Below, piece by piece: positions 1-64,000 of a DNA stretch of 64,000 nucleotides. The position numbers were made by a program, and so were the translations under genes. Numbering within the stretch: position 1 is the first letter of the stretch; the number at the start of each line of letters is the position of its first letter. The stretch comes from Escherichia coli (GTDB taxonomy: Bacteria > Pseudomonadota > Gammaproteobacteria > Enterobacterales > Enterobacteriaceae). The notes below the pieces were generated by a model, which was not told the origin of the DNA, searched no databases, and saw nothing but the letters and a program-made list of their open reading frames with translations. The stretch lies in NCBI RefSeq assembly GCF_003790525.1, contig NZ_CP033635.1, one strand, 5' to 3'.

Positions 1-391
1 TCTTGCCGACAGCGTCCCCGACCGCCAGTTGCTGGCACCGGTAAACAGTATTTCCCGCTATAAAACCATCGAATGGCTGAATTACATCGCCACCGAGCTG
101 CATAAAGGCTTCACACCTCTGTTTCGCCCTGATACACCGGAAGAGTACAAACCAACAGTTCGCGCGCAGCTGGAGAAGAAGCTGCAATATGTGAACGATG
201 CTCTGAAGGATGAGCACTGGATCTGCGGGCAACGATTTACAATTGCTGATGCCTATCTGTTTACGGTTCTGCGCTGGGCATACGCGGTGAAACTGAATCT
301 GGAAGGGTTAGAGCACATTGCGGCATTTATGCAACGTATGGCTGAACGTCCGGAAGTACAAGACGCGCTGTCAGCGGAAGGCTTAAAGTAA
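1..391 (+). CDS. gst: glutathione S-transferase, C-terminal part (5-prime end outside window)
   Basis: ORF 29..391 is open to the window edge; translation ends ...[16 protein letters not shown], recognised as E. coli Gst C-terminus; stop TAA 389..391. Confidence 0.85.
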
Positions 392-398
392 TAGCCAT

Positions 399-422
399 CG
401 GCCCACAGGTCGTTGTGGGCCG
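399..422. terminator. stem-loop between convergent gst and pdxY
   Basis: inverted repeat cggcccaca / tgtgggccg with 6-nt loop; no strong T-tract. Confidence 0.4.
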
Positions 423-434
423 AAATGAGATATT

Positions 435-1298
435 TCAGAGCTTTGTTGCGCTGAAATAATGTTCTGGTTTGGCAATACGATCCTGAGCAGCAACCACTTG
501 CAACTCATATTCCTGCATTGCTTTGGTGGTCACCATGATTTCGTATACTGCAGCGGTCACATGTTCCAGGGCCTCCTGCAGCGTTGCCCCCTGAAGCAGT
601 TTCACCAGCAGTAAACCGCTCGTCACATCACCAACACCTACCGGCTGGCGCATACCAAAATCCACCAGCGGACGGCTGATATGCCAGGCTTCATCGGCGG
701 TAACCAGCAGCATTTCAAAACGGTCACGGCTGTAGCCAGCCCGCGCCAGGTGTTTAACCAACACAATTTGTGGCCCTTGCGCAATGAGTTCACGCGCTGC
801 CAGAACCGCTTCTTCGACGTTATTTACCGGATGCTCACAGAGTATCTCCAGCTCAACCAGATTCGGCGCAATGATATCGCTGGCAGGCAAACCGTGACGC
901 ACATGAAACTCTGCGACACCCGGTGCAACGATACAGCCTTTTTCCGGATGACCCATTACCGGATCGCAAAAATATTTCGCCTGCGGATTCGCGGCTTTCA
1001 CCTGACGGACGATACCGAGGATATGTTCACCCTGCTCCGCCGATCCCAGATAGCCACTTAATACGGCATCACAGGTGTGTAATTTATCAATGGCGGCAAT
1101 GCCTTGCACTATTTCGGTTAAATGGCTGGGCGGCATCACGCAGCCGGTCCATTTGCCGTATTGGGTGTGATTAGAAAATTGAACGGTGTTCAGCGGCCAG
1201 ACGTTCGCGCCCAGGCGGCGCATCGGAAACTCTGCCGCACTGTTACCCGCATGACCATAAACAACGTGAGACTGGATAGCGAGAATATTTTTCATCAT
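435..1298 (-). CDS. pdxY: pyridoxal kinase 2
   Basis: 287 aa ORF, N-term [30 protein letters not shown] recognised as PdxY; length matches. Confidence 0.93.
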
Positions 1299-1356
1299 GT
1301 TCCCTGTATAAAAACCAGGGGGAGTGATTTCTCACTCCCCCTTTCCACTTAATGCA

Positions 1357-2631
1357 TTATTTCCAGCAAATCAGACAGTAATTCTTTTTGCCGCGACGCA
1401 GTAAGGTAAAACGACCAAACAGACGATCTTCTTCTTTAAAGAAGTATTCAGGATCGGATTGTTTTTCACCGTTAATGGTGATGGCATTGGAGGCGATAGT
1501 TTTACGCGCCTGACCACGAGATGGTTGCAGTTCAGAATCGACCAGCGCCTGCATCAGGTCTGCGCCTTTTTCCATCTCAACCATCGGTACGCCGTCCTGC
1601 GCCAGCTGTTCGAAGTCCGCTTCACTCAGCGCACTCAAGGAACCGCTGAACAGGCATTCGGTAATACGTTTTGCCGCCTGTAAACCTTCTTCACCGTGAA
1701 CCAGACGAGTCACCTGCTCCGCCAGTACATACTGGGCGCGCGGTGCTTTACCGCTGTTTTTATCTTCTTCTTCCAGGGCGTTGATCTCTTCAATGCTCAT
1801 AAAGGTGAAGAACTTCAGGAAGCGGTAAACGTCGGCATCCGCAGTGTTAATCCAGAACTGGTAGAATTTGTACGGGCTGGTTTTCTTCGGATCCAACCAG
1901 ACTGCGCCGCCTTCAGTTTTACCAAATTTGGTGCCGTCTGCTTTGGTGATCAGCGGAACGGTCAAGCCAAACACCTGATTCTGATGCAGACGACGGGTCA
2001 GGTCGATACCAGAAGTGATGTTACCCCACTGGTCAGAACCACCAATTTGCAGCACCACACCGTACTGTTTGTTCAGACAGGCGAAGTCATAACCCTGCAA
2101 CAGGTTGTAGGAAAACTCAGTGAACGAAATCCCCTGATCTTCACGGTTGAGACGCTGCTTAACCGCTTCTTTGTTGATCATCTGGTTAACGGAGAAGTGT
2201 TTGCCAATATCGCGCAGGAAGGTCAGCACATTCATATTGCCGAACCAGTCATAGTTGTTCGCCGCGATAGCAGAGTTTTCTCCACAGTCGAAATCGAGGA
2301 ACGGGGCAACCTGCTTGCGGATTTTGTCCACCCATTCCTGAACAGTTTCTTCGGTGTTCAGCTTACGCTCAGCAGCTTTGAAGCTCGGGTCGCCAATCAG
2401 ACCCGTCGCGCCGCCTACCAGCGCAACCGGCTTGTGGCCCGCCTGCTGGAAGCGTTTCAGGCATAACAATGGAACAAGATGCCCCAAATGCAAGCTGTCA
2501 GCGGTAGGATCGAAGCCGCAATAGAGCGCGATCGGGCCTTGCGCCAGTCGCTCTGCTAACGCTTCCTCGTCCGTCACCTGGGCTACCAGCCCCCGCTCTT
2601 GCAATTGTTTAATCAAGTTACTGCTTGCCAT
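1357..2631 (-). CDS. tyrS: tyrosyl-tRNA synthetase
   Basis: ORF 1357..2643; start placed at ATG 2631 ([14 protein letters not shown]...), 424 aa; class I HLGH motif present. Confidence 0.95.
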
Positions 2632-2759
2632 CAAAATCTCCATGTATATAACGACTGCACCTTTGCCGGTACACGACTTTTCGCCAGATGCGAAAGAGAC
2701 ATAGAATAAAGTGCCAGAATCAGGAGTACCAGCGATTAAAGCAAGATTTTTGCATCTTT

Positions 2760-3416
2760 TCAGGGGGCAAGACGATCAATCTTCCACGCATCATTTTCAC
2801 GCTGGTACAAAAAGCGGTCATGCAGGCGATGCTCACCGCCCTGCCAGAACTCAATCTGTTCAAGGCTGACGCGAAAACCGCCCCAAAAACTCGGCAATGG
2901 CACTTCGCCCTGTTGAAACTTCTGCTTCAGCTCCAGGAATTTACTTTCAAGGATACCGCGGGCAGAAATGCGACTGGACTGCTTCGAAACCCATGCACCA
3001 ATCTGGCTATCACGTGGGCGACTATGAAAATATTTCATCACTTCGAGAGTCGAAAGTCGTTCCGCTTTACCGATCACCATCACCTGGCGCTCAAGGGTAT
3101 GCCACGGGAACAGCAGGCTAACGCGCGGATTATTTTCGATTTGATGTGCTTTACGGCTGCCGAGGTTGGTGTAAAACACCATGCCTTTTTCGTCGTAATG
3201 TTTGAGTAAAACGATGCGCTGATAAGGCTGACCATGTTCATCCACGGTAGCGACCACCATCGCGGTAGGGTCCGCCAGTTTGGCGTCACAAGCCTGAGAG
3301 AGCCAGCGTTCAAAAAGGGTTAATGGATCGGCGGGAAGATCGCGGCGGCGTAACCCGCCTTTGGTGTATTCACGGCGCAGATGCGCGATTTGCTGCAATT
3401 CGTCGTTATCAGACAT
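2760..3416 (-). CDS. pdxH: pyridoxine/pyridoxamine 5-prime-phosphate oxidase
   Basis: 218 aa [30 protein letters not shown]... recognised as PdxH. Confidence 0.93.
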
Positions 3417-3474
3417 GGTTTTCTTTACGGATTGTCAGTGGGTGACGCTATTGTGCGCCGCCCCTGGAAAAATC

Positions 3475-3804
3475 TCAACGCTGTGGATTTTGTAACTGAC
3501 AGTTATTCAAGACGATGCGGTCGCGTTTATAGACAGTCGCTTCCTCGCCTTTCGACCAGAAAACATAGATCCCGTCGGTGTAACGTGCACCAGACGCAGA
3601 AATGCCCTGTTTGAGATGCAATAGTTGATTATCATAAACAAAACTGACTTCCTGGCGCGGATTATTCAGTTTGACCGTCAACGGTTTTTCATCACACTGG
3701 TATTCCAGCGTATCGGTTTGCATGCGCTCAACCAGTTGATTGAACACGCTACAGCCGGTGAGAAGGACCGGCAAACAGATCAGTAACAGTTTTTTCATAG
3801 ACAT
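3475..3804 (-). CDS. mliC: membrane-bound lysozyme inhibitor of C-type lysozyme (lipoprotein)
   Basis: 109 aa ORF with lipoprotein signal and lipobox LLTGC; recognised as MliC (YdhA). Confidence 0.9.
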
Positions 3805-3901
3805 ATCCCGAAGACTTTCCTGGTCTGGAGGGCAATACGCCCTCCCTAACGTTCCAAGTGTAACGGCAGACGCGGTAAGAAAAATTCAGTTAACTCTGAT
3901 A

Positions 3902-5011
3902 TCACAGGTTAGCGGGGAAAATAGCCCCCAGTACCGTCTCCTGGCTTGCGCCAGTGACGGAAGGCAGATTTCCTGGTAATCCCGCCAGCGTTCGCCAGGC
4001 AAGCCAGGCGAAAGCCAATGCTTCCATGTCATCGCCACTAATGCCAACGGCATCGGTGGTGGTGACTTCTGTGCCTGGCAGTAATGCCGCCAGACGCGCC
4101 ATGAGTAGCGGATTACGACTTCCTCCACCACATACCATCAATCGTTCGCAGCCACCGCTCAACAAAACTTGTTCAGAAATGGTCACGGCGGTGAGTTCTG
4201 CCAGTGTCGCCTGTACATCTCGGGGATCAACACCCGGAAAATGGCGCAAATGGCGCTCCAGCCAGCCGTAGTTAAAGTATTCGCGTCCGGTACTTTTCGG
4301 TGCAGGTTGCGAGAAATATGGGTCGCTGAGCATATTTTGCAGCAGTGGGAGAATGACTTTACCCGCCCGTGCCCACTCGGCATCTTTATCGTAAGGTTTA
4401 CCTGCCTGACGCCAGATCCAGGCATCCATCAGCATGTTACCAGGGCCGGTATCGTAGCCCCCTACCGGCTGCCCAGGAATGAGCAGTGACAGATTGGCAA
4501 TGCCACCAATATTGAGCACCATTCGTCGCTCGGTTGGGTGAGCCAGCAGCGCATGATGGAACGCAGGTACCAGCGGTGCGCCTTGTCCTCCCAAGGCAAT
4601 ATCGCGACGGCGAAAATCACCGACAACCGTAATTCCGGTGCGTGCCACAATTTGATTGTTATCGCCAATCTGTAAAGTGTGTGGTGCCACGCCCGTCGGT
4701 TCATGCCAGACGGTTTGACCGTGACAGCCGATCGCAACGATATCTCTCGCCTGCAGGTTTTGTTCCTTAAGCAAGGCATTGACCGCATCAGCAAAAAGTC
4801 GCCCGAGTTGAGTATCAAGCTGTCCAAACTGCGAAAGTGTAAGCTGCTGGCCCTGGCAAATATCCAGTACAGCCTGTTTCAGAGACACCGGGATCGGCCA
4901 GCTCAAACTTGCCAGCTGTGCGACCCGGTGTTCATCAATTGTCGCCAACACAACATCAACACCATCAAGGCTGGTGCCTGACATAACGCCAATAAAGCGA
5001 CCCGATTTCAT
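3902..5011 (-). CDS. anmK: anhydro-N-acetylmuramic acid kinase
   Basis: 369 aa [26 protein letters not shown]... recognised as AnmK; ATG 5011. Confidence 0.93.
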
Positions 5012-5144
5012 AGTTCATCCTTTTTCAATCTGACGTTTGCGCACCACTCAAACATAAACTTTTCGTGAATACCATGCGGAATGACCGATTTTTATCGTTG
5101 GTAGTAAAACATTATCTTCAAATCAATAATCATCATGAATGTTT

Positions 5145-5161
5145 TGTTTATAATTGGTTGA
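5145..5161. promoter_or_regulatory. putative PhoP box upstream of slyB (TGTTTA-N5-GGTTGA)
   Basis: direct hexamer repeat with 5-nt spacer about 125 bp upstream of slyB ATG; slyB is a known PhoP regulon member. Confidence 0.4.
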
Positions 5162-5284
5162 TCCTACTTTCATTATGATTTGCTCATATTTGGTAGAACA
5201 TGTAACCATGGATTCACATATGCCATATACTTTGACCATGAGGGATGCTTGCGTGGCGTTTCATGGTGAACAGGAGATTTTTCA

Positions 5285-5752
5285 ATGATTAAACGCGTAT
5301 TGGTTGTTTCAATGGTAGGTCTGTCTCTTGTCGGTTGTGTTAATAACGACACCCTGTCAGGGGATGTTTATACCGCTTCTGAAGCGAAACAAGTACAGAA
5401 TGTCAGCTATGGCACCATCGTTAACGTACGTCCGGTACAGATTCAGGGCGGTGATGATTCCAACGTTATCGGCGCAATTGGCGGTGCTGTTCTTGGTGGT
5501 TTCCTGGGAAATACTGTTGGCGGCGGAACCGGGCGTTCTCTGGCTACTGCAGCAGGCGCTGTTGCAGGTGGCGTAGCCGGTCAGGGCGTACAGAGTGCAA
5601 TGAACAAAACGCAGGGTGTCGAGCTGGAAATTCGTAAAGACGATGGTAATACCATCATGGTGGTACAGAAACAAGGCAACACTCGTTTCTCTCCGGGCCA
5701 ACGTGTCGTACTGGCCAGCAATGGCAGTCAGGTGACCGTTTCCCCGCGCTAA
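5285..5752 (+). CDS. slyB: outer membrane lipoprotein SlyB
   Basis: 155 aa ORF with lipoprotein signal (LVGC) and glycine-zipper-rich body; recognised as SlyB. Confidence 0.93.
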   Translation: MIKRVLVVSMVGLSLVGCVNNDTLSGDVYTASEAKQVQNVSYGTIVNVRPVQIQGGDDSNVIGAIGGAVLGGFLGNTVGGGTGRSLATAAGAVAGGVAGQGVQSAMNKTQGVELEIRKDDGNTIMVVQKQGNTRFSPGQRVVLASNGSQVTVSPR

Positions 5753-5760
5753 ATAAGTTT

Positions 5761-5788
5761 GCGTGTGGTCAGGTTACTGACCACACGC
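5761..5788. terminator. bidirectional hairpin between convergent slyB and slyA
   Basis: perfect 12-bp stem gcgtgtggtcag / ctgaccacacgc with 4-nt loop, 9 nt after slyB stop and 11 nt before slyA stop. Confidence 0.65.
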
Positions 5789-5798
5789 CCCCTTCATT

Positions 5799-6233
5799 TC
5801 ACCCTTTGGCCTGTAACTCAATGATATTATGCTCAAGTTTTGCGATGAGCTTAATCAGTTGTTCCAGTTCCTCTGCGGAGATGCCATGTAAAATTTCCGC
5901 GCGGGTTTTGTTAATAACAGCTTCCATTTCGCTGATCAGTGGCTCTGCCTTTTCCGTCAGTTTAATACGTTTAGCCCGACGATCGCTGGCACAAGTTTGA
6001 CGCGAAATTAACCCTTTTTCTTCCAGTTGGTCCAGAGTACGGACCAGTGATGGCTGCTCGATGCCAATCGCTTTTGCCAGTTGAATTTGCGACTGGTCTG
6101 GAGGTAACTGATGGATATTGTGTAACGTAACCCAATGGGTTTGTGTTAACTCCAGCGGTTTCAGGCGATGGTCTATCAGAGCACGCCATATGCGCACCAA
6201 CCGTGCCAGATCAGAACCTAGTGGCGATTCCAA
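5799..6233 (-). CDS. slyA: MarR-family transcriptional regulator SlyA
   Basis: ORF 5799..6239 (146 aa from ATG); the 144-aa form I recall for K-12 SlyA ([12 protein letters not shown]...) would start at in-frame TTG 6233. Confidence 0.88.
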
Positions 6234-6249
6234 TTTCATCTCCTTATAA

Positions 6250-6261
6250 TTAGCTTGCTAA
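6250..6261. promoter_or_regulatory. SlyA-type palindrome TTAGCTTGCTAA just upstream of slyA
   Basis: 12-bp near-palindrome resembling the SlyA consensus TTAGCAAGCTAA, 11 bp upstream of the slyA ORF in the slyA/ydhI divergent region. Confidence 0.5.
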
Positions 6262-6433
6262 GATATTATGCGGCTTTTAGAATAGTGTGCAGCAATTGTA
6301 TTGCTAAAACAAATGTATTGCTGCATTTGGTTACCGTCAGACATATTTTTCAGAAATTGCGCGTAAATTTTTCGCACTTAAAGAATATTTATTAATCTAA
6401 CGCAATATATTCGGTCGTAAAGGAATCTACTTT

Positions 6434-6670
6434 GTGAAGTTTATGCTCAATGCAACAGGATTGCCCTTACAAGATCTGGTGTTCGGTGCGTCCGTCTACT
6501 TTCCTCCGTTTTTCAAAGCCTTCGCGTTTGGATTCGTCATCTGGCTTGTCGTACACCGCCTGCTTCGTGGCTGGATCTACGCTGGTGACATCTGGCATCC
6601 CTTGTTAATGGATTTATCGCTGTTTGCGATTTGCGTTTGCCTTGCCCTGGCAATACTGATTGCGTGGTAA
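6434..6670 (+). CDS. ydhI: small inner-membrane protein (DUF1656), partner of YdhJK
   Basis: 78 aa ORF from GTG 6434 ([25 protein letters not shown]...), two hydrophobic segments; recognised as YdhI. Confidence 0.85.
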
Positions 6671-6672
6671 CT

Positions 6673-7530
6673 ATGTCAATTAAAACAATTAAGTATTTCT
6701 CAACAATCATTGTAGCGGTAGTTGCGGTTCTTGCCGGATGGTGGCTGTGGAATTATTACATGCAATCTCCGTGGACACGCGACGGGAAAATACGCGCAGA
6801 ACAGGTTTCTATCACCCCTCAGGTGTCGGGACGTATTGTTGAGCTGAATATAAAAGACAACCAGCTGGTTAACGCGGGGGATCTTCTGCTCACGATCGAT
6901 AAAACGCCCTTTAAGATCGCCGAGCTGAACGCACAGGCTCAGCTGGCGAAAGCGCAATCTGACCTCGCAAAAGCCAATAACGAAGCGAATCGTCGTCGTC
7001 ATCTCTCACAAAATTTTATTTCTGCCGAAGAACTCGATACCGCTAACCTCAATGTTAAAGCGATGCAGGCCAGTGTTGATGCCGCACAGGCGACGCTGAA
7101 ACAGGCACAATGGCAACTGGCGCAAACGGAAATTCGCGCCCCGGTGAGTGGATGGGTGACTAACCTCACTACCCGCATCGGCGATTACGCTGACACAGGG
7201 AAACCGCTGTTTGCCCTTGTCGACAGCCACTCGTTTTACGTCATTGGTTATTTTGAAGAAACCAAGTTGCGCCATATCCGCGAAGGTGCACCAGCACAAA
7301 TTACCCTCTATAGTGATAACAAAACGTTACAGGGTCACGTTTCCAGTATCGGTCGGGCGATTTATGATCAGAGCGTTGAAAGTGACTCAAGCCTTATTCC
7401 GGATGTGAAACCTAACGTCCCCTGGGTTCGACTCGCCCAACGCGTTCCCGTCCGCTTTGCGCTGGATAAAGTCCCAGGCGATGTCACGCTGGTGTCGGGC
7501 ACCACCTGTAGCATTGCCGTAGGTCAATAA
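6673..7530 (+). CDS. ydhJ: HlyD/AaeA-like membrane fusion protein
   Basis: ORF 6631..7530; start placed at ATG 6673 ([18 protein letters not shown]...), 285 aa; N-terminal TM then coiled coil. Confidence 0.85.
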
Positions 7531-9542
7531 TGAACGCATCGTCATGGTCCTTGCGCAATTTGCCCTGGTTCAGGGCCACGCTGGCGCAATGGCGTTATGC
7601 GTTACGCAATACCATTGCCATGTGTCTGGCGCTGACGGTTGCCTATTATTTAAATCTGGATGAACCCTATTGGGCGATGACCTCGGCTGCCGTGGTTAGC
7701 TTTCCCACCGTGGGCGGTGTCATCAGCAAAAGCCTCGGACGCATCGCTGGCAGTTTGCTCGGAGCCATTGCGGCACTGCTTCTTGCCGGACATACACTTA
7801 ATGAGCCGTGGTTTTTTCTTTTGAGCATGGCGGCGTGGCTTGGCTTTTGTACCTGGGCCTGTGCGCACTTCACGAATAATGTCGCGTATGCATTTCAACT
7901 GGCGGGCTACACGGCTGCCATCATCGCCTTTCCGATGGTTAATATTACTGAGGCCAGCCAGCTGTGGGATATCGCTCAGGCGCGCGTTTGCGAGGTGATT
8001 GTCGGTATTTTGTGCGGCGGCATGATGATGATGATCCTGCCGAGCAATTCCGATGCTACAGCCCTTTTAACCGCATTGAAAAACATGCACGCCCGATTGC
8101 TGGAACATGCCAGTTTACTCTGGCAGCCTGAAACAACCGATGCCATTCGTGCAGCACATGAAGGGGTGATTGGGCAGATACTGACCATGAATTTGCTCCG
8201 TATCCAGGCTTTCTGGAGCCACTATCGTTTTCGCCAGCAAAACGCACGCCTTAATGCGCTGCTCCACCAGCAATTACGTATGACCAGTGTCATCTCCAGC
8301 CTGCGACGTATGTTGCTCAACTGGCCCTCACCGCCAGGTGCCACACGAGAAATTCTCGAACAGCTGCTGACGGCGCTCGCCAGTTCGCAAACAGATGTTT
8401 ACACCGTCGCACGTATTATCGCCCCGCTACGCCCGACCAACGTCGCCGACTATCGGCACGTCGCCTTCTGGCAGCGACTACGTTATTTTTGCCGACTTTA
8501 TCTGCAAAGTAGTCAGGAATTACATCGTCTGCAAAGCGGTGTAGATGATCATACCAGACTCCCACGGACATCCGGCCTGGCTCGTCATACCGATAACGCC
8601 GAAGCTATGTGGAGCGGGCTGCGTACATTTTGTACGTTGATGATGATTGGCACATGGAGTATTGCTTCGCAATGGGATGCCGGTGCCAATGCATTAACGC
8701 TGGCAGCGATTAGCTGCGTACTCTACTCCGCCGTCGCAGCTCCGTTTAAGTCGTTGTCACTGCTGATGCGTACGCTGGTGTTACTTTCGCTATTCAGCTT
8801 TGTGGTCAAATTTGGCCTGATGGTCCAGATTAGCGATCTGTGGCAATTTTTACTGTTTCTCTTTCCACTGCTGGCGACGATGCAGCTTCTTAAATTGCAG
8901 ATGCCCAAATTTGCCGCACTGTGGGGGCAACTGATTGTTTTTATGGGTTCGTTTATCGCTGTCACTAATCCCCCGGTGTATGATTTTGCTGATTTTCTTA
9001 ACGATAATCTGGCAAAAATCGTTGGCGTTGCGCTGGCGTGGTTAGCGTTCGCCATTCTGCGTCCAGGATCGGATGCTCGTAAAAGTCGCCGTCATATTCG
9101 CGCGCTGCGCCGGGATTTTGTCGATCAACTAAGCCGCCATCCATCACTGAGTGAAAGCGAATTTGAATCGCTCACTTATCATCACGTCAGTCAGTTGAGT
9201 AACAGCCAGGATGCGATGGCTCGCCGTTGGTTATTACGCTGGGGTGTAGTGCTGCTGAACTGTTCTCATGTTGTCTGGCAATTGCGCGACTGGGAATCGC
9301 GTTCCGATCCGTTATCGCGAGTACGGGATAACTGTATTTCACTGTTGCGCGGAGTGATGAGTGAGCGTGGCGTTCAGCAAAAATCACTGGCGGCCACACT
9401 TGAAGAATTACAGCGAATTTGCGACAGCCTTGCCCGTCATCATCAACCTGCCGCCCGTGAGCTGGCGGCAATTGTCTGGCGGCTGTACTGCTCGCTTTCG
9501 CAACTTGAGCAAGCACCGCCGCAAGGTACGCTGGCCTCTTAA
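7530..9542 (+). CDS. ydhK: FUSC/AaeB-family efflux permease
   Basis: 670 aa polytopic membrane ORF; start overlaps ydhJ stop; recognised as YdhK. Confidence 0.88.
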
Positions 9543-10064
9543 TTACTTAATTACACCACAGGCATAGCGTTCACCGCCACCGCCCAGCGGTTTAGGTTGA
9601 TCGGACATATTATCGCCGCCAACGTGGACCATCAGTGCTTTGTCTTTGACTTCATCCAGTGATTTCAGACGAGGCGCGATGACGGCATCGGTAGCTTTGC
9701 CGTCATTATTGACGACCAGTGCAGGCAGATCGCCTAAATGCCCGGCACCTTCTGGCCCTTCATGTTTACCGGTATTTTGTGGATCAAGATGCCCGCCTGC
9801 GGATTCCGCGGCGCTGGCTTTGCCATCTTTGGTGGCTGGCTGGCAGCTTCCTTTGGCATGAATATGGAAGCCATGTTCACCGGGGGGTAATGCTTTCAGG
9901 TCGGGCGAAAACTCCAGACCTTTATCGGTTTCAGTAATGGTGACGCTACCAATTGACTGCCCAACCCCTTGCGACGTGACGAGGTTCATCTCGACTTTTT
10001 CACTGGCAGCTTGTGCGCCGGTCGCAACAACCAGCGCCAGAATGGCCAGACTAAAACGTTTCAT
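9543..10064 (-). CDS. sodC: periplasmic Cu,Zn superoxide dismutase
   Basis: ORF 9543..10115; start placed at ATG 10064 with GGAGG RBS (MKRFSLAILALVVATGAQA...), 173 aa; Cu/Zn SOD histidine motifs. Confidence 0.92.
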   Translation of the reverse strand: MKRFSLAILALVVATGAQAASEKVEMNLVTSQGVGQSIGSVTITETDKGLEFSPDLKALPPGEHGFHIHAKGSCQPATKDGKASAAESAGGHLDPQNTGKHEGPEGAGHLGDLPALVVNNDGKATDAVIAPRLKSLDEVKDKALMVHVGGDNMSDQPKPLGGGGERYACGVIK

Positions 10065-10144
10065 AGGACCTCCGTTCATTGTGCATTCCTGAATAAGTGT
10101 AAACCAGTGACACATTTTTGAACGGCGGCTATTCCTAAAAGTGC

Positions 10145-11041
10145 TTACGGTACGTCGTAACCCAATGCCGCTTTACGGATACGGAACCATTGTTGACGGG
10201 TCATTTTCAGTGTTTCAGCTTCGACAGCTGCCCGTACGCGCTCAATTTTACCTGAGCCGATAATTGGCAGCGGCTGCGACGGTAAACGTAATACCCAGGC
10301 GTAAACCACCTGTTCAATCGAGCCCGCGTTTAACTCCTCCGCCACCACAGCCAGTTCATCACGCAGCGGCTGGAAATAATCATCATTAAACAGACGACCA
10401 CCACCAAGGCAGGACCACGCCATCGGACGAACACGCAGTTGTTGCAGTTGGTCGAGCGTGCCATCCAGCAGTAACGGCTGATGCACCGGGGATATTTCCA
10501 CCTGATTAGTGGCAAGGGTAAACGGCAGGCGTGATTGCAACAGGGCAAATTGCGCGGGCGTGAAGTTGGATACGCCAAAATGGCGCACTTTGCCGCTCTG
10601 ATGCAGATGTTTAAACGCGTCCGCCACTTCATCGGCATCCATTAACGGGTCTGGTCGGTGGATTAACAGCAGATCCAGATGATCGGTCGCGAGATTAATT
10701 AGCGACTGTTCGGCGCTCTTAATGATGTGATCGCGGTCAGTGATGTAATGACCAATGACGTTTTCTTCACGCGCGGTCGTCGCGATACCGCATTTACTGA
10801 CGATTTCCATCCGTTCACGCAGGTGAGGTGCCAGTTTCAGCGCCTCGCCAAACGCCGCTTCGCACTGATAGCCACCATAAATATCAGCATGGTCCACGGT
10901 GGTCACGCCGAGATCCAGATGCTCTTCAATAAAACTGACCAGCTGGCGGGCGGACATATTCCAGTCCATCAATCGCCAGTAGCCCATCACAAAACGGGAA
11001 AACTCCGGGCCTTGCGGCGCAATAGTAATACGCTGAACCAT
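10145..11041 (-). CDS. ydhF: aldo-keto reductase family oxidoreductase
   Basis: 298 aa ORF MVQRITIAPQGPEFSRFVMGYWRL... recognised as YdhF. Confidence 0.9.
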   Translation of the reverse strand: MVQRITIAPQGPEFSRFVMGYWRLMDWNMSARQLVSFIEEHLDLGVTTVDHADIYGGYQCEAAFGEALKLAPHLRERMEIVSKCGIATTAREENVIGHYITDRDHIIKSAEQSLINLATDHLDLLLIHRPDPLMDADEVADAFKHLHQSGKVRHFGVSNFTPAQFALLQSRLPFTLATNQVEISPVHQPLLLDGTLDQLQQLRVRPMAWSCLGGGRLFNDDYFQPLRDELAVVAEELNAGSIEQVVYAWVLRLPSQPLPIIGSGKIERVRAAVEAETLKMTRQQWFRIRKAALGYDVP

Positions 11042-11089
11042 AATCGCTTCCTCTTATCAGATATGAGAGGAGTATACGCAAGATTAGGC

Positions 11090-11329
11090 TCAAAAGAGTG
11101 ATGGTTGCTCCGGTTCATCTGATGACGCCGGCTTATTTGCACGTAATTTGCGCATTAATCGCTGCCGACAAAGGCGCAGTACCTCTTGTTTTTCGCCATC
11201 GCTCATTTTATTCCAGTTAAAACGCTCATCCCGACTGCGAAAGCAGCCGCGACAAAATCCGCGTTCGTCAGACTGGCAAATTCCCCGGCACGGGCTCTGG
11301 ACGGGAAAGAACTCTAATTGCTCCGCCAC
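11090..11329 (-). CDS. ydhL: DUF1289 four-cysteine small protein
   Basis: ORF 11090..11500; 79-aa form starting at GTG 11329 (VAEQLEFFPVQSPCRGICQSDERGFCRGC...) matches the YdhL I recall. Confidence 0.75.
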   Translation of the reverse strand: MAEQLEFFPVQSPCRGICQSDERGFCRGCFRSRDERFNWNKMSDGEKQEVLRLCRQRLMRKLRANKPASSDEPEQPSLF

Positions 11330-11401
11330 TTCGCCCTCCTCAGATAAGATTATTACCACTATTGAAGCTGTTAATGCCCAAAGTAGCAACTTTGCTTGCA
11401 C

Positions 11402-11417
11402 TAGACCGACTGGTCTA
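11402..11417. promoter_or_regulatory. NemR operator (NEM box) TAGACCGACTGGTCTA
   Basis: perfect 16-bp palindrome 15 bp upstream of nemR ATG. Confidence 0.7.
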
Positions 11418-11431
11418 CTACACTCCAACGC

Positions 11432-12031
11432 ATGAACAAACACACCGAACATGATACTCGCGAACATCTCCTGGCGACGGGCGAGCAACTTTGCCTGCAA
11501 CGTGGATTCACCGGGATGGGGCTAAGCGAACTCCTAAAAACTGCTGAAGTGCCGAAAGGGTCCTTCTATCACTACTTTCGCTCTAAAGAAGCGTTTGGCG
11601 TTGCCATGCTTGAGCGCCATTACGCCGCATATCACCAGCGACTGACTGAGTTGCTGCAATCCGGCGAAGGTAACTACCGCGACCGCATACTGGCTTATTA
11701 CCAGCAAACACTGAACCAGTTTTGCCAACATGGAACCATCAGTGGTTGCCTGACAGTAAAACTCTCTGCCGAAGTGTGCGATCTGTCAGAAGATATGCGT
11801 AGCGCGATGGATAAAGGCGCTCGCGGCGTGATCGCCCTGCTCTCGCAGGCGCTGGAAAATGGCCGTGATAGCCATTGTTTAACCTTTTGTGGCGAACCGC
11901 TGCAACAGGCACAAGTGCTTTACGCACTGTGGCTGGGTGCGAATCTGCAGGCCAAAATTTCGCGCAATTACGAGCCACTGGAAAACGCGCTGGCACATGT
12001 AAAAACCATTATTGCGACGCCTGCCGTTTAG
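11432..12031 (+). CDS. nemR: TetR-family electrophile-sensing repressor
   Basis: 199 aa ORF MNKHTEHDTREHLLATGEQLCLQRGF... recognised as NemR. Confidence 0.93.
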   Translation: MNKHTEHDTREHLLATGEQLCLQRGFTGMGLSELLKTAEVPKGSFYHYFRSKEAFGVAMLERHYAAYHQRLTELLQSGEGNYRDRILAYYQQTLNQFCQHGTISGCLTVKLSAEVCDLSEDMRSAMDKGARGVIALLSQALENGRDSHCLTFCGEPLQQAQVLYALWLGANLQAKISRNYEPLENALAHVKTIIATPAV

Positions 12032-12067
12032 CAGGCATTTTTTATCACCAGACGACCGGGAGCCTTT

Positions 12068-13165
12068 ATGTCATCTGAAAAACTGTATTCCCCACTGAAA
12101 GTGGGCGCGATCACGGCGGCAAACCGTATTTTTATGGCACCGCTGACGCGTCTTCGCAGTATTGAACCGGGTGACATCCCTACCCCGTTGATGGCGGAAT
12201 ACTATCGCCAACGTGCCAGTGCCGGTTTGATTATTAGCGAAGCCACGCAAATTTCTGCCCAGGCAAAAGGGTATGCTGGTGCACCTGGCATCCATAGTCC
12301 GGAACAAATTGCCGCATGGAAAAAAATTACCGCTGGCGTTCATGCTGAAAATGGTCATATGGCCGTACAGCTGTGGCACACCGGACGCATTTCTCACGCC
12401 AGCCTGCAACCTGGCGGTCAGGCACCGGTAGCGCCTTCCGCACTTAGCGCGGGAACACGTACTTCTCTGCGCGATGAAAATGGTCAGGCGATCCGTGTTG
12501 AAACATCCATGCCGCGTGCGCTTGAACTGGAAGAGATTCCGGGTATCGTCAATGATTTCCGTCAGGCCATTTCTAACGCGCGTGAAGCCGGTTTTGATCT
12601 GGTAGAGCTCCACTCTGCTCATGGTTATTTGCTGCATCAGTTCCTTTCTCCTTCTTCAAACCATCGTACCGATCAGTACGGCGGCAGCGTGGAAAATCGC
12701 GCACGTCTGGTGCTGGAAGTGGTCGATGCAGGGATTGAAGAATGGGGTGCCGATCGCATTGGCATTCGCGTTTCGCCAATCGGTACTTTCCAGAACACAG
12801 ATAACGGCCCGAATGAAGAAGCCGATGCACTGTATCTGATTGAACAACTGGGTAAACGCGGCATTGCTTATCTGCATATGTCAGAACCAGATTGGGCGGG
12901 GGGTGAGCCGTATACTGATGCGTTCCGCGAAAAAGTACGCGCCCGTTTCCACGGTCCGATTATCGGCGCAGGTGCATACACGGTAGAAAAAGCCGAAACG
13001 CTGATCGGCAAAGGGTTAATTGATGCGGTGGCATTTGGTCGTGACTGGATTGCGAACCCGGATCTGGTCGCCCGCTTGCAACGCAAAGCTGAGCTTAACC
13101 CACAGCGTGCCGAAAGTTTTTACGGTGGCGGCGCGGAAGGCTACACGGATTACCCGACGCTGTAA
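12068..13165 (+). CDS. nemA: N-ethylmaleimide reductase (Old Yellow Enzyme family)
   Basis: 365 aa [31 protein letters not shown]... recognised as NemA. Confidence 0.93.
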
Positions 13166-13245
13166 TCCAACATTGCGAGCGGCGCAAAGCCGCCGCTATA
13201 CTAAAACAACATTTTGAATCTGTTAGCCATTTTGAGGATATAAAG

Positions 13246-13653
13246 ATGCGTCTTCTTCATACCATGCTGCGCGTTGGCGATCTGCAACGCTCCATCGATT
13301 TTTATACCAAAGTACTGGGCATGAAACTGCTGCGTACCAGCGAAAACCCGGAATACAAATACTCACTGGCGTTTGTTGGCTACGGCCCGGAAACCGAAGA
13401 AGCGGTGATTGAACTGACCTACAACTGGGGCGTGGATAAATACGAACTCGGCACTGCTTATGGTCACATCGCGCTTAGCGTTGATAACGCCGCTGAAGCG
13501 TGCGAAAAAATCCGTCAAAACGGGGGTAACGTGACCCGTGAAGCGGGTCCGGTAAAAGGCGGTACTACGGTTATCGCGTTTGTGGAAGATCCGGACGGTT
13601 ACAAAATTGAGTTAATCGAAGAGAAAGACGCCGGTCGCGGTCTGGGCAACTAA
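13246..13653 (+). CDS. gloA: glyoxalase I
   Basis: 135 aa [32 protein letters not shown]... recognised as GloA. Confidence 0.95.
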
Positions 13654-13662
13654 TCTCCTGCC

Positions 13663-13690
13663 GGGCGTGAACCCATCACGCCCGCATCTT
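13663..13690 (+). terminator. possible gloA terminator hairpin
   Basis: stem gggcgtga / tcacgccc with 5-nt loop starting 10 nt after gloA stop; weak T-tract. Confidence 0.4.
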
Positions 13691-13755
13691 TACTGCATCG
13701 ACAAGTAATATTTGTCATAATGCGCGCTGCAATTTATCCGTATTAAGAGAATCAG

Positions 13756-14403
13756 ATGTCCGATAACGCTCAACTTACCGGTCTGTGCGACCGTTTTCGT
13801 GGTTTTTATCCTGTTGTGATCGATGTTGAAACAGCCGGATTTAATGCCAAAACCGATGCGCTGCTTGAGATTGCCGCCATCACCCTGAAAATGGATGAAC
13901 AAGGCTGGCTGATGCCGGACACCACATTACATTTCCACGTCGAACCATTTGTCGGCGCAAATTTGCAGCCAGAGGCCCTCGCCTTCAACGGTATTGACCC
14001 GAACGATCCCGATCGCGGCGCGGTCAGCGAATACGAGGCGCTGCACGAAATTTTTAAAGTTGTACGTAAAGGCATTAAAGCGAGCGGCTGTAACCGCGCC
14101 ATTATGGTGGCGCACAACGCCAATTTCGATCACAGCTTTATGATGGCCGCCGCAGAACGCGCCTCACTGAAACGTAACCCGTTCCACCCTTTCGCCACTT
14201 TTGACACTGCTGCACTGGCCGGGCTGGCACTCGGACAAACCGTATTGTCAAAGGCTTGCCAGACCGCTGGCATGGACTTCGACAGCACCCAGGCGCACTC
14301 CGCGCTGTACGACACCGAACGCACTGCTGTGCTGTTTTGTGAAATCGTCAACCGCTGGAAACGTCTGGGAGGCTGGCCGCTACCTGCCGCCGAAGAGGTG
14401 TAA
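13756..14403 (+). CDS. rnt: RNase T
   Basis: 215 aa [32 protein letters not shown]... DEDD exonuclease, recognised as Rnt. Confidence 0.95.
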
Positions 14404-14495
14404 TCGAGTCGATGCCTGATGACATGCAATGATTCAGGCATCTATAGTGAGGCTATTCCACGCATCATGCATGATATTCACGGGGAATAGCGTTA

Positions 14496-17400
14496 ATGGC
14501 AGATAATCTAAACCCTTCATCGCCCCTGCCGGACGTGTTTTCACCGGCGACCCGCGACTGGTTTCTTCGCGCCTTTAAACAGCCGACCGCTGTCCAGTCG
14601 CAAACCTGGCATGTGGCGGCGCGAGGCGAACATGCGCTGGTGATTGCACCGACTGGCTCCGGGAAAACGCTGGCAGCATTTCTCTACGCCCTCGATCAGC
14701 TCTTCCGCGAAGGCGGCGAAGATACCCGCGAGGCGCATAAGCGTAAAACCTCACGCATTCTCTATATTTCACCGATCAAAGCTCTGGGCACCGACGTTCA
14801 GCGCAACTTGCAGATCCCGTTACAGGGTATTGCCGATGAACGGCGGCGGCGCGGCGAAACGGAAGTCAATCTTCGCGTGGGGATCCGTACTGGCGATACG
14901 CCTGCACAGGAACGCAGCAAACTCACCCGTAATCCGCCGGATATTCTGATCACCACACCCGAATCACTCTATCTGATGCTGACCTCCCGCGCGCGCGAAA
15001 CGCTACGCGGCGTCGAAACGGTAATTATTGATGAAGTCCACGCGGTAGCGGGCAGTAAACGTGGTGCGCATCTGGCGTTAAGTCTGGAGCGGCTCGATGC
15101 GCTGCTCCACACCTCAGCACAGCGAATTGGCCTTTCTGCCACTGTACGCTCAGCCAGCGATGTGGCAGCATTTCTTGGTGGCGATCGCCCGGTTACGGTA
15201 GTCAACCCGCCCACAATGCGCCATCCGCAGATACGGATTGTCGTACCGGTCGCCAATATGGATGATGTCTCATCGGTCGCCAGCGGCACCGGCGAAGACA
15301 GCCATGCCGGCCGAGAAGGCTCCATCTGGCCATATATTGAAACGGGTATCCTTGATGAAGTTTTGCGCCATCGCTCGACCATTGTCTTTACTAATTCACG
15401 CGGGCTGGCGGAAAAACTGACGGCACGATTAAATGAGCTTTACGCCGCTCGCTTACAGCGTTCCCCGTCTATCGCCGTTGATGCGGCCCATTTCGAGTCG
15501 ACCTCCGGCGCAACCTCTAACCGTGTACAAAGTAGCGACATTTTTATTGCCCGCTCACACCACGGCTCCGTCTCTAAAGAACAACGAGCAATCACCGAAC
15601 AGGCGCTGAAATCGGGTGAATTACGCTGCGTGGTCGCAACCTCCAGTCTCGAACTGGGGATTGATATGGGCGCGGTGGATCTGGTGATTCAGGTGGCAAC
15701 GCCGCTTTCTGTTGCCAGTGGGTTACAACGCATTGGACGTGCCGGACATCAGGTTGGCGGTGTATCTAAAGGGCTTTTTTTCCCCCGAACCCGGCGTGAC
15801 TTAGTCGATTCCGCAGTCATTGTAGAGTGTATGTTCGCAGGCAGGCTGGAAAACCTGACACCACCGCATAATCCACTCGACGTCCTTGCGCAGCAAACCG
15901 TTGCCGCCGCGGCGATGGATGCATTACAGGTAGACGAATGGTACTCCCGCGTACGCCGTGCCGCACCGTGGAAAGATCTGCCAGGACGTGTTTTTGACGC
16001 CACGCTGGATATGCTTTCCGGGCGCTATCCCTCTGGCGATTTTTCTGCTTTTCGCCCCAAACTGGTCTGGAACAGGGAGACCGGGATATTGACCGCCCGA
16101 CCTGGCGCTCAATTGTTGGCGGTTACCAGCGGCGGCACCATTCCGGATCGTGGCATGTATAGCGTGTTATTACCCGAAGGTGAAGAACAGGCCGGTTCGC
16201 GGCGGGTGGGTGAACTGGATGAGGAGATGGTATATGAGTCACGGGTGAACGATATTATCACTCTTGGCGCAACCTCATGGCGGATCCAGCAAATCACCCG
16301 CGATCAGGTGATTGTGACTCCTGCTCCAGGTCGTTCTGCCCGCCTTCCCTTCTGGCGTGGTGAAGGTAACGGACGTCCGGCAGAATTAGGCGAGATGATC
16401 GGCGATTTTCTCCATTTACTGGCGGATGGCGCGTTCTTTTCCGGGACTATTCCCCCGTGGTTGGCAGAAGAAAATACGATCGCCAATATTCAGGGGTTGA
16501 TTGACGAGCAGCGCAACGCGACGGGTATCGTTCCAGGTAGTCGTCATCTTGTCCTCGAACGGTGCCGTGATGAAATTGGTGACTGGCGTATTATTTTGCA
16601 CTCTCCCTATGGAAGACGGGTGCATGAACCCTGGGCGCTGGCGATTGCCGGGCGAATACATGCACTATGGGGCGCTGACGCGTCTGTGGTTGCCAGTGAT
16701 GACGGCATTGTTGCGCGCATTCCTGACACCGATGGTAAATTGCCTGATGCCGCGATTTTTTTGTTTGAACCAGAAAAGTTGCTGCAAATTGTCCGCGAGG
16801 CGGTAGGCAGCTCGGCACTTTTCGCCGCCCGTTTTCGCGAATGCGCCGCGCGGGCATTATTAATGCCGGGCCGCACGCCGGGCCATCGCACCCCGCTCTG
16901 GCAACAACGACTGCGCGCCAGTCAGTTGCTGGAAATCGCTCAGGGATATCCGGATTTTCCGGTCATTCTCGAAACCCTACGCGAATGTCTGCAAGATGTT
17001 TATGATCTTCCCGCGCTGGAACGTTTGATGCGTCGCCTGAACGGTGGCGAAATTCAAATATCCGATGTGACGACCACTACGCCCTCGCCTTTCGCCGCCA
17101 GTTTATTGTTCGGCTATGTCGCGGAATTTATGTACCAGAGCGACGCCCCGCTGGCAGAGCGCCGGGCATCCGTACTGTCGCTGGACAGCGAGTTACTGCG
17201 CAATCTACTCGGACAGGTCGAACCGGGGGAATTACTCGACCCGCAGGTCATTCGCCAGGTGGAAGAAGAGTTGCAACGACTGGCACCTGGCAGAAGAGCG
17301 AAAGGTGAAGAAGGATTGTTCGACCTGCTGCGCGAACTGGGGCCAATGACCGTTGAAGACCTGGCGCAACGGCATACAGGCAGCAGTGAAGAGATTGCGT

Positions 17401-19112
17401 CGTATCTGGAAAATCTTCTTGCAGTAAAACGAATCTTCCCGACGATGATTAGCGGGCAGGAGCGTCTTGCCTGTATGGATGATGCCGCCAGGCTGCGCGA
17501 TGCCCTCGGCGTACGACTACCAGAGTCACTGCCAGAGATTTATTTGCACCGAGTCAGTTACCCGCTTCGCGACCTCTTTCTGCGCTATCTCCGGGCTCAT
17601 GCTCTGGTCACGGCTGAACAACTGGCTCATGAGTTTAGTCTCGGTATTGCCATTGTCGAAGAGCAACTTCAGCAACTGCGCGAACAGGGTCTGGTGATGA
17701 ATCTGCAACAAGACATCTGGGTGAGCGATGAAGTATTTCGTCGTCTGCGTTTGCGCTCGCTGCAAGCCGCCAGAGAAGCGACACGTCCCGTTGCGGCCAC
17801 GACCTATGCGCGATTGCTGCTGGAACGTCAGGGCGTATTACCCGCCACCGATGGTAGCCCGGCACTCTTTGCCTCAACATCGCCAGGCGTTTATGAGGGC
17901 GTGGATGGCGTGATGCGGGTGATCGAACAGCTTGCAGGAGTCGGTTTACCCGCCTCACTCTGGGAAAGCCAGATCCTGCCTGCCCGCGTACGCGACTATT
18001 CGCCAGAAATGCTCGATGAATTACTGGCAACCGGAGCGGTTATCTGGTCGGGACAAAAAAAGCTGGGTGAAGATGACGGCCTGGTGGCACTGCATCTACA
18101 GGAATATGCCGCAGAATCGTTCACTCCCGCCGAAGCAGATCAGGCGAATCGTTCGGCGCTGCAGCAAGCGATAATCGCTGTTCTGGCTGACGGAGGAGCC
18201 TGGTTTGCACAACAAATCAGCCAACGGATATGCGATAAAATCGGCGAATCGGTTGATCCCTCGGCTCTGCAAGAGGCGTTATGGGCGCTGGTCTGGCAAG
18301 GCGTCATTACCAGCGACATTTGGGCACCGTTACGCGCCCTCACCCGTAGCAGTTCCAACGCACGCACCTCGACTCGCCGCAGTCACCGGGCTCGTCGTGG
18401 GCGTCCTGTCTATACGCAACCCGTCTCGCCGCTGGTATCTTACAACACACCAAAGCTGGCCGGACGCTGGTCGTTATTGCAGGTGGAGCCACTAAACGAT
18501 ACCGAAAGGATGCTGGCGCTGGCGGAAAATATGCTCGACCGCTACGGCATCATCAGTCGTCAGGCGGTGATAGCCGAAAATATCCCTGGCGGTTTTCCAT
18601 CGATGCAAACGCTTTGTCGAAGTATGGAAGACTCCGGGCGAATTATGCGGGGTCGTTTTGTAGAAGGTCTGGGTGGCGCGCAATTCGCTGAACGTCTGAC
18701 TATTGACCGATTGCGTGACCTGGCGACACAAACCGCGCAAACGCGCCACTATACACCAGTGGCGCTCTCCGCCAACGATCCGGCTAATGTGTGGGGAAAT
18801 CTTCTGCCCTGGCCTGCACATCCGGCAACGCTGGTTCCAACGCGTCGGGCGGGTGCGCTGGTGGTCGTTTCTGGCGGCAAATTGTTACTTTATCTGGCGC
18901 AAGGTGGCAAAAAAATGCTGGTCTGGCAGGAAAAAGAGGAATTACTCGCCCCAGAGGTTTTCCACGCGCTGACTACCGCACTGCGTCGCGAACCACGGCG
19001 GCGCTTTACGCTGACAGAAGTGAATGATCTACCAGTCCGACAAACGCCGATGTTTACGCTGCTGCGTGAGGCGGGATTTTCAAGTTCGCCACAAGGGCTG
19101 GATTGGGAATAG
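14496..19112 (+). CDS. lhr: large ATP-dependent helicase Lhr
   Basis: 1538 aa ORF; Walker A APTGSGKT, DEVH box, long C-terminal extension; recognised as Lhr. Confidence 0.93.
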   Translation: MADNLNPSSPLPDVFSPATRDWFLRAFKQPTAVQSQTWHVAARGEHALVIAPTGSGKTLAAFLYALDQLFREGGEDTREAHKRKTSRILYISPIKALGTDVQRNLQIPLQGIADERRRRGETEVNLRVGIRTGDTPAQERSKLTRNPPDILITTPESLYLMLTSRARETLRGVETVIIDEVHAVAGSKRGAHLALSLERLDALLHTSAQRIGLSATVRSASDVAAFLGGDRPVTVVNPPTMRHPQIRIVVPVANMDDVSSVASGTGEDSHAGREGSIWPYIETGILDEVLRHRSTIVFTNSRGLAEKLTARLNELYAARLQRSPSIAVDAAHFESTSGATSNRVQSSDIFIARSHHGSVSKEQRAITEQALKSGELRCVVATSSLELGIDMGAVDLVIQVATPLSVASGLQRIGRAGHQVGGVSKGLFFPRTRRDLVDSAVIVECMFAGRLENLTPPHNPLDVLAQQTVAAAAMDALQVDEWYSRVRRAAPWKDLPGRVFDATLDMLSGRYPSGDFSAFRPKLVWNRETGILTARPGAQLLAVTSGGTIPDRGMYSVLLPEGEEQAGSRRVGELDEEMVYESRVNDIITLGATSWRIQQITRDQVIVTPAPGRSARLPFWRGEGNGRPAELGEMIGDFLHLLADGAFFSGTIPPWLAEENTIANIQGLIDEQRNATGIVPGSRHLVLERCRDEIGDWRIILHSPYGRRVHEPWALAIAGRIHALWGADASVVASDDGIVARIPDTDGKLPDAAIFLFEPEKLLQIVREAVGSSALFAARFRECAARALLMPGRTPGHRTPLWQQRLRASQLLEIAQGYPDFPVILETLRECLQDVYDLPALERLMRRLNGGEIQISDVTTTTPSPFAASLLFGYVAEFMYQSDAPLAERRASVLSLDSELLRNLLGQVEPGELLDPQVIRQVEEELQRLAPGRRAKGEEGLFDLLRELGPMTVEDLAQRHTGSSEEIASYLENLLAVKRIFPTMISGQERLACMDDAARLRDALGVRLPESLPEIYLHRVSYPLRDLFLRYLRAHALVTAEQLAHEFSLGIAIVEEQLQQLREQGLVMNLQQDIWVSDEVFRRLRLRSLQAAREATRPVAATTYARLLLERQGVLPATDGSPALFASTSPGVYEGVDGVMRVIEQLAGVGLPASLWESQILPARVRDYSPEMLDELLATGAVIWSGQKKLGEDDGLVALHLQEYAAESFTPAEADQANRSALQQAIIAVLADGGAWFAQQISQRICDKIGESVDPSALQEALWALVWQGVITSDIWAPLRALTRSSSNARTSTRRSHRARRGRPVYTQPVSPLVSYNTPKLAGRWSLLQVEPLNDTERMLALAENMLDRYGIISRQAVIAENIPGGFPSMQTLCRSMEDSGRIMRGRFVEGLGGAQFAERLTIDRLRDLATQTAQTRHYTPVALSANDPANVWGNLLPWPAHPATLVPTRRAGALVVVSGGKLLLYLAQGGKKMLVWQEKEELLAPEVFHALTTALRREPRRRFTLTEVNDLPVRQTPMFTLLREAGFSSSPQGLDWE

Positions 19113-19120
19113 ATAAAGAA

Positions 19121-19148
19121 CTGACGGATGCCCGTTCGCATCCGTCAG
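19121..19148. terminator. bidirectional hairpin between convergent lhr and grxD
   Basis: 10-bp stem ctgacggatg / catccgtcag with 8-nt loop between the two stop codons. Confidence 0.55.
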
Positions 19149-19162
19149 TATTGCAGGACGGA

Positions 19163-19510
19163 TTATTCAGCGTCCGGCTCTTCAGACTTGTATTTAGCGG
19201 CAGTTTCTTTGATCAACTGCTGCAGTTCGCCACGCTGATACATTTCGATCACGATATCACAACCGCCGACCAGCTCGCCGTCAACCCACAGTTGCGGGAA
19301 GGTCGGCCAGTTAGCATATTTCGGCAGTTCCGCACGAATGTCCGGATTCTGCAGGATATCAACATAGGCAAAACGTTCGCCACATGCGGCAAGCGCCTGG
19401 ACTGCCTGGGCAGAGAAACCGCAGCTCGGCAGTTTCGGTGAACCTTTCATGTACAGCAGGATCGGGTTTTCAGCAATCTGGCGTTGGATTTTTTCGATAG
19501 TGGTGCTCAT
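19163..19510 (-). CDS. grxD: monothiol glutaredoxin 4
   Basis: 115 aa ORF with CGFS active site (MSTTIEKIQRQIAENPILLYMKGSPKLPSCGFS...). Confidence 0.95.
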   Translation of the reverse strand: MSTTIEKIQRQIAENPILLYMKGSPKLPSCGFSAQAVQALAACGERFAYVDILQNPDIRAELPKYANWPTFPQLWVDGELVGGCDIVIEMYQRGELQQLIKETAAKYKSEEPDAE

Positions 19511-19844
19511 TGTCTTGCTTCCTCAAACTTCTTTACGGCAGTAATCTGACATTGTAGCGGGTCAGTGCGGCATCGGAAAATAACATTTTCATCACGCTTT
19601 TGCTATTTTATCCCTTTGTTCTATTTGTTGCATTTCAAATATTCGTTTCTTCCCTTATGCACGGCAAACTGGCGTGTTTATAACCATTTTTAGCTTTCAC
19701 TGCTGCATTTTTTTGCGCTCGCCAACGAAACGTATTTTTTAACAATAAAAGCTATTAACTTTCTCTTCTTCTATGCATTAGAATCATCAAGTTTTGTAAA
19801 TCAGACGCAGGCATGATAGACCTGCCTTAACAGAGGGACGCTCA

Positions 19845-20672
19845 GTGGCGCGGATAAACCGTATTTCGATCACGCTCTGTGCTTTACTTTTTACCACCCT
19901 GCCTTTAACGCCTATGGCCCATGCTTCAAAGCAAGCCAGGGAGAGTTCTGCTACTACTCATATCACCAAAAAAGCAGATAAAAAGAAAAGCACGGCAACC
20001 ACCAAAAAGACCCAGAAAGCCAGCCAGAAAACAGCGAAAAAAGCCGCCAGTAAAAGTACGATCAAAGGCAAAACCGCTTCTTCCGTTAAAAAATCTTCCA
20101 TTACCGCTTCTAAAAACGCCAAAACTCGCAGCAAACACGCCGTCAATAAAACGGCCTCAGCCAACTTTACCGAAAAGTGTACCAAACGTAAGGGCTATAA
20201 ATCGCATTGTGTGAAAGTCAAAAATGCCGCGTCAGGAACCCTTGCCGACGCGCACAAAGCGAAGGTGCAAAAAGCCACGAAAGTGGCAATGAATAAACTG
20301 ATGCAGCAAATTGGTAAGCCATATCGTTGGGGCGGCAGCTCACCGCGTACCGGTTTTGATTGCAGCGGCCTGGTTTATTACGCTTATAAAGATTTGGTGA
20401 AAATTCGTATTCCGCGTACGGCGAATGAAATGTATCACCTGCGAGATGCAGCGCCAATCGAACGTAGTGAACTGAAAAACGGCGACCTGGTCTTTTTCCG
20501 TACTCAGGGACGCGGTACAGCCGATCATGTCGGCGTATATGTCGGCAACGGCAAATTTATTCAGTCACCGCGTACGGGTCAGGAAATTCAAATCACTTCT
20601 CTCAGTGAAGACTACTGGCAGCGCCACTATGTTGGCGCTCGCCGGGTAATGACCCCAAAAACACTTCGCTAA
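19845..20672 (+). CDS. mepH: NlpC/P60 peptidoglycan DD-endopeptidase
   Basis: ORF from GTG 19845 (275 aa): signal peptide, Lys/Thr/Ala-rich low-complexity linker, C-terminal NlpC/P60 domain (DCSGLV...H); recognised as MepH (YdhO); exact start uncertain. Confidence 0.85.
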   Translation: MARINRISITLCALLFTTLPLTPMAHASKQARESSATTHITKKADKKKSTATTKKTQKASQKTAKKAASKSTIKGKTASSVKKSSITASKNAKTRSKHAVNKTASANFTEKCTKRKGYKSHCVKVKNAASGTLADAHKAKVQKATKVAMNKLMQQIGKPYRWGGSSPRTGFDCSGLVYYAYKDLVKIRIPRTANEMYHLRDAAPIERSELKNGDLVFFRTQGRGTADHVGVYVGNGKFIQSPRTGQEIQITSLSEDYWQRHYVGARRVMTPKTLR

Positions 20673-20799
20673 AACTTTACCCTGTTGTTACGGCAACAGG
20701 GTAAGTTCATCTTTTGTCTCACCTTTTAATTTGCTACCCTATCCATACGCACAATAAGGCTATTGTACGTATGCAAATTAATAATAAAGGAGAGTAGCA

Positions 20800-21381
20800 A
20801 TGTCATTCGAATTACCTGCACTACCATATGCTAAAGATGCTCTGGCACCGCACATTTCTGCGGAAACCATCGAGTATCACTACGGCAAGCATCATCAGAC
20901 TTATGTGACTAACCTGAACAACCTGATTAAAGGTACCGCGTTTGAAGGTAAATCACTGGAAGAGATTATTCGCAGCTCTGAAGGTGGCGTATTCAACAAC
21001 GCAGCTCAGGTCTGGAACCATACTTTCTACTGGAACTGCCTGGCACCGAACGCGGGTGGCGAACCGACTGGAAAAGTCGCTGAAGCTATCGCCGCATCTT
21101 TTGGCAGCTTTGCCGATTTCAAAGCTCAGTTTACTGATGCAGCGATCAAAAACTTTGGTTCTGGCTGGACCTGGCTGGTGAAAAACAGCGATGGCAAGCT
21201 GGCTATCGTTTCAACCTCTAACGCGGGTACTCCACTGACCACCGATGCAACTCCGCTGCTGACCGTTGATGTCTGGGAACACGCTTATTACATCGACTAT
21301 CGCAATGCACGTCCTGGCTATCTGGAGCACTTCTGGGCGCTGGTGAACTGGGAATTCGTAGCGAAAAATCTCGCTGCATAA
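20800..21381 (+). CDS. sodB: Fe superoxide dismutase
   Basis: 193 aa [39 protein letters not shown]... recognised as SodB. Confidence 0.96.
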
Positions 21382-21404
21382 TAACTGATGGCAAATGCAG
21401 CATT

Positions 21405-21465
21405 GCCTGATGCGCTTCGCTTACCATGCCAACACGGATGAGTCGTTAACACCGCATCCGGCAAG
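21405..21465. repeat. REP-like palindromic units downstream of sodB
   Basis: gcctgatgcgcttcgcttaccatgcc and inverted ...accgcatccggcaag resemble the REP consensus GCCKGATGCGRCG. Confidence 0.4.
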
Positions 21466-21491
21466 ATAAATCGCACGTTGCCAGCAACTGT

Positions 21492-21524
21492 AACGCAGAA
21501 GGTTATCCTTCTGCGTTTTTGTTT
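21492..21524. terminator. intrinsic terminator after sodB, abutting the ydhP stop
   Basis: stem aacgcagaagg / ccttctgcgtt, loop ttat, then TTTTTGTTT. Confidence 0.7.
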
Positions 21525-21526
21525 AA

Positions 21527-22696
21527 TTAGCTGTTGGCAACGCAAACTGTTTCAGGTTGTTTTCTGGCTGACATAAACACCAGTAATAATGCCAGTCCCG
21601 CGACAATCGCCCCCATCACCGGCACAAAACTGTATCCCAGCCCAGCGGAAATTACCGCACCACCAGCAGCTGCTCCCAGCGCATTTCCAAGATTAAAGGC
21701 ACCAATATTGACTGATGAAGACAGACCTGGCGCTTCACTGGCGACACGCATCACGCGCATCTGTAACGGCGGTACGACCGCAAAGGTTGCAGCGCCCCAC
21801 ACCACCATGCTAATAGCTGCGCCGAACTCATTGCGGGCCAGGAACGGGATTGCCAGCATAATCACCATCAGCAGCAACAAAAAGCCTTTCAACGTGCCGT
21901 TAACTGAACGATCTGCCAGTTTGCCGCCGAGATAGTTACCGATAGAGAATCCGACACCAATCAGCACCAGCATTGCCGTAACGAACACCGGTGTTGCGTG
22001 GGTAATACTTTGCAGTACCGGAGAGATATAGGTGTAGAGGGTAAACATTGCACCAGCTCCCAGTACCGTCGTCAGCAATGCAGACAGCACCTGCGGACGC
22101 ATTAATACCGCCAGCTCTTTTTTCACTTCAGGTCGCGCCCCTGCGCCACCTTTAGGTAATGAGAAGAACAGACTTACCATTGAAATCACTCCCAGCCCCG
22201 CCGTTGCCAGAAATGACATCCGCCAGCCGATGGTTTCACCCAACCAGGTCGCCGCCGGCACGCCACCGATATTTGCCAGGGTTAACCCCATAAACATAGT
22301 GGCAACTGCGCTGGCCTGTTTATGTTTTGGCACCACGCTTGCGGCCACAACTGAACCCAAACCAAAAAATGCTCCGTGATTCAGGCTGGTCAAAATGCGT
22401 GAAAGCATCAGAGTCATATAATCCGGCGCGATGGCGGAAAGTACGTTGCCGAGCGTGAAAATCGCCATCAGGAAAATCAACGCACTGCGGCGAGCACGAT
22501 GAGAAAGTAGAAGCGTCATCAGCGGCGCGCCAACCATTACGCCAACTGCATAGGCACTGATTAACATTCCGGCAGCGGGAATCGAGACATCCACACCGCG
22601 CGCAATGACGGGCAATAAGCCCATTGGCGAGAACTCCGTTGTCCCGATACCAAACGCGCCAATCGCCAGCGCCAGCAACGGATAGTTAATTTTCAT
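21527..22696 (-). CDS. ydhP: MFS transporter
   Basis: 389 aa 12-TM-like ORF MKINYPLLALAIGAFGIGTTEFSPMGLLPVIA... recognised as YdhP. Confidence 0.9.
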   Translation of the reverse strand: MKINYPLLALAIGAFGIGTTEFSPMGLLPVIARGVDVSIPAAGMLISAYAVGVMVGAPLMTLLLSHRARRSALIFLMAIFTLGNVLSAIAPDYMTLMLSRILTSLNHGAFFGLGSVVAASVVPKHKQASAVATMFMGLTLANIGGVPAATWLGETIGWRMSFLATAGLGVISMVSLFFSLPKGGAGARPEVKKELAVLMRPQVLSALLTTVLGAGAMFTLYTYISPVLQSITHATPVFVTAMLVLIGVGFSIGNYLGGKLADRSVNGTLKGFLLLLMVIMLAIPFLARNEFGAAISMVVWGAATFAVVPPLQMRVMRVASEAPGLSSSVNIGAFNLGNALGAAAGGAVISAGLGYSFVPVMGAIVAGLALLLVFMSARKQPETVCVANS

Positions 22697-22861
22697 GCCT
22701 TATCTCCACCTCTTCGCGTCATTACGCGGTATTCATTAAAGTGGCGAAAGCATGACAGCAATCACAAAAAAATGAAAATAACAAAAAGAGAAAACACTTT
22801 TGCCATTTTGCTAACAAACAGGAAGGAGATGCGAGGGAGAACGCGCTCCCTCGAGAGGAAA

Positions 22862-22951
22862 TCAGTGCAGCGCGGCAGTCAAACCCACGGCCACGATCAA
22901 ACCGAGGACGATAATCGTTGTTACCAGTGAAAATTTAAGGTCGGTGCTCAT
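22862..22951 (-). CDS. ynhF: 29-aa small membrane protein
   Basis: ATG 22951 with AAGGAG RBS 7 nt upstream; translation MSTDLKFSLVTTIIVLGLIVAVGLTAALH, stop TGA 22862..22864; below the ORF-track size cut-off; matches the YnhF I recall; hairpin 22832..22853 follows. Confidence 0.7.
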   Translation of the reverse strand: MSTDLKFSLVTTIIVLGLIVAVGLTAALH

Positions 22952-23189
22952 CAAGTTTTCTCCTTTTTTATTACCACACAAAAAGTGATATTACGCATTT
23001 TTACACACTGTGATGAAAAAATCTCCCGTCATTTATAATGATAAGTGTTTTTACCACTTCCCCTTTTCGTCAAGATCGGCCAAAATTCCACGCTTACACT
23101 ATTTGCGTACTGGCCATTGACCCCTTCCTGACGCTCCGTGTCGTTTTTCCGGCGTACCGCAACACTTTTGTTGTGCGTAAGGTGTGTAA

Positions 23190-23205
23190 AGGCAAACGTT
23201 TACCT
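23190..23205. promoter_or_regulatory. PurR operator O1 (AGGCAAACGTTTACCT)
   Basis: 16-bp match to pur-box core GCAAACGTTT, 45 bp upstream of purR ATG. Confidence 0.6.
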
Positions 23206-23249
23206 TGCGATTTTGCAGGAGCTGAAGTTAGGGTCTGGAGTGAAATGGA

Positions 23250-24275
23250 ATGGCAACAATAAAAGATGTAGCGAAACGAGCAAACGTTTCCACTACAACT
23301 GTGTCACACGTGATCAACAAAACACGTTTCGTCGCTGAAGAAACGCGCAACGCCGTGTGGGCAGCGATTAAAGAATTACACTACTCCCCTAGCGCGGTGG
23401 CGCGTAGCCTGAAGGTTAACCACACCAAGTCTATCGGTTTGCTGGCGACCAGCAGCGAAGCGGCCTATTTTGCCGAGATCATTGAAGCGGTTGAAAAAAA
23501 TTGCTTCCAGAAAGGTTACACCCTGATTCTGGGCAATGCGTGGAACAATCTTGAGAAACAGCGGGCTTATCTGTCGATGATGGCGCAAAAACGCGTCGAT
23601 GGTCTGCTGGTGATGTGTTCTGAGTACCCAGAGCCGTTGCTGGCGATGCTGGAAGAGTATCGCCATATCCCAATGGTGGTGATGGACTGGGGTGAAGCAA
23701 AAGCTGACTTCACCGATGCGGTCATTGATAACGCGTTCGAAGGCGGCTACATGGCCGGGCGTTATCTGATAGAACGCGGTCACCGCGAAATCGGCGTTAT
23801 CCCTGGCCCGCTGGAACGTAACACCGGCGCAGGCCGCCTTGCCGGTTTTATGAAGGCGATGGAAGAAGCGATGATCAAAGTGCCGGAAAGCTGGATTGTA
23901 CAGGGTGACTTTGAACCTGAATCCGGTTATCGCGCCATGCAGCAAATACTGTCGCAACCGCATCGCCCTACTGCCGTCTTCTGTGGTGGCGATATCATGG
24001 CAATGGGCGCACTTTGTGCTGCTGATGAAATGGGTCTGCGCGTGCCGCAGGATGTTTCGCTGATCGGTTATGATAACGTGCGCAACGCCCGCTATTTTAC
24101 GCCAGCGCTGACCACGATCCATCAGCCAAAAGATTCGCTGGGCGAAACGGCGTTCAACATGCTGTTGGATCGTATCGTCAATAAACGCGAAGAACCGCAA
24201 TCCATTGAAGTGCATCCGCGGTTGATTGAACGCCGCTCCGTGGCTGACGGCCCGTTCCGCGACTATCGTCGTTAA
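23250..24275 (+). CDS. purR: purine repressor (LacI family)
   Basis: 341 aa [36 protein letters not shown]... recognised as PurR. Confidence 0.96.
23278..23293. promoter_or_regulatory. PurR operator O2 (GAGCAAACGTTTCCAC) inside purR codons 10-15
   Basis: second pur-box core GCAAACGTTT within the purR coding start, consistent with known purR autoregulation. Confidence 0.6.
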
Positions 24276-25204
24276 TCACCCGTTGCGGGAGTCTCTTCCG
24301 GCTCCCGCAGCCACTCCTTATTCAGCGTCTCACTATCGCCGAGATACTCAAGCAACCAGGTTAACGCAGGCGACATATCATTTTGCTGCCATGTCAGACA
24401 ACATGCCGAATCCGGGAAGGGGTTTTCCAGTTCTAGTGCTACCCACTTCCCCTCATTAAGCCACGGTTTGGCGAAATGTGTTGGCACCATCCCTATGCAT
24501 AATCCTGCCGAGATACAGGTTGCCGATGATTCCCAGTCAGGCACGACAACTCTTTTTTGGTTATCCAGCAACCAGGTAATACGTTTAGGTAGCGTTCGCG
24601 AGGTGTCTTCGCGCACCAATGACGGCCAGTTGCGCAACGTATCATCGCTGAACGGGCCATCCATCAACGCCAGCGGGTGGTGACTGGCAACAACGCAACT
24701 CCAGCTTAGCATCCCCATATCCCGGAAGGCATAACGACCACCTACCGGAATCGCGCGTGTTGCGCCAATCGCCAGTTCCACGCGCCCGTCGGAAAGCGCA
24801 TCCCAGACACCGTTGAACACTTCCTGAAAGACAAGAAGTTCGACATCATCAAAATGGCGATAAAAATCAACGATCATCTGCCGTGTACGTTCTGGCCTGA
24901 CAATATTATCCACTGCGATAGCTAACTGACCGCGCCAGCCGTTCGCTATCTGCTGACATTGCTGCCGGGTGATCTGCATTTTTTTGACAACAGAGCGCCC
25001 TTCTTTGAGAAACCACGCCCCGGCAGCGGTCAGTTCCACATCACGGTGACGTCGTTCAAACAGCGGCACCGCCAGCCACTCTTCCAGCTGACGCACGGTA
25101 TAGCTGACCGCAGAAGGAACGCGATGCAACTCCTGTGCCGCAGCGCTAAAACTACCATTACGCGCTACCGCATCAACAACTTCGAGTGAATATTCTGACC
25201 ACAT
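24272..25204 (-). CDS. punR: LysR-family regulator
   Basis: 310 aa ORF with N-terminal HTH ([42 protein letters not shown]...); recognised as YdhB/PunR; 4-bp stop overlap with purR. Confidence 0.88.
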
Positions 25205-25316
25205 AGTCTGCCTGCAAAATTTTTGAAACCAGTCATCAAATATTACCGTTTCACAACACTAATTTCACTCCCTACACTTTGCGGCGGTGTTTAATTGAGA
25301 GATTTAGAGAATATAC

Positions 25317-26528
25317 ATGCAACCTGGGAAAAGATTTTTAGTCTGGCTGGCAGGTTTGAGCGTACTCGGTTTTCTGGCAACCGATATGTATCTGCCTGCT
25401 TTCGCCGCCATACAGGCCGACCTGCAAACGCCTGCGTCTGCTGTCAGTGCCAGCCTTAGTCTGTTCCTTGCCGGATTTGCCGCAGCCCAGCTTCTGTGGG
25501 GGCCGCTCTCCGACCGTTATGGTCGTAAACCGGTATTATTCATCGGCCTGACAATTTTTGCGTTAGGTAGTCTGGGGATGCTGTGGGTAGAAAACGCCGC
25601 TACGCTGCTGGTATTGCGTTTTGTACAGGCTGTGGGTGTCTGCGCCGCGGCGGTTATCTGGCAAGCGTTAGTGACGGATTATTATCCTTCACAGAAAGTT
25701 AACCGTATTTTTGCGACCATCATGCCGCTGGTGGGTCTATCTCCGGCACTGGCTCCTCTGTTAGGAAGCTGGCTGCTGGTCCATTTTTCCTGGCAGGCGA
25801 TTTTCGCCACCCTGTTTGCCATTACCGTGGTGCTGATTCTGCCTATTTTCTGGCTCAAACCCACGACGAAGGCCCGTAACAATAGTCAGGATGGTCTGAC
25901 CTTTACCGACCTGCTACGTTCTAAAACCTATCGCGGCAACGTGCTGATATATGCGGCCTGTTCAGCCAGTTTTTTTGCATGGCTGACCGGCTCACCGTTC
26001 ATCCTTAGTGAAATGGGTTACAGCCCGGCAGTTATTGGTTTAAGTTATGTCCCGCAAACTATCGCGTTTCTGATTGGTGGTTATGGCTGTCGCGCCGCAC
26101 TGCAGAAATGGCAAGGCAAGCAGTTATTACCGTGGTTGCTGGTACTGTTTGCTGTCAGCGTCATTGCGACCTGGGCTGCGGGCTTCATTAGCCATGTGTC
26201 GCTAGTCGAAATCCTGATCCCATTCTGTGTGATGGCGATTGCCAACGGTGCGATCTACCCGATTGTTGTCGCTCAGGCGCTGCGTCCCTTCCCACATGCA
26301 ACTGGTCGCGCCGCAGCGTTGCAGAACACTCTGCAACTGGGTCTGTGCTTCCTCGCAAGTCTGGTAGTTTCCTGGCTTATCAGTATCAGCACGCCATTGC
26401 TCACCACCACCAGCGTGATGTTATCAACAGTAGTGCTGGTCGCTCTGGGTTACATGATGCAACGTTGTGAAGAAGTTGGCTGCCAGAATCATGGCAATGC
26501 CGAAGTCGCTCATAGCGAATCACACTGA
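25317..26528 (+). CDS. punC: MFS transporter
   Basis: 403 aa 12-TM ORF divergent from punR; recognised as YdhC/PunC. Confidence 0.88.
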
Positions 26529-26818
26529 TCTATATCGATATACTTATACTTAGGCTGCTAACAAAATTTTGTTGTATGATTGAAATTAGCGGCCTATACT
26601 AATTTCGAGTTGTTAAAGCTACGATAAATATTATGTTTTTACGGGGACAGGATCGTTCCCGACTCACTATGGATGGTCATTTCGGCAAGGGTTCCTCCTT
26701 TCCCTCTGTTCTACGTCGGATTATAGACTCGCGGTTTTTTCTGCGAGATTTCTCACAAAGCCCAAAAAGCGTCTACGCTGTTTTAAGGTTCTGATCACCG
26801 ACCAGTGATGGAGAAACT

Positions 26819-27967
26819 ATGAGTTCATCGTGTATAGAAGAAGTCAGTGTACCGGATGACAACTGGTACCGTATCGCCAACGAATTACTTAGCCGTGCCG
26901 GTATAGCCATTAACGGTTCTGCCCCGGCGGATATTCGTGTCAAAAACCCCGATTTTTTTAAACGCGTTCTGCAGGAAGGATCGTTGGGGTTAGGCGAAAG
27001 TTATATGGATGGCTGGTGGGAATGTGACCGACTGGATATGTTTTTTAGCAAAGTCTTACGCGCAGGTCTCGAGAACCAACTCCCCCATCATTTCAAAGAC
27101 ACGCTGCGTATTGCCGGCGCTCGTCTCTTCAATCTGCAGAGTAAAAAACGTGCCTGGATAGTCGGCAAAGAGCATTACGATTTGGGTAATGACTTGTTCA
27201 GCCGCATGCTTGATCCCTTCATGCAATATTCCTGTGCTTACTGGAAAGATGCCGATAATCTGGAATCTGCCCAGCAGGCGAAGCTCAAAATGATTTGTGA
27301 AAAATTGCAGTTAAAACCAGGGATGCGCGTACTGGATATTGGCTGTGGCTGGGGCGGACTGGCGCACTACATGGCGTCTAATTATGACGTAAGCGTGGTC
27401 GGCGTAACCATTTCTGCCGAACAGCAAAAAATGGCTCAGGAACGCTGTGAAGGCCTGGATGTCACCATTTTGCTGCAAGATTATCGTGACCTGAACGACC
27501 AGTTTGACCGTATTGTTTCTGTGGGGATGTTCGAACACGTCGGACCGAAAAATTACGATACCTATTTTGCGGTGGTGGATCGTAATTTGAAACCGGAAGG
27601 TATATTCCTGCTCCATACCATCGGTTCGAAAAAAACCGATCTGAATGTTGATCCCTGGATTAATAAATATATTTTTCCGAACGGTTGCCTGCCCTCTGTA
27701 CGCCAGATTGCTCAGTCCAGCGAACCCCACTTTGTGATGGAAGACTGGCATAACTTCGGTGCTGATTACGATACTACGTTGATGGCGTGGTATGAACGTT
27801 TCCTCGCCGCATGGCCAGAAATTGCGGATAACTACAGTGAACGCTTTAAACGGATGTTTACCTATTATCTGAATGCCTGTGCAGGTGCTTTCCGCGCACG
27901 TGATATTCAGCTCTGGCAGGTGGTGTTCTCTCGCGGAGTCGAAAACGGCCTTCGAGTCGCTCGCTAG
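26819..27967 (+). CDS. cfa: cyclopropane-fatty-acyl-phospholipid synthase
   Basis: 382 aa ORF MSSSCIEEVSVPDDNWYRIANELLSRAG..., SAM-binding VLDIGCGWGG; about 290 bp upstream leader. Confidence 0.95.
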   Translation: MSSSCIEEVSVPDDNWYRIANELLSRAGIAINGSAPADIRVKNPDFFKRVLQEGSLGLGESYMDGWWECDRLDMFFSKVLRAGLENQLPHHFKDTLRIAGARLFNLQSKKRAWIVGKEHYDLGNDLFSRMLDPFMQYSCAYWKDADNLESAQQAKLKMICEKLQLKPGMRVLDIGCGWGGLAHYMASNYDVSVVGVTISAEQQKMAQERCEGLDVTILLQDYRDLNDQFDRIVSVGMFEHVGPKNYDTYFAVVDRNLKPEGIFLLHTIGSKKTDLNVDPWINKYIFPNGCLPSVRQIAQSSEPHFVMEDWHNFGADYDTTLMAWYERFLAAWPEIADNYSERFKRMFTYYLNACAGAFRARDIQLWQVVFSRGVENGLRVAR

Positions 27968-27977
27968 AGGCTATTCT

Positions 27978-28000
27978 ATCGCCCCCGCTCCGGGGGCGAT
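27978..28000. terminator. bidirectional hairpin between convergent cfa and ribC
   Basis: 10-bp GC-rich stem atcgcccccg / cgggggcgat with 3-nt loop. Confidence 0.5.
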
Positions 28001-28006
28001 TTCAGT

Positions 28007-28648
28007 TCAGGCTTCTGTACCTGGTTGATTCATGGCATTTTCTCGTGCCGCCAGCACACGTTCTACCGTATCAACCACTGCCTGAGTTTGTGGATCGATT
28101 TCAATGTTGACGCGTGCGCCAAGTTTTTTCTTCCCAAGAGTCGTGCGTTCCAGTGTTTCCGGAATTAAATGGACGCAAAAACGCGTTGGCGTGACTTCGC
28201 CGACGGTCAGGCTAATACCGTCGATGCCAATAAATCCTTTGTACAGGATATATTTCATCAACTGACTATCCTGGACTTTAAACCAGATCTGACGATTATT
28301 TTCCGAGGTTAATATTTTCGCTACTTCAGCGGTGGTCATAATATGACCTGACATTAAGTGTCCGCCAATTTCATCGCTGAATTTCGCCGCACGCTCAACG
28401 TTTACCCAATCCCCCACTTTTAAATCGCCAAGATTAGTAATGCGTAACGTTTCTTTCATCAGGTCAAAACTGACATGGTTGCCGTTAATTTCCGTCACGG
28501 TCAGGCAGCAACCGTTATGCGCCACGGAAGCACCGGTTTCCAGACCGTCCAGCATGTGGTCGGGTAACTCCACCACATGCGTGCGAAAATTTGGTTTCTC
28601 GTCAATCGACACCAGTTTTGCGGTGCCCTGTACAATCCCCGTAAACAT
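28007..28648 (-). CDS. ribC: riboflavin synthase
   Basis: 213 aa [54 protein letters not shown]... recognised as riboflavin synthase. Confidence 0.95.
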
Positions 28649-28841
28649 ACTTACAACTCCTGAAATCAGTTAAGACATTCTGTTCAGCACAATAGCAGGT
28701 GGAAAACGCCCTTACCAGTGAAGGGGTAAGAATGGCTATTTTTTCTCTGGAGAATTAATAAATCCTCGCTACAATAGACTGAATTTCCCCTGCTTCTTCT
28801 TTTTGCTGCCCATTCAGGCGGCTTTTTAGTCTCTCATATAA

Positions 28842-30236
<1,395 letters not shown>

Positions 30237-30244
30237 TAAAGACA

Positions 30245-30278
30245 AGGCGCAACCTTCACGGGTTGCGCCTGTGTTTTT
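30245..30278 (+). terminator. intrinsic terminator after mdtK (overlaps ydhQ stop)
   Basis: stem aggcgcaacc / ggttgcgcct, 6-nt loop, then GTGTTTTT. Confidence 0.6.
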
Positions 30279-31533
30279 ACGCAGGCTGGAGCGTTGCGCC
30301 AATCCCGTCTTCGTCTGGCTGTAGTTTCAGTGCGTTACACAGAGTTTGCCGACTGGCATCTGTTATCTCAACGTGTATATCACCAGTAACTTCCCCTTTC
30401 ACATTGATGAAGTCAGGTGAAATTTCTTTCGCACTGGTTTGCAGGCAAATCGCTCCCTCTCCGCGCAGGCGTTTCACTTTAAGTTGCACATGCGTTGCCG
30501 CACCAGTGATTAGCCACAGTTTTCCGCCATTGAGATTGATGTTACCAACACTGAAAGTGACACTGTCACCTTTTATCGTACTGCCGTCGAGAATCAATAC
30601 ACCGCCCTGCTGTACAGTAATCGTTGATTGTTGCAGATCTGCGCCATAGCCAATAATCATTGAAGCGCCGTCCAGTAATGCAACACTACCGGTCAGTTCA
30701 ACCGGTGCGCGATCTTCCTCTACGACAAAATTTTCGTCCGCGCTGGTGGGTGACAACAGGATCACTGTCCCACCTTGTATTACCGCATTTTCCAGCGTAC
30801 CGGCATGCACTTCAGCCCGACCACCCACATTAACGGACAGGTTTTGCGTCTTACCGGAACTGTAGAGCTGAAGACCATCCGTCCCCAGACGATAGATGGC
30901 TCCATTCTCAACAATAGTGTCAGAGTCTTCACCACCGAGATTATTCATGGTGCCACCAGCAAGCAACGTATCATTGGCTTTCCCCGCCAGCATAAAAACG
31001 CCGCCCTGATTAATCTCACAATTGCTGGCTTCCCCACCTGGATACACCAACAATTCACCACCTTCATCTACCACGACCGCTGAGGTTGTCCCATTGACCA
31101 ACAGGCCACCCTCTTGATCGAGAATAATTTTTTCCGCGCGATGGCCTTCCAGTACACGCAGGTTACCGCCATTTTCCAGCAACAAACCGCAGGCATAACC
31201 TTTATCAACGCTGAATTCACCTTCGGGATGGCGGCCATTAACCGTAGCGAGCGTAGAGAGACTAATTGCGCCTCCCTCGGACTGAACAATATCTGTGGCA
31301 ATGGCACCGTCGCTGACCGATAGCGTGCCATTGTTGCCGTACTGTGTGCATTTGGCGATCCCACCGGTTGCCACTTTCAACCAGCCAGCCCCCGTGACCA
31401 CGGTATTTTCGGCTCTTCCGCCAGCCTCAACAATTAACTCGCCTTCAGTAAGTTGCGTCGCGCCAATGACCTCGCCGGTCTTAACAATTTGCACGTTCCC
31501 GTCGCTCATCAAGTTTTTCGCATCAGATCCCAT
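30277..31533 (-). CDS. ydhQ: autotransporter-passenger-like (AIDA/pertactin-type repeat) protein
   Basis: 418 aa ORF rich in G/T/N/V repeats; no N-terminal signal peptide or C-terminal barrel visible; recognised as YdhQ. Confidence 0.88.
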   Translation of the reverse strand: MGSDAKNLMSDGNVQIVKTGEVIGATQLTEGELIVEAGGRAENTVVTGAGWLKVATGGIAKCTQYGNNGTLSVSDGAIATDIVQSEGGAISLSTLATVNGRHPEGEFSVDKGYACGLLLENGGNLRVLEGHRAEKIILDQEGGLLVNGTTSAVVVDEGGELLVYPGGEASNCEINQGGVFMLAGKANDTLLAGGTMNNLGGEDSDTIVENGAIYRLGTDGLQLYSSGKTQNLSVNVGGRAEVHAGTLENAVIQGGTVILLSPTSADENFVVEEDRAPVELTGSVALLDGASMIIGYGADLQQSTITVQQGGVLILDGSTIKGDSVTFSVGNINLNGGKLWLITGAATHVQLKVKRLRGEGAICLQTSAKEISPDFINVKGEVTGDIHVEITDASRQTLCNALKLQPDEDGIGATLQPA

Positions 31534-31840
31534 GATTTATTCCTTTGCTGCATCTGTGTGCCTTTATTGCTACCTAAGTGTAAAGGCTACGAAGGATTTA
31601 TCCACGACAGATTTGAGATGGTGGCAAACAACTCTGTTTAAACTCTGATACACGGATTATTGGGTTGTATCAGATGTAAATGCGATCCTGAATAAAAATC
31701 GCCCTTGCAAATCAACAAAATATAGCCAATTTGCTTAAAAGCTCTGCAAACGGTCGAAATAACGCAGAAAATTACGTTTTGCCTCTTGCCACCTTCCCAC
31801 TCTGCCGCTAATATTCGTCCCCGTTGTCACCTACAACGTT

Positions 31841-31917
31841 GCGTTCATAGCTCAGTTGGTTAGAGCACCACCTTGACATGGTGGGGGTCGTTGGTTCGAG
31901 TCCAATTGAACGCACCA
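31841..31917 (+). tRNA. valV: tRNA-Val (anticodon GAC)
   Basis: 77-nt cloverleaf: GCGTTCATAGCTCAGTTGGTTAGAGC D-arm, anticodon loop CTTGACAT, GGTTCGAGTCC T-arm, encoded CCA. Confidence 0.95.
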
Positions 31918-31921
31918 TCCT

Positions 31922-31998
31922 GCGTCCGTAGCTCAGTTGGTTAGAGCACCACCTTGACATGGTGGGGGTCGGTGGTTCGAGTCCACTCGGACGCACCA
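31922..31998 (+). tRNA. valW: tRNA-Val (anticodon GAC)
   Basis: second 77-nt copy 4 nt after the first (GCGTCCGTAGCTCAGTTGGTTAGAGC...ACGCACCA); weak hairpin plus T-run follows at about 31995..32030. Confidence 0.95.
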
Positions 31999-32106
31999 GA
32001 TTTTCTTAATCTGGTCTTCTCCTTTTTTCCCTCTGTTTCTTCTCTGTATCCAATACGTTAAAAGATTTACACTGTCTTCGTATGCGTTATCAGTAGGAGA
32101 ATCGCT

Positions 32107-32412
32107 ATGGCAACTTTGTTACAACTTCATTTTTCTTTCAATGGCCCATTTGGCGACGCAATGGCTGAGCAGCTTAAACCTCTTGCTGAGTCGATTAATC
32201 AGGAACCTGGTTTTCTGTGGAAGGTATGGACAGAAAGTGAAAAGAACCACGAAGCCGGTGGGATCTACCTTTTTACTGATGAAAAAAGCGCCCTTGCCTA
32301 TCTGGAAAAACATACTGCCCGACTGAAAAATCTCGGCGTTGAGGAAGTTGTCGCCAAAGTTTTCGATGTCAATGAGCCACTGAGTCAAATCAATCAGGCA
32401 AAACTCGCCTGA
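32107..32412 (+). CDS. ydhR: putative monooxygenase, small ABM-like protein
   Basis: 101 aa [32 protein letters not shown]... recognised as YdhR. Confidence 0.88.
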
Positions 32413-32426
32413 CAGAATTTAATCAA

Positions 32427-32446
32427 GGGCGGTTAGCGCCCTTTTC
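32427..32446 (+). terminator. ydhR terminator hairpin
   Basis: stem gggcg / cgccc around gttag loop, followed by TTTTC. Confidence 0.5.
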
Positions 32447-32537
32447 ATCCCTGTCTGAAATTTCTCAAATTCTAAAAATCTCAACCAAACTTATCTGATA
32501 ACACTAAATTCGAAAGAATGCGTACAGGTAAGTAACA

Positions 32538-45924: not shown

Positions 45925-47192
45925 CTTGCACCTCCTGGCAGCCGTTGACCGATTCGGGCCAGCACCTGCTGTTTAAGACCCTCATCACGCAGTGCTTCCG
46001 TCAGTTCAGCAGCAAAGGCGTAAATGATCATCTGCTGGGCATCCTGCTGATTGATCCCGCGCGAGCGCAGATAGAACATCTGTTCATCATCAATACGCCC
46101 CACCGTCGCGCCGTGGCTGCATTTCACATCATCTGCATAGATTTCCAGCTGCGGTTTCGTATCCACTTCCGCCAGTTTGCCCATCAGCAGATTATTGTTG
46201 GTCATCTGACCATCCGTTTTGATGGCGTGCTGCGCGACGTTGATCAAACCGTTAAATACCGCGCGGCCTTTGTCGCTGACGATAGTTTTATGCAACTGTC
46301 GACTGTTACAAAAACCTTTATTGTGTTCCAGCCAGGTACGGGTATCACACACCTCGTTTTTCACCGGCATCGCCAGGCTATTGATCCGCAGCGTGCTGTT
46401 TTCGCCATTGAGTTGCGTACTGGTGTTGTGTCGTAACACTGCGCCACCCAGCAGGAAACTGTGGCTAAATGCGGTGGCATCGTCAGCCAGCAACAAATCG
46501 TTATGGGCAAAGTGGTGACTGACCGGGTTTTCAAACGCCAGCTTGATATGCTGCAAGTGGGCGTTCGCTGCGACGTTGATAGTGAACCGTGCGCCGGTGA
46601 AGTGACGAGCATCATTAAGGCTGACAAAATGTTCGATCACCGTTGCTTCGGCACCTTCCGCCAGATCCAGATGATGTCGGTAATGGGCAGTATTCACCTC
46701 TTCACCTGCCACGCCCTGGGTGATATGCATTAACAGCAATGGCTTTGCCGGTCGTTGACCGCGCTTCACGGCGATATGCGTCACGCTTTGCGCCAGGCTT
46801 TCCGTCAAATGCAGAAACACTTCCGCCTGAATAGCGTCGGGTAACCCCTGACGGTCGTCGTTAATGCTCACTTCATACCCGCTGCCTTCAGTCGCATCGC
46901 TCAGTGCTGACACGTAACGTCCATCGACAAACACCAGCCGCACGGCGTCTAACGTTAACGCTAAGGCATCTCGCTGCTGTGGGGATATCTCTCCCGCAAT
47001 GCTGACAAACCGGCTATTGGTCAGCCCTTCCAGCGGCGTATATTTCCAGTTTTCATGTTTACGTGTCGGCAGTCCGGTACGCAGCAATTGTTGTAAATGC
47101 TGCTGTGCTTGCGGGGAGCGTTTCGCCACTTCAGCTTCAAACAAATGATGCCACTGTTGCAGTGCGTTACTGCTGTTCGGTAAGCCAGCCAT
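45921..47192 (-). CDS. sufD: Fe-S cluster assembly protein SufD
   Basis: 423 aa ORF; 4-bp overlap with sufS and 26-bp overlap with sufC. Confidence 0.95.
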
Positions 47193-47913
47193 AACCCTGC
47201 TCCTCCAGTTGTTTGACCAACGTGAAATCGCCGGATTTCACAATTCGTCCCTGATACAGCACATGGACGTAATCAGGCTTGATGTAGTCGAGAATGCGTT
47301 GGTAGTGCGTAACAATGATGAATGAACGCTTGCCGTCACGCAGCGAATTCACGCCATCGGCAACCACTTTTAATGCGTCAATATCCAGCCCAGAGTCCGA
47401 CTCATCAAGAATGCATAACTCCGGTTCCAGCACCGCCATTTGCAAAATATCGTTGCGCTTTTTCTCGCCGCCGGAAAAACCAACGTTTACCGAACGGGTT
47501 AATAAATCCTCCGGCATCTTCAGGAGAGCGATTTTCTCTTCCATCAAATCCTGAAAATCAAAGCGGTCGAGCGTTTCCTGGCCGCGATAGCTGCGCACCG
47601 CATTAAGTGCCGTTTGCAGGAAAAACTGGTTACTGACGCCGGGAATTTCCACCGGATACTGGAAGGCCATAAAGATGCCTTCACCTGCACGATCTTCCGG
47701 CGACAGCGCAAGCAAATCTTTGCCTTTGAACTCAACCGTGCCGCCCGTCACCTCATAATCTTCTCGCCCGGCAAGCGTTGCCGATAAGGTACTTTTGCCA
47801 GAACCGTTTGGCCCCATAATGGCGTGAACTTCGCCGGGACGAACGTCGAGGCTTAATCCACGCAGGATAGCTTTATCTTCCACGCTGACGTGTAAATCTT
47901 TAATACTTAACAT
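47167..47913 (-). CDS. sufC: Fe-S cluster assembly ATPase SufC
   Basis: 248 aa ORF with Walker A GPNGSGKST and ABC signature. Confidence 0.96.
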   Translation of the reverse strand: MLSIKDLHVSVEDKAILRGLSLDVRPGEVHAIMGPNGSGKSTLSATLAGREDYEVTGGTVEFKGKDLLALSPEDRAGEGIFMAFQYPVEIPGVSNQFFLQTALNAVRSYRGQETLDRFDFQDLMEEKIALLKMPEDLLTRSVNVGFSGGEKKRNDILQMAVLEPELCILDESDSGLDIDALKVVADGVNSLRDGKRSFIIVTHYQRILDYIKPDYVHVLYQGRIVKSGDFTLVKQLEEQGYGWLTEQQ

Positions 47914-47922
47914 GTTTATTCC

Positions 47923-49410
47923 TTATCCGACGCTGTGTTCAAGACTGATGGCGAGGAGTTTTTGTGCTTCAACGGCAAATTCCAGCGGCAGTTCTGAGAA
48001 CACGTCTTTGCAGAAACCGTTAACAATCATCGAGATGGCGTCTTCTTCGCTGATCCCGCGTTGCAGGCAGTAAAACAGTTGATCTTCACCAATACGTGAT
48101 GTCGTTGCCTCGTGCTCCAGTTGTGCGCTGTTATTGCGACATTCGACATACGGGAAGGTATGCGCCCCACAATTAGCGCCAATCAGCATTGAGTCGCACT
48201 GAGTGAAATTGCGCGCATTGGTTGCCGTCGGCATGATTTTCACTAAGCCGCGATAACTGTTCTGACTATGTCCGGCAGAGACCCCTTTCGAGATAATGGT
48301 CGATTTGGTGTTTTTACCGATGTGGATCATCTTGGTGCCGGTATCCGCTTGCTGATGACCGCTGGTCAGTGCCACTGAGTAAAACTCACCAATGGAGTTA
48401 TCGCCGCGCAAAATGCAACTGGGATATTTCCACGTAATCGCTGACCCGGTTTCTGATTGCGTCCATGACATTTTGCTGTTTTCGCCTTCGCACAAAGCAC
48501 GCTTGGTGACGAAGTTGAGAATACCGCCGGTGTTGTTATCGCCAGGGAACCAGTTTTGTACCGTGGAATATTTCACCTCGGCGTTTTTATGGATGATGAC
48601 TTCAACCACCGCCGCGTGTAACTGATAGCTGTCACGCACCGGAGCGGAACAGCCTTCAATGTAGCTGACATAGCTGTCTTCGTCGGCCACCAGAATGGTG
48701 CGCTCAAACTGCCCTGTTTTTTCCGCGTTAATGCGAAAATAGGTGGAAAGTTCCATCGGGCAGCGCACGCCTTTAGGCACATAAATAAACGTTCCGTCAG
48801 AGGCTACCGCCGCATTAAGTGCGGCAAAGAAGTTGTCATTCCCCGGCACCACGGTGCCGAGATATTTACGCACAAGTTCCGGGTGATCGTGGATCGCCTC
48901 GCCAAAGGAACAGAAAATAATTCCCTGCTCCGCCAGTTTTTCACGATAAGTGGTGGCAACCGAAACAGAGTCGAAAATGGCATCCACCGCCACCTCTTTG
49001 CCTTCCCGCACGGGAACGCCCAACTGCTCAAACGCCGCCTCCACCTCTTTACTTAAAAAGGCGTTCGCACCAGTTTGCTGCACCGCGCCGGGTTCAGACG
49101 CGCAGTTGTCGTCACAATTACCGCACGATGGTGCTGAGTAGTAGCTGTAATCCTGATAATTCAGCTTGTCGTAGTGCGCTTTCAACCAGTGCGGTTCTTC
49201 CATCTCCAGCCATGCGCGATAGGCGTTGAGACGAAACTCCAGCATCCACTCCGGCTCATTACGCTTCGCCGAAATTGCGCGCACCACCTCTTCGTTTATC
49301 CCCTTTGCCAGCTCATCGGTGGCTAACTGGGTGAAGAATCCTTCTTTATAATTCAGCGGGCCGCCGGTCCAGGTTTTGACATCGTCAGTTGCTTCAGTAT
49401 TACGAGACAT
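47923..49410 (-). CDS. sufB: Fe-S cluster scaffold SufB
   Basis: ORF 47923..49449; start placed at ATG 49410 ([26 protein letters not shown]...), 495 aa. Confidence 0.95.
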
Positions 49411-49418
49411 AGTACCGC

Positions 49419-49787
49419 CTATACCCCAAAGCTTTCGCCACAGCCACATTCATTCTGGGCTTTAGGGTTGTGAAATTTGAATATCTGATTAAGTCCTTCA
49501 CGAACGAAATCGACTTCCGTGCCATCAATAAACGGCATCGCTTGCAGCGGGACAAACAGCTTCGCACCGTCGTGTTCAAACAGCAGATCGTCTTTGTCCG
49601 GCTCGCTAACACTGTCGAGCACATAGCCAAAGCCCGCGCAGCCCGTTTGCTTCACGCCTAAGCGCACGCCGACCATACCCGGCTGCTTTGCCACCAGCTC
49701 GCGGATGTGGACAGCGGCTGCGGGTGTCAGCGTTAAGCCCTGCCAGGCGAAATCCTGTGGATTAAAGGTTCCTGAATGCATGTCCAT
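49419..49787 (-). CDS. sufA: A-type Fe-S carrier SufA
   Basis: 122 aa [37 protein letters not shown]..., C-terminal CGCGESF. Confidence 0.95.
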
Positions 49788-49831
49788 CGATTTACCTCAC
49801 TTCATCGCTTTCAGCGTATAACAGCATGTTA

Positions 49832-49848
49832 GTGATAATGATTATCAG
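49832..49848. promoter_or_regulatory. Fur box (GTGATAATGATTATCAG) in the sufA promoter
   Basis: strong match to Fur consensus GATAATGATAATCATTATC, 45-60 bp upstream of sufA start. Confidence 0.65.
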
Positions 49849-50079
49849 TTCAACCCAGCAAACGCAGGGGCTTTACCGTAAAACATGCTTTTTTCCTGCT
49901 TTTAATAAGCATAGACCCTGATGTGTGGGTTAACAGGCACGCTAAGAATTAGGTATCTCATTGTTAGATAATGATTATTATCTAAGGAGCATTAAGGCTG
50001 TGATGAAAAAGAAAAAGTTGTATTGAAAATGACTATTTAAGAGATAGGTAAAAAAGTGCAGCGTTCAGAAATAAGAAAA

Positions 50080-50110
50080 CCCTTAAGTCTGTGCGACACA
50101 GGCTTAAGGG
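50080..50110 (-). terminator. long hairpin with minus-strand U-tract; possible 3-prime end of sRNA RydB or other minus-strand transcript
   Basis: cccttaag(tctgtg-cga-cacagg)cttaaggg; on the minus strand the stem is followed by TTTTCTTATTTCT. Confidence 0.45.
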
Positions 50111-50335
50111 TTTCTACCCCATCCGGCGCTTATCTCCGGCACTCTCAGTGGCTTAGCTCTTGAAGGGGCGATAAGAATAATCTCATAAAGCTAACCCGCC
50201 GTTTTAACACAAACTGCGATTAGTATTATTTTTGAACAATATCAGGCGGGTAGATAAGCAGTATTAAGAAGGCCATCGAACCTGGACGGAGATTAATCCA
50301 GGTCGATATGGCGAACTTGCGGCATTAAGTCAGGA

Positions 50336-50524
50336 TCAATGCACGCCCAGACGCCAGGCAAAGTAGATTTCTTCTTTTAATTCAGCAGAAGAGAGAGTAA
50401 GCAGGTCAGCAAATTCAAGTTCTAGTTGTTTCAGACGTTTGAGATATTGGGCAGGTGAAAGATTGCTCTGGTCACGGCGTAAAAATTCAATGGCCAGCTG
50501 GGTGGGATCAAGTTGAGTAGACAT
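50336..50524 (-). CDS. ydiH: uncharacterised 62-aa protein
   Basis: ORF 50336..50605; start placed at ATG 50524 with GAGGA RBS (MSTQLDPTQLAIEFLRRDQSNLSPAQYLKRLKQLELEF...), 62 aa. Confidence 0.8.
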   Translation of the reverse strand: MSTQLDPTQLAIEFLRRDQSNLSPAQYLKRLKQLELEFADLLTLSSAELKEEIYFAWRLGVH

Positions 50525-50623
50525 AGCATCCTCGCTTTTAGACAAGACCTGCACAGTATACCACCGTTTACTGTGCAGATAATGACCAAAAGCAATATGC
50601 GTCACACTTTTCTGGTGACAACG

Positions 50624-51034
50624 TCACAAAATGGCGGTCGTCAATCGTGACGAACAGCACAAACGCCCTTTCTCATCGAAGATTTCAATCTGCCAGACCT
50701 GGTGACGCGAACCGAGATGCAACGGTTTGCATACGCCGCGCACCCGCCCTTCTCGTGCCGAGCGGACGTGGTTAGCATTGATTTCCAGACCAACCACCTT
50801 TTGCTCACCTTCGGTACATAAATAACCGGCAACGGAACCGATACTTTCGGCCAGCACCACAGACGCGCCTCCATGCAGCAACCCGAAAGGCTGCTTTGTC
50901 CGGGAGTCTACTGGCATTGTCGCTTCAAGGGTGTCATCACCAATATGTTCAAAGCGAATATCCAGCAACCCCACCATGTTTCCTTCACCCATAGCATTCA
51001 ATGCTTCCAGGGTGATTTTTCGTTTCCATATCAT
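50624..51034 (-). CDS. menI: hotdog-fold thioesterase (1,4-dihydroxy-2-naphthoyl-CoA hydrolase)
   Basis: 136 aa ORF MIWKRKITLEALNAMGEGNMVGLLDIRFEHIGDD...; start overlaps ydiJ stop (ATGA). Confidence 0.9.
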   Translation of the reverse strand: MIWKRKITLEALNAMGEGNMVGLLDIRFEHIGDDTLEATMPVDSRTKQPFGLLHGGASVVLAESIGSVAGYLCTEGEQKVVGLEINANHVRSAREGRVRGVCKPLHLGSRHQVWQIEIFDEKGRLCCSSRLTTAIL

Positions 51035-54000
51035 TTAATAATCTCCAGTAAAGCCTGCACAGGATGGCGTACCCCCGTGCCTTCGACCCGTTTTACCTGG
51101 CTACGGCAGGAATATCCGGTCGCCAGACAGCGATTACGCGGCAGTCGCTGCATCGCCTGATGCCAGGATAACTCATAGATCCCGAGCGAATTTTTATGGT
51201 TTTTCGCTTCATGTCCGTAAGTCCCTGCCATGCCGCAGCAACCCACGCTGACATTTTCCAGTTTCGCGCCAAAACGGGCAAATATCGCGGCCCATTGTGC
51301 TGGCGCGCCCGGCAAAGCGGTAACTTCGGTACAGTGACCAAAGAAATACCATGATTCACCGCTGACTGTAGCCACTGGCTGTGAGTCAAGTGCGCTTGCC
51401 AGCCATTCATTCGCCAGTAAGACGTTAAACTCGCCACGTTCATCGCCCAGCGCCAGTTTATATTCATCGCGATAACAAAGTACCAGCGCCGGATCGACGC
51501 CCACCATTGGCATCCCCAGCTTCGCCATACGGTTGAGGAAATCCGCCGTCTTTTTCGCCGTCTTCGCAAAACGATTAAGAAAGCCTTTGATATGCTGGGC
51601 TTTGCCATTTGGCGAAAATGGCAGTAACACAGGCTGGAAACCTAATTTTTCAACCAGACGGACAAAATCCGCCACCACTTGCGCATCGTAATAGCTGGTA
51701 AAGGGGTCCTGCACCACCAACACCGTGCGCGCTTTCTGCTCTGTATTGAGAGCTTCAAGCTGTTCCAGCGTCATATTCGCCGAGCGATGCCCCACCATTT
51801 GTTGTTGTAGCGAGGGGACTGACAGCAGTGGCAAATCAACCATGCCGATATGTTTTTCCGAGAGTTTGCGCACCAGCGGCTGGTTAATGAAGAAGTTAAA
51901 GGTTTTCGGCGCGCGTGCCATCAGCGGTGCGTAGCTCTCGACCGTAGCAACGAGGTGGTCACGAAGCGGGCGTAAATAACGGGTGTGATAGAGCTGCAGA
52001 AAACGAGAACGAAACTCCGGCACATCAATTTTGATGGGGCACTGGGTCGAACACGCTTTACAGGCCAGACAGCCCGACATAGCCTCTTTGACTTCGTGTG
52101 AGAAGTCGTATTCGCCTTTATTCGCATGCCAGCTATTGCGCGTGCGGGCAATTAACGTCCGTAAACTGACGCCGGATTCAGGCAGTTCTTGTTCCAGTTT
52201 GAGTGGGTCAACGCCGCGATCCGCCAACAAGCGCAGCCATTCACGCACCAGCGTTGCGCGCCCTTTCGGTGAATGAATCCGGTTCTGGGTGATCTTCATC
52301 GACGGACACATCGGACTACGGGCATCAAAGTTGAAGCATAAACCGTTGCCGTTACACTCCATCGCACCGCGCCACTGCTGGCGTACCGCAATGGGGATCT
52401 GCCGATCAAATGTACCGCGCTTCACCGCGTCCACTTTCATCATCGGCGCATCGAGACCTTCTGGCGGGCAAATCTTCCCTGGGTTGAGTCGGTTATGCGG
52501 GTCAAATGCCGCTTTCACTTTGCGCAGTTCTGCAAAAAGTTCCTCACCGAAAAACGCCGGGCTGTATTCAGCGCGAAAACCTTTGCCGTGCTCGCCCCAC
52601 AACAAACCACCGTATTTCGCAGTCAGCGCCACCACGTCATCAGAGATTTGCTTCATCAAAATCTCTTGTTGTGGATCGCACATATCCAGTGCCGGACGGA
52701 CGTGCAAGACACCTGCGTCGACGTGACCGAACATACCGTAGCTTAAGCCGTGGCTGTCGAGCAGCGCGCGAAATTCAGCAATATAATCGGCCAGATGTTC
52801 CGGCGGTACGCAGGTATCCTCAGCAAACGGAATTGGCTTAGCGGCACCTTTGGCATTGCCAAGCAGACCAACGGCTTTTTTGCGCATCGCATAGATACGT
52901 TCAACGCCCGCCAGTTCGCGGCACACCTGCCAGCCAATCACACCTGCCTGTTGGCTGGCAATCAGCTCATCAAGCCGCACACAGAGTGCATTAACTCGCT
53001 CGTCAATCAGCGCCTCATCATCACCAGCAAATTCCACAATGTTCAGCCCGAGCATTTCTTTGTCAGGTACATCGGTAATCAACTCGCTGACGGAATGCCA
53101 GACAATATCTTCCCGCGCCAGATTCAGCACTTTTGAGTCCACCGTCTCTACCGAAAGCGCCCGCGCCTCAACCATAAACGGCGCGTTACGCAGCGCGGAG
53201 TCAAAAGAGTCATATTTGACGTTCACCAGACGCCGCACTTTAGGCAAGCGCGTAATATCCAGCCGCGCTTCGGTAATAAAGGCCAGCGTCCCTTCTGAAC
53301 CCGTCAGAATGCGCGTCAGATCGAACTCGGTCATCTCATCGTTAAAGACATGACGCAGATCGTAACCGGTAAGAAAGCGGTTAAGTTTGGGGAAGTTGTT
53401 GATGATTAACTGGCGTTGCTGACGGCAACGTTGATAAACCGTGTTATAAATTCGCCCGATTGTGGTATTGGATTTACCCAGCGTTTCCGCCAGTTCGACG
53501 GGTAAAGGTTGCGTATCGAGAATATCGCCCCCCAACAACACCGCGCGTACGCCAAGTACGTGATCTGACGTTTTGCCATAGACCAGCGATCCCTGACCGG
53601 ATGCATCGGTATTGATCATCCCGCCGAGCGTTGCCCGGTTGCTGGTCGAAAGCTCCGGCGCAAAAAAGTAGCCGAACGGTTTCAGGTACTGATTGAGTTG
53701 GTCTTTTATCACCCCGGCCTCAACGCGCACCCAGCCCTCTGCAGGGTTAATTTCGATGATGCGGTTCATATGGCGGGACATATCAACAATAATCCCCTGG
53801 TTGAGCGCCTGACCGTTAGTGCCGGTGCCGCCGCCGCGGGGGGTAAAGATCAACGATGAATAGCGTTCCTGCGCGGCAAGACGGGCGATCAGCGCTACAT
53901 CTGCGGTTGAACGCGGAAATACCACCGCATCGGGGAGAAGTTGGTAAATACTGTTGTCGGTCGACATTGTCAGACGATCGGCATAACTTGTCGCCGTATC

Positions 54001-54087
54001 GCCAGTAAAACCCTGTTGCTCCAGCTCTTGCAAAAAATTAAGCACCAATTGAACGACGCCAGGTGCCTGGGAAATCTGTGGAATCAT
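51031..54087 (-). CDS. ydiJ: large FAD-linked oxidase / Fe-S fusion protein (putative D-2-hydroxyglutarate dehydrogenase)
   Basis: ORF 51031..54159; start placed at ATG 54087 (MIPQISQAPGVVQLVLNFLQELEQQGF...), 1018 aa. Confidence 0.9.
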   Translation of the reverse strand: MIPQISQAPGVVQLVLNFLQELEQQGFTGDTATSYADRLTMSTDNSIYQLLPDAVVFPRSTADVALIARLAAQERYSSLIFTPRGGGTGTNGQALNQGIIVDMSRHMNRIIEINPAEGWVRVEAGVIKDQLNQYLKPFGYFFAPELSTSNRATLGGMINTDASGQGSLVYGKTSDHVLGVRAVLLGGDILDTQPLPVELAETLGKSNTTIGRIYNTVYQRCRQQRQLIINNFPKLNRFLTGYDLRHVFNDEMTEFDLTRILTGSEGTLAFITEARLDITRLPKVRRLVNVKYDSFDSALRNAPFMVEARALSVETVDSKVLNLAREDIVWHSVSELITDVPDKEMLGLNIVEFAGDDEALIDERVNALCVRLDELIASQQAGVIGWQVCRELAGVERIYAMRKKAVGLLGNAKGAAKPIPFAEDTCVPPEHLADYIAEFRALLDSHGLSYGMFGHVDAGVLHVRPALDMCDPQQEILMKQISDDVVALTAKYGGLLWGEHGKGFRAEYSPAFFGEELFAELRKVKAAFDPHNRLNPGKICPPEGLDAPMMKVDAVKRGTFDRQIPIAVRQQWRGAMECNGNGLCFNFDARSPMCPSMKITQNRIHSPKGRATLVREWLRLLADRGVDPLKLEQELPESGVSLRTLIARTRNSWHANKGEYDFSHEVKEAMSGCLACKACSTQCPIKIDVPEFRSRFLQLYHTRYLRPLRDHLVATVESYAPLMARAPKTFNFFINQPLVRKLSEKHIGMVDLPLLSVPSLQQQMVGHRSANMTLEQLEALNTEQKARTVLVVQDPFTSYYDAQVVADFVRLVEKLGFQPVLLPFSPNGKAQHIKGFLNRFAKTAKKTADFLNRMAKLGMPMVGVDPALVLCYRDEYKLALGDERGEFNVLLANEWLASALDSQPVATVSGESWYFFGHCTEVTALPGAPAQWAAIFARFGAKLENVSVGCCGMAGTYGHEAKNHKNSLGIYELSWHQAMQRLPRNRCLATGYSCRSQVKRVEGTGVRHPVQALLEIIK

Positions 54088-54475
54088 TATATTGACCCTT
54101 TCCTGCGGTCTGTGATGTAGGTCGATACACTGTTCTTTCAGGCTGCTGCAATAGCGCACTGAAAGGTGATGTTTGTTTACTCTATGGATTTCGTGTTGCA
54201 GGAAGGCGGCAAGCGAGTGAACTCCAGGAGCTTACAATAGTAAGTGACTGGGGTGAACGAACGTAGCCGCAGCACATGCAATTTGAAATACGACGAGTAA
54301 ATCGTTTGCGTGTTGCCTGAGTTGTTGTACCACATTTTTTTCTAACACGCCCATCAGAATTAAGGGCAGAATCGGCCTGTTAAAAACCGCTGAAATTGCT
54401 CATCATTATGCAGGTGAGTTTCGCGTGTTCACGTCGCGTCGACGATTTGACGCACAAAAAAGGTGAAAAGTAGTT

Positions 54476-55588
54476 ATGGTAAATGTTCGTCAGCCCAGGG
54501 ATGTCGCACAAATTCTGCTTTCGGTGCTCTTTTTAGCCATCATGATTGTGGCATGTCTGTGGATTGTACAACCCTTTATTCTCGGCTTTGCATGGGCTGG
54601 TACGGTGGTTATCGCCACCTGGCCGGTATTGTTACGTTTGCAAAAGTTCATGTTTGGTCGCCGCTCTCTCGCCGTTCTGGTGATGACGCTGTTATTAGTG
54701 ATGGTGTTTATCATCCCTATTGCCTTGCTGGTTAACAGTATCGTCGACGGCAGCGGCCCGCTAATTAAAGCCATTTCCAGCGGTGACATGACGTTACCCG
54801 ATCTGGCGTGGCTTAATACCATTCCGGTGATTGGCGCGAAGCTATATGCAGGCTGGCACAACTTGCTGGATATGGGGGGGACGGCGATCATGGCAAAAGT
54901 CCGTCCTTATATTGGCACCACCACCACCTGGTTCGTTGGGCAGGCGGCGCATATCGGGCGCTTTATGGTGCATTGTGCGCTGATGCTTCTCTTCAGCGCC
55001 CTGCTGTACTGGCGCGGTGAACAGGTGGCACAAGGCATTCGCCATTTTGCAACCCGTCTGGCAGGCGTTCGTGGAGATGCCGCCGTGCTGCTGGCGGCAC
55101 AGGCTATCCGCGCGGTGGCGCTGGGTGTTGTGGTGACAGCGTTAGTACAGGCAGTGCTTGGCGGTATCGGCCTCGCCGTATCCGGCGTACCTTATGCAAC
55201 TTTGCTCACGGTGTTAATGATCCTCTCCTGCCTTGTCCAGCTTGGACCGTTGCCGGTACTGATTCCGGCGATTATCTGGCTCTACTGGACTGGCGATACC
55301 ACCTGGGGAACGGTATTGTTAGTGTGGAGCGGTGTGGTTGGCACGCTGGATAACGTCATCCGCCCAATGTTAATTCGCATGGGTGCCGATTTACCGCTGA
55401 TCCTGATTCTCTCTGGCGTTATTGGTGGTTTGATTGCTTTCGGGATGATCGGCCTGTTTATTGGTCCGGTTCTGTTAGCCGTTTCCTGGCGTCTTTTTGC
55501 CGCGTGGGTGGAAGAAGTCCCACCGCCGACGGACCAACCGGAAGAAATTCTCGAAGAACTTGGCGAAATCGAGAAATCGAATAAGTAA
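54476..55588 (+). CDS. ydiK: AI-2E (PerM/YdiK) family membrane transporter
   Basis: 370 aa polytopic membrane ORF MVNVRQPRDVAQILLSVLFLAIMIVACLWIV... Confidence 0.9.
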   Translation: MVNVRQPRDVAQILLSVLFLAIMIVACLWIVQPFILGFAWAGTVVIATWPVLLRLQKFMFGRRSLAVLVMTLLLVMVFIIPIALLVNSIVDGSGPLIKAISSGDMTLPDLAWLNTIPVIGAKLYAGWHNLLDMGGTAIMAKVRPYIGTTTTWFVGQAAHIGRFMVHCALMLLFSALLYWRGEQVAQGIRHFATRLAGVRGDAAVLLAAQAIRAVALGVVVTALVQAVLGGIGLAVSGVPYATLLTVLMILSCLVQLGPLPVLIPAIIWLYWTGDTTWGTVLLVWSGVVGTLDNVIRPMLIRMGADLPLILILSGVIGGLIAFGMIGLFIGPVLLAVSWRLFAAWVEEVPPPTDQPEEILEELGEIEKSNK

Positions 55589-55594
55589 TTTCTC

Positions 55595-55617
55595 ATCAGG
55601 CGGCTCTGCCGCCTGAT
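55595..55617 (+). terminator. hairpin after ydiK
   Basis: stem atcaggcgg / ccgcctgat with 5-nt loop, 7 nt after ydiK stop; weak T-tract. Confidence 0.45.
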
Positions 55618-55774
55618 TGTTAACCCCTGCTAATTGATATTTGCTTGCTCTTCCCCATATTTTCCTGCTTACCGCCATTCAGCTGGTAGTACCTGTCGCA
55701 AATTCTTTACAGTTTTTAAACTAATGAGACGAATCTGATCGACGCAAAAAGTCCGTATGCCTACTATTAGCTCA

Positions 55775-55880
55775 CGGTTATAAATCAACATATTGATTTA
55801 TAAGCATGGAAATCCCCTGAGTGAAACAACGAATTGCTGTGTGTAGTCTTTGCCCATCTCCCACGATGGGCTTTTTTTTA
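55775..55880 (+). ncRNA. rprA: RprA small regulatory RNA
   Basis: ACGGTTATAAATCAACATATTGATTTATAAGCATGGAAATCCCCTGAGTGAAACAACGAATTGCTGTGTGTAGTCTTTGCCCATCTCCCACGATGGGC + T8 matches the RprA sequence I recall. Confidence 0.9.
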
Positions 55881-56016
55881 ACATTTTTCCGCTTCGCCAC
55901 CTCGCCCCTCACGCTTTCCAATAATGTTGCACAAGATACTGTGACTCTCTTCAAGCCGTCAGCAGGCTGATAATGTTATTTATATTTTATTGTTTATTTC
56001 ATGCAGCCATTACACG

Positions 56017-56373
56017 ATGAACGCTTATGAACTCCAGGCACTTCGCCATATTTTTGCCATGACTATTGATGAATGCGCGACCTGGATTGCCCAGACCGGT
56101 GACAGTGAAAGCTGGCGTCAGTGGGAAAATGGCAAATGCGCCATTCCTGATTGTGTAGTCGAGCAACTGTTGGCTATGCGTCAGCAACGAAAAAAACATC
56201 TTCATGCCATCATAGAGAAAATAAATAACCGCATCGGCAACAACACCATGCGTTTTTTCCCCGACTTAACCGCGTTTCAACAAGTCTACCCTGATGGCAA
56301 TTTTATTGACTGGAAGATCTATCAATCGGTAGCCGCTGAATTATATGCACACGATCTGGAGCGGCTTTGTTAA
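56017..56373 (+). CDS. ydiL: uncharacterised DUF1870 protein
   Basis: ORF 55990..56373; start placed at ATG 56017 (MNAYELQALRHIFAMTIDECATWIAQTGDS...), 118 aa. Confidence 0.85.
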   Translation: MNAYELQALRHIFAMTIDECATWIAQTGDSESWRQWENGKCAIPDCVVEQLLAMRQQRKKHLHAIIEKINNRIGNNTMRFFPDLTAFQQVYPDGNFIDWKIYQSVAAELYAHDLERLC

Positions 56374-56472
56374 TTTCCCCACAGAAAGGAATTGTCGTTG
56401 TTACAACAATAATGAACGGATACTGACACAACATCGCTACACTTTTTAAAGCACCTTTGCTAAGTAGAACCT

Positions 56473-57687
56473 ATGAAAAATCCCTATTACCCTACCGCAC
56501 TGGGGTTGTATTTTAATTATCTGGTGCATGGTATGGGCGTCATTTTGATGAGCCTGAATATGGCCTCGCTGGAGACGCTTTGGCAGACTAATGCCGCGGG
56601 CGTCTCGATAGTTATCTCATCACTGGGCATTGGTCGATTAAGTGTCTTGCTTTTTGCAGGATTATTATCCGATCGCTTTGGTCGCCGCCCTTTTATCATG
56701 CTCGGGATGTGCTGCTATATGGCCTTCTTTTTTGGCATCCTGCACACCAATAACATCATTATCGCTTATGTTTTTGGCTTTCTGGCGGGAATGGCAAACA
56801 GTTTTCTCGATGCAGGCACCTATCCCAGTTTGATGGAAGCTTTTCCACGCTCACCGGGTACAGCCAATATTTTAATTAAAGCATTTGTTTCCAGCGGACA
56901 ATTTTTATTACCGCTAATTATCAGCCTGTTAGTGTGGGCTGAACTGTGGTTCGGTTGGTCCTTTATGATTGCCGCAGGCATTATGTTTATTAACGCTCTG
57001 TTTTTATACCGTTGTACGTTCCCACCCCATCCGGGTCGTCGCTTACCTGTCATAAAGAAAACCACCAGCTCTACGGAACATCGCTGTTCAATTATCGATT
57101 TAGCCAGTTATACCTTATATGGCTATATCTCAATGGCAACGTTTTATCTGGTTAGCCAGTGGCTGGCACAATACGGACAATTTGTTGCAGGCATGTCATA
57201 CACTATGTCGATCAAACTACTCAGTATCTACACCGTGGGTTCGCTGCTTTGTGTATTTATTACCGCTCCACTCATTCGTAATACCGTTCGCCCAACAACA
57301 TTACTGATGCTGTACACCTTTATCTCATTTATCGCCCTGCTCACCGTCTGCCTGCATCCCACATTTTATGTGGTGATAATATTTGCTTTCGTCATCGGTT
57401 TTACCTCCGCAGGCGGTGTTGTACAAATTGGCCTGACGTTAATGGCGGAACGTTTTCCCTACGCTAAAGGAAAAGCAACGGGGATCTATTACAGTGCGGG
57501 CAGCATTGCAACATTTACCATTCCGTTGATTACGGCTCATCTTTCGCAAAGAAGTATTGCCGATATTATGTGGTTCGATACCGCCATCGCTGCCATCGGC
57601 TTTATACTGGCACTGTTTATTGGCTTACGCAGTCGCAAAGAAACGCGGCATCACTCGCTAAAGGAAAATGTCGCTCCGGGTGGGTAA
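56473..57687 (+). CDS. ydiM: MFS transporter
   Basis: 404 aa 12-TM ORF MKNPYYPTALGLYFNYLVHGMGVILMSLNMASLETLWQ...; paralog of downstream ydiN. Confidence 0.9.
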   Translation: MKNPYYPTALGLYFNYLVHGMGVILMSLNMASLETLWQTNAAGVSIVISSLGIGRLSVLLFAGLLSDRFGRRPFIMLGMCCYMAFFFGILHTNNIIIAYVFGFLAGMANSFLDAGTYPSLMEAFPRSPGTANILIKAFVSSGQFLLPLIISLLVWAELWFGWSFMIAAGIMFINALFLYRCTFPPHPGRRLPVIKKTTSSTEHRCSIIDLASYTLYGYISMATFYLVSQWLAQYGQFVAGMSYTMSIKLLSIYTVGSLLCVFITAPLIRNTVRPTTLLMLYTFISFIALLTVCLHPTFYVVIIFAFVIGFTSAGGVVQIGLTLMAERFPYAKGKATGIYYSAGSIATFTIPLITAHLSQRSIADIMWFDTAIAAIGFILALFIGLRSRKETRHHSLKENVAPGG

Positions 57688-57913
57688 TGCAATATTCTTT
57701 TCAGGTTATGCAAGATCTTACGGATAAATAACTCTTTCTGCGCTAACTAAGGAAAATCGCGATCAAAAACAAACTATGACATGCAATATTCCTGGAAACA
57801 TAAACTTTATGCCATGTACACAGGGAAAATCATCTTCAGTATAGTAATTATGTAAACCGTCGGAGAACAATACGTACGGTAACGAAATTATCTTTCAGCA
57901 AGGAGCTGTGAAA

Positions 57914-59179
57914 ATGTCTCAAAATAAGGCTTTCAGCACGCCATTTATCCTGGCTGTTCTTTGTATTTACTTCAGCTATTTCCTGCACGGCATTAGTGTT
58001 ATTACGCTTGCCCAAAACATGACATCTCTGGCAGAAAAGTTTTCCACTGACAACGCGGGCATTGCCTATTTAATTTCCGGTATCGGTTTGGGGCGATTGA
58101 TCAGTATTTTATTCTTCGGTGTGATCTCCGATAAGTTTGGTCGTCGGGCGGTGATATTAATGGCAGTAATAATGTATCTGCTATTCTTCTTTGGTATTCC
58201 TGCTTGCCCGAATTTAACTCTCGCCTACTGTCTGGCAGTGTGCGTAGGTATCGCTAACTCAGCGCTGGATACGGGTGGCTACCCCGCGCTCATGGAATGC
58301 TTTCCGAAAGCCTCTGGTTCGGCGGTCATACTGGTTAAAGCGATGGTGTCATTCGGGCAAATGTTCTACCCAATGCTGGTGAGCTATATGTTGCTCAATA
58401 ACATCTGGTACGGCTATGGGCTGATTATTCCGGGTATTCTGTTTGTACTGATCACGCTGATGCTGTTGAAAAGCAAATTCCCCAGCCAGTTGGTGGACGC
58501 CAGCGTAGCTAATGAATTACCGCAAATGAACAGCAAACCGTTAGTCTGGCTGGAAGGTGTTTCATCAGTACTGTTCGGTGTAGCCGCATTCTCGACCTTT
58601 TATGTGATTGTGGTGTGGATGCCCAAATATGCGATGGCTTTTGCTGGTATGTCAGAAGCTGAGGCATTAAAAACCATCTCTTATTACAGTATGGGTTCGC
58701 TGGTCTGTGTCTTTATTTTTGCCGCACTGCTGAAAAAAATGGTCCGGCCCATCTGGGCTAATGCATTTAACTCTGCACTGGCAACAATAACAGCTGCCAT
58801 TATCTACCTGTACCCTTCTCCATTGGTGTGTAATGCCGGAGCCTTTGTTATCGGTTTCTCAGCAGCTGGCGGCATTTTACAGCTCGGCGTTTCGGTCATG
58901 TCAGAGTTTTTCCCAAAAAGCAAAGCCAAAGTCACCAGTATATATATGATGATGGGTGGACTGGCTAACTTTGTTATTCCGCTGATTACCGGTTATCTGT
59001 CGAACATCGGCCTGCAATATATCATTGTTCTCGATTTTACTTTCGCGCTGCTGGCCCTGATTACCGCAATTATTGTTTTTATCCGCTATTACCGCGTTTT
59101 CATTATTCCTGAAAATGATGTGCGGTTTGGCGAGCATAAATTTAGCACCCGGTTAAACACAATTAAGCATAGAGGTTAA
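57914..59179 (+). CDS. ydiN: MFS transporter
   Basis: track ORF starts at GTG 57908; ATG 57914 preferred (AGGAG 8 nt upstream; [26 protein letters not shown]...), 421 aa. Confidence 0.88.
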
Positions 59180-59190
59180 AGGAGTTAATT

Positions 59191-60057
59191 ATGAATGTTA
59201 CCGCAAAATACGAATTGATTGGGTTGATGGCCTATCCCATCCGCCACAGTTTATCGCCCGAAATGCAGAATAAAGCCTTAGAAAAAGCGGGATTGCCATT
59301 TACCTATATGGCCTTTGAAGTGGATAACGATAGTTTTCCCGCAGCAATTGAAGGATTAAAAGCCCTCAAAATGCGTGGAACTGGTGTGTCGATGCCGAAC
59401 AAACAACTGGCGTGTGAATATGTTGATGAATTAACGCCAGCGGCCAAACTGGTGGGTGCCATCAACACCATCGTTAATGATGATGGCTATCTGCGTGGCT
59501 ATAACACCGACGGCACGGGTCATATTCGCGCCATTAAAGAGAGCGGTTTTGATATCAAAGGCAAAACGATGGTGCTATTAGGGGCCGGTGGTGCCTCAAC
59601 GGCAATTGGCGCGCAGGGGGCAATTGAAGGTTTAAAAGAAATTAAACTCTTTAACCGTCGGGATGAGTTCTTCGATAAAGCCCTCGCCTTCGCGCAGCGG
59701 GTTAACGAAAACACCGATTGTGTCGTCACGGTTACCGATCTCGCCGATCAGCAAGCCTTTGCTGAAGCCCTGGCTTCCGCCGACATTTTAACCAATGGCA
59801 CAAAAGTGGGTATGAAACCCCTTGAGAATGAATCATTGGTTCATGATATCAGTCTGTTACATCCGGGACTTCTGGTCACTGAATGCGTGTATAACCCGCA
59901 TATGACGAAGTTATTGCAGCAGGCGCAACAAGCGGGTTGCAAAACGATTGATGGATACGGCATGTTGTTGTGGCAAGGGGCTGAACAGTTCACGTTATGG
60001 ACTGGCAAAGATTTCCCTCTGGAATATGTTAAACAGGTCATGGGGTTCGGTGCCTGA
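59191..60057 (+). CDS. ydiB: quinate/shikimate 5-dehydrogenase, NAD(P)-dependent
   Basis: 288 aa [40 protein letters not shown]... recognised as YdiB; 11 bp after ydiN stop. Confidence 0.95.
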
Positions 60058-60087
60058 CAGGCTGACCGCGTGCAGAAAGGGTAAAAA

Positions 60088-60846
60088 ATGAAAACCGTAA
60101 CTGTAAAAGATCTCGTCATTGGTACGGGCGCACCTAAAATCATCGTCTCGCTGATGGCGAAAGATATCGCCAGCGTGAAATCCGAAGCTCTCGCCTATCG
60201 TGAAGCGGACTTTGATATTCTGGAATGGCGTGTTGACCACTATGCCGACCTCTCCAATGTGGAGTCTGTCATGGCGGCAGCAAAAATTCTCCGTGAAACC
60301 ATGCCAGAAAAACCGCTGCTGTTTACCTTCCGCAGTGCCAAAGAAGGCGGCGAGCAGGCGATTTCCACCGAGGCTTATATTGCACTCAATCGTGCAGCCA
60401 TCGACAGTGGCCTGGTTGATATGATCGATCTGGAGTTATTTACCGGCGATGATCAGGTTAAAGAAACCGTCGCCTACGCCCACGCGCATGATGTGAAAGT
60501 TGTCATGTCTAACCATGACTTCCATAAAACGCCGGAAGCCGAAGAAATCATTGCCCGTCTGCGCAAAATGCAGTCCTTCGACGCCGATATTCCTAAGATT
60601 GCGCTGATGCCGCAAAGTACCAGCGATGTGCTGACGTTGCTTGCCGCGACCCTGGAGATGCAGGAGCAGTATGCCGATCGTCCAATCATCACGATGTCGA
60701 TGGCAAAAACTGGCGTAATTTCTCGTCTGGCTGGTGAAGTATTTGGGTCGGCGGCAACTTTTGGTGCGGTAAAAAAAGCCTCTGCGCCAGGGCAAATCTC
60801 GGTAAATGATTTGCGTACGGTATTAACTATTTTACATCAGGCATAA
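60088..60846 (+). CDS. aroD: 3-dehydroquinate dehydratase, type I
   Basis: 252 aa [55 protein letters not shown]... Confidence 0.96.
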
Positions 60847-60991
60847 GCAATAATATTTCGGCGGGAATACCCTCCCCCGCCGAACTAAAAAAAGTATTTT
60901 TAACCGTATTTAATAAAAATATTTCGTGAGTCTCTGTGCGCTAATTCTCCATCTGGCGTAGGGAAAATCACACCTGAATCAGGAATTAACA

Positions 60992-62587
60992 ATGAAACCT
61001 GTAAAACCACCTCGTATTAATGGACGAGTGCCGGTCCTGTCGGCACAGGAAGCGGTGAATTATATTCCCGACGAAGCAACACTTTGTGTGTTAGGCGCTG
61101 GCGGCGGTATTCTGGAAGCCACCACGTTAATTACTGCTCTTGCTGATAAATATAAACAGACTCAAACACCACGTAATTTATCGATTATTAGTCCAACAGG
61201 GCTTGGCGATCGCGCCGACCGTGGCATTAGTCCGCTGGCACAAGAAGGTCTGGTGAAATGGGCATTATGCGGTCACTGGGGACAATCGCCGCGTATTTCT
61301 GATCTCGCAGAACAAAATAAAATTATTGCTTATAACTATCCACAAGGTGTACTTACACAAACCTTACGCGCCGCCGCAGCCCACCAGCCTGGTATTATTA
61401 GTGATATTGGCATCGGAACATTTGTCGATCCACGCCAGCAAGGCGGCAAACTGAATGAAGTCACTAAAGAAGACCTGATTAAACTGGTCGAGTTTGATAA
61501 CAAAGAATATCTCTATTACAAATCGATTGCGCCAGATATCGCCTTCATTCGCGCTACCACCTGCGACAGCGAAGGCTACGCCACTTTTGAAGATGAGGTG
61601 ATGTATCTCGACGCATTGGTTATTGCTCAGGCGGTGCACAATAACGGCGGTATTGTGATGATGCAGGTGCAGAAAATGGTTAAGAAAGCCACGCTGCATC
61701 CTAAATCTGTCCGTATTCCGGGTTATCTGGTGGATATTGTGGTGGTCGATCCGGATCAAACCCAACTGTATGGCGGTGCACCGGTTAACCGCTTTATTTC
61801 TGGTGACTTCACCCTTGATGACAGTACCAAACTTAGCCTGCCCCTAAACCAACGTAAATTAGTTGCGCGGCGCGCATTATTCGAAATGCGCAAAGGCGCA
61901 GTGGGGAATGTCGGCGTCGGTATTGCTGACGGCATTGGCCTGGTCGCCCGGGAAGAAGGTTGTGCTGATGACTTTATTCTGACGGTAGAAACAGGTCCGA
62001 TTGGCGGTATTACTTCACAGGGGATCGCCTTTGGCGCGAACGTGAATACCCGCGCCATTCTGGATATGACGTCCCAGTTTGATTTTTATCACGGTGGTGG
62101 TCTGGATGTTTGTTATTTGAGTTTTGCTGAAGTCGACCAGCACGGTAACGTCGGCGTGCATAAATTCAATGGTAAAATCATGGGCACCGGTGGATTTATT
62201 GATATCAGTGCCACTTCGAAGAAAATCGTGTTCTGCGGCACATTAACTGCGGGCAGTTTAAAAACAGAAATTACCGACGGCAAATTAAATATCGTCCAGG
62301 AAGGACGGGTGAAGAAATTTATTCGGGAACTACCGGAAATAACTTTCAGCGGAAAAATCGCTCTCGAGCGAGGGCTGGATGTTCGTTATATCACTGAGCG
62401 CGCCGTATTCACGTTAAAAGAAGACGGCCTGCATTTAATCGAAATCGCTCCTGGCGTCGATTTACAAAAAGATATTTTCGACAAAATGGATTTCACCCCA
62501 GTGATTTCGCCAGAACTCAAACTGATGGACGAAAGATTATTTATCGATGCGGCGATGGGTTTTGTCCTGCCTGAAGCGGCTCATTAA
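60992..62587 (+). CDS. ydiF: fused acyl-CoA:acetate CoA-transferase (alpha/beta subunits)
   Basis: 531 aa ORF MKPVKPPRINGRVPVLSAQEAVNYIPDEATLCVLGAGGG... Confidence 0.9.
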   Translation: MKPVKPPRINGRVPVLSAQEAVNYIPDEATLCVLGAGGGILEATTLITALADKYKQTQTPRNLSIISPTGLGDRADRGISPLAQEGLVKWALCGHWGQSPRISDLAEQNKIIAYNYPQGVLTQTLRAAAAHQPGIISDIGIGTFVDPRQQGGKLNEVTKEDLIKLVEFDNKEYLYYKSIAPDIAFIRATTCDSEGYATFEDEVMYLDALVIAQAVHNNGGIVMMQVQKMVKKATLHPKSVRIPGYLVDIVVVDPDQTQLYGGAPVNRFISGDFTLDDSTKLSLPLNQRKLVARRALFEMRKGAVGNVGVGIADGIGLVAREEGCADDFILTVETGPIGGITSQGIAFGANVNTRAILDMTSQFDFYHGGGLDVCYLSFAEVDQHGNVGVHKFNGKIMGTGGFIDISATSKKIVFCGTLTAGSLKTEITDGKLNIVQEGRVKKFIRELPEITFSGKIALERGLDVRYITERAVFTLKEDGLHLIEIAPGVDLQKDIFDKMDFTPVISPELKLMDERLFIDAAMGFVLPEAAH

Positions 62588-62600
62588 CAGGAGTATAATG

Positions 62601-63752
62601 ATGGATTTTTCTTTAACTGAAGAACAAGAACTGCTGCTGGCCAGTATTCGCGAACTGATTACGACTAACTTTCCGGAAGAGTATTTCCGCACCTGCGATC
62701 AAAACGGGACATACCCGCGTGAGTTTATGCGGGCACTGGCGGATAACGGTATTTCCATGCTTGGCGTGCCGGAAGAATTTGGTGGTATCCCTGCGGATTA
62801 CGTCACCCAAATGCTGGCGCTGATGGAAGTGTCAAAATGCGGTGCTCCGGCATTTTTGATTACCAACGGTCAATGTATTCACAGTATGCGCCGTTTCGGT
62901 TCTGCAGAGCAGCTACGTAAAACGGCAGAGAGCACACTGGAAACGGGTGATCCCGCCTATGCCCTGGCATTGACGGAGCCAGGCGCAGGCTCAGACAACA
63001 ACAGTGCCACTACCACTTACACGCGTAAAAACGGCAAGGTTTACATCAACGGACAGAAAACCTTTATTACCGGTGCGAAAGAGTATCCATATATGCTGGT
63101 GTTGGCGCGCGATCCGCAACCGAAAGATCCGAAAAAGGCCTTTACTCTGTGGTGGGTCGACTCCAGTAAACCCGGCATTAAAATCAATCCACTGCATAAA
63201 ATCGGCTGGCATATGCTCAGCACCTGCGAAGTCTATCTCGACAACGTGGAAGTTGAAGAGAGCGACATGGTGGGCGAAGAAGGAATGGGTTTCCTCAATG
63301 TGATGTACAACTTTGAGATGGAGCGCCTGATCAACGCCGCGCGCAGCACCGGCTTTGCCGAATGCGCATTCGAAGATGCCGCCCGCTATGCCAACCAGCG
63401 TATCGCTTTTGGTAAGCCCATTGGTCATAACCAGATGATCCAGGAAAAACTGGCGCTGATGGCGATTAAGATCGACAACATGCGCAACATGGTGTTGAAA
63501 GTGGCATGGCAAGCCGATCAGCATCAGTCACTGCGCACCAGCGCGGCGCTGGCAAAACTGTACTGCGCACGTACCGCAATGGAAGTCATTGATGATGCGA
63601 TTCAAATCATGGGCGGTCTGGGCTATACCGATGAGGCGCGCGTGTCCCGCTTCTGGCGTGATGTCCGTTGTGAACGTATCGGCGGCGGTACAGACGAAAT
63701 TATGATTTACGTAGCGGGTCGGCAGATCCTGAAAGATTATCAGAACAAATAA
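62601..63752 (+). CDS. ydiO: acyl-CoA dehydrogenase family protein
   Basis: ORF 62547..63752; start placed at ATG 62601 (AGGAG 7 nt upstream; MDFSLTEEQELLLASIRELITTNFPEEYF...), 383 aa. Confidence 0.9.
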   Translation: MDFSLTEEQELLLASIRELITTNFPEEYFRTCDQNGTYPREFMRALADNGISMLGVPEEFGGIPADYVTQMLALMEVSKCGAPAFLITNGQCIHSMRRFGSAEQLRKTAESTLETGDPAYALALTEPGAGSDNNSATTTYTRKNGKVYINGQKTFITGAKEYPYMLVLARDPQPKDPKKAFTLWWVDSSKPGIKINPLHKIGWHMLSTCEVYLDNVEVEESDMVGEEGMGFLNVMYNFEMERLINAARSTGFAECAFEDAARYANQRIAFGKPIGHNQMIQEKLALMAIKIDNMRNMVLKVAWQADQHQSLRTSAALAKLYCARTAMEVIDDAIQIMGGLGYTDEARVSRFWRDVRCERIGGGTDEIMIYVAGRQILKDYQNK

Positions 63753-63758
63753 TCTGCA

Positions 63759-63790
63759 GGCGGCGCAGCTTCTTAACAAACTGCGCCGCC
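63759..63790. terminator. bidirectional hairpin between convergent ydiO and ydiP
   Basis: 10-bp GC stem ggcggcgcag / ctgcgccgcc with 12-nt loop between the two stops. Confidence 0.45.
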
Positions 63791-63794
63791 AGAT

Positions 63795-64000
63795 TTATCC
63801 GGCAAGACTTACTGGTTGAGGAAATTCAGATAGGATTTCTTGTTCCGCAAAACAGTTTTTAAATTGCCTGCGGTAATCGCTGGGCGAACAGCCGACATGG
63901 CGCAAAAACAGTTTGGCAAAGTGATCGACATTTTCATAACCCACACGCCAGGAAATCTCTGCCTGTGATAATTCAGTATTAGTGAGTGACCATTTCGCTT
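63795..64000 (-). CDS. ydiP: AraC/XylS-family regulator, C-terminal part only (5-prime end beyond window)
   Basis: hand translation of the minus strand gives ...FAKLFLRHVGCSPSDYRRQFKNCFAEQEILSEFPQPVSLAG-stop (TAA 63795..63797), the AraC HTH C-terminal signature; absent from ORF track because partial. Confidence 0.7.
   Translation of the reverse strand, partial: AKWSLTNTELSQAEISWRVGYENVDHFAKLFLRHVGCSPSDYRRQFKNCFAEQEILSEFPQPVSLAG

What the first reader, a model, noticed from the sequence alone, without database searches (positions are those of the whole stretch)
22832..22951. Unlisted 29-codon membrane-protein gene (ynhF) with strong RBS between ydhP and purR
ATG at 22951 (minus strand) is preceded by AAGGAG at ideal spacing and encodes MSTDLKFSLVTTIIVLGLIVAVGLTAALH, a single-TM micro-protein below the 60-aa ORF-track threshold. 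A GC hairpin (22832..22853) follows the stop. Small proteins of this kind are easy to miss.
Basis: partly seen in the sequence, partly recalled or inferred. Interest (0 to 1): 0.35.

Follow-up and report, generated by a model that had tools for sequence, protein, structure and literature searches.

The report
Known cytochrome bd-I small subunit CydH
The 29-codon gene is real, but it is the already characterised E. coli gene ynhF, now called cydH or cydY, whose one-helix protein is a structurally solved fourth subunit of the cytochrome bd-I respiratory oxidase, so the finding is correct but ordinary.

Summary
On the minus strand there is an ATG at 22951, an AAGGAG 8 nt upstream, 29 codons (MSTDLKFSLVTTIIVLGLIVAVGLTAALH), a TGA at 22864-22862, and an 8-bp GC-rich hairpin at 22853-22832.

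The gene is not new. RefSeq annotates it as cydH, "cytochrome bd-I accessory subunit CydH". It passes the NCBIfam equivalog NF033411, and it is identical to chain H of PDB 6RKO and seven newer bd-I entries.

- I selected loci by the neighbouring gene purR. All 86 Enterobacterales loci with enough flank carry the ORF divergent from purR, and none of about 30 LacI-family control loci does.
- The ORF is 29 codons in 78 of 86, and a Shine-Dalgarno core is present in 86 of 86.
- dN/dS is 0.16-0.31 in the annotated frame, against 0.86 and 1.99 in the shifted frames.
- The 3' hairpin is conserved in position and shows compensatory changes. In E. coli it lacks a U-tract.

Side result: the Rfam "sRNA" family STnc550 matches 22859-23249 end to end and contains the whole cydH CDS. 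It is most simply the cydH mRNA. The transcript's 5' end and the strong conservation of the 298-nt cydH-purR spacer remain only partly explained.

Novelty: already known. Interest: low.

The parts
22862..22951 (-). cydH (ynhF/cydY) coding sequence: 29 codons plus TGA, encoding MSTDLKFSLVTTIIVLGLIVAVGLTAALH
   Evidence: sequence. (RefSeq CDS cydH at the same coordinates). (identical to PDB 6rko chain H). (NF033411, 50.2 bits against a cutoff of 30). (dN/dS 0.16-0.31 only in this frame; 29 codons in 78 of 86 species).
22960..22965 (-). Shine-Dalgarno AAGGAG, 8 nt upstream of the ATG
   Evidence: anti-SD duplex -8.7 kcal/mol. (SD core in 86 of 86 loci; GGAG ends 5-9 nt before the start in 73 of 86).
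22832..22853 (-). 3' hairpin CGAGGGAG/CGCGTT/CTCCCTCG starting 8 nt after the stop. Probably a transcript 3'-end, stabiliser or terminator element. No U-tract in E. coli.
   Evidence: -13.1 kcal/mol. (a hairpin at this position in nearly all 85 species; unrelated stems and canonical U-tailed terminators in Pantoea, Erwinia and Mixta). (8 consensus pairs, 5 with compensatory changes). (not called as a terminator).
22859..23249 (-). Full-length match to Rfam RF02081 'STnc550 sRNA'. This is the cydH CDS plus 298 nt upstream, reaching the base next to the purR ATG. I read it as a long form of the cydH mRNA.
   Evidence: 396 bits, model positions 1-388 of 388; the CDS aligns to unstructured model columns ~296-385.
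22988..22993 (-). TAATAT, a candidate -10 hexamer of a proximal cydH promoter (inferred, not shown)
   Evidence: Sequence. The tiling-array paper PMC3009722 places the motif ATGACGGGAG... [quoted passage not shown] This is only a rough estimate. The hexamer is moderately conserved.
23190..23204 (+). PurR operator-like palindrome AGGCAAACGTTTACC in the purR 5' region. It belongs to purR, but it lies inside the STnc550/cydH long leader on the opposite strand.
   Evidence: sequence. (PMC5110547 lists this exact sequence as a bound site at ynhF/purR). (nearly invariant block). (it forms one of the Rfam model's 'helices').

Best explanation
Window 22862-22951 (minus strand) is cydH, formerly ynhF and also called cydY. 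It is a stand-alone small gene, divergent from purR and upstream of ydhP. It is translated from the ATG at 22951 using the AAGGAG Shine-Dalgarno, and it makes a 29-residue single-helix inner-membrane protein. That protein is the fourth subunit of the E. coli cytochrome bd-I quinol oxidase (CydA-CydB-CydX-CydH). [quoted passage not shown] There it shields heme b595 from the membrane and blocks the oxygen entry site used in the Geobacillus enzyme, so O2 reaches heme d through a separate hydrophobic channel. The GC hairpin just after the stop marks or stabilises the mRNA 3' end. What is shown: the gene is real, its start, frame and length are as stated, the protein is present in the purified enzyme, and I measured purifying selection here. 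What is inferred: the physiological consequence of shielding heme b595, the role of the hairpin, and the promoter and 5' end.
For: Identity. RefSeq annotates a CDS named cydH at exactly these coordinates, and the locus is present in 5425 of 5426 complete E. coli genomes. The peptide is 29/29 identical to PDB 6rko_H and to seven further bd-I entries. It passes the NCBIfam equivalog NF033411 'cytochrome bd-I oxidase subunit CydH' at 50.2 bits against a cutoff of 30.

Function and expression, from the literature. The subunit was seen in cryo-EM and identified by MS as YnhF. It is produced at low oxygen and retains its formyl-Met. The gene lies between ydhP and purR (PMC6853902). It binds between TM1 and TM9 of CydA and blocks O2 access to heme b595 (PMC8951039; PMC8585947; PMC12648545). 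New 2.4-2.6 Å structures again show the heterotetramer CydABXH (PMC13189123).

Evolution, measured here without ascertainment on the ORF. Among purR-anchored loci, 86 of 86 have the ORF and none of about 30 LacI-family controls does. It is 29 codons in 78 of 86, starts with ATG in 84 of 86, and has an SD core in 86 of 86. dN/dS is 0.163 overall (0.31 on unsaturated pairs), against 0.86 and 1.99 in the shifted frames. Entropy by codon position is 0.87/0.46/1.40. The upstream TTG extension is not conserved. The hairpin is conserved in position and covaries.
Against: Nothing contradicts the identification. The weak points are peripheral. The hairpin lacks a U-tract in E. coli and is not called by the terminator scan. 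No consensus sigma-70 promoter for the minus strand was found in 22600-23300. Reports of the 5' end disagree: about 36 nt upstream from a tiling array against about 298 nt from the Salmonella-derived Rfam model. I found no knockout phenotype in the papers I read, so the statement that it 'appears to be of functional importance' (PMC8951039) rests on structure. Pfam has no family for it.
Confidence: 0.97

Rival explanations
1. The transcript is primarily a regulatory RNA (STnc550), or a dual-function RNA. In this reading the long, highly conserved leader is antisense to the purR 5' UTR and promoter and acts on purR or on other targets, with the 29-codon ORF as a second function.
For: There is a full-length 396-bit match to the Rfam sRNA family RF02081 covering 22859-23249. 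The 298-nt spacer is conserved at 0.77-0.85 per column, against 0.60 at cydH third codon positions and 0.61 in the 3' flank. An RNase G study reports processing of the ynhF mRNA 5' leader (PMC4191395). A long transcript starting at 23249 would be fully complementary to the purR 5' UTR.
Against: The Rfam model contains the whole CDS as unstructured columns, and one of its helices is just the palindromic PurR operator DNA site. The leader folds no better than shuffles (z = -0.65). The spacer's conservation can be explained by the purR promoter, the purR 5' UTR and operator, and the cydH promoter on the two strands. E. coli tiling data suggest a short leader. No paper in the searchable library mentions STnc550. 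The coding function is proven.
Confidence: 0.08
2. The real product is the 39-residue protein that starts at TTG 22981 (MCGNKKGENLMSTDL...), which is how the mechanical ORF list reports it.
For: the ORF listing gives 22862..22981, 39 aa, with a TTG start.
Against: The deposited chain and the MS-identified protein are 29 aa and start at fMet-Ser-Thr. The SD lies inside the putative extension. An in-frame stop occurs within 10 codons upstream in 48 of 85 species, and 34 of 85 have no upstream alternative start. The NCBIfam model is 29 positions long and matches 1-29.
Confidence: 0.01
3. The ORF is a chance open frame in an intergenic region, with a fortuitous SD-like purine run.
For: It is very short and has no Pfam family. 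Short hydrophobic ORFs arise easily in T-rich sequence.
Against: The ORF is conserved in 86 of 86 species with frame-specific purifying selection and a fixed length. The protein has been solved in a complex. The SD+ATG motif occurs only 5 times in 64 kb, and the other four all start real genes.
Confidence: 0.005

Closest known systems
CydH / CydY / YnhF, fourth subunit of E. coli cytochrome bd-I (PDB 6RKO chain H; NCBIfam NF033411; RefSeq WP_000102278.1)
   Same: Everything tested is the same: identical 29-aa sequence, the same genomic position between ydhP and purR, the same start and stop, and a single TM helix.
   Different: Nothing. This is that gene.
CydX / AppX / CydS, the other single-helix subunits of bd oxidases
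   Same: They are micro-proteins of about 30-37 aa with one TM helix that bind CydA or AppC by hydrophobic contacts. Like CydH, they were long missed by annotation (PMC8951039; PMC12648545).
   Different: They are encoded inside the cyd or app operon, bind the opposite face of CydA near heme b558, and are needed for assembly or stability. CydH is an orphan gene far from cydABX, binds TM1/TM9 next to heme b595, and is absent from bd-II and from the Geobacillus and mycobacterial enzymes. The CydH NCBIfam scan returned only NF033411.
Rfam RF02081 STnc550 (Enterobacterial sRNA candidate from Salmonella)
   Same: It covers the same DNA, window 22859-23249 on the minus strand, at 396 bits and full length.
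   Different: It is filed as a non-coding sRNA, yet its last ~90 columns are the cydH CDS under protein-level selection. The family is better described as an mRNA, consisting of a leader plus a small ORF.

Membership tests
CydH/YnhF (NCBIfam NF033411 equivalog) | Whole-protein score above the curated cutoff of the equivalog HMM | tested here: met
   50.2 bits against a cutoff of 30, E = 1.7e-13, aligned 1-29 of 29
CydH/YnhF | Sequence identity to the subunit seen in solved cytochrome bd-I structures | tested here: met
   29/29 identical to 6rko_H. The same sequence is in 8 entries and 12 chains.
CydH/YnhF | About 29 residues with a short polar N-terminus followed by one hydrophobic TM helix | tested here: met
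   GRAVY is 1.63 overall and 2.45 for residues 7-28. The pattern M-x-T-D-L-K...T-T...L..I......A..H/N is conserved in 77 unique sequences.
CydH/YnhF | Orphan locus between ydhP and purR, outside the cydABX operon | tested here: met
   Neighbours are ydhP (21527-22696, minus) and purR (23250-24275, plus). This is the same position the literature states. The ORF is divergent from purR in 86 of 86 Enterobacterales loci.
CydH/YnhF | Translated, and under selection as a protein | tested here: met
   Frame-specific dN/dS of 0.16-0.31, codon-position entropy of 0.87/0.46/1.40, and a fixed stop position. Translation itself is taken from the literature (MS, retained fMet, low-oxygen induction; PMC6853902).
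CydH/YnhF | Physical association with CydA (TM1/TM9 cleft) in the bd-I complex | not testable with these tools
   Established experimentally for the identical sequence (PDB 6RKO and the 9RZV series). It cannot be re-derived from the DNA.
CydH/YnhF | Co-occurrence with a long-Q-loop (L-subfamily) cydAB in the same genome | not tested
   cydABX is not in this window. The claim comes from the literature (PMC8951039).
Rfam STnc550 (non-coding sRNA) | Score above the gathering threshold | tested here: met
   396.1 bits against a gathering score of 48
Rfam STnc550 (non-coding sRNA) | Being non-coding, with a conserved RNA structure that explains the conservation | tested here: not met
   The model includes the protein-coding cydH ORF. 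The leader fold has z = -0.65. One model helix is the PurR operator palindrome.
Rho-independent (intrinsic) terminator | GC-rich stem-loop immediately followed by a U-run | tested here: inconclusive
   The stem is present and conserved with covariation. In E. coli and most Enterobacteriaceae no U-tract follows, and the scan does not call it. Orthologous positions in Pantoea, Erwinia and Mixta do carry canonical U-tailed terminators.

The most novel reading that the evidence does not exclude
The long form of the cydH transcript (Rfam STnc550, 22859-23249) would start at or near the purR start codon. The candidate promoter is weak, TTGCTC-N16-TATTGT at 23283-23256 on the minus strand. It overlaps the PurR operator inside purR (AGCAAACGTTTCCAC, 23279-23293) and the equivalent of the Salmonella MarA/RamA marbox (23267-23281). 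Such an RNA would run antisense through the entire purR 5' UTR and promoter. It could act as a dual-function RNA that couples expression of purR, the purine repressor gene, to expression of a respiratory oxidase subunit, through transcriptional interference or antisense pairing. That would help explain why the 298-nt spacer is conserved as strongly as coding positions.
Probability: 0.08. Interest if true: 0.45.

Novelty: already known. Interest (0 to 1): 0.08.

Why it matters
As a discovery it does not matter. The gene has been known as a small membrane protein gene, ynhF. Since 2019 it has been known as subunit CydH/CydY of cytochrome bd-I, a respiratory oxidase studied as an antibacterial target, and it is annotated in RefSeq. 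The value of this result is as a positive control for the scan. A tool-less reader recovered a true 29-codon gene from SD spacing, hydrophobicity and a 3' hairpin. A neighbour-anchored comparison then recovers unmistakable coding selection even for 87 nt. The by-product is of modest curatorial interest: an Rfam 'sRNA' family is really this gene's mRNA.

Tried and rejected
- The search for homologous proteins and the search for related loci refuse a 29-aa query. The look-up of encoding contigs and the search of protein representatives need at least 30 aa, so I did not try them. Instead I scanned genome contigs with a degenerate DNA pattern for the PurR N-terminus. This also removed ascertainment bias on the small ORF.
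- Pfam has no family for the peptide.
- A literature search for 'STnc550' found nothing, and the supplement of PMC10268841 mentions neither ynhF nor STnc550.
- The 2010 stress-response small-protein paper was not available under the PMC id I recalled from memory. Its low-oxygen result is therefore cited only second-hand, through PMC6853902.
- The promoter scan found no consensus minus-strand promoter in 22600-23300.
- I considered the plus-strand 52-aa ORF 22772-22930, antisense to cydH, as a possible gene and rejected it. Its frame stays open in 75 of 77 species, but that is expected opposite a codon-biased TM helix, and there is no SD or other support.
- I considered the leader as a structured RNA and found no support (z = -0.65).
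- Structure prediction was not run because an experimental structure exists.

Full report
**1. Observation**

Reading the minus strand shows ...TAAAAAAGGAGAAAACTTG ATG AGC ACC GAC ... CTG CAC TGA.
- The ATG is at 22951.
- AAGGAG lies at 22965-22960, an 8-nt spacer from the ATG.
- There are 29 sense codons encoding MSTDLKFSLVTTIIVLGLIVAVGLTAALH, with TGA at 22864-22862.
- Eight nucleotides after the stop lies CGAGGGAG-CGCGTT-CTCCCTCG (22853-22832), an 8-bp stem of -13.1 kcal/mol.

The mechanical ORF list reports the same frame as a 39-aa ORF from TTG 22981. The flanking genes are a 389-aa MFS transporter (21527-22696, minus strand) and PurR (23250-24275, plus strand).

The SD/anti-SD duplex is -8.7 kcal/mol. 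AAGGAG-N5-10-ATG occurs only five times in the 64-kb window on both strands, and the other four all start real genes of 188-421 aa, among them sodB. The coordinates and the description are therefore correct.

**2. Identity**

A megablast of 22700-23260 against complete E. coli genomes hits 5425 of 5426 genomes. The listed records annotate "cydH: cytochrome bd-I accessory subunit CydH" under the match. In NC_010498 the CDS is at locus positions 2663-2752, which map exactly to window 22862-22951 (protein WP_000102278.1). The gene order is mepH, sodB, ydhP, cydH, purR, punR, punC.

The peptide is identical over 29/29 residues to PDB 6rko chain H, named [quoted passage not shown]. The same sequence appears in 8 entries, including the recent 9RZV/9SE4 series. 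It passes the NCBIfam equivalog NF033411 at 50.2 bits against a cutoff of 30. Pfam has no model for it.

**3. What it does (literature)**
- Thesseling et al. 2019 (PMC6853902) found an unexpected fourth, single-helix subunit of about 3 kDa in the E. coli bd oxidase cryo-EM map and identified it by MS as YnhF.
- The same paper notes that the protein is made at low oxygen and keeps its N-formyl-Met. It also notes that the gene is not in the cyd operon but lies between ydhP and purR. The authors named it CydY; Safarian et al. named it CydH.
- Reviews and later structures (PMC8951039; PMC8585947; PMC12648545; PMC13189123) agree on its position. It binds in a cleft between TM1 and TM9 of CydA, opposite CydX. 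It shields heme b595 and occupies the oxygen entry site of the Geobacillus enzyme, so O2 is routed through a separate channel to heme d.
- It is absent from bd-II and from the Geobacillus and mycobacterial enzymes.
- The structural placement is shown. The physiological importance is inferred from structure. I found no knockout phenotype in the texts I read.

**4.

The protein-based search tools refuse a 29-aa query. I therefore anchored on the neighbour instead, using a degenerate DNA pattern for the PurR N-terminus ([11 protein letters not shown]) scanned against one genome per species. This gave 120 loci. About 90 encode true PurR orthologues (77-100% identity). About 30 encode distant LacI-family proteins (25-44%), which serve as negative controls.

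Searching 900 nt upstream in all six frames gave these results:
- Every orthologue locus with enough flank (86 of 86) has a CydH-like ORF divergent from purR. The genera include Escherichia, Citrobacter, Enterobacter, Pluralibacter, Cedecea, Pantoea, Erwinia, Serratia, Yersinia, Pectobacterium, Dickeya, Edwardsiella, Hafnia, Proteus, Providencia and Xenorhabdus.
- No control locus scores above background.
- Six orthologue loci had too little flank to judge (L072, L082, L099, L111, L112, L115).
- The ORF is 29 codons in 78 loci and 27, 28 or 30 codons in the other 8. It starts with ATG in 84 and GTG in 2. A 4-mer SD core lies within 18 nt of the start in 86 of 86.

On 77 unique 29-codon sequences, Nei-Gojobori analysis gives:

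| Frame | pN/pS | dN/dS (JC-corrected) |
|---|---|---|
| Annotated | 0.37 | 0.163 (0.31 on pairs with unsaturated pS) |
| +1 | 0.91 | 0.86 |
| +2 | 1.67 | 1.99 |

Column entropy is 0.87, 0.46 and 1.40 bits at codon positions 1, 2 and 3. I19 is invariant. M1, L5, K6, T11, T12, L16 and A26 are nearly invariant.

The TTG-extended 39-aa form is not conserved. An in-frame stop lies within 10 codons upstream in 48 of 85 unique loci, and 34 have no upstream alternative start. Codon-level conservation is therefore unambiguous and specific to the 29-codon frame.

**5. The hairpin**

Folding the 70 nt after each orthologue's stop shows a stable stem-loop beginning 5-10 nt after the stop in almost every species. 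The stem differs between clades:
- GAGGGAG/CTCCCTC-type in most Enterobacteriaceae.
- GGGCCGC/GCGGCCC in Cedecea-like genomes.
- Unrelated stems with a clear U-tail, that is canonical intrinsic terminators, in Pantoea, Erwinia, Mixta and Acerihabitans.

On 35 alignable Enterobacteriaceae sequences, RNAalifold predicts the same 8 pairs, and 5 of them show compensatory double changes.

In this window the stem is followed by CATCTCCTTCCTGTTTGTT. The terminator scan does not call it, and the 71-nt region is not unusually stable (z = -0.76). I conclude it is a functional 3'-end element, either a terminator or a protective hairpin, but in E. coli it is not a textbook rho-independent terminator.

**6. 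An unexpected overlap with an "sRNA" family**

Rfam's RF02081 (STnc550, "Enterobacterial sRNA") matches 22859-23249 on the minus strand at 396 bits over its full 388 positions. The alignment shows the following:
- Model columns ~296-385 are the cydH CDS, all annotated as unpaired.
- The 5' end of the model abuts the purR ATG.
- One of the annotated helices is the palindromic PurR operator (AGGCAAACGTTTACC, plus strand 23190-23204). The GalR ChIP study lists this same site, together with a second site inside purR, GTGGAAACGTTTGCT, which is 23279-23293 on the other strand (PMC5110547).
- The 298-nt leader folds no better than shuffles (z = -0.65).

STnc550 is therefore most simply a long form of the cydH mRNA and not a non-coding RNA.

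**7. What stays open**

In 41 Enterobacteriaceae sequences the 298-nt cydH-purR spacer is conserved at 0.77-0.85 per column. That is as high as cydH codon positions 1 and 2 (0.88 and 0.93) and well above third positions (0.60) or the 3' flank (0.61). Much of this must belong to the purR promoter, 5' UTR and operator on the other strand, and to the cydH promoter.

The cydH 5' end is unsettled:
- A tiling-array study places its upstream 100-mer so that the transcript begins near 22987, just downstream of a TAATAT hexamer at 22993-22988 (PMC3009722; my arithmetic, rough).
- An RNase G study lists ynhF among mRNAs whose 5' leader is trimmed (PMC4191395).
- The Rfam model implies a start near 23249. 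There a weak TTGCTC-N16-TATTGT (23283-23256, minus strand; 7 of 12 consensus matches, below the scan's threshold) overlaps the PurR site inside purR and the equivalent of a Salmonella MarA/RamA marbox (PMC10268841).

If a long transcript exists, it is antisense to the whole purR 5' UTR. I rate a regulatory role for it as possible but unlikely, at about 0.08.

**8. Verdict**

The feature is the known gene cydH/ynhF/cydY, so novelty is "already known" and interest is low. The rest of the window fits an ordinary E. coli chromosome segment, with valV-valW tRNAs, rydB and RprA.

Noticed in passing
window 22859-23249 (-): Rfam family RF02081 'STnc550 sRNA' matches end to end (396 bits). It contains the entire cydH coding sequence as unstructured columns, and one of its helices is the PurR operator palindrome. 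The family looks like the cydH mRNA misfiled as a non-coding sRNA.
   Followed up: partly
window 22952-23249: The 298-nt cydH-purR spacer is conserved at 0.77-0.85 per column across 41 Enterobacteriaceae sequences. That is as high as non-synonymous coding positions and far above cydH third codon positions (0.60). The cydH-ATG to purR-ATG distance is held at 292-309 nt in Enterobacteriaceae. The purR promoter, UTR and operator explain only part of this.
   Followed up: partly
window 23256-23293 (-), inside the first purR codons: A weak promoter-like TTGCTC-N16-TATTGT would start transcription at ~23249, the 5' end of the STnc550 model. It overlaps the intragenic PurR/GalR-bound site (23279-23293) and the equivalent of the Salmonella MarA/RamA marbox (23267-23281). 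This is speculative, at 7 of 12 consensus matches.
   Followed up: no
window ~22980-22993 (-): A TAATAT -10-like hexamer (22993-22988) lies close to the E. coli ynhF transcript 5' end inferred from a tiling-array paper (~22987). This conflicts with the ~298-nt leader implied by the Salmonella-derived Rfam model, so there may be two promoters or 5' processing (RNase G is reported to act on ynhF mRNA).
   Followed up: partly
window 22780-22825 (-), between the cydH hairpin and ydhP: A motif of the form (G)ATTGTTA-N8-12-GCAAAAATCTTTTG(C) recurs 40-60 nt downstream of the cydH stop in many Enterobacteriaceae. Here it reads TTGTTAGCAAAATGGCAAAAGTGTTTT. It is probably part of the ydhP promoter or a regulator site. 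Its identity is unknown.
   Followed up: no
window 22772-22930 (+): A 52-aa ORF lies antisense to cydH, and the corresponding antisense frame is stop-free in 75 of 77 species. This is most likely a by-product of the codon composition of a TM helix on the other strand. There is no SD or other support.
   Followed up: partly
window 31841-31998 (+) and 31960-32123 (-): There are two tandem tRNA-Val(GAC) genes (valV/valW). An Rfam hit to 'HPnc0260 bacterial antisense RNA' (106.6 bits) on the opposite strand overlaps the second tRNA. It is probably a tRNA-driven match.
   Followed up: no
window 50109-50169 (-) and 55774-55881 (+): The known sRNAs rydB (81.6 bits) and RprA (118.5 bits) are present at full length, as expected for this E. 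coli chromosome region.
   Followed up: no
L015 (Pantoea stewartii), 3' flank of cydH: Immediately downstream of the cydH stop there is a tandem array of GGCTGACT repeats (…CTGGCTGACTGGCTGACTGGCTGACTGG…) instead of the usual hairpin.
   Followed up: no

Follow-up and report, generated by a model that had tools for sequence, protein, structure and literature searches.

Paired PurR operators at the purR gene of Escherichia coli, one upstream of the ATG and one within codons 10-15

Operators of the LacI family are occasionally placed inside genes. The lac operator O2, which lies within lacZ, is one example; it loops with lac O1 through tetrameric LacI, whereas PurR is a dimer and the spacing of the two purR operators is not conserved in phase. 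Sites within coding sequence make up less than 1% of LacI-family sites (PMC4052901). The intragenic PurR operator of purB is likewise a pur box within coding sequence; lying downstream of the promoter, it represses by halting elongation, a roadblock that was demonstrated experimentally according to papers citing He & Zalkin (1992). purB has one operator, far inside the open reading frame; purR has two, one in the untranslated region and one at codons 10-15, in the gene of the repressor itself. Cho et al. (2011) state that at both purB and purR the binding of PurR within the open reading frame stops elongation.

The purR operators of E. coli K-12, here called O1 and O2, have been described. Both exact 16-mers are among the known RegulonDB sites for PurR (PMC2585596, Table 2), and the title under which Rolfes & Zalkin (1990) is cited refers to two purR control sites downstream of the start of transcription. 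A PurR ChIP-chip peak at purR (1,735,528-1,736,095) was seen only with adenine, and its motif, AGGTAAACGTTTGCCT, is O1 on the opposite strand; the resolution of the experiment cannot separate O1 from O2 (Cho et al., 2011). A statement that cites Ravcheev (2002) has the autoregulatory site absent from purR of the Vibrionaceae and Pasteurellaceae.

In the 64,000-nucleotide stretch of E. coli DNA analysed here (the window), the same 16-mers occur in the same gene and at identical distances from its ATG. O1 is reportedly bound about sixfold more tightly than O2, binding to the two is said to be non-cooperative and autoregulation is said to amount to a two- to threefold effect. The K-12 coordinates place O2 28 bp past the ATG and O1 88 bp upstream of O2 (PMC5110547), as is the case here; the window comes from another strain, and the element itself is without difference.

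Regulation of purR by O1 and O2 is textbook-level E. coli biology and its confirmation mainly shows that real operators can be recognized from raw sequence, a modest gain. Our additions to the known record are the conservation across 80 species, the synonymous optimum at O2 and a lineage-specific origin of O2 linked to Asn12; together they form a small, testable addition.

The purR locus and its two pur boxes

The coordinates of the features are collected in Table 1. The open reading frame encodes a protein of 341 residues, which matches the NCBIfam PurR equivalog NF007979 over its full length (residues 1-341) with 711.1 bits against a cutoff of 501, and matches the purine repressor chains of PDB entry 1PNR and related entries with E = 9e-231. 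Annotation names purR at the matching locus in 5,425 E. coli genomes and gives the gene order cydH - purR - punR. These three lines of evidence agree with the name that an earlier note, made from the sequence, had given to the gene. The 1.7 kb around the operators are 100% identical to E. coli SMS-3-5, and this stretch is found in 5,425 of 5,426 complete E. coli genomes.

Table 1. Features of the purR operator region (positions in the window)
Feature	Position	Strand	Description and basis
Conserved non-coding block upstream of O1	23058..23156	+	90-100% conserved columns in a 20-species alignment; the purR promoter presumably lies here
purR operator O1, pur box AGGCAAACGTTTACCT	23190..23205	+	Starts 60 bp upstream of the ATG; top matrix score; RegulonDB site; ChIP-chip motif
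purR Shine-Dalgarno GGAG	23237..23240	+	Inside the invariant block GGTCTGGAGTGA; 20-species alignment
purR coding sequence	23250..24275	+	LacI-family purine repressor; regulated by the repressor that it encodes; open reading frame, annotation, NF007979, PDB
purR operator O2, pur box GAGCAAACGTTTCCAC	23278..23293	+	Within codons 10-15 (RANVST); RegulonDB site; conservation
Codon 12 AAC (Asn), centre of O2	23283..23285	+	AAC in 80/80 species; Gly (GGN) in purR outside the Enterobacteriaceae

Both operators are 16 bp imperfect palindromes close to the pur-box consensus ACGCAAACGTTTGCGT and carry the central CG. The 10-mer GCAAACGTTT occurs exactly twice in the window, at 23192-23201 and 23280-23289; shuffled windows hold 0.29 copies on average, and two or more copies were present in six of 100 shuffles. 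The earlier note had placed two pur-box cores at purR, one upstream of the start codon and one in the coding sequence; its coordinates, core and ATG are all correct. It had read them as the two-operator autoregulation of purR. This interpretation is supported by the RegulonDB entries, by the match to the control sites of Rolfes & Zalkin (1990) and by the PurR ChIP-chip peak, and the pair is thus an already known feature.

A PurR weight matrix was built from 11 other published PurR sites, with both purR sites excluded; its training sites score between 14.4 and 22.5 bits. O1, at 20.0 bits, is the best match in the window, a score reached in none of 40 simulated windows. O2 comes fourth with 13.5 bits, and about 1.2 sites of such strength are expected by chance per 64 kb; it could not, therefore, be called from its score alone. 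We regard O2 as real because of its place in the gene of the repressor, 88 bp from O1, its conservation and its presence in the published record. Two further matches, at 50717 with 13.8 bits and at 13785 with 12.9 bits, are no more than chance would supply, given the roughly 1.2 hits per window expected at 13.5 bits and above.

The second-best match of the window to the matrix, with 15.4 bits, is AGTAAATCGTTTGCGT at 54296-54311, between the starts of the divergent genes ydiJ and ydiK; the site is identical in K-12, at 1,768,894. A PurR ChIP-chip peak was reported at ydiJ/ydiK (1,766,545-1,767,225 in older K-12 coordinates), for which no motif was given (Cho et al., 2011). After a coordinate shift of about 1,983 bp the site falls inside this peak, which makes it a candidate for the missing motif. 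The adjoining segment, 54190-54295, resembles an intergenic repeat of the ERIC/IRU type; it is single-copy at the megablast level and present in 4,254 of 5,426 E. coli genomes, the region being polymorphic.

Conservation and codon constraint at O2

For comparison we used the purR loci of 80 Enterobacteriaceae species, the proteins of which are 92-100% identical. All 80 have an O1-type site at -57 to -60 that scores 12 bits or more; the score is at least 20 bits in 71 of them and the lowest three values are 12.3, 16.9 and 17.7 bits. At the position of O2, GCAAACGTTTCCAC is kept in 78 of the 80 species; conservation of the intragenic site was a check that the earlier note had named beforehand. 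Within E. coli, 5,337 of 5,424 genomes match the 141 bp operator region at 99% identity or better.

Codon 10 starts at 23277, and the frame reads CGA for Arg10, GCA for Ala11, AAC for Asn12, GTT for Val13, TCC for Ser14 and AC(T) for Thr15. Since the RANVST peptide is invariant among the 80 species, conservation was compared at synonymous sites. The third positions of codons 11-14 have an entropy of 0.05 bit, compared with a mean of 1.01 for the gene, and rank first in conservation among 280 sliding four-codon windows, with GCA in 79/80, AAC in 80/80, GTT in 80/80 and TCC in 79/80 species. The peptide has 4,608 synonymous encodings, for which the median pur-box score is -1.2 bits. The best of these, GCGCAAACGTTTCCAC, scores 16.0 bits and is exactly the O2 of 44 of the 80 species; the E. 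coli version, with CGA, is in the top 0.6%, and the observed O2 versions lie within the top 0.09-0.6%. O2 is thus kept at, or close to, the strongest pur box that the RANVST peptide permits. The unconstrained consensus scores 25.4 bits. The codons of Ser14 and Thr15 fix the right half of O2 as TTTCCAC rather than TTTGCGT, which makes O2 the weaker of the two sites. The proposal that the second box spans the RANVST codons and constrains them is borne out by the codon-level reading and, quantitatively, by the entropy rank and the near-top synonymous score.

Could the same codons have been frozen for another reason? Constraint on the mRNA near the start, through masking of the Shine-Dalgarno sequence or codon choice at the 5' end, might hold codons 11-14 and yield the pur box as a by-product. 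Several codons outside the box are indeed near-invariant (2, GCA; 5, AAA; 16, ACA, in 79/80 species; 19, TCA, in 80/80), and RNAalifold pairs the Shine-Dalgarno region with codons 14-17 and forms a GAAACG/CGUUUC stem across codons 8-14. The start region is, however, predicted to fold no more stably than shuffled versions of itself (z = -0.35; 64 of 200 shuffles were at least as stable), and compensatory changes were seen in none of its 18 predicted pairs. Constraint of this kind does not predict a matrix optimum among 4,608 encodings, and RegulonDB lists the site for PurR (PMC2585596). We therefore consider this explanation, under which O2 would not be a selected operator, very improbable, and start-codon mRNA structure as the main cause of its conservation was rejected on the z score and the lack of covariation. 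Still less credence, practically none, is due to a chance match produced by the codons of a conserved LacI-family peptide. The peptide is invariant and a 13.5-bit score should turn up about 1.2 times in 64 kb, as such an accident would require, but the observed encodings stand near the top of a distribution centred on -1.2 bits, the synonymous sites are frozen in 80 species, orthologues with Gly12 are without the site and O2 is in the published list of PurR sites. Selection for a PurR operator accounts for O2 in our preferred reading.

Some codon preferences near the box are recorded here in their own right. Codons 16 (23295-23297) and 19 (23304-23306) are near-invariant synonymously although they lie outside the 16 bp box, and in the predicted fold, which is not significant, codon 16 pairs through its third base with the Shine-Dalgarno region. 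The codon of Arg10 (23277-23279) is CGC in 44 species, CGA in 34, CGG in one and CGT in none; elsewhere in purR, CGT makes up 32% of arginine codons and CGA about 1.4%. The missing CGT at codon 10 could reflect avoidance of GalR binding or plain shared ancestry.

Mode of repression

Very probably, O1 and O2 are the published autoregulatory operators of purR, at which independently bound PurR dimers impede RNA polymerase downstream of the promoter. In the mechanism that we propose, PurR with its corepressor, hypoxanthine or guanine, would place one dimer on each 16 bp pur box, on O1 in the untranslated region and on O2 in codons 10-15. With both sites downstream of the purR promoter, the bound repressor would meet RNA polymerase that has already begun and would act as a roadblock to elongation rather than by occluding the promoter, resulting in modest negative feedback on the synthesis of PurR. 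Binding, occupancy in ChIP and the need for both sites are drawn from the literature; the sequences, matches, conservation and synonymous selection are our observations. In the literature covered here the roadblock was demonstrated for purB; at purR itself we infer this step, together with independent binding.

A scan of 22850-24450 for consensus promoters returned no sites, and manual inspection of the conserved blocks upstream of O1 gave no convincing -35/-10 pair. Our literature searches found no operator positions relative to the start of transcription.

PurR is known as a dimer without the C-terminal tetramerization helix of LacI. This argues against cooperation of O1 and O2 through a DNA loop of the kind formed by lac O1, O2 and O3, even though two operators about 88 bp apart are at a distance that allows looping in other LacI/GalR systems. 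The centre-to-centre spacing also varies, from 85 to 88 bp among the 80 species, and a difference of up to 3 bp is about one third of a helical turn; the conserved helical phasing that marks the looping operator pairs of lac and gal is not seen at purR. Dimeric PurR and the variable spacing together speak against phase-dependent looping, which we judge to be highly unlikely; binding to each site is most likely independent of the other. The GalR/GalS operator consensus is GTGNAANCGNTTNCAC, and the right half of O2 (TTTCCAC; CGTTTCCAC) fits a half-site of the GalR type. GalR binding was detected by ChIP-chip at ynhF/purR with a score of 9.5 and validated by ChIP-qPCR, and the inferred sites, GTGGAAACGTTTGCT and AGGCAAACGTTTACC, are O2 on the opposite strand and O1, respectively (PMC5110547). 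The operators might then serve mainly, or also, GalR, and tie galactose regulation to purR. The arrays of the same study, however, gave little or no change in the expression of these genes, with no GalR-dependent change reported (PMC5110547), the left halves of both operators are of the PurR type (GCAAACG), and CGT at codon 10, which would yield the near-consensus GalR site GTGCAAACGTTTCCAC, is used in none of the 80 species. A role as GalR operators is unlikely on this evidence and would in any case be compatible with autoregulation by PurR. Part of the conservation of O1 and O2 could serve GalR; its binding is an overlay on PurR control and not a replacement for it. Repression by independently bound PurR remains the reading that we prefer.

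Other elements were noted upstream of O1. In the cydH-purR interval, at 22980-23025, 20 genera share the strongly conserved blocks AAAAAGTGA...CATTTTTACACA and AAAAATCT of non-coding sequence, with the inverted repeat TGAGC-TT-GCTCA in the first block in most genera other than Escherichia; these blocks are possibly the cydH (ynhF) promoter or the site of a regulator on the minus strand. Directly upstream of O1, at 23155-23179, is a small hairpin, TACCGCAACACTTTTGTTGTGCGTA, the arms of which resemble pur-box half-sites. Its stem, (C/T)GCAA(C/T)...(G/A)TTGC(G/A), can be formed by most of the 66 distinct enterobacterial sequences, in which the loops vary and some C-G to T-A changes occur. When the species were folded separately the signal was weak (mean z of about -1), and RNAalifold returned only three uninformative pairs upstream of O1, MAFFT placing the variable stems out of register.

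In E. coli HB101 (record NZ_CP178859.1; our L093, 2600-3810) an IS30 element is inserted within purR at about codon 7, equivalent to about 23269 in the window. The insertion parts O1 from O2 and substitutes for the native 5' end of purR.

Distribution of O2 and Asn12

Eight other genera of the Enterobacterales (Erwinia, Pantoea, Providencia, Yersinia, Xenorhabdus, Hafnia, Pectobacterium and Serratia) have Gly12, within RAGVST or HAGVST. O2 is absent from all of them, the corresponding position scoring zero or less. Among 120 PurR homologues the split is clean, with Asn12 in those at least about 87% identical to E. coli PurR and Gly12 in those at 85% or less. The single exception (L090) is 80% identical yet has Asn12, an E. 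coli-like gene order and both operators intact. A further locus (L091) has an intact O2 and a weak O1, and another (L092) retains Asn12 with a decayed O2 (GTA TCA, 5.0 bits). A tree of PurR proteins was calculated by a fast distance method with residues 8-17 masked; carriers of Asn12 were monophyletic in 200 of 200 bootstraps and formed the sister group of the Erwinia/Pantoea branch.

In this reading frame the pur-box centre GCAAAC/GTTT can be obtained only from asparagine, encoded as AAC. The maximum pur-box score with Asn12 is 16.0 bits, the best for any single residue, against 5.5 bits with Gly12. O2 and Asn12, which is always AAC, have a single origin at the base of the Enterobacteriaceae. 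Six of the eight outgroup genera have a weaker form of O1, GCAAACGATTAACA (ACGCAAACGTTTAACA in Pantoea), located between -60 and -77; in the same scan no O1-like site was found in Providencia or Serratia microhaemolytica. O1 is the older of the two operators.

Asparagine is not exceptional at this turn position, and a proposal to that effect was rejected: among 121 LacI-family representatives the residue is glycine in 80 and asparagine, the second most common, in 18, three of which are fragments of enterobacterial PurR. Aspartate and serine, the one-step intermediates, also occur there. Given how common asparagine is at this position in the family, the change from glycine is structurally ordinary; it may have occurred first by drift and then enabled O2.

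We put forward tentatively, as a possibility with the odds somewhat against it, that O2 is an innovation of the Enterobacteriaceae which arose once, together with G12N in the turn of PurR's own helix-turn-helix, and that selection on the operator fixed this residue or now maintains it; the distribution is observed, whereas the direction of cause goes beyond the data. A limited search of the literature found no description of the coupling between O2 and Asn12. The codons at O2 have two jobs, the DNA site standing at the synonymous optimum within codons for the DNA-binding motif of its own binder. O2 can be dated to the base of the Enterobacteriaceae and has a candidate partner in the protein, the change G12N; this makes it a handy system for studying how intragenic regulatory sites constrain the evolution of proteins. 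The locus also bears on why some lineages use two roadblock sites and their relatives one weak site or none.

In the Gly12 lineages (L082-L089; Erwinia, Pantoea, Yersinia, Pectobacterium, Hafnia and Xenorhabdus) a hairpin also separates the O1-like site from the Shine-Dalgarno sequence, 30-60 bp before the start codon of purR. Its sequence differs among them and the pairing is preserved, as judged by eye; an example from Erwinia is GTTATCAG...CTGATAAC.

Follow-up and report, generated by a model that had tools for sequence, protein, structure and literature searches.

YdhQ of Escherichia coli, an old truncated autotransporter passenger that is probably retained as a cytoplasmic heat-shock protein

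The window, by which we mean the whole 64-kb stretch of DNA analysed here, carries on its minus strand the ydhQ gene of E. coli SMS-3-5 (Table 1), labelled 'AIDA repeat-containing protein' in RefSeq. Its neighbours in the window are cfa, ribE, mdtK, ydhR, ydhS and ydhT. The stop codon of mdtK, which is convergent with ydhQ, lies 40 nt beyond the ydhQ stop with a terminator hairpin in between, and on the other side ARAGORN places two tRNA-Val(GAC) genes at 31841-31917 and 31922-31998. The product (42.8 kDa, computed pI 4.44) begins with MGSDAKNLMSDGNVQIVKTGEV and matches the NCBIfam YdhQ equivalog over positions 1-418 of 418 (942 bits against a cut-off of 830). Both the gene and its unusual make-up were already known; the present analysis adds the age of its truncation, the purifying selection acting on it and the boundaries of the insert that carries it.

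Table 1. Features of the ydhQ locus (coordinates in the window; residues are those of YdhQ)
Feature	Residues	Coordinates	Strand	Basis or remark
Escherichia-specific insert, ~1.5 kb		30237..31745		terminator + ydhQ + ~210 nt 5' region
Bidirectional terminator-like hairpin		30245..30270		10-11 bp GC-rich stem, T-runs on both strands
ydhQ CDS	1-418	30277..31533	-	ATG-start ORF, 418 codons + stop; NF007409 equivalog
Truncated pertactin-type autochaperone	329-403	30325..30549	-	PF03212 positions 1-78 of 121
Acidic loop SPTSADENFVVEEDRAPVELTG	261-282	30688..30753	-	columns invariant in 10-ortholog alignment
AIDA/Ag43/TibA-like beta-helix coils	26-215	30889..31458	-	Pfam AIDA, PDB sequence matches, TIGR04415
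Shine-Dalgarno AAGGA		31538..31546	-	invariant in orthologs
Candidate sigma32 promoter TTTAAA-N13-CACCATCT		31616..31642	-	-10 box ends 82 nt before ATG
valV-valW tandem tRNA-Val(GAC)		31841..31998	+	ARAGORN; divergent from ydhQ

Three stretches of YdhQ match the Pfam AIDA family (PF16168, 97 bits). The Pertactin match (PF03212) breaks off within the profile, and the C-terminus of the protein follows 15 residues past it. Sequence matches in the PDB are to Ag43 (7ko9, 7koh, 4kh3) and TibA (4q1q). The AlphaFold2 model is an all-beta solenoid (pLDDT 90.2, pTM 0.87), and the autochaperone region is modelled as the long beta-hairpins typical of such a region. A residue periodicity of about 18, 36 and 54 is weak (z 3-4), Tandem Repeats Finder found no DNA-level repeats, and the protein repeats are old and degenerate. 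The acidic loop is nearly invariant genus-wide (dN/dS 0.00-0.10) and is largely disordered in the model, with pLDDT below 50 at residues 264-275; the corresponding stretch of P0098, a full-length relative, is shorter.

The full-length relatives of YdhQ (P0026, 1534 aa and 38% identical; P0098/P0115; P0075; P0121) are AIDA-type autotransporters whose passengers align colinearly with YdhQ over their C-terminal ~400 residues. They are laid out as an ESPR/signal peptide, AIDA repeats, a complete Pertactin/AC_1 domain and then a PF03797 barrel. Unlike YdhQ, they have ESPR/Sec leaders, complete Pertactin/AC_1 domains (PF03212 positions 2-120, as against 1-78) and, where the sequence is complete, the barrel. 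Residues 77-489 of P0098 align with YdhQ 7-395 and then run on into both parts that YdhQ misses. No relative exceeds 38% identity, and therefore no recent donor was identified. P0112, P0125, P0115, P0065 and P0042 were considered as independent leaderless homologs and rejected, being fragments of ordinary autotransporters, several of them with signal peptides.

The SAAT passengers Ag43 (4kh3, 7ko9, 7koh, 7kob), TibA (4q1q) and AIDA-I share with YdhQ the ~19-residue AIDA repeats and a conserved hairpin region, GxxxGxFxVxxGxAxxxLLExGGxLxVLxGHxA, and structural alignments of YdhQ with SAAT structures give 21-23% identity. By its AIDA repeats and its similarity to solved passengers YdhQ has the SAAT fold. 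Unlike SAATs, it has no signal peptide, N-terminal passenger portion, full autochaperone, linker or barrel, and it is cytoplasmic (on the reading favoured below), reportedly sigma32-regulated, fixed in length and under strong purifying selection throughout the genus. Pentapeptide-repeat proteins (Qnr, HetL), which are also acidic, rod-like cytoplasmic beta-helices, are weak Foldseek matches (ranks 22, 24 and 41, E 0.03-0.07); they differ in repeat type and helix geometry and have no sequence relation to YdhQ, and the likeness is one of analogy only.

An earlier sequence-only reading of this DNA had described YdhQ as a passenger-like repeat protein with neither secretion signal nor translocator, and every test run upheld this description. 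The N-terminus is not hydrophobic: its maximal 10-residue Kyte-Doolittle mean is 1.19 within the first 60 residues, while the leaders of relatives reach 2.3-2.4 in four of the five checked and 1.74 in the fifth. The first ten residues have a net charge of 0, and a basic n-region is absent. SignalP 6.0 is likewise reported to find no signal peptide (PMC13101318). Pfam gave no PF03797 match in YdhQ, and a barrel HMM built from the relatives found no beta-barrel in the six-frame translation of the whole window; the short distance to the mdtK stop also agrees with the absence of a C-terminal barrel. Of the parts of a type Va autotransporter YdhQ thus has the beta-helical passenger domain, and it lacks the Sec/ESPR signal peptide, the complete autochaperone, and the alpha-helical linker with its 12-stranded barrel. 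We propose that YdhQ, which can neither enter Sec nor build a pore, therefore stays in the cytoplasm. In secreted passengers the complete autochaperone nucleates folding at the cell surface, whereas in YdhQ the pertactin-type autochaperone (PF03212 / PF18883), with its last third gone, is conserved in a protein that we read as folding in the cytoplasm.

Homology to outgroup genomes stops at the mdtK stop and restarts near 31745. The insert between these points is missing in Salmonella, Enterobacter, Leclercia and Pseudenterobacter, where mdtK, followed by a different hairpin, leads directly to valV-valW; the tRNA pair is present in every outgroup locus, 150-410 bp from the mdtK stop. At the MdtK-anchored loci of these four genera neither ydhQ nor a tblastn remnant of it was found, and the full-length autotransporter ancestor that the earlier reading had proposed to look for at the ydhQ-valVW locus did not turn up in any of them. 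The same reading had pointed to the tandem tRNA pair as a typical island target lacking an integrase. Part of this holds, in that no integrase or mobility genes lie beside ydhQ and the pair is a hot spot, with SPI-2 in Salmonella and T6SS genes in Enterobacter; these insertions, however, are on the 3' side of the tRNA genes, whereas ydhQ flanks valV on its 5' side. Neither direct nor inverted repeats of any note are present at the ends of the insert, and its GC content (0.50-0.54) is that of its neighbours, without anomaly. By integrase, side of insertion, direct repeats and composition, the insert is not a tRNA-linked genomic island. PADLOC gave no match to anti-phage defence. The PHROG match of YdhQ, phrog_21473 (unknown function, 947 positions), has about the length of the NCBIfam Ag43 model and is for this reason tentatively taken as an Ag43-like family carried on prophages, not as a phage function.

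Syntenic orthologs of ydhQ are found in the other lineages compared, E. albertii, E. marmotae, E. ruysiae and E. sp. E4742. They encode proteins of 418 aa (419 in one) whose termini coincide, at identities down to 72%. A peptide-pattern scan of genome contigs returned one close Escherichia locus only, the patterns being too specific for other genera. Against the window sequence dN/dS is 0.07-0.13, and its mean over all pairs is 0.106. Regional values are all at most 0.52, and at most 0.32 outside the 25-residue N-terminus; the most constrained large region is residues 26-215 (0.06-0.11). Synonymous divergence between the ydhQ genes of the Escherichia lineages is 0.2-1.1, rising to 2.7 (saturated) for the 72% ortholog. 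Because frame, length and termini are kept genus-wide at a dN/dS of about 0.1, ydhQ is not a decaying remnant and is maintained intact by selection. The loss of the export signal and the membrane pore predates the diversification of the genus Escherichia.

The candidate sigma32 promoter upstream of ydhQ, with its CACCATCT box at 31616-31623, was scored against TTGAAA, a spacer of 13-15 nt and CCCCATNT; it matches at 11 of 13 positions, which was equalled in 8 of 500 shuffles (1.6%). The motif is identical in K-12 and only partly conserved in other species, the -10-like box being kept in three other Escherichia lineages and weak in E. albertii and a ruysiae-like strain. A simple scan found no sigma70 promoter on the ydhQ strand. 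The sigma32 regulon itself was reportedly described by Nonaka and colleagues in 2006. A modest sigma32 ChIP-chip signal (1.4) is reported at the ydhQ-valV spacer, as a re-detected target known earlier by other methods (PMC2996942), ydhQ is on a list of the RpoH regulon (PMC2710865), and in misfolding stress it rises with dnaJ, grpE, lon, ycjX and yhdN (PMC2868799). The orphan sigma32 members ycjX, ycjF, yhdN, ybeD and yciS, listed with ydhQ as targets and co-induced in misfolding stress, have folds unrelated to that of YdhQ, which is the sole one of passenger origin and restricted to Escherichia. Three GGA motifs are found around the start of ydhQ (-69, -9 and +4 from its ATG), and the ydhQ transcript has been described as responding to CsrA and as having predicted motifs for it (PMC5389547).

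YdhQ fusions without an added signal peptide are reported to be cytoplasmic, with the reporter active (PMC13101318, 2026). YdhQ is reported to copurify with EF-Tu (PMC2672614), and it was recovered in the RNA-binding proteome obtained by OOPS (PMC11066096). EF-Tu often turns up as a contaminant in affinity purifications, and OOPS yields false positives; a protein as acidic as YdhQ is unlikely to bind RNA directly. The sequence-only reading had left the choice between a remnant passenger domain and a beta-helix protein with a cytoplasmic role. The passenger origin stands and decay does not, and the cytoplasmic role is favoured by the leaderless fusions, the sigma32 target status and the EF-Tu copurification. 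We consider it probable that YdhQ is an exapted, heat-shock-induced cytoplasmic beta-helix derived from an autotransporter passenger.

YdhQ might instead be an adhesin that surfaces non-classically, by leaderless export, by translocation in trans through a paralogous barrel or by release in vesicles, but this we regard as unlikely. We know of no established type Va mechanism in which a separate passenger is translocated in trans. The closest folds of YdhQ are indeed those of self-associating adhesins, and an adhesin screen is said to have been carried out by Roux and colleagues in 2005. The missing signal peptide, barrel, linker and complete autochaperone argue against a surface location, as does regulation by sigma32 alongside cytoplasmic chaperones. 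Sequence and length are usually more variable in surface adhesins, whereas ydhQ combines a dN/dS of about 0.1 with a length fixed genus-wide. One paper states second-hand that early adhesion needs ydhQ and describes sites under positive selection, which are common in surface proteins (PMC9110714), and a list of COG3468 proteins from vesicle proteomes includes the name 'YDHQ' (PMC10458587). Apparent surface display above that of scaffold-less constructs has been reported for fusions given an exogenous signal peptide (PMC13101318); this display needs the artificial leader, the fusions being otherwise cytoplasmic, and could reflect periplasmic leakage.

A cytoplasmic role of another kind, as substrate, decoy or partner of the SAAT pre-export machinery (AAH/TibC heptosyltransferases or nascent passengers of paralogs), is very unlikely. 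AAH/TibC-type heptosyltransferases glycosylate AIDA-type repeats in the cytoplasm. YdhQ has two stretches matching the strand-loop-strand repeat TIGR04415 (42.3 bits, cut-off 30), the repeat targeted by O-heptosylation, and by this sequence match would count among its potential targets; the autochaperone-proximal part of the passenger is also retained. ydhQ, however, is core to the genus, whereas the AAH/TibC-type transferases, AIDA-I and TibA belong to the accessory genome, often on plasmids or islands, and to our knowledge K-12 lacks all of them. No such transferase is found among the ORFs of the window, and regulation by sigma32 would be left unlinked.

The truncated architecture, the lack of a laboratory phenotype and the viability of one strain in which ISEcp1 interrupts ydhQ would suit a decayed autotransporter gene that no longer functions, its ORF open by chance. 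This reading is highly improbable and is effectively refuted by the conserved frame, the dN/dS, the presence of the gene and its expression: the exact frame is retained in at least five Escherichia lineages, the ORF stayed open in 0.02% of neutral trials with random substitution at the divergence of E. albertii, 5,419 of 5,426 complete E. coli genomes (99.9%) carry ydhQ, and YdhQ, whose gene is regulated, has been detected by label-free proteomics (PMC6561319). A misannotated start, with the leader encoded upstream or in another frame, is almost certainly wrong, since nothing in its favour was found, the 307 nt upstream of ydhQ have stops in three of three frames and therefore hide no leader, and no ortholog departs from MGSDAKNL, the ATG or the Shine-Dalgarno sequence, while the sequence further upstream diverges.

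According to the favoured explanation, that of an exapted cytoplasmic beta-helix, YdhQ would be a soluble, acidic, right-handed beta-helix formed from the last ~400 passenger residues of an AIDA-I/Ag43/TibA-type (type Va) autotransporter, a fragment missing the signal peptide, the N-terminal passenger, the linker and the barrel and ending two-thirds through the autochaperone. It would have entered the chromosome of the Escherichia ancestor on the insert, between the mdtK stop and the valV promoter, and purifying selection since then would have held ydhQ at exactly 418 codons. Transcribed within the sigma32 heat-shock regulon and staying in the cytoplasm, YdhQ may serve as a stress-induced binding scaffold for a cytoplasmic partner, possibly the translation machinery, which it may contact through the conserved charged surface of the helix and the invariant acidic loop. 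Copurification with EF-Tu, recovery by OOPS, the pI of 4.44 and the sigma32 regulation lead us to speculate that YdhQ docks on the translation apparatus, e.g., on EF-Tu or complexes associated with the ribosome, where it might act as a scaffold or mimic a nucleic acid, and could modulate translation or protein quality control in stress; this specific version we hold to be a long shot. Several observations weigh against the favoured explanation. No phenotype is known, and a ydhQ deletion has been used both as a neutral control and for integration (PMC6962156; bioRxiv 10.1101/2023.03.28.534373); ydhQ is disrupted in the ISEcp1 strain; the EF-Tu and OOPS results carry the risks named above; the ChIP signal is modest and the promoter motif weak in two lineages; and the adhesion claim, the vesicle list and the display with an exogenous signal peptide all point elsewhere.

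ydhQ is widely chosen as a 'neutral' site for deletions and integrations and is being promoted as a display scaffold; for both uses it matters that the gene is conserved, belongs with the heat-shock genes and comes without a translocator. Autotransporter passengers are generally thought to require vectorial, surface-side folding, and here a passenger that keeps only two-thirds of its autochaperone apparently reaches its fold inside the cytoplasm. Docking on the translation apparatus, if true, would mean that a domain of a secretion system has been given a new task inside the cell. If YdhQ is indeed cytoplasmic and linked to stress, it would be a clean natural case of a surface-adhesin domain that was separated from its route of secretion and, while a genus diversified, was retained for an intracellular role.

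The window comes from E. coli SMS-3-5, which it matches at 100% identity over 2 kb. The 418-aa product of ydhQ, identical to the protein quoted in the sequence-only reading, is matched end to end by the NCBIfam YdhQ equivalog NF007409 (942 bits). The sequence-only reading described it as built of pertactin/AIDA-like repeats, and profile searches bear this out: Pfam finds AIDA repeats in three stretches (97 bits) and, at residues 329-403, a Pertactin match limited to positions 1-78 of the 121-position profile, and a sequence search of the PDB returns Ag43-family passengers and TibA. Only weak periodicity (z 3-4) is seen at about 18, 36 and 54 residues, and no tandem repeats were found in ydhQ at the DNA level; the repeats are structural and old. 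The AlphaFold2 model, made from an alignment of 21 sequences, is a confident all-beta solenoid (mean pLDDT 90.2, pTM 0.87), with low confidence confined to residues 1-6 and 264-275, and so favors the predicted beta-helix fold that had been proposed. Its top Foldseek neighbors are again families of the Ag43/TibA type (Ag43, E 2e-11). Many of the invariant residues are charged and would be expected on the helix surface. An acidic loop, SPTSADENFVVEEDRAPVELTG (residues 261-282), is specific to YdhQ and nearly invariant (dN/dS 0-0.10), and much of it is predicted to be disordered. Such a pairing of near-invariance with predicted disorder is typical for interaction motifs.

The claim that YdhQ lacks both a signal peptide and a translocator also holds. 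By hydropathy and charge, its N-terminus has no signal-peptide features: the maximum 10-residue hydropathy within the first 60 residues is 1.19, whereas among five leaders of relatives four reach 2.3-2.4 and the other one 1.74, and residues 1-10 of YdhQ have no net positive charge. Stops are present in each of the three frames 5' of the ATG, so no leader is concealed by a mis-called start. A search of all six reading frames of the 64-kb window with an HMM of the beta-barrels of seven relatives gives no match.

The missing parts are evident from the relatives of YdhQ, of which an HMMER search, exhaustive over 1.84 billion representatives, finds 536. Only one cluster exceeds 50% identity, and that is YdhQ itself; the remaining relatives are long (mostly 1,000-6,000 aa) and about 30% identical to it. 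In complete relatives the order is that of classical type Va proteins: the leader (ESPR or Sec) precedes AIDA repeats, which are followed by a complete Pertactin/AC_1 autochaperone of 121 positions and then by a beta-barrel (PF03797). Residues 77-489 of one relative, P0098, align with YdhQ 7-395, and P0098 then extends into the remaining autochaperone and the barrel. This colinearity identifies YdhQ as the last ~400 residues of a type Va passenger, with one cut behind the leader and first coils and the other two-thirds through the autochaperone. The closest potential donor found, P0026, is 38% identical. YdhQ resembles the passengers of self-associating autotransporters in its working and descends from them. 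It is labeled a "leaderless autotransporter" in recent literature; of the four features that define type Va, it lacks three, having neither a leader nor a complete autochaperone nor a barrel, so it should not be classed there. Residues 5-161 also match phrog_21473, a PHROG family of 947 positions and unknown function (122 bits). Its length is close to that of the NCBIfam Ag43 model (948 positions), and it may be a prophage-carried Ag43-like family, in which case the presumed donor family would have mobile relatives.

The ydhQ stop lies 40 nt from the convergent mdtK stop, and two tRNA-Val(GAC) genes, valV and valW, lie 308 nt upstream on the opposite strand. In four outgroup genera (Salmonella, Enterobacter, Leclercia and Pseudenterobacter; MdtK as anchor), valV-valW follow the mdtK stop after 150-410 bp. 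Neither ydhQ nor a tblastn-detectable remnant is present at this locus in these genera, and the proposed search for a full-length autotransporter ancestor there came back empty. Homology between the window and the outgroups breaks off at the mdtK stop codon and returns at the conserved valV promoter region, which defines an Escherichia-specific insert of ~1.5 kb comprising ydhQ, the terminator hairpin and ~210 nt of 5' sequence. The insert has a native-like GC content (0.50-0.54) and carries no integrase, and no terminal repeats were found on it. The fragment was either truncated on arrival or trimmed before the genus diversified, and the data favor neither. Secretion-system genes of Salmonella and Enterobacter lie 3' of valV-valW, which is a genuine multi-genus integration hot spot. 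The earlier remark on a tRNA-Val island target without an integrase is correct as to the adjacent tRNA pair, but these other insertions are 3' of the tRNAs and ydhQ is on the opposite, 5' side.

Other features of the region are listed in the table. Across the outgroups and every Escherichia lineage the ~150 nt beside valV hardly vary, in marked contrast to the remaining 5' region of ydhQ, and a FlhDC genomic-SELEX peak is reported from the ydhQ-valV spacer (PMC9962212). The 14-nt inverted repeat may be due to chance or be a trace of insert junction formation. In Leclercia and Pseudenterobacter, ydhS directly follows the tRNA pair and ydhR is therefore missing; ydhR may be a further addition of the Escherichia lineage at the tRNA locus. 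Intact ydhS (534-536 aa) is present at the E. marmotae, ruysiae-like and E4742 loci and in E. coli AR_0013, Leclercia and Pseudenterobacter. The repeat run of YdhT is suggestive of another beta-helix; the Pfam scan of the window protein gives no match, and orthologs have a precomputed YdhT_N match.

Features of the ydhQ region and of compared loci (window positions unless a locus is named)
Feature	Position	Strand	Details
Terminator hairpin	30245-30270		GC-rich, bidirectional; 3' of ydhQ stop
ydhQ	30277-31533	-	418 aa
Best sigma32-like element	31642-31616		TTTAAA-N13-CACCATCT; score 11/13, equalled by 1.6% of shuffles
Inverted repeat, arm 1	31614-31627		TTGCCACCATCTCA; 14 nt, 86% complementary to arm 2; sigma32 -10-like box upstream of ydhQ
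Inverted repeat, arm 2	31786-31799		TTGCCACCTTCCCA; valV promoter -35 box
Return of outgroup homology	near 31745		valV promoter region
Conserved block beside valV	31700-31840		~150 nt
ydhS	32538-34135	+	split into 381-aa and 117-aa ORFs in window strain; flagged frameshifted in RefSeq
ydhT	34147-34959	-	270 aa; C-terminal two-thirds of short degenerate units (..SxRIxSxG..)
SPI-2 type III secretion genes	Salmonella L007 8835-15362		3' side of valV-valW
T6SS genes	Enterobacter L008 10791-15305		3' side of valV-valW
ydhS after tRNA pair	Leclercia L009 8833-10443		
ydhS after tRNA pair	Pseudenterobacter L010 9146-10756		
Split ydhQ	E. coli AR_0013 L013 1675-4592		ISEcp1 family transposase insertion

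The truncated frame is kept across the genus. Orthologs have 418 aa in E. ruysiae (90% identity), E. sp. E4742 (87%), E. marmotae (83%) and E. albertii (80%), and 419 aa in one further lineage at 72% identity. All share the MGSDAKNL start and the C-terminus, and all lie in the same context, ydhR - tRNA-Val - ydhQ - mdtK - ribE - cfa. The dN/dS of ydhQ against the window sequence is 0.07-0.13 (Nei-Gojobori; all-pairs mean 0.106), compared with 0.01-0.02 for mdtK and cfa and 0.05-0.18 for ydhR. Regional values, the truncated autochaperone and C-terminal tail included, are all <=0.52, and <=0.32 without the 25-residue N-terminus. When the 277 ydhQ substitutions between E. coli and E. albertii are placed at random positions, the 418-codon frame is still open in 0.02% of trials. 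The locus is present at >=80% coverage in 5,419 of 5,426 complete E. coli genomes. The one exception examined is AR_0013, among the very few complete genomes without intact ydhQ. Rare singleton alleles (P0003, P0007-P0009, P0012, P0014 and P0015) carry differing in-frame internal deletions of 16-48 residues that fall between glycine-rich coil motifs and retain both termini, which looks like slippage between beta-helix coils. The fixed length and termini, dN/dS, simulation and genome counts indicate that the short form is ancient, going back at least to the E. albertii split, and maintained by selection, as judged by sequence comparison. The suggestion of a remnant passenger, in the sense of a decaying gene, is rejected.

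Several reports connect ydhQ with the heat-shock response. It is among the sigma32 targets of an earlier ChIP-chip study and other methods, re-detected at the ydhQ-valV spacer (PMC2996942), and in the RpoH regulon list on which PMC2710865 draws. K-12 has the identical sigma32-like element, and other species conserve it in part. When misfolded antibody fragments accumulate in cells, ydhQ is up-regulated together with dnaJ, grpE, lon, ybbN, ycjX, ycjF and yhdN (PMC2868799). YdhQ is seen in label-free proteomics, 5.5-fold lower with vanillin (PMC6561319). It copurifies with EF-Tu (PMC2672614) and is among 17 unannotated proteins recovered in the OOPS RNA-binding proteome (PMC11066096); this link to translation consists of two high-throughput observations, both prone to false positives, and direct RNA binding by the acidic YdhQ (pI 4.44) is unlikely. 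The transcript responds to CsrA (PMC5389547), and GGA motifs lie at -69, -9 (inside the Shine-Dalgarno) and +4 around the ATG. Counting against a strong phenotype, Delta-ydhQ serves in two laboratories as a neutral control or integration site.

That YdhQ is a non-classical surface adhesin is improbable. In its favor, PMC9110714 relays an adhesion role second-hand and reports positively selected sites, and YdhQ appears in a vesicle-proteome listing (PMC10458587). In a 2026 study no signal peptide is predicted by SignalP 6.0, reporter fusions that lack an added leader stay in the cytoplasm and are active, and "surface display" is scored only with an exogenous leader (PMC13101318); since YdhQ has no barrel, such display needs leakage controls. 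A role of YdhQ as substrate or decoy for cytoplasmic heptosyltransferases, for which the TIGR04415 match is the sole argument, is hard to square with ydhQ as a core gene. A pseudogene and, given the closed upstream frames, a wrong start are effectively excluded.

The gene itself, its AIDA-repeat annotation, the missing signal peptide and sigma32 regulation are already known. New are the placing of the truncation earlier than the genus radiation, the quantification of purifying selection for every part of YdhQ, the exact insert boundaries with no ancestor at the locus, the placement of the C-terminal cut within the autochaperone and the conserved acidic loop. The lack of export parts, the predicted passenger beta-helix, the constrained frame and the Escherichia-specific insert, with the published cytoplasmic fusions, sigma32 control, chaperone and protease co-induction and EF-Tu and RNA-fraction association, suggest that an autotransporter passenger fragment was exapted as a cytoplasmic, stress-induced beta-helix, which may work as a binding scaffold. 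YdhQ would then offer the testable possibility of a secretion domain that has taken on a new function as a heat-shock factor inside the cell.

Follow-up and report, generated by a model that had tools for sequence, protein, structure and literature searches.

The AT-rich palindrome upstream of sufA at 49965..49984 of the window (the whole 64,000-nucleotide stretch of Escherichia coli DNA analysed here) is probably the 5′ arm of the sufA IHF site, known as ORE-II; we put the probability of this reading at about 0.6. The initial annotation had described the palindrome as a Fur-like element that could be a second Fur site, the IHF site or a promoter element of a divergent transcript, and of these options we favour the IHF site, as the palindrome adjoins a conserved IHF core and fills its AT-rich 5′ arm. 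The reading rests on a conserved WATCAANNNNTTR element at the aligned position, with the palindrome starting 18 bp 5′ of this core, on the conservation across genera of only the core-side half of the palindrome, and on an AT-rich 5′ arm that is a family-wide property. We do not regard the palindrome as a canonical Fur operator, because its half-sites are spaced by 15 bp, it has no walker at ±6 bp and it lies at −154, and because its likeness to a Fur site is nearly confined to Escherichia and is polymorphic within E. coli. Most likely, it is an ordinary part of a well-studied, already known promoter; judged by its sequence, it would be a weak extra Fur site at best. Its Fur-like look most likely reflects a lineage-specific state of the AT-rich arm in Escherichia rather than a separately selected operator, and would then carry no major regulatory role. 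The suf promoter is a textbook example of signal integration by OxyR, IHF, IscR, Fur and NsrR, and recognising a second 'Fur box' in it as the arm of an IHF site guards against the mis-annotation of a second Fur operator.

The sufA control region and its proximal Fur box

The sequence is the sufA–rydB–ydiH–menI region of E. coli, with sufB, sufA, rydB, ydiH and menI all on the − strand here. Positions 49400..50700 are 100% identical to many E. coli chromosomes in which sufA is annotated, including that of SMS-3-5, and are found in 5421 of 5426 complete E. coli genomes. On its upstream side, the sufA control region ends at the small RNA gene rydB; bounded by sufA and the rydB terminator, it measures about 290 bp (from 49788 to this terminator). 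We set the transcription start site (TSS) at 49819 because two kinds of published offset agree on it. Table S6 of a 2023 ChIP-seq study (PMC10219339) gives the distance of the sufA Fur site as −53 relative to the start codon and −21 relative to the TSS. The Fur-site mutation (Fur*) made in the sufA promoter by the Kiley laboratory, −26ATA−24, falls exactly on 49845..49843 when the TSS is at 49819. The published work gives a single sufA TSS, 32 nt from the ATG. The features of the region, in window coordinates, are:

49419..49787, − strand: sufA coding sequence, first gene of sufABCDSE (open reading frame; K-12 annotation; 100% identity to sufA-annotated genomes)
49819, − strand: sufA TSS, literature-based, 32 nt 5′ of the ATG; zero for all −n positions
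49831..49826, − strand: putative sufA −10, TAACAT
49833..49847, no strand assigned: proximal Fur box TGATAATGATTATCA, a 15-bp 7-1-7 Fur motif with 0 mismatches
49853..49848, − strand: putative sufA −35, TTGAAC
49954..49966, − strand: IHF core element TAACAATGAGATA, a degenerate WATCAANNNNTTR, at −135..−147, located by orthologue alignment
49965..49984, no strand assigned: distal palindrome TAGATAAT-GATT-ATTATCTA, at −146..−165, Fur-like
49974, no strand assigned: common E. coli polymorphism within the palindrome; + strand A here (T in sufA sense), G in K-12
50022..50058, − strand: OxyR site (ORE-I), at −203..−239, a conserved block at the position reported for OxyR
about 50077..50113, − strand: rydB terminator hairpin, read from the sequence
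50109..50169, − strand: rydB small RNA gene (Rfam RF00118, 81.6 bits, E = 1.9e-19; annotated in K-12)

The promoter-proximal Fur box had been called correctly. The string GTGATAATGATTATCAG is read at 49832..49848, as annotated, and the perfect 7-1-7 motif within it sits between the putative sufA −35 and −10, at −21 from the TSS, from where it would exert the iron control of suf. With at most 2 mismatches, the motif is present 5′ of sufA in 80 of 80 other Enterobacteriaceae species, and its offset is equal in 77 of them. For quantitative scoring, we rebuilt a 19-bp Fur matrix (9-1-9) from 20 footprinted or gel-shifted K-12 Fur sites, with site coordinates from Chen et al. 2007 (PMC2189734) and with the sufA and ydhY sites left out. 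Leave-one-out scores for gpmA, ryhB and fepB were 26.6, 25.7 and 16.6 bits, against published information values of 27.4, 25.2 and 16.7. The proximal box, flanked by two walkers at ±6 bp, received exactly the value published by Chen et al. 2007 for the sufA Fur cluster (21.3 bits, 3 sites, 31 bp). A scan for the 19-bp Fur consensus with at most 3 mismatches returned the proximal box as its sole match and missed the distal palindrome; taken alone, such a strict consensus would wrongly dismiss the distal element, since the weight matrix scores a substantial match there. One species departs from the usual position of the proximal box: in Intestinirhabdus alba, the sufA Fur box TGATAATAATTATCA scores 25.9 bits and is found at −151, not at about −54, relative to the annotated match start, which points to inserted DNA, to another start codon or to a leader that has been rearranged.

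The distal palindrome as a probable part of the IHF site

The second annotated string, TAGATAATGATTATTATCTA, is also found in its place, at 49965..49984. It lies 178–197 bp 5′ of the sufA ATG, in agreement with the distance of about 180 bp first given, and between the conserved OxyR motif and the promoter, that is, in the upstream region where IHF and OxyR sites had been expected. It consists of perfect 8-bp inverted arms, TAGATAAT and ATTATCTA, around a 4-bp spacer, with 18 of its 20 positions symmetric and one perfect GATAAT half-site in each arm; when the local AT-rich intergenic DNA is subjected to dinucleotide shuffling, 3.6% of the shuffles contain a perfect 8-bp inverted repeat with a spacer of at most 6 bp. 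The description of this element as even more palindromic than the proximal box is right as regards arm length (8 vs 7 bp), but the symmetry is not that of a Fur dimer site: the half-site bases G49967 and C49982 are 15 bp apart, not 12 as in a Fur box, and the perfect half-sites are separated by 4 bp, not by 1 bp as tGATAAT and ATTATCa are in the 7-1-7 motif. Being spaced 3 bp too wide, the two half-sites cannot both be read by one dimer, and either register has one degenerate half. When single-stranded, the palindrome folds as a hairpin (−4.8 kcal/mol, z = −2.5). A role as a cruciform or RNA hairpin was considered and rejected, given an all-A/T stem of this energy and no match to an RNA family.

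Locating the IHF core required an alignment of orthologues, because a scan for the IHF consensus with at most 1 mismatch gave no site in the sufA upstream region, and its window-wide count was at chance level. In an alignment of 81 upstream regions, WATCAANNNNTTR is perfect at the aligned position in 46 and has at most 1 mismatch in 70, and the CAA and one T of the TTR are near-invariant; the E. coli core, TAACAATGAGATA, has 2 mismatches. In IHF–DNA complexes, about 18 bp 5′ of the core are contacted, and these are typically A/T-rich. Since these 18 bp correspond here to 49984..49967, the palindrome covers the IHF arm and continues into the core by 2 bp; it starts exactly 18 bp 5′ of the core. 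The arm is A/T at 15 of 18 positions in the window and at 13–15 across Escherichia, and the median in 75 other species is 14 of 18. Conservation in the same alignment is confined to one side of the palindrome, with 1–4/10 for the distal half TAGATAAT and 7–9/10 for the core-proximal CATTAT. We also considered whether a higher AT content of the arm makes up for the degenerate core in Escherichia, and rejected this idea, as the arm's AT content is ordinary for the family.

The surrounding architecture is equally regular. The CTAT-N7-ATAG-N7-CAAT block (50022..50047), which lies within ORE-I, is strongly conserved in 81 species, and in almost all of 80 species the position relative to the ATG is about −244 for the OxyR motif, −173 for the IHF core and −53 for the Fur box, a constant spacing that fits a loop-forming architecture. 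At the sufA promoter, Lee et al. 2004 reportedly found an IHF footprint at −156..−126 and OxyR at −236..−196. The core identified here is centred at −141, which we take to be the centre of that IHF footprint as well. Reviews and later papers place OxyR at ORE-I, IHF at ORE-II, where it bends the DNA, and Fur/IscR at ORE-III, and according to the reviews it is the bend at ORE-II that lets OxyR reach RNA polymerase. Papers that cite Lee et al. 2004 credit them with the IHF footprint and with IHF-dependent activation of sufA in K-12.

Combining these elements, IHF would cover about 35 bp, roughly 49951..49985, with its core TAACAATGAGATA on the sufA strand (49966..49954) and the 18 bp upstream of it wrapping around the body of the protein. 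The resulting sharp bend would bring RNA polymerase at the promoter (TSS 49819) within reach of OxyR, bound at 50022..50058, about 60 bp further upstream. In this model, the binding of IHF and OxyR, the bending and the activation come from the literature, and the motifs, conservation, scores and polymorphism were computed here. Several observations count against assigning the palindrome to the IHF arm: its Fur score of 16.1 bits equals or exceeds that of some footprinted Fur sites, six Escherichia lineages all keep at least 12 Fur bits, and the E. coli IHF core is degenerate, with its 2 mismatches.

Two other sequence patterns in the region deserve a record of their own. The block AGGGTCTATGCTTATTAAAAGC (sufA sense), at 49896..49920 or about −77..−101, is essentially invariant in the aligned upstream DNA of 81 of 81 Enterobacteriaceae; it exceeds the OxyR and IHF sites in conservation and lies outside the three described ORE elements. 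We know of no factor for this block, which by eye has a weak NsrR-like 11-1-11 resemblance. In several Enterobacter, Lelliottia and Klebsiella genomes, the IHF region aligned to 49950..49985 reads GAAATGCATTATTAATCAATGCATTGAAC, in which ATGCATT is directly repeated 14 bp apart, flanking or overlapping the IHF core; the repeat may be the site of a second factor or an extended IHF consensus.

Resemblance to a Fur site and the competing readings

The distal element does resemble a Fur site beyond chance. It scores 16.1 bits at centre 49973, and another walker, of 8.7 bits, lies 3 bp off at 49976. The element is the third-best match in 64 kb, after the proximal box and the ydhY cluster; scores of at least 16.1 bits have P = 0.002 in local shuffles. 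By the simpler 7-1-7 motif, it matches with 2 mismatches at 49966..49980, where 3 matches as good are present in 64 kb against 0.20 expected, and 0.3–0.4% of the local dinucleotide shuffles contain an equally good one. Footprinted sites scored with the same matrix reach 16.6 (fepB), 16.3 (fecA), 15.9 (fepA-fes), 9.1 (tonB) and 7.9 bits (fur). According to Chen et al. 2007, proven sites in their 24-site model all have at least 10.1 bits, and 13 of 13 predicted sites that were tested shifted. Going by such scores, binding of Fur to the distal element in vitro is plausible.

The ydhY match, TGATATTTATTATCA at 40126..40140 (centre 40133), has 1 mismatch to the 7-1-7 motif and 19.8 bits. Chen et al. 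2007 predict a Fur cluster at this place (ydhY −255, 19.9 bits, v2 coordinate 1752756), which they give without an experimental reference.

The strongest competitor of the IHF reading builds on this resemblance and holds that the palindrome is a low-affinity auxiliary Fur operator which arose in Escherichia on the IHF arm; we consider this possible, if unlikely. Here, Fe2+-Fur sitting at about −154 would act as a competitor of IHF or make the DNA stiffer, so that activation by OxyR and IHF would be possible only once Fur leaves, which would place an iron gate on peroxide induction, and the A/G difference at 49974 would tune that gate. Apart from the scores and shuffles just given, it draws support from the pair of walkers 3 bp apart, which is like the weakly footprinted fhuF2 cluster, and from the taxonomic distribution: the distal position scores 12.2–16.1 bits in every one of six Escherichia lineages, whereas the median of 75 other species is 3.3 bits and only 1 of these reaches at least 12 bits. 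It may also draw support from a third Fur-like match, of 12.5 bits, that overlaps the OxyR site. This match, ATTGAAAATGACTATTTAA at 50022..50040 (centre 50031), lies on the ATAG-N7-CAAT half of the site, and its Fur-likeness probably mirrors the conservation of the OxyR site, because several genera show weaker forms of it (9–11 bits) at an equal offset.

Architecture and position argue against such an operator. In Chen et al. 2007, 11 of 11 footprinted sites of the initial model have overlapping sites at 6-bp spacing; around the distal element, no partner Fur site occurs at ±6 bp, as 49973 and 49976 are the only positions with walkers above 0 bits, and the half-sites are not spaced as a single dimer would need. 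According to Chen et al. 2007, Fur sites are tightly concentrated around promoter elements (−35/−10/TSS), and the distal element, centred at −154, is far from the sufA −35 and −10 and overlaps neither these nor the TSS. Most of 412 genomic sites of at least 10 bits are non-regulatory, and many ChIP-bound sites are without effect on transcription. Furthermore, the accessible literature reports no second Fur site at sufA, and the published Fur site tables for this gene (Chen et al. 2007; PMC10219339) hold only the −53/−21 site.

Conservation and polymorphism point the same way. The conserved IHF flank by itself already amounts to 9–11 Fur bits in several genera, and it is an extra GATAAT in the distal half that lifts the score to 12–16 bits in Escherichia. 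Within this genus, Fur-critical bases drift, giving GATAAG in E. albertii and GGTAAT in E. whittamii, and the dyad symmetry is lost without compensating changes in E. albertii, E. whittamii and Escherichia sp. E1V33. Fur-relevant bases vary within E. coli as well. Counting allele-specific 55-mers against 5426 complete E. coli genomes, we found the window allele of 49974 (A) in 2143 and the K-12 allele (G) in 3271, that is, about 40% vs 60%; the window allele is carried by the O157:H7 and SMS-3-5 genomes among the matches listed. The site corresponds to about 1,764,573 of K-12 NC_000913.3, and its alignment column is unconstrained across Enterobacteriaceae. The K-12 allele lowers the Fur score by 2.6 bits, from 16.1 to 13.5, and both alleles thus stay above a cut-off set at the weakest proven site (about 10 bits). 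To our knowledge, the experiments on the sufA promoter all used K-12, a strain with the less Fur-like allele. A third allele (+ strand C) is seen in one genome of the species set that is labelled E. coli, and must be rare.

The suggestion of a second Fur site is therefore in keeping with the score, which is like that of weak footprinted sites, but architecture, position, conservation and a common polymorphism oppose a selected operator. A more specific version, in which the Escherichia IHF arm would be a working low-affinity Fur operator competing with IHF over about 20 bp and the 49974 alleles would set lineage thresholds, strikes us as doubtful. If Fur does bind the distal element, DNA bending would be the step at which iron gates the peroxide response, and this gate would vary between strains. 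What remains of interest is modest: a Fur-like score that is specific to Escherichia, in an element where K-12 and about 40% of E. coli genomes have different bases at one position.

It is very improbable that the palindrome instead provides the −10 of a second promoter, be it co-directional with sufA or divergent. For the co-directional version, one − strand promoter-like match does use GATAAT as its −10 (49982..49977), with ATCACA as −35 (50004..49999) and a 16-bp spacer, and Chen et al. 2007 note an overlap with predicted σ70 promoters for 303 of 363 Fur clusters, as Fur motifs resemble −10 boxes; this match, however, is only 9/12, its −35 is not conserved, the region holds 3 promoter-like sites against 1.7 ± 1.4 in shuffles, and the sufA TSS in published work is a single one. 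The divergent promoter element proposed at the outset is not borne out, as the + strand has no promoter-like site near the palindrome and no gene or RNA family annotated or detected downstream. By eye, the distal palindrome also compares poorly with ArcA, NsrR and H-NS motifs.

Comparison with known systems

Against the two common models of the Fur box, the distal palindrome is similar in content and different in layout. It resembles the 7-1-7 box (Baichoo & Helmann) in carrying GATAAT in each arm and matching with 2 mismatches, and the 9-1-9 M9 model (Chen et al. 2007) in its 16.1 bits under a 9-1-9 matrix; it differs in half-sites that are 3 bp too wide, in having no 6-bp overlap, in its position at −154 and in being unconserved beyond Escherichia. 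Among individual Fur sites, the nearest relative is fhuF2 of the fhuF promoter, a low-affinity cluster of 14.6 + 9.3 bits that is weakly protected by purified Fur (Chen et al. 2007). Both are weaker clusters near a strong one and are of similar predicted strength, but fhuF2 has been footprinted with Fur and the distal sufA element is a match by sequence. In addition, fhuF2 lies at most about 60 bp from its strong cluster and near the TSS, whereas the distal sufA element is 133 bp away from the proximal box, inside the site of another protein.

The comparison with IHF sites is closer. ORE-II, the sufA IHF site (Lee, Yeo & Roe 2004, Mol Microbiol 51:1745), is the identical locus and DNA. Relative to its reported footprint (−156..−126), the palindrome overlaps by 11 bp and runs 9 bp further upstream, and the window carries the non-K-12 allele at 49974. 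In the crystal structure of IHF on the H′ site of λ attP (Rice et al. 1996), about 18 bp are reportedly contacted, with an A/T-only stretch before the core WATCAANNNNTTR. The λ site has a pure A-tract and a perfect core and the sufA site a mixed A/T arm (TAATAA) and a core with 2 mismatches, but the 18-bp 5′ arm of H′ has its counterpart at sufA in 49984..49967.

Follow-up and report, generated by a model that had tools for sequence, protein, structure and literature searches.

The interval between ydiH and sufA in Escherichia coli holds pronounced inverted repeats and raises the question of which RNA they belong to, and of where that RNA begins and ends. It was analysed within a stretch of 64,000 nucleotides of E. 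coli contig NZ_CP033635.1 (hereafter the window), whose minus strand carries, in this order, ydiJ, menI (50624-51034), ydiH (50336-50524), sufA (49419-49787) and sufB. The original prediction, made from the sequence alone, had interpreted a long hairpin in this interval as the terminator of a minus-strand small RNA and had tentatively assigned it to RydB, a small RNA annotated between sufA and ydiH in K-12. The K-12 rydB annotation (b4430, 68 nt; 1764713-1764780) indeed lies between both genes and on their strand. What occupies the interval is rydB, an E. coli small RNA gene that is already known, plus its Rho-independent terminator hairpin, and nothing in it is new. The features that frame it are as follows.

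50336..50524, minus strand: ydiH coding sequence, 62 aa, Pfam YdiH (PF15930); annotation, open reading frame list and Pfam.
49419..49787, minus strand: sufA coding sequence, the downstream neighbour of rydB; annotation and open reading frame list.
50181..50114, minus strand: K-12 GenBank rydB feature (b4430, 68 nt), mapped by alignment.

The identity of RydB is a matter of observation. Comparison with the Rfam model, one of the checks proposed beforehand, gave a match of RF00118 (rydB) at 50169..50109 on the minus strand that spans model positions 1-61 of 61 and scores 81.6 bits (E = 9e-18) against a curated cut-off of 50 bits, and the match was reproduced under looser filters. A permissive Rfam scan of 49780-50640 returned, besides rydB, one weak below-threshold match at 50533-50594. 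Positions were converted through an alignment in which the K-12 position equals the window position plus 1714599. Between 50250 and 49975, a segment that includes RydB, its terminator and its predicted promoter, the K-12 sequence does not differ from the window. The wider stretch 49790-50340 is 99% identical to K-12 and 100% identical to several complete genomes, e.g. SMS-3-5, and is present in 5421 of the 5426 complete E. coli genomes. The gene is single-copy in the species (median of one place per genome), and a search for a second rydB copy in E. coli found none.

At the annotation level, in the E. coli genomes shown (H1-H23) the RefSeq pipeline has either ydiH alone or no feature at all where rydB matches, and K-12 alone carries an ncRNA feature for rydB among the records compared. 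A reader relying on annotation only would meet an unexplained structured gap. For the neighbouring ydiH, the mechanical open reading frame (50336-50605, minus strand) opens with a GTG and encodes 89 aa, and the annotated protein and its Pfam domain comprise 62 aa from 50524. The rydB gene has been known since 2001; its original description, by Wassarman et al. in that year, reportedly included a northern band of about 60 nt and an effect on an rpoS-lacZ fusion. Other structured RNAs were also matched in the window. RprA is found at 55774-55881 on the plus strand (118.5 bits), and the enterobacterial small RNA STnc550 gives a full-length Rfam match at 22859-23249 on the minus strand (396 bits). 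Two tRNA genes lie on the plus strand (31841-31914 and 31922-31995), the second of which is overlapped by an Rfam 'HPnc0260 antisense RNA' match (31960-32123, minus strand) that looks driven by the tRNA complement.

With regard to the terminator, the long imperfect hairpin proposed at 50080..50110 was recovered in a repeat search as the main inverted repeat of the interval, with arms of 17 nt each (50077-50093 and 50097-50113) that are 94% complementary and enclose a 3-nt loop. It begins about 223 nt downstream of the ydiH stop codon (50336-50338), close to the 230 bp given originally, and is followed on the minus strand by the U-rich tail that had been foreseen.

50077..50113, minus strand: intrinsic-terminator stem-loop AAACCCUUAAG-C-CUGUG UCG CACAG-A-CUUAAGGGUUU; repeat search, folding and sequence.
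50079..50067, minus strand: U-rich tail UUUUCUUAUUUCU, in the context GGG-UUUUCUUAUUUCU-G; sequence.

The minus-strand RNA of the hairpin reads AAACCCUUAAGCCUGUG-UCG-CACAGACUUAAGGGUUU and runs on into the tail as far as 50067. Folded alone, it reaches -22.0 kcal/mol, whereas shuffled versions average -9.2 (z = -5.53) and 0 of 200 were as stable. An A-tract lies on its 5' side and UUUUCUUAUUUCU on its 3' side. The tail has 10 U in 13 nt, the first four contiguous (four U, then C, UU, A, UUU, C, U), and its first three U (50079-50077) also pair with AAA at 50113-50111. The hairpin starts at the very next base after the mapped end of the K-12 annotation, and both the GenBank feature and the Rfam model exclude it. 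It is absent from the list of a consensus terminator scan, an omission that we read as a limit of the scan more than as counter-evidence, since the scan rule as stated makes no provision for mismatches and the E. coli stem has one internal C.A mismatch.

The ends of the RNA can be placed from published maps. In Romero et al. 2014 (PMC4681348, Table S5), 'rydB (tpe7)' is listed as a species of 104 nt (1762690-1762794) and a species of 64 nt (1762730-1762794) in U00096.2 coordinates. By applying an offset of +1976 from U00096.2 to the current K-12 sequence, verified with RprA (same table, same window), these species convert to window positions 50067-50171 and 50107-50171, respectively. Both have a common 5' end, and the longer one stops on the final U of the tail (50067). 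In Sittka et al. 2008 (PMC2515195), rydB of Salmonella LT2 is annotated at 105 nt. The Term-seq tables of Adams et al. 2021 (PMC7815308) call one rydB 3' end, K-12 1764708, which corresponds to window position 50109 in all three supplement occurrences and which has no other called end beside it from 1757702 to 1791935 in the two Term-seq tables shown. With 2.2e6 and 4.1e6, it scores 12-50 times as high as the lpp terminator does in these tables (0.08-0.18e6). This end is the second C of AAACC^CUUAAG, within the 5' arm of the hairpin. No Term-seq end is called in the U-tract (K-12 1764666-1764679; window 50066-50080) in the listed tables, which implies that the terminated form must be rare or short-lived. 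A discrete minus-strand transcript ending at about 50066..50080 had been expected, and the expectation holds for the 104-nt species (PMC4681348) but not for the Term-seq ends in the listed tables (PMC7815308). These data delimit the following RNAs.

50171-50169, minus strand: RydB 5' end and predicted transcription start; RNA-seq 5' end U00096.2 1762794 = 50171, Rfam start 50169.
50171..50109, minus strand: mature RydB core, about 61-64 nt, with P1 (GCCCC/GGGGU), P2 and hairpin P3 (CCGGAGAUAAGCGCCGG); Rfam, Term-seq and the 64-nt species.
50171..50067, minus strand: putative primary rydB transcript, about 105 nt; the 104-nt species and the Salmonella 105-nt annotation.

The bounds assigned to rydB accordingly differ between sources: GenBank gives 50181..50114, Rfam 50169..50109 and RNA-seq 50171..50067 and 50171..50107, with the Term-seq 3' end at 50109. 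The K-12 GenBank feature is off the measured ends by about 10-12 nt on the 5' side and 5-7 nt on the 3' side. Its 5' end (50181) lies within the predicted -10 hexamer and has probably been placed some 10 nt upstream of the true one.

The 3' end of the abundant mature RydB is not that of the terminator, and the dominant species is devoid of the terminator hairpin. Most likely, termination at the hairpin yields a precursor of about 105 nt that is subsequently trimmed to the structured core of 61-64 nt; that the 104-nt and 64-nt species are related as precursor and product is what we infer from these ends. The cut at 50109 falls 2 nt inside the stable stem, or 5 nt when the A-U extension is counted, and a cut inside a stable stem would not be expected of a single-strand-specific enzyme. 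The trimming may be due to a double-strand cut by RNase III in the 17-bp stem, or to an initial cut followed by 3'-5' trimming to a folded or protein-bound core. In the main text of an RNase III cleavage-map paper, rydB is unmentioned. A main RydB species that ends inside its own terminator stem makes this locus a clean test case for the removal of terminator hairpins from small RNAs. It is also observed that the P3 loop GGAGAUAAG (50129-50137) is complementary both to CUUAUUUCU in the tail (50067-50075) and to CUUAUCGCC in the 5' flank (50167-50175), and that it pairs with the tail in the predicted fold of the long form. Both complementarities are probably coincidental: the tail sequence is peculiar to Escherichia, and transcription probably misses most of the 5' flank.

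Conservation of the hairpin was followed in loci carrying an exact 20-mer (GTGCCGGAGATAAGCGCCGG), taken from one genome per species among the matches listed. The 20-mer occurs in at least 120 stretches; among the matches listed, 117 are family copies, or 118 when the window's own copy is added. Two Bacteroidales MAGs and one Proteobacteria MAG bear the exact 20-mer without any other rydB feature and were set aside as apparent chance matches. An alignment (A2) of 27 distinct sequences with a CCCUUAAG-type hairpin, from Escherichia, Citrobacter, Salmonella, Leclercia and Silvania, reveals that 6 of the 17 pairs of the terminator helix have changed on both sides while 92.6% of cells are paired across these five genera. 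The covariation score of the whole structure is 0.152, in comparison with an average of 0.093 in shuffles (0 of 500 reach 0.152) and at most 0.065 with slid partners. In 14 of the 27 sequences, a standard pair takes the place of the C.A mismatch of E. coli. Between genera, the outer arms CCCTTAAG/CTTAAGGG are almost invariant and the inner stem varies with pairing kept. A hairpin with a U-run is located within about 90 nt of the core in 84 of the 117 scored family copies among the matches listed, so that a core followed by a terminator constitutes the usual layout of the family; in other genera these post-core hairpin-plus-U terminators are unrelated in sequence. The claim that the hairpin is the Rho-independent terminator of a minus-strand small RNA is thus sustained by the Rfam match, the K-12 annotation, the end of the 104-nt species at 50067 and the covariation of the stem.

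The family extends well into the Enterobacterales, as the taxa among the matches listed include Klebsiella, Raoultella, Enterobacter, Kosakonia, Phytobacter, Mangrovibacter, Pantoea, Erwinia, Mixta, Rouxiella, Hafnia and Sodalis. Each of the 16 variant loci tested reaches the Rfam rydB cut-off or better, including two copies within one locus. P1 is 99.1% paired in the 27-sequence set, with two pairs changed on both sides, and its closing stem appears in more than 10 different complementary versions across the 118 copies among the matches listed. P2 and P3 are invariant and therefore neither support nor contradict the fold, and the long unpaired stretches of the core never change. On its own, the RydB core folds no better than its shuffles (z = +0.44), though P1 covaries.

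Several copies depart from this general picture. Two copies each are present in Rouxiella aceris, R. badensis, R. silvae, Serratia sp. M24T3, Sodalis sp. dw_96 and Pantoea agglomerans HJS002, and three in a Pantoea MAG and in an assembly labelled 'Martelella alba'. A second family sequence type (..CAGAGCUAAC(G/A)CC..) has a longer P2. Terminator-less copies occur at three loci of Serratia sp. and Rouxiella (L028, L032, L067) and at six loci of Pantoea (L022, L038, L053, L061, L093, L109). An OsmC-family gene follows the copy after about 70 nt in L032 and L067, with a sigma-S-like -10 (TCTATACTTA) between them, and L028 has the same downstream sequence; in four Pantoea loci, including L093, the gene downstream of the copy encodes a calcineurin-like metallophosphatase. 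Such terminator-less copies may be transcribed together with the downstream gene. Some taxonomic labels are doubtful: a 300-bp 'Microvirga antarctica' contig bears a Salmonella-like rydB, 'Martelella alba' contigs bear Enterobacterales-type copies, and an 'uncultured Raoultella' contig equals Citrobacter braakii exactly over the compared 118-nt rydB-plus-terminator segment. The assemblies behind L089, L072, L073 and L108 are probably mislabelled or contaminated.

Upstream of the RNA, a candidate promoter element can be recognized.

50185..50177, minus strand: predicted rydB extended -10, TG-A-GATTAT (TGAGATTAT), with TG at 50185-50184 and the hexamer at 50182-50177; sequence and conservation.

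Among 71 distinct regions upstream of RydB-type copies, 94% retain the final T of the hexamer. TGnGAnnAT occupies a single register in 39 of these regions, two of which contain an additional match further upstream, and is shifted by one base in another 16. Both 5' ends (50171 and 50169) fall 6-8 nt downstream of the hexamer; the start at about 50170 predicted from an extended -10 hence agrees with the published 5' end and with the Rfam start. TGAGATTAT would accordingly qualify, by motif and conservation, as a conserved extended -10 sigma-70 promoter of rydB, and it is absent from the list of a consensus promoter scan. Some 35-45 nt upstream of the rydB start lies a further motif, TTTGTGTTAAAA (50200-50215, minus strand), whose AAA is retained by 80-94% of the RydB-type copies from the various genera. 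The motif cannot be read as a -35 hexamer at normal spacing; it could be a binding site for a regulator.

Taken together, these observations are very probably explained by a single pathway in which rydB is transcribed from its own promoter into a terminated precursor of about 105 nt that is trimmed to RydB of 61-64 nt, the hairpin serving in addition to insulate suf. Transcription would start at about 50171-50169 on the minus strand from the extended -10 sigma-70 promoter (TGAGATTAT). Polymerase would then read the three-helix core, the 17-bp hairpin and the U-rich tail, upon which Rho-independent release near 50067 would yield the precursor. Removal of the terminator hairpin would leave the abundant RydB, whose end at 50109-50107 is 8-10 nt beyond the stem that closes the core. 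Finally, the hairpin would keep both ydiH read-through and rydB transcription out of the adjoining suf regulatory region. Several observations speak against the pathway: the U-tract is interrupted and has no called Term-seq end in the listed tables, the terminator scan did not report the site, the cut falls within a stable stem, and the core by itself is of ordinary stability.

The last of these steps touches on a reading that we consider possible but clearly less likely, and that is compatible with the pathway just described, namely that the hairpin chiefly terminates the ydiH (or menI-ydiH) transcript and insulates suf, with RydB located upstream of it by chance. The end of ydiH has a hairpin of its own.

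50312..50272, minus strand: hairpin just past the ydiH stop, devoid of a proper U-tract (CCUUCUUAAUACU); -22.2 kcal/mol, z = -3.07, stability equalled by 2 of 200 shuffles.

A second hairpin had been proposed at about 50272..50316; it does exist, but it belongs to the 3' end of ydiH and not to RydB. Its lack of a real U-tract favours this reading, and no Term-seq 3' end between ydiH and rydB is mapped for E. coli in the listed tables, so that some ydiH transcription may also stop at the rydB terminator. The ydiH 3' hairpin is kept in other Escherichia species, and other genera have unrelated hairpins or clear terminators at this place; what occupies it in Salmonella is read as a REP-like element. 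Because Citrobacter amalonaticus, Leclercia and Pseudenterobacter possess a clear ydiH terminator of their own, E. coli may use the next one downstream. The position of the U-tail, which ends just about 280 nt before the sufA start codon, also fits with this idea. Against it, a LysR-family regulator gene separates ydiH from rydB in many Citrobacter (nine loci, L004 and L006 among them, and others), yet rydB and its CCCUUAAG hairpin remain beside sufA, which indicates that the hairpin travels with rydB and not with ydiH. Likewise, family copies located elsewhere in other genera bear their own terminators. The two roles can coexist in the preferred pathway: since no other strong terminator separates ydiH from sufA, the rydB hairpin probably also halts ydiH read-through and rydB transcription before the suf regulatory region. 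The suf promoter is taken here to carry OxyR and IHF sites upstream of a core promoter controlled by Fur and IscR; under this layout the U-tail abuts the distal suf regulatory region, where a strong terminator would shield suf from a very active upstream gene.

It is improbable that the short RydB does not derive from a terminated transcript at all, its 50109 end being set by a pause or by termination-independent release and the 104-nt species representing minor read-through to the next terminator. This proposal would account for the detection by Term-seq of the 50109 end alone and for the fact that the Rfam model and the northern-based annotation end before the hairpin. However, there is no terminator-like sequence upstream of 50109, as the core is followed by UAGAAACC, which contains no U-run, and the 104-nt and 64-nt species have an identical 5' end. 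3'-5' exonucleases that trim to a structured or protein-bound core leave a short tail past the closing stem, and the 8-nt tail of RydB beyond its closing stem fits such trimming, as the precursor pathway envisages.

Still far less probable is that the palindrome acts as DNA, either as a dispersed REP-type repeat or as the site of a dimeric protein upstream of suf. Its proximity to the suf regulatory region and the near invariance of its outer arms across genera would suit a protein site, but the shift of the inner stem sequence with pairing retained points to selection on RNA structure. Dispersed extragenic palindromes of the REP class exist in many copies per genome, and this one is single-copy in E. 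coli (one place per genome at the median). In agreement with this, a paper on a REP-finding tool (PMC12306157) labels rydB as having a Rho-independent terminator (RIT), not a REP. Lastly, a cis-acting leader or riboswitch for suf, or a small-protein gene, is hardly credible: the highly conserved unpaired bases of the core recall those of aptamers and a 35-codon open reading frame exists at 50056..50163 on the plus strand, but the core has no conserved neighbour gene (only about 35 of the 118 copies among the matches listed sit near menI/ydiH or sufA in the menI/ydiH-rydB-sufA arrangement, the downstream genes elsewhere being entirely different and unrelated), the sole listed frame is antisense to RydB with a GTG start, and the only AUG of RydB opens a two-codon frame.

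At the functional level, the loss of the terminator has consequences for the way in which RydB may act. Hfq usually binds the 3' hairpin-plus-U module of small RNAs. The dominant RydB has lost its terminator, and therefore this module, as its 3' end at 50109 drops both the hairpin and the tail. In published studies, Hfq enrichment of rydB in Salmonella is weak (2.5-fold, 4 versus 10 reads; PMC2515195), RydB is grouped with Hfq-independent RNAs (PMC3933206), and no (ARN)x motif is found in it (PMC5575007). By its 3' end and by its weak enrichment in these literature data, RydB does not behave as an Hfq-dependent base-pairing small RNA, and its end inside its own terminator stem suggests that it functions without the usual Hfq-binding 3' end. 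A further study describes RydB as expressed in minimal medium and as having no known targets (PMC11230228), and other literature reports link it to rpoS expression, associate its deletion with persister phenotypes and report repression of rydB by ppGpp in Salmonella.

A broader proposal, put forward tentatively and with more doubt than belief, is that RydB belongs to a widespread and sometimes multi-copy family of structured RNAs whose active three-helix core sheds its terminator, together with any Hfq handle, and binds a conserved protein or other partner. Hints in this direction are the 20-nt segment GUGCCGGAGAUAAGCGCCGG, identical from Escherichia to Pantoea, Rouxiella, Hafnia and Sodalis, and the unpaired bases that stay invariant while the closing stem covaries freely. 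The two or three copies of some genomes, the very high Term-seq signal of the mature form, and the variable 3' context, which includes terminator-less copies just upstream of osmC-like or metallophosphatase genes, would also be in line with this proposal.

In comparison with known systems, the locus coincides with RydB (RF00118; b4430; aliases tpe7 and IS082) of K-12 in its position, its flanking genes and the sequence of the RNA and terminator. There is no biological difference between them, and only the database boundaries depart from the measured ends. Like canonical Rho-independent terminators with a 5' A-tract, the rydB terminator consists of a stem-loop with a covarying stem and a 3' U-run, the first U residues of which pair with a 5' AAA. 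It differs from them in that the stem is long (17 bp), with an AU-rich middle and one mismatch in E. coli, in that the U-run is interrupted, and in that the major cellular 3' end lies inside the 5' arm instead of the U-run. RprA, encoded in the same window, resembles RydB as an independent small gene with its own promoter and a stem-loop followed by a U-run; whereas the Rfam model of RprA includes the terminator hairpin and the U-run, the dominant RydB species has shed its terminator.

Follow-up and report, generated by a model that had tools for sequence, protein, structure and literature searches.

Two probable transcription units, ydiJ-menI and ydiH, and a candidate terminator hairpin between them in Escherichia coli

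The ydiJ, menI (ydiI) and ydiH genes of Escherichia coli K-12 (b1687-b1685) have been described as two units, with Shimada et al. 2014 giving ydiJ and menI as one, 'ydiJI', and ydiH as its own, and placing a site for RNA polymerase sigma-70 (RpoD) holoenzyme in the spacer between menI and ydiH. YdiJ belongs to the YdiJ/PP_4493 family of D-2-hydroxyglutarate (D-2-HG) dehydrogenases, in which a GlcD and a GlpC part are fused; the dehydrogenase function has been demonstrated for YdiJ of E. coli and of Pantoea ananatis (PMC9504171, PMC12297413), and the literature on YdiJ reports that both the GlcD and the GlpC-like halves are required in vivo. The short D-2-HG dehydrogenases, such as those of P. 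stutzeri and human (6lpn), consist of the GlcD half alone and pass their electrons to ETF, where YdiJ instead has the fused GlpC-like half. MenI has a hotdog thioesterase paralog, EntH/YbdB, which is alike in fold and length. EntH is located in the enterobactin cluster, whereas MenI sits after ydiJ.

The window analysed here, a stretch of 64,000 nucleotides, matches E. coli SMS-3-5 at 100% identity; among 5426 complete E. coli genomes, 5420 contain its ydiJ-menI-ydiH region. Genes, gene order, overlap and ydiH promoter sequence are all as in the K-12 locus, the rest of the region showing no more than insubstantial nucleotide variation at strain level. The ORF list and the RefSeq annotation agree with the first-pass annotation in placing three genes on the minus strand:

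51031..54087, minus strand: ydiJ, D-2-hydroxyglutarate dehydrogenase, 1018 aa (ORF, RefSeq, Pfam, NCBIfam)
within YdiJ: GlcD-type FAD part at residues ~50-540, 4Fe-4S motif at 577-687, GlpC-like C-terminal half at 664-1016
50624..51034, minus strand: menI (ydiI), hotdog-fold 1,4-dihydroxy-2-naphthoyl-CoA (DHNA-CoA) thioesterase, 136 aa (ORF, RefSeq, Pfam 4HBT, NCBIfam)
50336..50524, minus strand: ydiH, 62-aa protein of the YdiH family, PF15930 (Pfam, RefSeq)

All three gene identities are clear. YdiJ scores 1725 bits against the NCBIfam equivalog NF049975 (cut-off 1350) with residues 1-1016 covered, which makes it a YdiJ-type protein, and its Pfam matches are FAD_binding_4, FAD-oxidase_C and Fer4_8; a GlpC match covers residues 664-1016. 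The protein matches the YdiJ/PP_4493 family over its full length and, judged by sequence, is the E. coli orthologue of the published D-2-HG-oxidising enzyme. The 1018 aa are counted from the ATG at 54087; a GTG at 54159 opens the mechanical ORF. MenI passes the NCBIfam equivalog PRK10293 (312 bits, cut-off 226) and fails the EntH model PRK10254 (196 bits, cut-off 237). YdiH reaches 146.5 bits against PF15930 (cut-off 27; E = 2.5e-43), with its residues 1-62 on profile positions 1-62.

The junction between ydiJ and menI contains two elements:

51031..51034, minus strand: ATGA, 4-nt overlap of the menI start with the ydiJ TGA stop (direct reading)
51043..51046, minus strand: GGAG, Shine-Dalgarno-like core for menI, within the end of ydiJ and 8 nt before the ATG (sequence)

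The plus-strand TCAT at 51031..51034 reads ATGA on the minus strand, with the menI ATG at 51034..51032 and the ydiJ TGA at 51033..51031, so that the overlap noted in the first pass is real and the upstream stop overlaps the downstream start on one strand, as in a coupled pair. Overlaps of this 4-nt ATGA type are very common in bacterial operons, and the presence of one here is accordingly unsurprising. It was kept in all 53 scorable Enterobacteriaceae species (52 ATGA, 1 TTGA) of a set drawn from a genome-collection scan with ydiH; this conservation indicates that the arrangement is maintained and lends good support to a ydiJ-menI bicistron. With the listing of 'ydiJI' as one unit, ydiJ and menI almost certainly form one operon. 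The sequence CTGGAGAT is conserved at every ydiJ-menI junction aligned, where the ydiJ codons L-E-I place a constraint of their own on it. Ribosomes terminating at the ydiJ TGA would already sit on the menI ATG (AAATGA), and, given the GGAG 8 nt upstream, two routes to menI translation would be available, re-initiation and direct initiation; we infer from this junction that the two genes are probably coupled in translation. The GGAG would also permit initiation at menI independent of ydiJ translation.

The far side of menI differs from its first description, in which the end of ydiH was put 18 bp upstream of menI. Read along the coding strand, ydiH lies downstream of menI, and 18 bp is the distance from the menI stop (50624) to a GTG at 50605, the first codon of the longest ORF (89 aa). 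The 62-aa ydiH starts at the ATG at 50524, which leaves a true spacer of 99 nt. The Pfam YdiH model, of 62 positions, aligns to the whole short form (residues 1-62) and to residues 28-89 of the 89-aa ORF, and the mapped ydiH transcription start site (TSS, 50548) is downstream of the GTG. The 18-bp gap is an artefact of ORF calling. Variable columns in ydiH number 36, 21 and 60 of 62 at codon positions 1, 2 and 3, respectively. An AlphaFold2 model predicts three helices with a mean pLDDT of 91.9, and its comparison with known structures gave no informative fold match. The family is restricted to Enterobacteriaceae. Two groups of papers that match the name concern other proteins: the 'YdiH' aldo-keto reductase of PMC7884692 cannot be the 62-aa YdiH, and the 'ydiH' in papers about the Rex regulator in Staphylococcus aureus and Bacillus cereus is likewise a name collision.

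The spacer and its surroundings hold the signals for ydiH:

50525..50623, minus strand: menI-ydiH spacer, 99 nt
50548..50560, minus strand: ydiH promoter core, with the -10 box TATACT at 50560..50555, a preceding TGg (extended -10) and the TSS G at 50548
50529..50533, minus strand: GAGGA, ydiH Shine-Dalgarno sequence, invariant in alignments
50262..50312, minus strand: hairpin downstream of ydiH, with a weak U-rich tail (fold z = -3.3; scan match 50289..50273)

The ydiH TSS has been published from 5' RNA-seq and primer extension (K-12 position 1765146, minus strand, -24 to ydiH, 'tggtcattatctgcacagtaaacggtggtatactgtgcagGtct'). The identical sequence occurs in the window and puts the TSS 24 nt upstream of the ATG, at 50548; the mapped TSS and the RpoD holoenzyme site together place a promoter in the spacer. 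The -10 box of this promoter and the Shine-Dalgarno sequence are conserved in 80 of 80 species, whatever the genomic context. A consensus promoter/terminator scan gave counts at chance level (4 found vs 4.4 expected, and 5 vs 5.6). Two other candidate elements were set aside. TTGTCA-16-CATATT (50621..50594), the one relevant match of that scan and the sequence that Shimada et al. gave for ydiH, is not at the mapped TSS. A possible CRP site, the palindrome GTGAC-GTT-GTCAC located over the stop of menI (50615..50627), was dropped for its half-site spacing of 5 rather than 6 and because it is missing from Enterobacter-type sequences. At the other end of the gene, the hairpin at 50262..50312 is likely, from its sequence and place, to end the ydiH transcript; canonical terminators with a GC stem and U-tract follow ydiH at the matching place in most genera outside Escherichia.

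We propose that the locus probably comprises two minus-strand units, a bicistronic ydiJ-menI and a monocistronic ydiH with its own promoter, with a candidate terminator or insulator hairpin between them. From the first unit, YdiJ would recycle the D-2-HG made by SerA and MenI would act as the DHNA-CoA thioesterase of menaquinone synthesis; ydiH alone would be expressed from the extended -10 promoter in the spacer, with its own Shine-Dalgarno sequence and the downstream hairpin. The first-pass annotation had instead suggested one transcript for all three genes. That suggestion holds for ydiJ-menI, on one strand, with the conserved overlap and the published 'ydiJI' unit, and is not supported for ydiH as its main mode of expression. 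The common strand, the short gaps, the adjacency retained in 56 of 80 species and a scan that finds no canonical terminator with GC stem, short loop and U-tract after menI in E. coli would all fit a tricistronic mRNA, but ydiH has a mapped TSS within the spacer and is published as a separate unit. In the other 24 species ydiH keeps its promoter at another location, neither menI nor ydiJ lying within 7 kb, so that the adjacency of the three genes is not generally conserved; its neighbours there are pntAB/uspE/fnr or ycjG/mpaA, and the gene shows independent genomic mobility. Nor do the genes appear co-regulated, ydiH being up-regulated and ydiJ down-regulated across multiple stresses in one literature meta-analysis, the single source for this response. 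The menI-ydiH spacer, 77-102 nt in 54 species, reaches 372 nt in Intestinirhabdus, where an ERIC-like insertion of ~280 nt is tolerated, and a covarying hairpin separates menI from ydiH. It is thus quite unlikely that all three proteins come mainly from one ydiJ-menI-ydiH mRNA, although some read-through into ydiH may occur. As for published 3' ends, the Term-seq tables of Adams 2021 have the rydB 3' end as their sole entry in the region and none for ydiJ, menI or ydiH, and the SMRT-Cappable-seq and TERMITe supplements likewise contain no entry for these three genes.

The element between the proposed units is an inverted repeat:

50540..50586, minus strand: inverted repeat bracketing the ydiH -10 box (folding and covariation)
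50578..50569 and 50558..50549, minus strand: core arms of the repeat, CUGCACAGUA and UACUGUGCAG

In RNA reading through from menI, the predicted hairpin would stop 1 nt short of the ydiH TSS, with a U-rich tail behind it. Its fold in E. coli is -22 kcal/mol, and that of the whole menI-ydiH spacer is -49 kcal/mol (z = -5.5). Across species with ydiH behind menI the arms show compensatory and G-U changes, 84.6% of cells are paired, and covariation is 0.243 vs 0.104 in shuffles (reached by 0 of 500), in a test where related sequences may exceed shuffles even without structure. In species with ydiH elsewhere, covariation showed no excess over shuffles. The minimum free energy is -14.6 kcal/mol in menI-linked species vs -5.5 kcal/mol where ydiH lies elsewhere (Mann-Whitney p = 1e-10), a contrast that, like the one in pairing, may partly reflect lineage because the two sets of species are phylogenetically distinct. 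The loop has 14 nt in most species and 4 nt in E. coli, owing to extra inner pairs; the tail reads GUCUUGUCU in E. coli, moderately U-rich with a short and interrupted U-tract, and GUUUUGUAC in most genera. A simple consensus terminator scan of the window called no canonical terminator after menI, which the moderately U-rich E. coli tail explains.

This arrangement resembles intrinsic terminators that overlap the next promoter, in that the hairpin would close one unit only 1 nt short of where the following one starts. Its A-tract and U-tract flanks are clearest in one locus of the set (GUCAAAACCUGACCAG...CUGGUCAGGUUUUG); the long loop of most species and the interrupted E. coli U-tract set this putative terminator apart from them. 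We consider that the hairpin may be a terminator or insulator for ydiJ-menI, as its sequence and pairing suggest. In RNA coming from menI it would most likely stop or damp read-through, and it would partly mask the ydiH ribosome-binding site in whatever RNA passes, keeping the units apart.

Could the repeat instead work as DNA? A dimeric repressor of ydiH binding it as an operator would find it in a classic position, overlapping the -10 box and the TSS, and the neighbouring motif TTTGGTCAAAAA, beside the repeat, is conserved as sequence in all contexts. The arm sequences, however, change while the pairing stays, and many of the kept pairs are G-U (GU counts of 16 and 11 at two of the pairs, a UG count of 21 at a third); such pairs are asymmetric in DNA and count against an operator. 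The repeat is also missing where ydiH has other upstream neighbours, though the promoter is conserved there. We therefore regard an operator as unlikely and keep to an RNA hairpin. It is conceivable, as a tentative proposal that we hold with some doubt, that when ydiH arrived behind menI its promoter region gained this compensatorily evolving repeat, which is absent behind genes with their own terminators. The repeat would then be a compact terminator-within-promoter element: acting as RNA, it would both terminate and insulate ydiJ-menI and would mask the ribosome-binding site of ydiH in read-through RNA. YdiH, separately, would on this proposal be a small three-helix protein induced by stress, without recognisable relatives and with a role unconnected to those of the adjacent genes.

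The co-arrangement had also been taken to hint at a shared quinone-linked context of YdiJ, MenI and YdiH, which remains speculation. In its full form, YdiJ would pass D-2-HG electrons to (mena)quinone, MenI would supply the head-group precursor and YdiH would be an accessory subunit or regulator of YdiJ. YdiJ does have a GlpC-like Fe-S half, through which quinone use has been proposed in the literature, MenI is a menaquinone-pathway enzyme, and the 4-nt overlap of ydiJ with menI is strictly kept throughout this clade. Against this, the literature states the physiological electron acceptor of YdiJ as unknown, and six distant YdiJ relatives (44-58% identity) have no adjacent thioesterase; two of these six directly follow a serA-like gene, a position that suggests a tie to serine/D-2-HG metabolism and not to quinone. 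A part for YdiH also fits poorly with its unlinked position in the 24 species, with a family confined to Enterobacteriaceae where YdiJ is widespread, and with a structural model that lacks an informative fold match. A functional quinone module of this kind is highly improbable, although the pairing of ydiJ with menI, taken by itself, may have a metabolic logic.

What does the locus add to the picture of these genes? The genes, their functions (except that of YdiH) and the two-unit organisation are already known from the literature and databases, and the main gain is in annotation: the 18-bp gap is corrected, and ydiH is not to be counted in the ydiJ-menI operon, nor used for guilt by association with D-2-HG or menaquinone metabolism. 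There is a small puzzle in the presumed co-translation, in one clade, of a detoxifying dehydrogenase of the serine cycle with a thioesterase of the menaquinone pathway, a pairing that would gain interest if menaquinone were the acceptor of YdiJ. The context-specific hairpin may represent a modest case of insulation evolving after gene rearrangement.

The three genes lie on the minus strand in a region (50200..54300) that matches E. coli SMS-3-5 at 100% identity and is found, with at least 80% coverage, in 5420 of the 5426 complete E. coli genomes, flanked by sufA and the sRNA gene rydB on one side and by ydiK, RprA and ydiL on the other:

51031..54087, minus strand: ydiJ, RefSeq "D-2-hydroxyglutarate dehydrogenase YdiJ"
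50624..51034, minus strand: menI, RefSeq "1,4-dihydroxy-2-naphthoyl-CoA hydrolase"
50336..50524, minus strand: ydiH, RefSeq "YdiH family protein"
50109-50169, minus strand: sRNA gene rydB, 81.6 bits
55774-55881, plus strand: sRNA gene RprA, 118.5 bits

The sole Term-seq peak reported near the locus is the rydB 3' end, and a search for transcript ends of ydiJ, menI or ydiH returned none. Family assignments are unambiguous: YdiJ scores 1725 bits against an NCBIfam equivalog cut-off of 1350 and contains FAD_binding_4 and FAD-oxidase_C domains, a 4Fe-4S motif and a C-terminal half that resembles GlpC; MenI exceeds the MenI equivalog cut-off (312 versus 226), whereas with the model of its paralog EntH it scores 196, under the cut-off of 237; and YdiH matches PF15930 over its full length.

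The first-pass annotation proposed a single ydiJ-menI-ydiH transcript, a claim that holds for the first two genes. The plus strand reads TCAT at 51031..51034, so that on the minus strand the menI ATG (51034..51032) overlaps the ydiJ TGA (51033..51031) within AAATGA. We placed neighbour genes by tblastn around 80 species-level loci encoding a YdiH relative. menI lies upstream of ydiH in 56 of them, among others in Escherichia, Salmonella, Citrobacter, Enterobacter, Lelliottia, Leclercia, Huaxiibacter, Pseudenterobacter and Intestinirhabdus, and wherever the contig is long enough ydiJ and then divergent ydiK follow beyond menI. The overlap, as originally described, is exactly 4 nt in all 53 scorable junctions (ATGA in 52, TTGA in one), and a GGAG core stands 8 nt before the menI start codon within the conserved CTGGAGAT. 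Together with the listing of "ydiJI" as a unit by Shimada et al. (2014), these features make a bicistronic ydiJ-menI operon, possibly with termination-reinitiation coupling, a well-supported prediction; the internal GGAG would equally allow independent initiation at menI. A palindrome, GTGAC-GTT-GTCAC (50615-50627, minus strand), overlaps the end of menI at its stop codon. Escherichia, Salmonella and some Citrobacter keep it with changes in the loop, and Enterobacter-type sequences lack it.

Where does ydiH begin? The 18-bp gap to menI noted earlier is an artefact of calling the longest ORF, an 89-aa frame opening at GTG 50605. The Pfam YdiH model covers only residues 28-89 of that frame, the extra N-terminal stretch is not conserved as coding sequence in the alignment across loci, and the mapped transcription start site (TSS) lies downstream of the GTG; we therefore favour the 62-aa form starting at ATG 50524, separated from the menI stop by 99 nt. 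By its substitution pattern ydiH is a genuine protein-coding gene: among 78 distinct sequences, variable columns at codon positions 1, 2 and 3 number 36, 21 and 60 of 62.

The proposed common transcript is not supported as the main source of ydiH expression; five concurring lines of evidence point to ydiH as a separate transcription unit. Druzhinin et al. (2015) located a ydiH promoter by 5' RNA-seq, confirmed by primer extension on a plasmid construct; their sequence, tggtcattatctgcacagtaaacggtggtatactgtgcagGtct, places the TSS 24 nt before the ydiH ATG. The window is identical to it, which puts the TSS at 50548 and the extended -10 (TGn-TATACT) at 50563..50555. Shimada et al. (2014) give "ydiH" a unit to itself and show RNA polymerase sigma-70 holoenzyme bound in the spacer, and a stress-transcriptome meta-analysis reports opposite responses across stresses, ydiJ being down-regulated and ydiH up-regulated. 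For 24 of the 80 species neither menI nor ydiJ lies within 7 kb of ydiH (itself 73-79% identical). It stands between pntA-pntB and uspE-fnr in Kluyvera, Trabulsiella, Yokenella, Pseudocitrobacter and Klebsiella indica (loci L065, L071, L074, L079 and L080, ~5480-8250), with a pntB terminator just upstream; the Kosakonia copy (L058) comes after ycjG/mpaA and a 558-aa gene, and the Phytobacter one (L060) has neighbours that differ from both settings. In every context, across the 80 loci, about 75 nt upstream are kept, comprising TTTGGTCAAAAA, a GTG-n-TATACT -10 and a GAGGA Shine-Dalgarno, and in most genera a canonical GC-stem and U-tract terminator follows the gene; ydiH thus moves as a promoter-gene-terminator cassette. 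The Intestinirhabdus spacer, 372 nt long with an ERIC-like repeat, indicates that a large insertion between menI and ydiH is tolerated.

The TTTGGTCAAAAA motif (in E. coli TTTGGTCATTAT; 50581-50592, minus strand, ~33-44 nt upstream of the TSS) keeps its sequence at the corresponding place of all 80 loci. Its distance from the -10 box is too great for a normal -35, and it may serve as a regulator-binding or UP-like site.

The spacer also holds an inverted repeat that had escaped the first-pass annotation, with these core arms:

50578..50569, minus strand: 5' arm, CUGCACAGUA
50558..50549, minus strand: 3' arm, UACUGUGCAG

Folded as read-through RNA, the spacer reaches -49 kcal/mol over 126 nt (z = -5.5). 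The repeat flanks the ydiH -10 box and ends 1 base before the TSS, a U-rich tail coming next. We compared 41 sequences in which ydiH follows menI with 24 in which it lies elsewhere. In the former, 84.6% of cells in the 14-pair helix are paired, against 75.4% after shuffling and 29-44% with partners slid, C-G is exchanged for G-U and A-U numerous times, and the covariation score is 0.243 versus 0.104 shuffled (none of 500 shuffles as high); in the latter, pairing (51.8%) equals that of shuffles and covariation shows no excess over them. The minimum free energy of the 47-nt segment is -14.6 kcal/mol (z = -3.1) in the menI-linked group and -5.5 kcal/mol (z = 0.0) elsewhere (Mann-Whitney p = 1e-10), the two groups being also distinct lineages. 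Some species have the textbook A-tract/stem/U-tract shape, such as locus L040 (GUCAAAACCUGACCAG...CUGGUCAGGUUUUG); in most the loop is long, and the tail in E. coli is no more than moderately rich in U. We infer that the repeat would act on RNA arriving from menI, as a candidate terminator or insulator, and would partly mask the ydiH ribosome-binding site in that RNA; transcripts begun at 50548 would have the 3' arm alone and would thus evade the hairpin.

The divergent ydiJ/ydiK intergenic region holds a dispersed repeat (54170-54345; imperfect palindromic arms 54176-54200 and 54277-54301), of which E. coli genomes have a median of 10 copies and which occupies this site in 4253 of 5426 of them; we take it to resemble an ERIC/IRU element, and it probably accounts for sub-threshold Rfam hits to V_AS5 and Ysr49. 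In Escherichia sp. L004 and Citrobacter this intergenic region is ~175 nt shorter. In the menI-ydiH spacer of Intestinirhabdus alba (L017:6620-7005), the ERIC-like element is inserted at the ydiH -10 box, displacing the former upstream promoter half (…TATTGCTACTGGACAAAATCTGCGCGG…GTATATAC), and its end (…GTATGACGGGTATAC) recreates a TATACT hexamer beside the conserved TSS region. The ydiJ leader carries an inverted repeat, CTTTCAG...CTGAAAG (54135-54165, minus strand; 7 bp, 17-nt loop), ~50-80 nt before the ATG.

What of a quinone-linked context shared by the three genes? YdiJ is established to remove D-2-HG produced by SerA, requiring both its GlcD and GlpC halves in vivo; since the GlpC half has been suggested to reduce quinone directly and MenI serves menaquinone synthesis as its DHNA-CoA thioesterase, a link through quinone is conceivable. 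The three-gene hypothesis is speculation, and comparative data lend it no further support. YdiJ belongs to a large family (2153 cluster representatives at E <= 1e-30), and in none of six relatives inspected (44-58% identity) does a hotdog thioesterase follow; one adjoins a divergent LysR-type regulator. At L082:2667-9376, where YdiJ is 58% identical, its gene is flanked by divergent ydiK and, at the opposite end, by lpp and pykF, with menI, ydiH and the suf operon all absent in between, an order that suggests additions or losses of these genes relative to E. coli. At L083:2515-7081 (49%) and L086:1693-6105 (44%), YdiJ directly follows a serA-like gene (2-Hacid_dh and ACT) on the same strand, which fits the published SerA/YdiJ serine/D-2-HG cycle. 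YdiH, confined to Enterobacteriaceae, is a confidently predicted three-helix protein (pLDDT 91.9), for which sequence and model-fold searches gave no informative match; it is tied to YdiJ and MenI by adjacency alone, in part of its family. The interest of the locus is low, since all of it was already known except the context-specific hairpin.

Follow-up and report, generated by a model that had tools for sequence, protein, structure and literature searches.

Positions 55774-55879 on the plus strand of the window (the whole 64,000-nt stretch of Escherichia coli DNA analyzed here) are almost certainly the rprA gene of the E. coli chromosome. The product is RprA, a 106-nt, Hfq-dependent small RNA (sRNA) that is RcsB-dependent, activates rpoS, and represses further targets. 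The ydiK-ydiL interval holds an intact rprA that is identical to the K-12 gene, together with an intact Rcs-responsive promoter. Because both the gene and its promoter are K-12-identical, no strain-specific change is expected in this control node of envelope stress, RpoS, and biofilm formation. The rprA of the window is already known, and nothing novel is open for the window itself. The only item that might merit separate work lies outside the window, where a copy of the RprA 3' module is carried by phages and phage-plasmids.

Identity and genomic setting of rprA

The Rfam covariance model of RprA (RF00034) matches window positions 55774-55881 (+). The match is untruncated, covers model positions 1-108 of 108, and scores 118.5 bits against a gathering score (GA) of 70, with an E-value of 1.6e-16. 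Positions 55774-55879 are identical at 106 of 106 bases to the annotated rprA of K-12 MG1655 (b4431, NC_000913.3 1770372-1770477). In RefSeq records that are 100% identical to the window, these bases carry the annotation rprA and lie between ydiK and ydiL.

A preliminary description of this locus had reported an intact RprA in the ydiK-ydiL interval, called it expected rather than novel, and named an Rfam covariance scan as the check. The scan score clears the gathering threshold, the K-12 identity extends through the gene and the promoter, and the RefSeq annotation of window-identical records gives the same location, so this is the canonical, already known gene. The interval given at that time, 55775-55880, had the correct length and was shifted by +1 nt, losing the 5' A and gaining an A after the U-tract. 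The boundaries reported here lie one base further to the left.

Compared with RprA of the RF00034 family and K-12 b4431, the window copy has the same 106-nt sequence, the same promoter with its RcsB site, the same three-stem-loop architecture, the same U8 terminator, and the same position between ydiK and ydiL. There is no difference inside the gene or the promoter. Every base from 55629 to 55897, a span that includes the RcsB site, the -10 element, the gene, and the terminator, matches K-12. The ydiK-ydiL interval carries only four substitutions relative to K-12 MG1655, located at 55626, 55628, 55898, and 55913. All four are outside rprA, its RcsB site and promoter, and its terminator.

The gene order ydiJ, ydiK, rprA, ydiL, ydiM is the same as in K-12. 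In the RefSeq annotation mapped onto the window, ydiJ is at 51031-54087 (-) and ydiM is at 56473-57687 (+). The upstream neighbor, ydiK, is a 370-aa open reading frame (ORF) at 54476-55588 (+) that is annotated in an identical RefSeq record as an AI-2E family transporter. The downstream neighbor, ydiL, encodes a YdiL/DUF1870 family protein and is placed at 56017-56373 (+) by the annotation of the identical record and of K-12. In the list of ORFs, the ydiL frame starts from an upstream TTG.

The locus is nearly universal in E. coli. It is found in 5,424 of 5,426 complete genomes, and the 106-nt RprA is at least 99% identical in 5,421 E. coli records. Many RefSeq E. coli chromosomes match the 901 bases surrounding rprA at 100% identity.

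A perfect 10-bp inverted repeat, ATCAGGCGGC-TCT-GCCGCCTGAT, is present at 55595-55617 (+), 7 nt past the ydiK stop codon. The repeat is without a U-tract and is not called by the terminator scan. It may be a structure of the ydiK 3' end that insulates rprA from ydiK read-through.

Klebsiella has a different downstream neighbor, with rprA located between ydiK and ppsA and no ydiL (K. pneumoniae NZ_CP079158.1, a record labelled plasmid). The ydiK-rprA-ppsA order indicates that the linkage to ydiK is the conserved part of the synteny. The Klebsiella "plasmid" matches were considered as mobile copies of rprA and rejected, as they are the ordinary ydiJ-ydiK-rprA-ppsA region. Several "plasmid" records in PLSDB hold this chromosomal block, and some of them are multi-megabase in size. 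The multi-megabase records are mislabelled chromosomes or large chromosomal inserts.

Other RNA families also have matches in the window. STnc550 (RF02081) has a full-length match at 22859-23249 (-) with 396.1 bits (GA 48). The known enterobacterial sRNA rydB (RF00118) has a full-length match at 50109-50169 (-) with 81.6 bits (GA 50). Two tandem tRNA-Val(GAC) genes are located at 31841-31917 and 31922-31998 (+). Opposite the second of these, the Helicobacter "antisense" family HPnc0260 matches 31960-32123 (-) with 106.6 bits. The best-aligned part of this match is the complement of the tRNA, so it is probably an artefact of family composition and not a real antisense RNA gene.

Promoter and RNA structure

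The rprA promoter contains an RcsB binding site. RcsB has been co-crystallised with a 21-bp fragment of the Salmonella rprA promoter, CTATTGAGACGAATCTGATCG, stated to span -53 to -33 (PMC7913699). The fragment matches the window once, at 55721-55741 (+), with one mismatch; zero such matches are expected by chance, and none were found in shuffled sequence. If +1 is the A at 55774, the site falls at exactly -53 to -33, which provides independent support for the start site. The core RcsB box, TGAGACGAATCTGA, is within the matched site at 55725-55738 (+), or -49 to -36. A putative -10 hexamer, TACTAT, was read from the sequence at 55762-55767 (+), which is -12 to -7 from 55774. At the -10 position, CTACTATTA is kept in most Enterobacteriaceae homologues.

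A generic sigma-70 scan finds no -35/-10 pair directly upstream of 55774. Transcription of rprA is strictly RcsB-dependent (PMC6298664); CpxAR is a further inducer, and LrhA is a repressor (PMC5861431). The absence of a generic sigma-70 call is what is expected of an activator-dependent promoter.

The result of the promoter scan could be taken to mean that the RprA-like sequence of the window is a decayed relic or a chance resemblance and no longer works as a gene, and the sequence alone is silent on expression. This reading is very improbable. The copy is identical at all 106 positions to an experimentally characterised gene, its promoter region is that of K-12 including the RcsB site, and the failed scan is accounted for by activator dependence. 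The covariance-model E-value and the near-universal conservation in E. coli also argue against decay. The window sequence is thus read as an intact rprA, which is presumably expressed and used in the source strain as it is in K-12.

Rcs control extends well beyond E. coli. Of 116 homologous loci, 104 have a motif resembling the RcsB box in the 200 nt upstream of the RprA core, mostly at the distance observed in the window. The background at the same loci is 0.002 per 200 nt, an enrichment of several hundred-fold for a pattern that was written after the data had been seen. The motif (e.g., TAAGAGGATTCTTA and TAGGATGATTCTTA) is kept even in genera with an unalignable RprA 5' domain, such as Yersinia, Providencia, Photorhabdus, and Xenorhabdus.

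RprA is described as folding into three stem-loops; RNase E cleaves within a loop and thereby yields a shorter form (PMC6202311). The single-sequence fold of the window copy has an energy of -25.8 kcal/mol (z = -2.88), and none of 200 dinucleotide shuffles folds as well. In both the minimum-free-energy and the centroid fold, nt 5-30 (55778-55803, +) form a 5' stem-loop with an A/U-rich stem of 11 bp and a CAUA loop. The 5' stem-loop exceeds the other two in size and is a duplex-recognition element for RNase E (PMC6202311).

The two end structures are conserved across species. RNAalifold, run on 75 alignable homologues, did not predict the 5' hairpin, and the hairpin was then tested by naming it. 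In these homologues, 83-87% of the cells of the 5' hairpin are paired, and two-sided changes are observed at 6 of its 11 pairs. The 5' hairpin and the terminator together have 90.0% of cells paired, against at most 47.6% in slid controls, a comparison that favors a named structure derived from one aligned sequence over its slid versions. The invariance of a stem at nt 60-74 was discarded as evidence, as the homologues were retrieved with a 22-mer that includes this stem.

The intrinsic terminator was called by the terminator scan at 55852-55879 (+). It is composed of a 7-bp stem (GCCCAUC/GAUGGGC) with a 6-nt loop, spanning 55852-55871, followed by a run of eight T residues (U8 in the RNA) at 55872-55879. 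The preliminary description had RprA end in a GC hairpin plus U8, and both are in place: the hairpin string CCCATCTCCCACGATGGG is at 55853-55870 and is unique in the 64-kb window. Over 113 homologues, 99.2% of terminator cells are paired, with two-sided compensatory changes at 3 pairs, e.g., C-G to U-A in 16 sequences. An intrinsic terminator with a long U-tract is the Hfq-binding 3' end typical of the sRNA class to which RprA belongs.

The mechanical list of ORFs includes a 49-aa frame with a GTG start at 55821-55970 (+) that overlaps the 3' half of rprA. A small protein encoded instead of, or besides, a noncoding RNA is hardly credible. The frame crosses the intrinsic terminator and its U8 and would therefore not lie on the RprA transcript, and it is unannotated in the RefSeq records of the locus. 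Moreover, conservation across species follows the rules of RNA structure (compensatory stems and an invariant unpaired core) and not those of codons. The locus is best described as encoding the RprA sRNA.

Target pairing and proposed action

The central single-stranded region of RprA, nt 33-62 (55806-55835, +), is predicted to pair with the rpoS leader on the basis of a duplex search and published sites. The search confined RprA to the unpaired linker, nt 33-78, and used the K-12 leader, since the window does not contain rpoS. The best duplex joins nt 33-62 to rpoS -118 to -93 at -22.2 kcal/mol, and 15 of 200 shuffles do as well. It includes the perfect 8-mer AACGAAUU. In 5,250 E. coli records, the rpoS leader segment taken for the search is conserved to 99% or more.

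Two less constrained searches did not recover the site at nt 33-62. Unrestricted RNAduplex joined RprA to the leader end to end with huge loops at -50.6 kcal/mol; 32 of 200 shuffles equaled this value, and the search was discarded as the wrong test. A windowed 32x32 search chose the terminator stem against rpoS -32 to -3, where 21 of 100 shuffles were equal, and this stem is not free to pair. The linker duplex can be regarded as a plausible predicted site that is not significant by energy alone. The basis of the proposed mechanism is the K-12 sequence of the window gene combined with published genetics, and the RprA-rpoS pairing published for K-12 should apply to the window copy by sequence identity.

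Published targets of RprA include both activated and repressed mRNAs. The rpoS mRNA, and ricI in Salmonella, are activated through disruption of self-inhibitory structures in the mRNA leader (PMC5861431, PMC6202311). Repressed targets include csgD and ydaM/dgcM (PMC3465796, PMC4152358), hdeD (PMC5861431), and narP (PMC9262595). The anti-csgD sites are at RprA nt 28-45 (site II) and nt 60-97, and ydaM/dgcM pairs through nt 45-75 (PMC3465796). The central region at nt 33-62 overlaps anti-csgD site II and the ydaM-pairing region.

The preliminary description called RprA an RpoS-activating sRNA, which is correct and incomplete. Knockouts of rprA barely alter RpoS levels, and csgD responds at lower doses of RprA (PMC4152358). 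The effect on RpoS is published as weak and the control of csgD and ydaM/dgcM as stronger. Given the barely changed RpoS levels in the knockouts, "RpoS activator" overstates the physiological role.

RprA shares its mode of action on rpoS with DsrA and ArcZ. All three are trans-acting, Hfq-dependent sRNAs with an intrinsic terminator, and all follow an anti-antisense logic on the rpoS leader hairpin (PMC4152358, PMC3937726). Their sequences are unrelated, and the input of RprA is Rcs envelope stress, whereas DsrA and ArcZ respond to other signals. RprA differs further in that it also represses csgD and ydaM and in that a weak effect on RpoS is ascribed to it (PMC4152358).

The proposed action of the window gene is as follows. 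Transcription would begin at the A at 55774 from an RcsB-dependent envelope-stress promoter. RcsB would occupy the box at -49 to -36, substituting for a good -35 element, and transcription would end at the GC hairpin and U8. The resulting RNA would consist of the 5' A/U-rich stem-loop, the central single-stranded region, and a 3' module made up of an invariant core and the terminator. Cleavage by RNase E would set the 3' module free as a processed RNA of 47 nt. The central region is predicted to pair with the upstream arm of the self-inhibitory rpoS leader hairpin (approximately -118 to -93), which would free the ribosome-binding site and permit RpoS translation. The central and 3' regions would pair with the csgD, ydaM/dgcM, hdeD, and narP mRNAs, leading to their repression. 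Published experiments supply the dependence on RcsB and Hfq, the processing, and the regulatory outcomes; the identity, boundaries, and synteny of the gene, its intact promoter site, its structural conservation, and its complementarity to rpoS were observed here.

The 3' module in Enterobacterales and on mobile elements

The 3' module is made up of nt 60-106 (55833-55879, +) and corresponds to the processed form, RprAproc. This form has been described as the "last 47 nts" of RprA (PMC9262595) and as RprA60-105 (PMC3465796). The module includes an invariant core, ATTGCTGTGTGTAGTCTTTGCC, at nt 60-81 (55833-55854). The published processed 5' end, nt 60, is also the start of this order-wide invariant core.

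Homologues were collected by scanning the 22-mer of nt 60-81 over a collection with one genome per species, which gave at least 120 loci. Across Enterobacterales, at least 120 species-representative genomes thus contain an exact match to the core. Among the loci listed are genera of Enterobacteriaceae, Erwiniaceae, Pectobacteriaceae, Yersiniaceae, Hafniaceae, Morganellaceae, and Budviciaceae type. In these loci, fetched with the 22-mer itself, the core and the terminator are near-invariant across the order. The 5' two-thirds of RprA is unalignable outside Enterobacteriaceae, Erwiniaceae, and Pectobacteriaceae. Judged from these alignments, what is conserved in RprA appears to be Rcs control and the 3' module, and what varies appears to be the rpoS-pairing 5' and central region. 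The cross-species data restate the known picture with fresh numbers.

A second type of element carries the RprA 3' module outside the window. Its members join RprA nt ~55-98 to a 5' domain that is GC-rich and has two hairpins, and they are found on temperate phages and phage-plasmids. The E. coli CH468 copy is on plasmid unnamed5 (NZ_JBRBPZ010000006.1; 5930-6050 of the extracted locus), an 89-kb P1-type phage-plasmid, where it is intergenic and unannotated. The temperate Escherichia phages LLS, Eeyore, and Flotzy also carry the element, at 3456-3592 of the extracted locus in LLS and at ~3465-3600 in Eeyore. Two extracted loci (L087 and L107) have it at 295-430 (-) and 6570-6705 (-), respectively. 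Two Enterobacter plasmids (NZ_CP074151.1 and NZ_CP085744.1) carry the element at 100% identity. It is also found on extra contigs of Enterobacter wuhouensis and of a Citrobacter MAG, both of which have a normal rprA as well.

The phage-type element and RprA have in common the core AUUGCUGUGUGUAGUCUUUGCCC and the design of the terminator stem, and this shared part matches the processed 47-nt RprA. They differ in the 5' domain, which is GC-rich and forms two hairpins in the phage-type element, in the absence of ydiK synteny, and in the Rfam score. The element ends in a terminator and scores 40.8 bits with the Rfam RprA model, below the GA of 70; no other family matched it in the Rfam scan. Its fold is no better than that of shuffled sequences (z = -1.40). 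Among the titles listed by a literature search on RprA and prophage-encoded sRNAs, none described the element.

As elements with RprA nt ~55-98 do exist, the window copy could be imagined to be one of them, as in phage LLS or the CH468 phage-plasmid, instead of chromosomal rprA; this is refuted by the ydiK/ydiL synteny and the canonical A/U-rich 5' domain of the window copy, with further evidence from its RcsB box, its score of 118.5 bits against only 40.8 for the phage copy with its different GC-rich 5' domain, and the absence of flanking phage genes. The window copy is chromosomal rprA, and the phage-type copies are a separate subject.

One tentative idea, to which we give a low probability, is that the RprA 3' module (nt 60-106) is a portable regulatory module carried by temperate phages and phage-plasmids behind a 5' domain of their own. 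If this were true, lysogens or plasmid carriers could produce an RNA that mimics processed RprA and taps into, or competes with, the RprA/Hfq regulon of the host. Alternatively, the phage-type copies may be debris left by recombination or remnants of att sites. The element is located ~375-470 nt downstream of a CI-like repressor gene in LLS and Eeyore, with both on one strand, and its distance from xis/int in LLS is ~3.3 kb. An attP explanation was considered for the phage copies; it fits the Phytobacter case described next and does not fit LLS and Eeyore, given the position beside the CI-like repressor and ~3.3 kb from xis/int.

Phytobacter massiliensis (NZ_HE578945.1) has a full rprA at ~1410120 and a partial 3' copy at ~1418220, 8 kb apart and on the same strand. 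In the extracted loci, the full gene is at 814-921 and the partial copy, which begins at ~nt 37, is at ~1213-1284. A lambda-type phage tape-measure gene (PF09718) and an HTH_35 gene are located between the two copies. The pair looks like the trace of a prophage, now a remnant, that inserted into rprA at its 3' end, with an att duplication.
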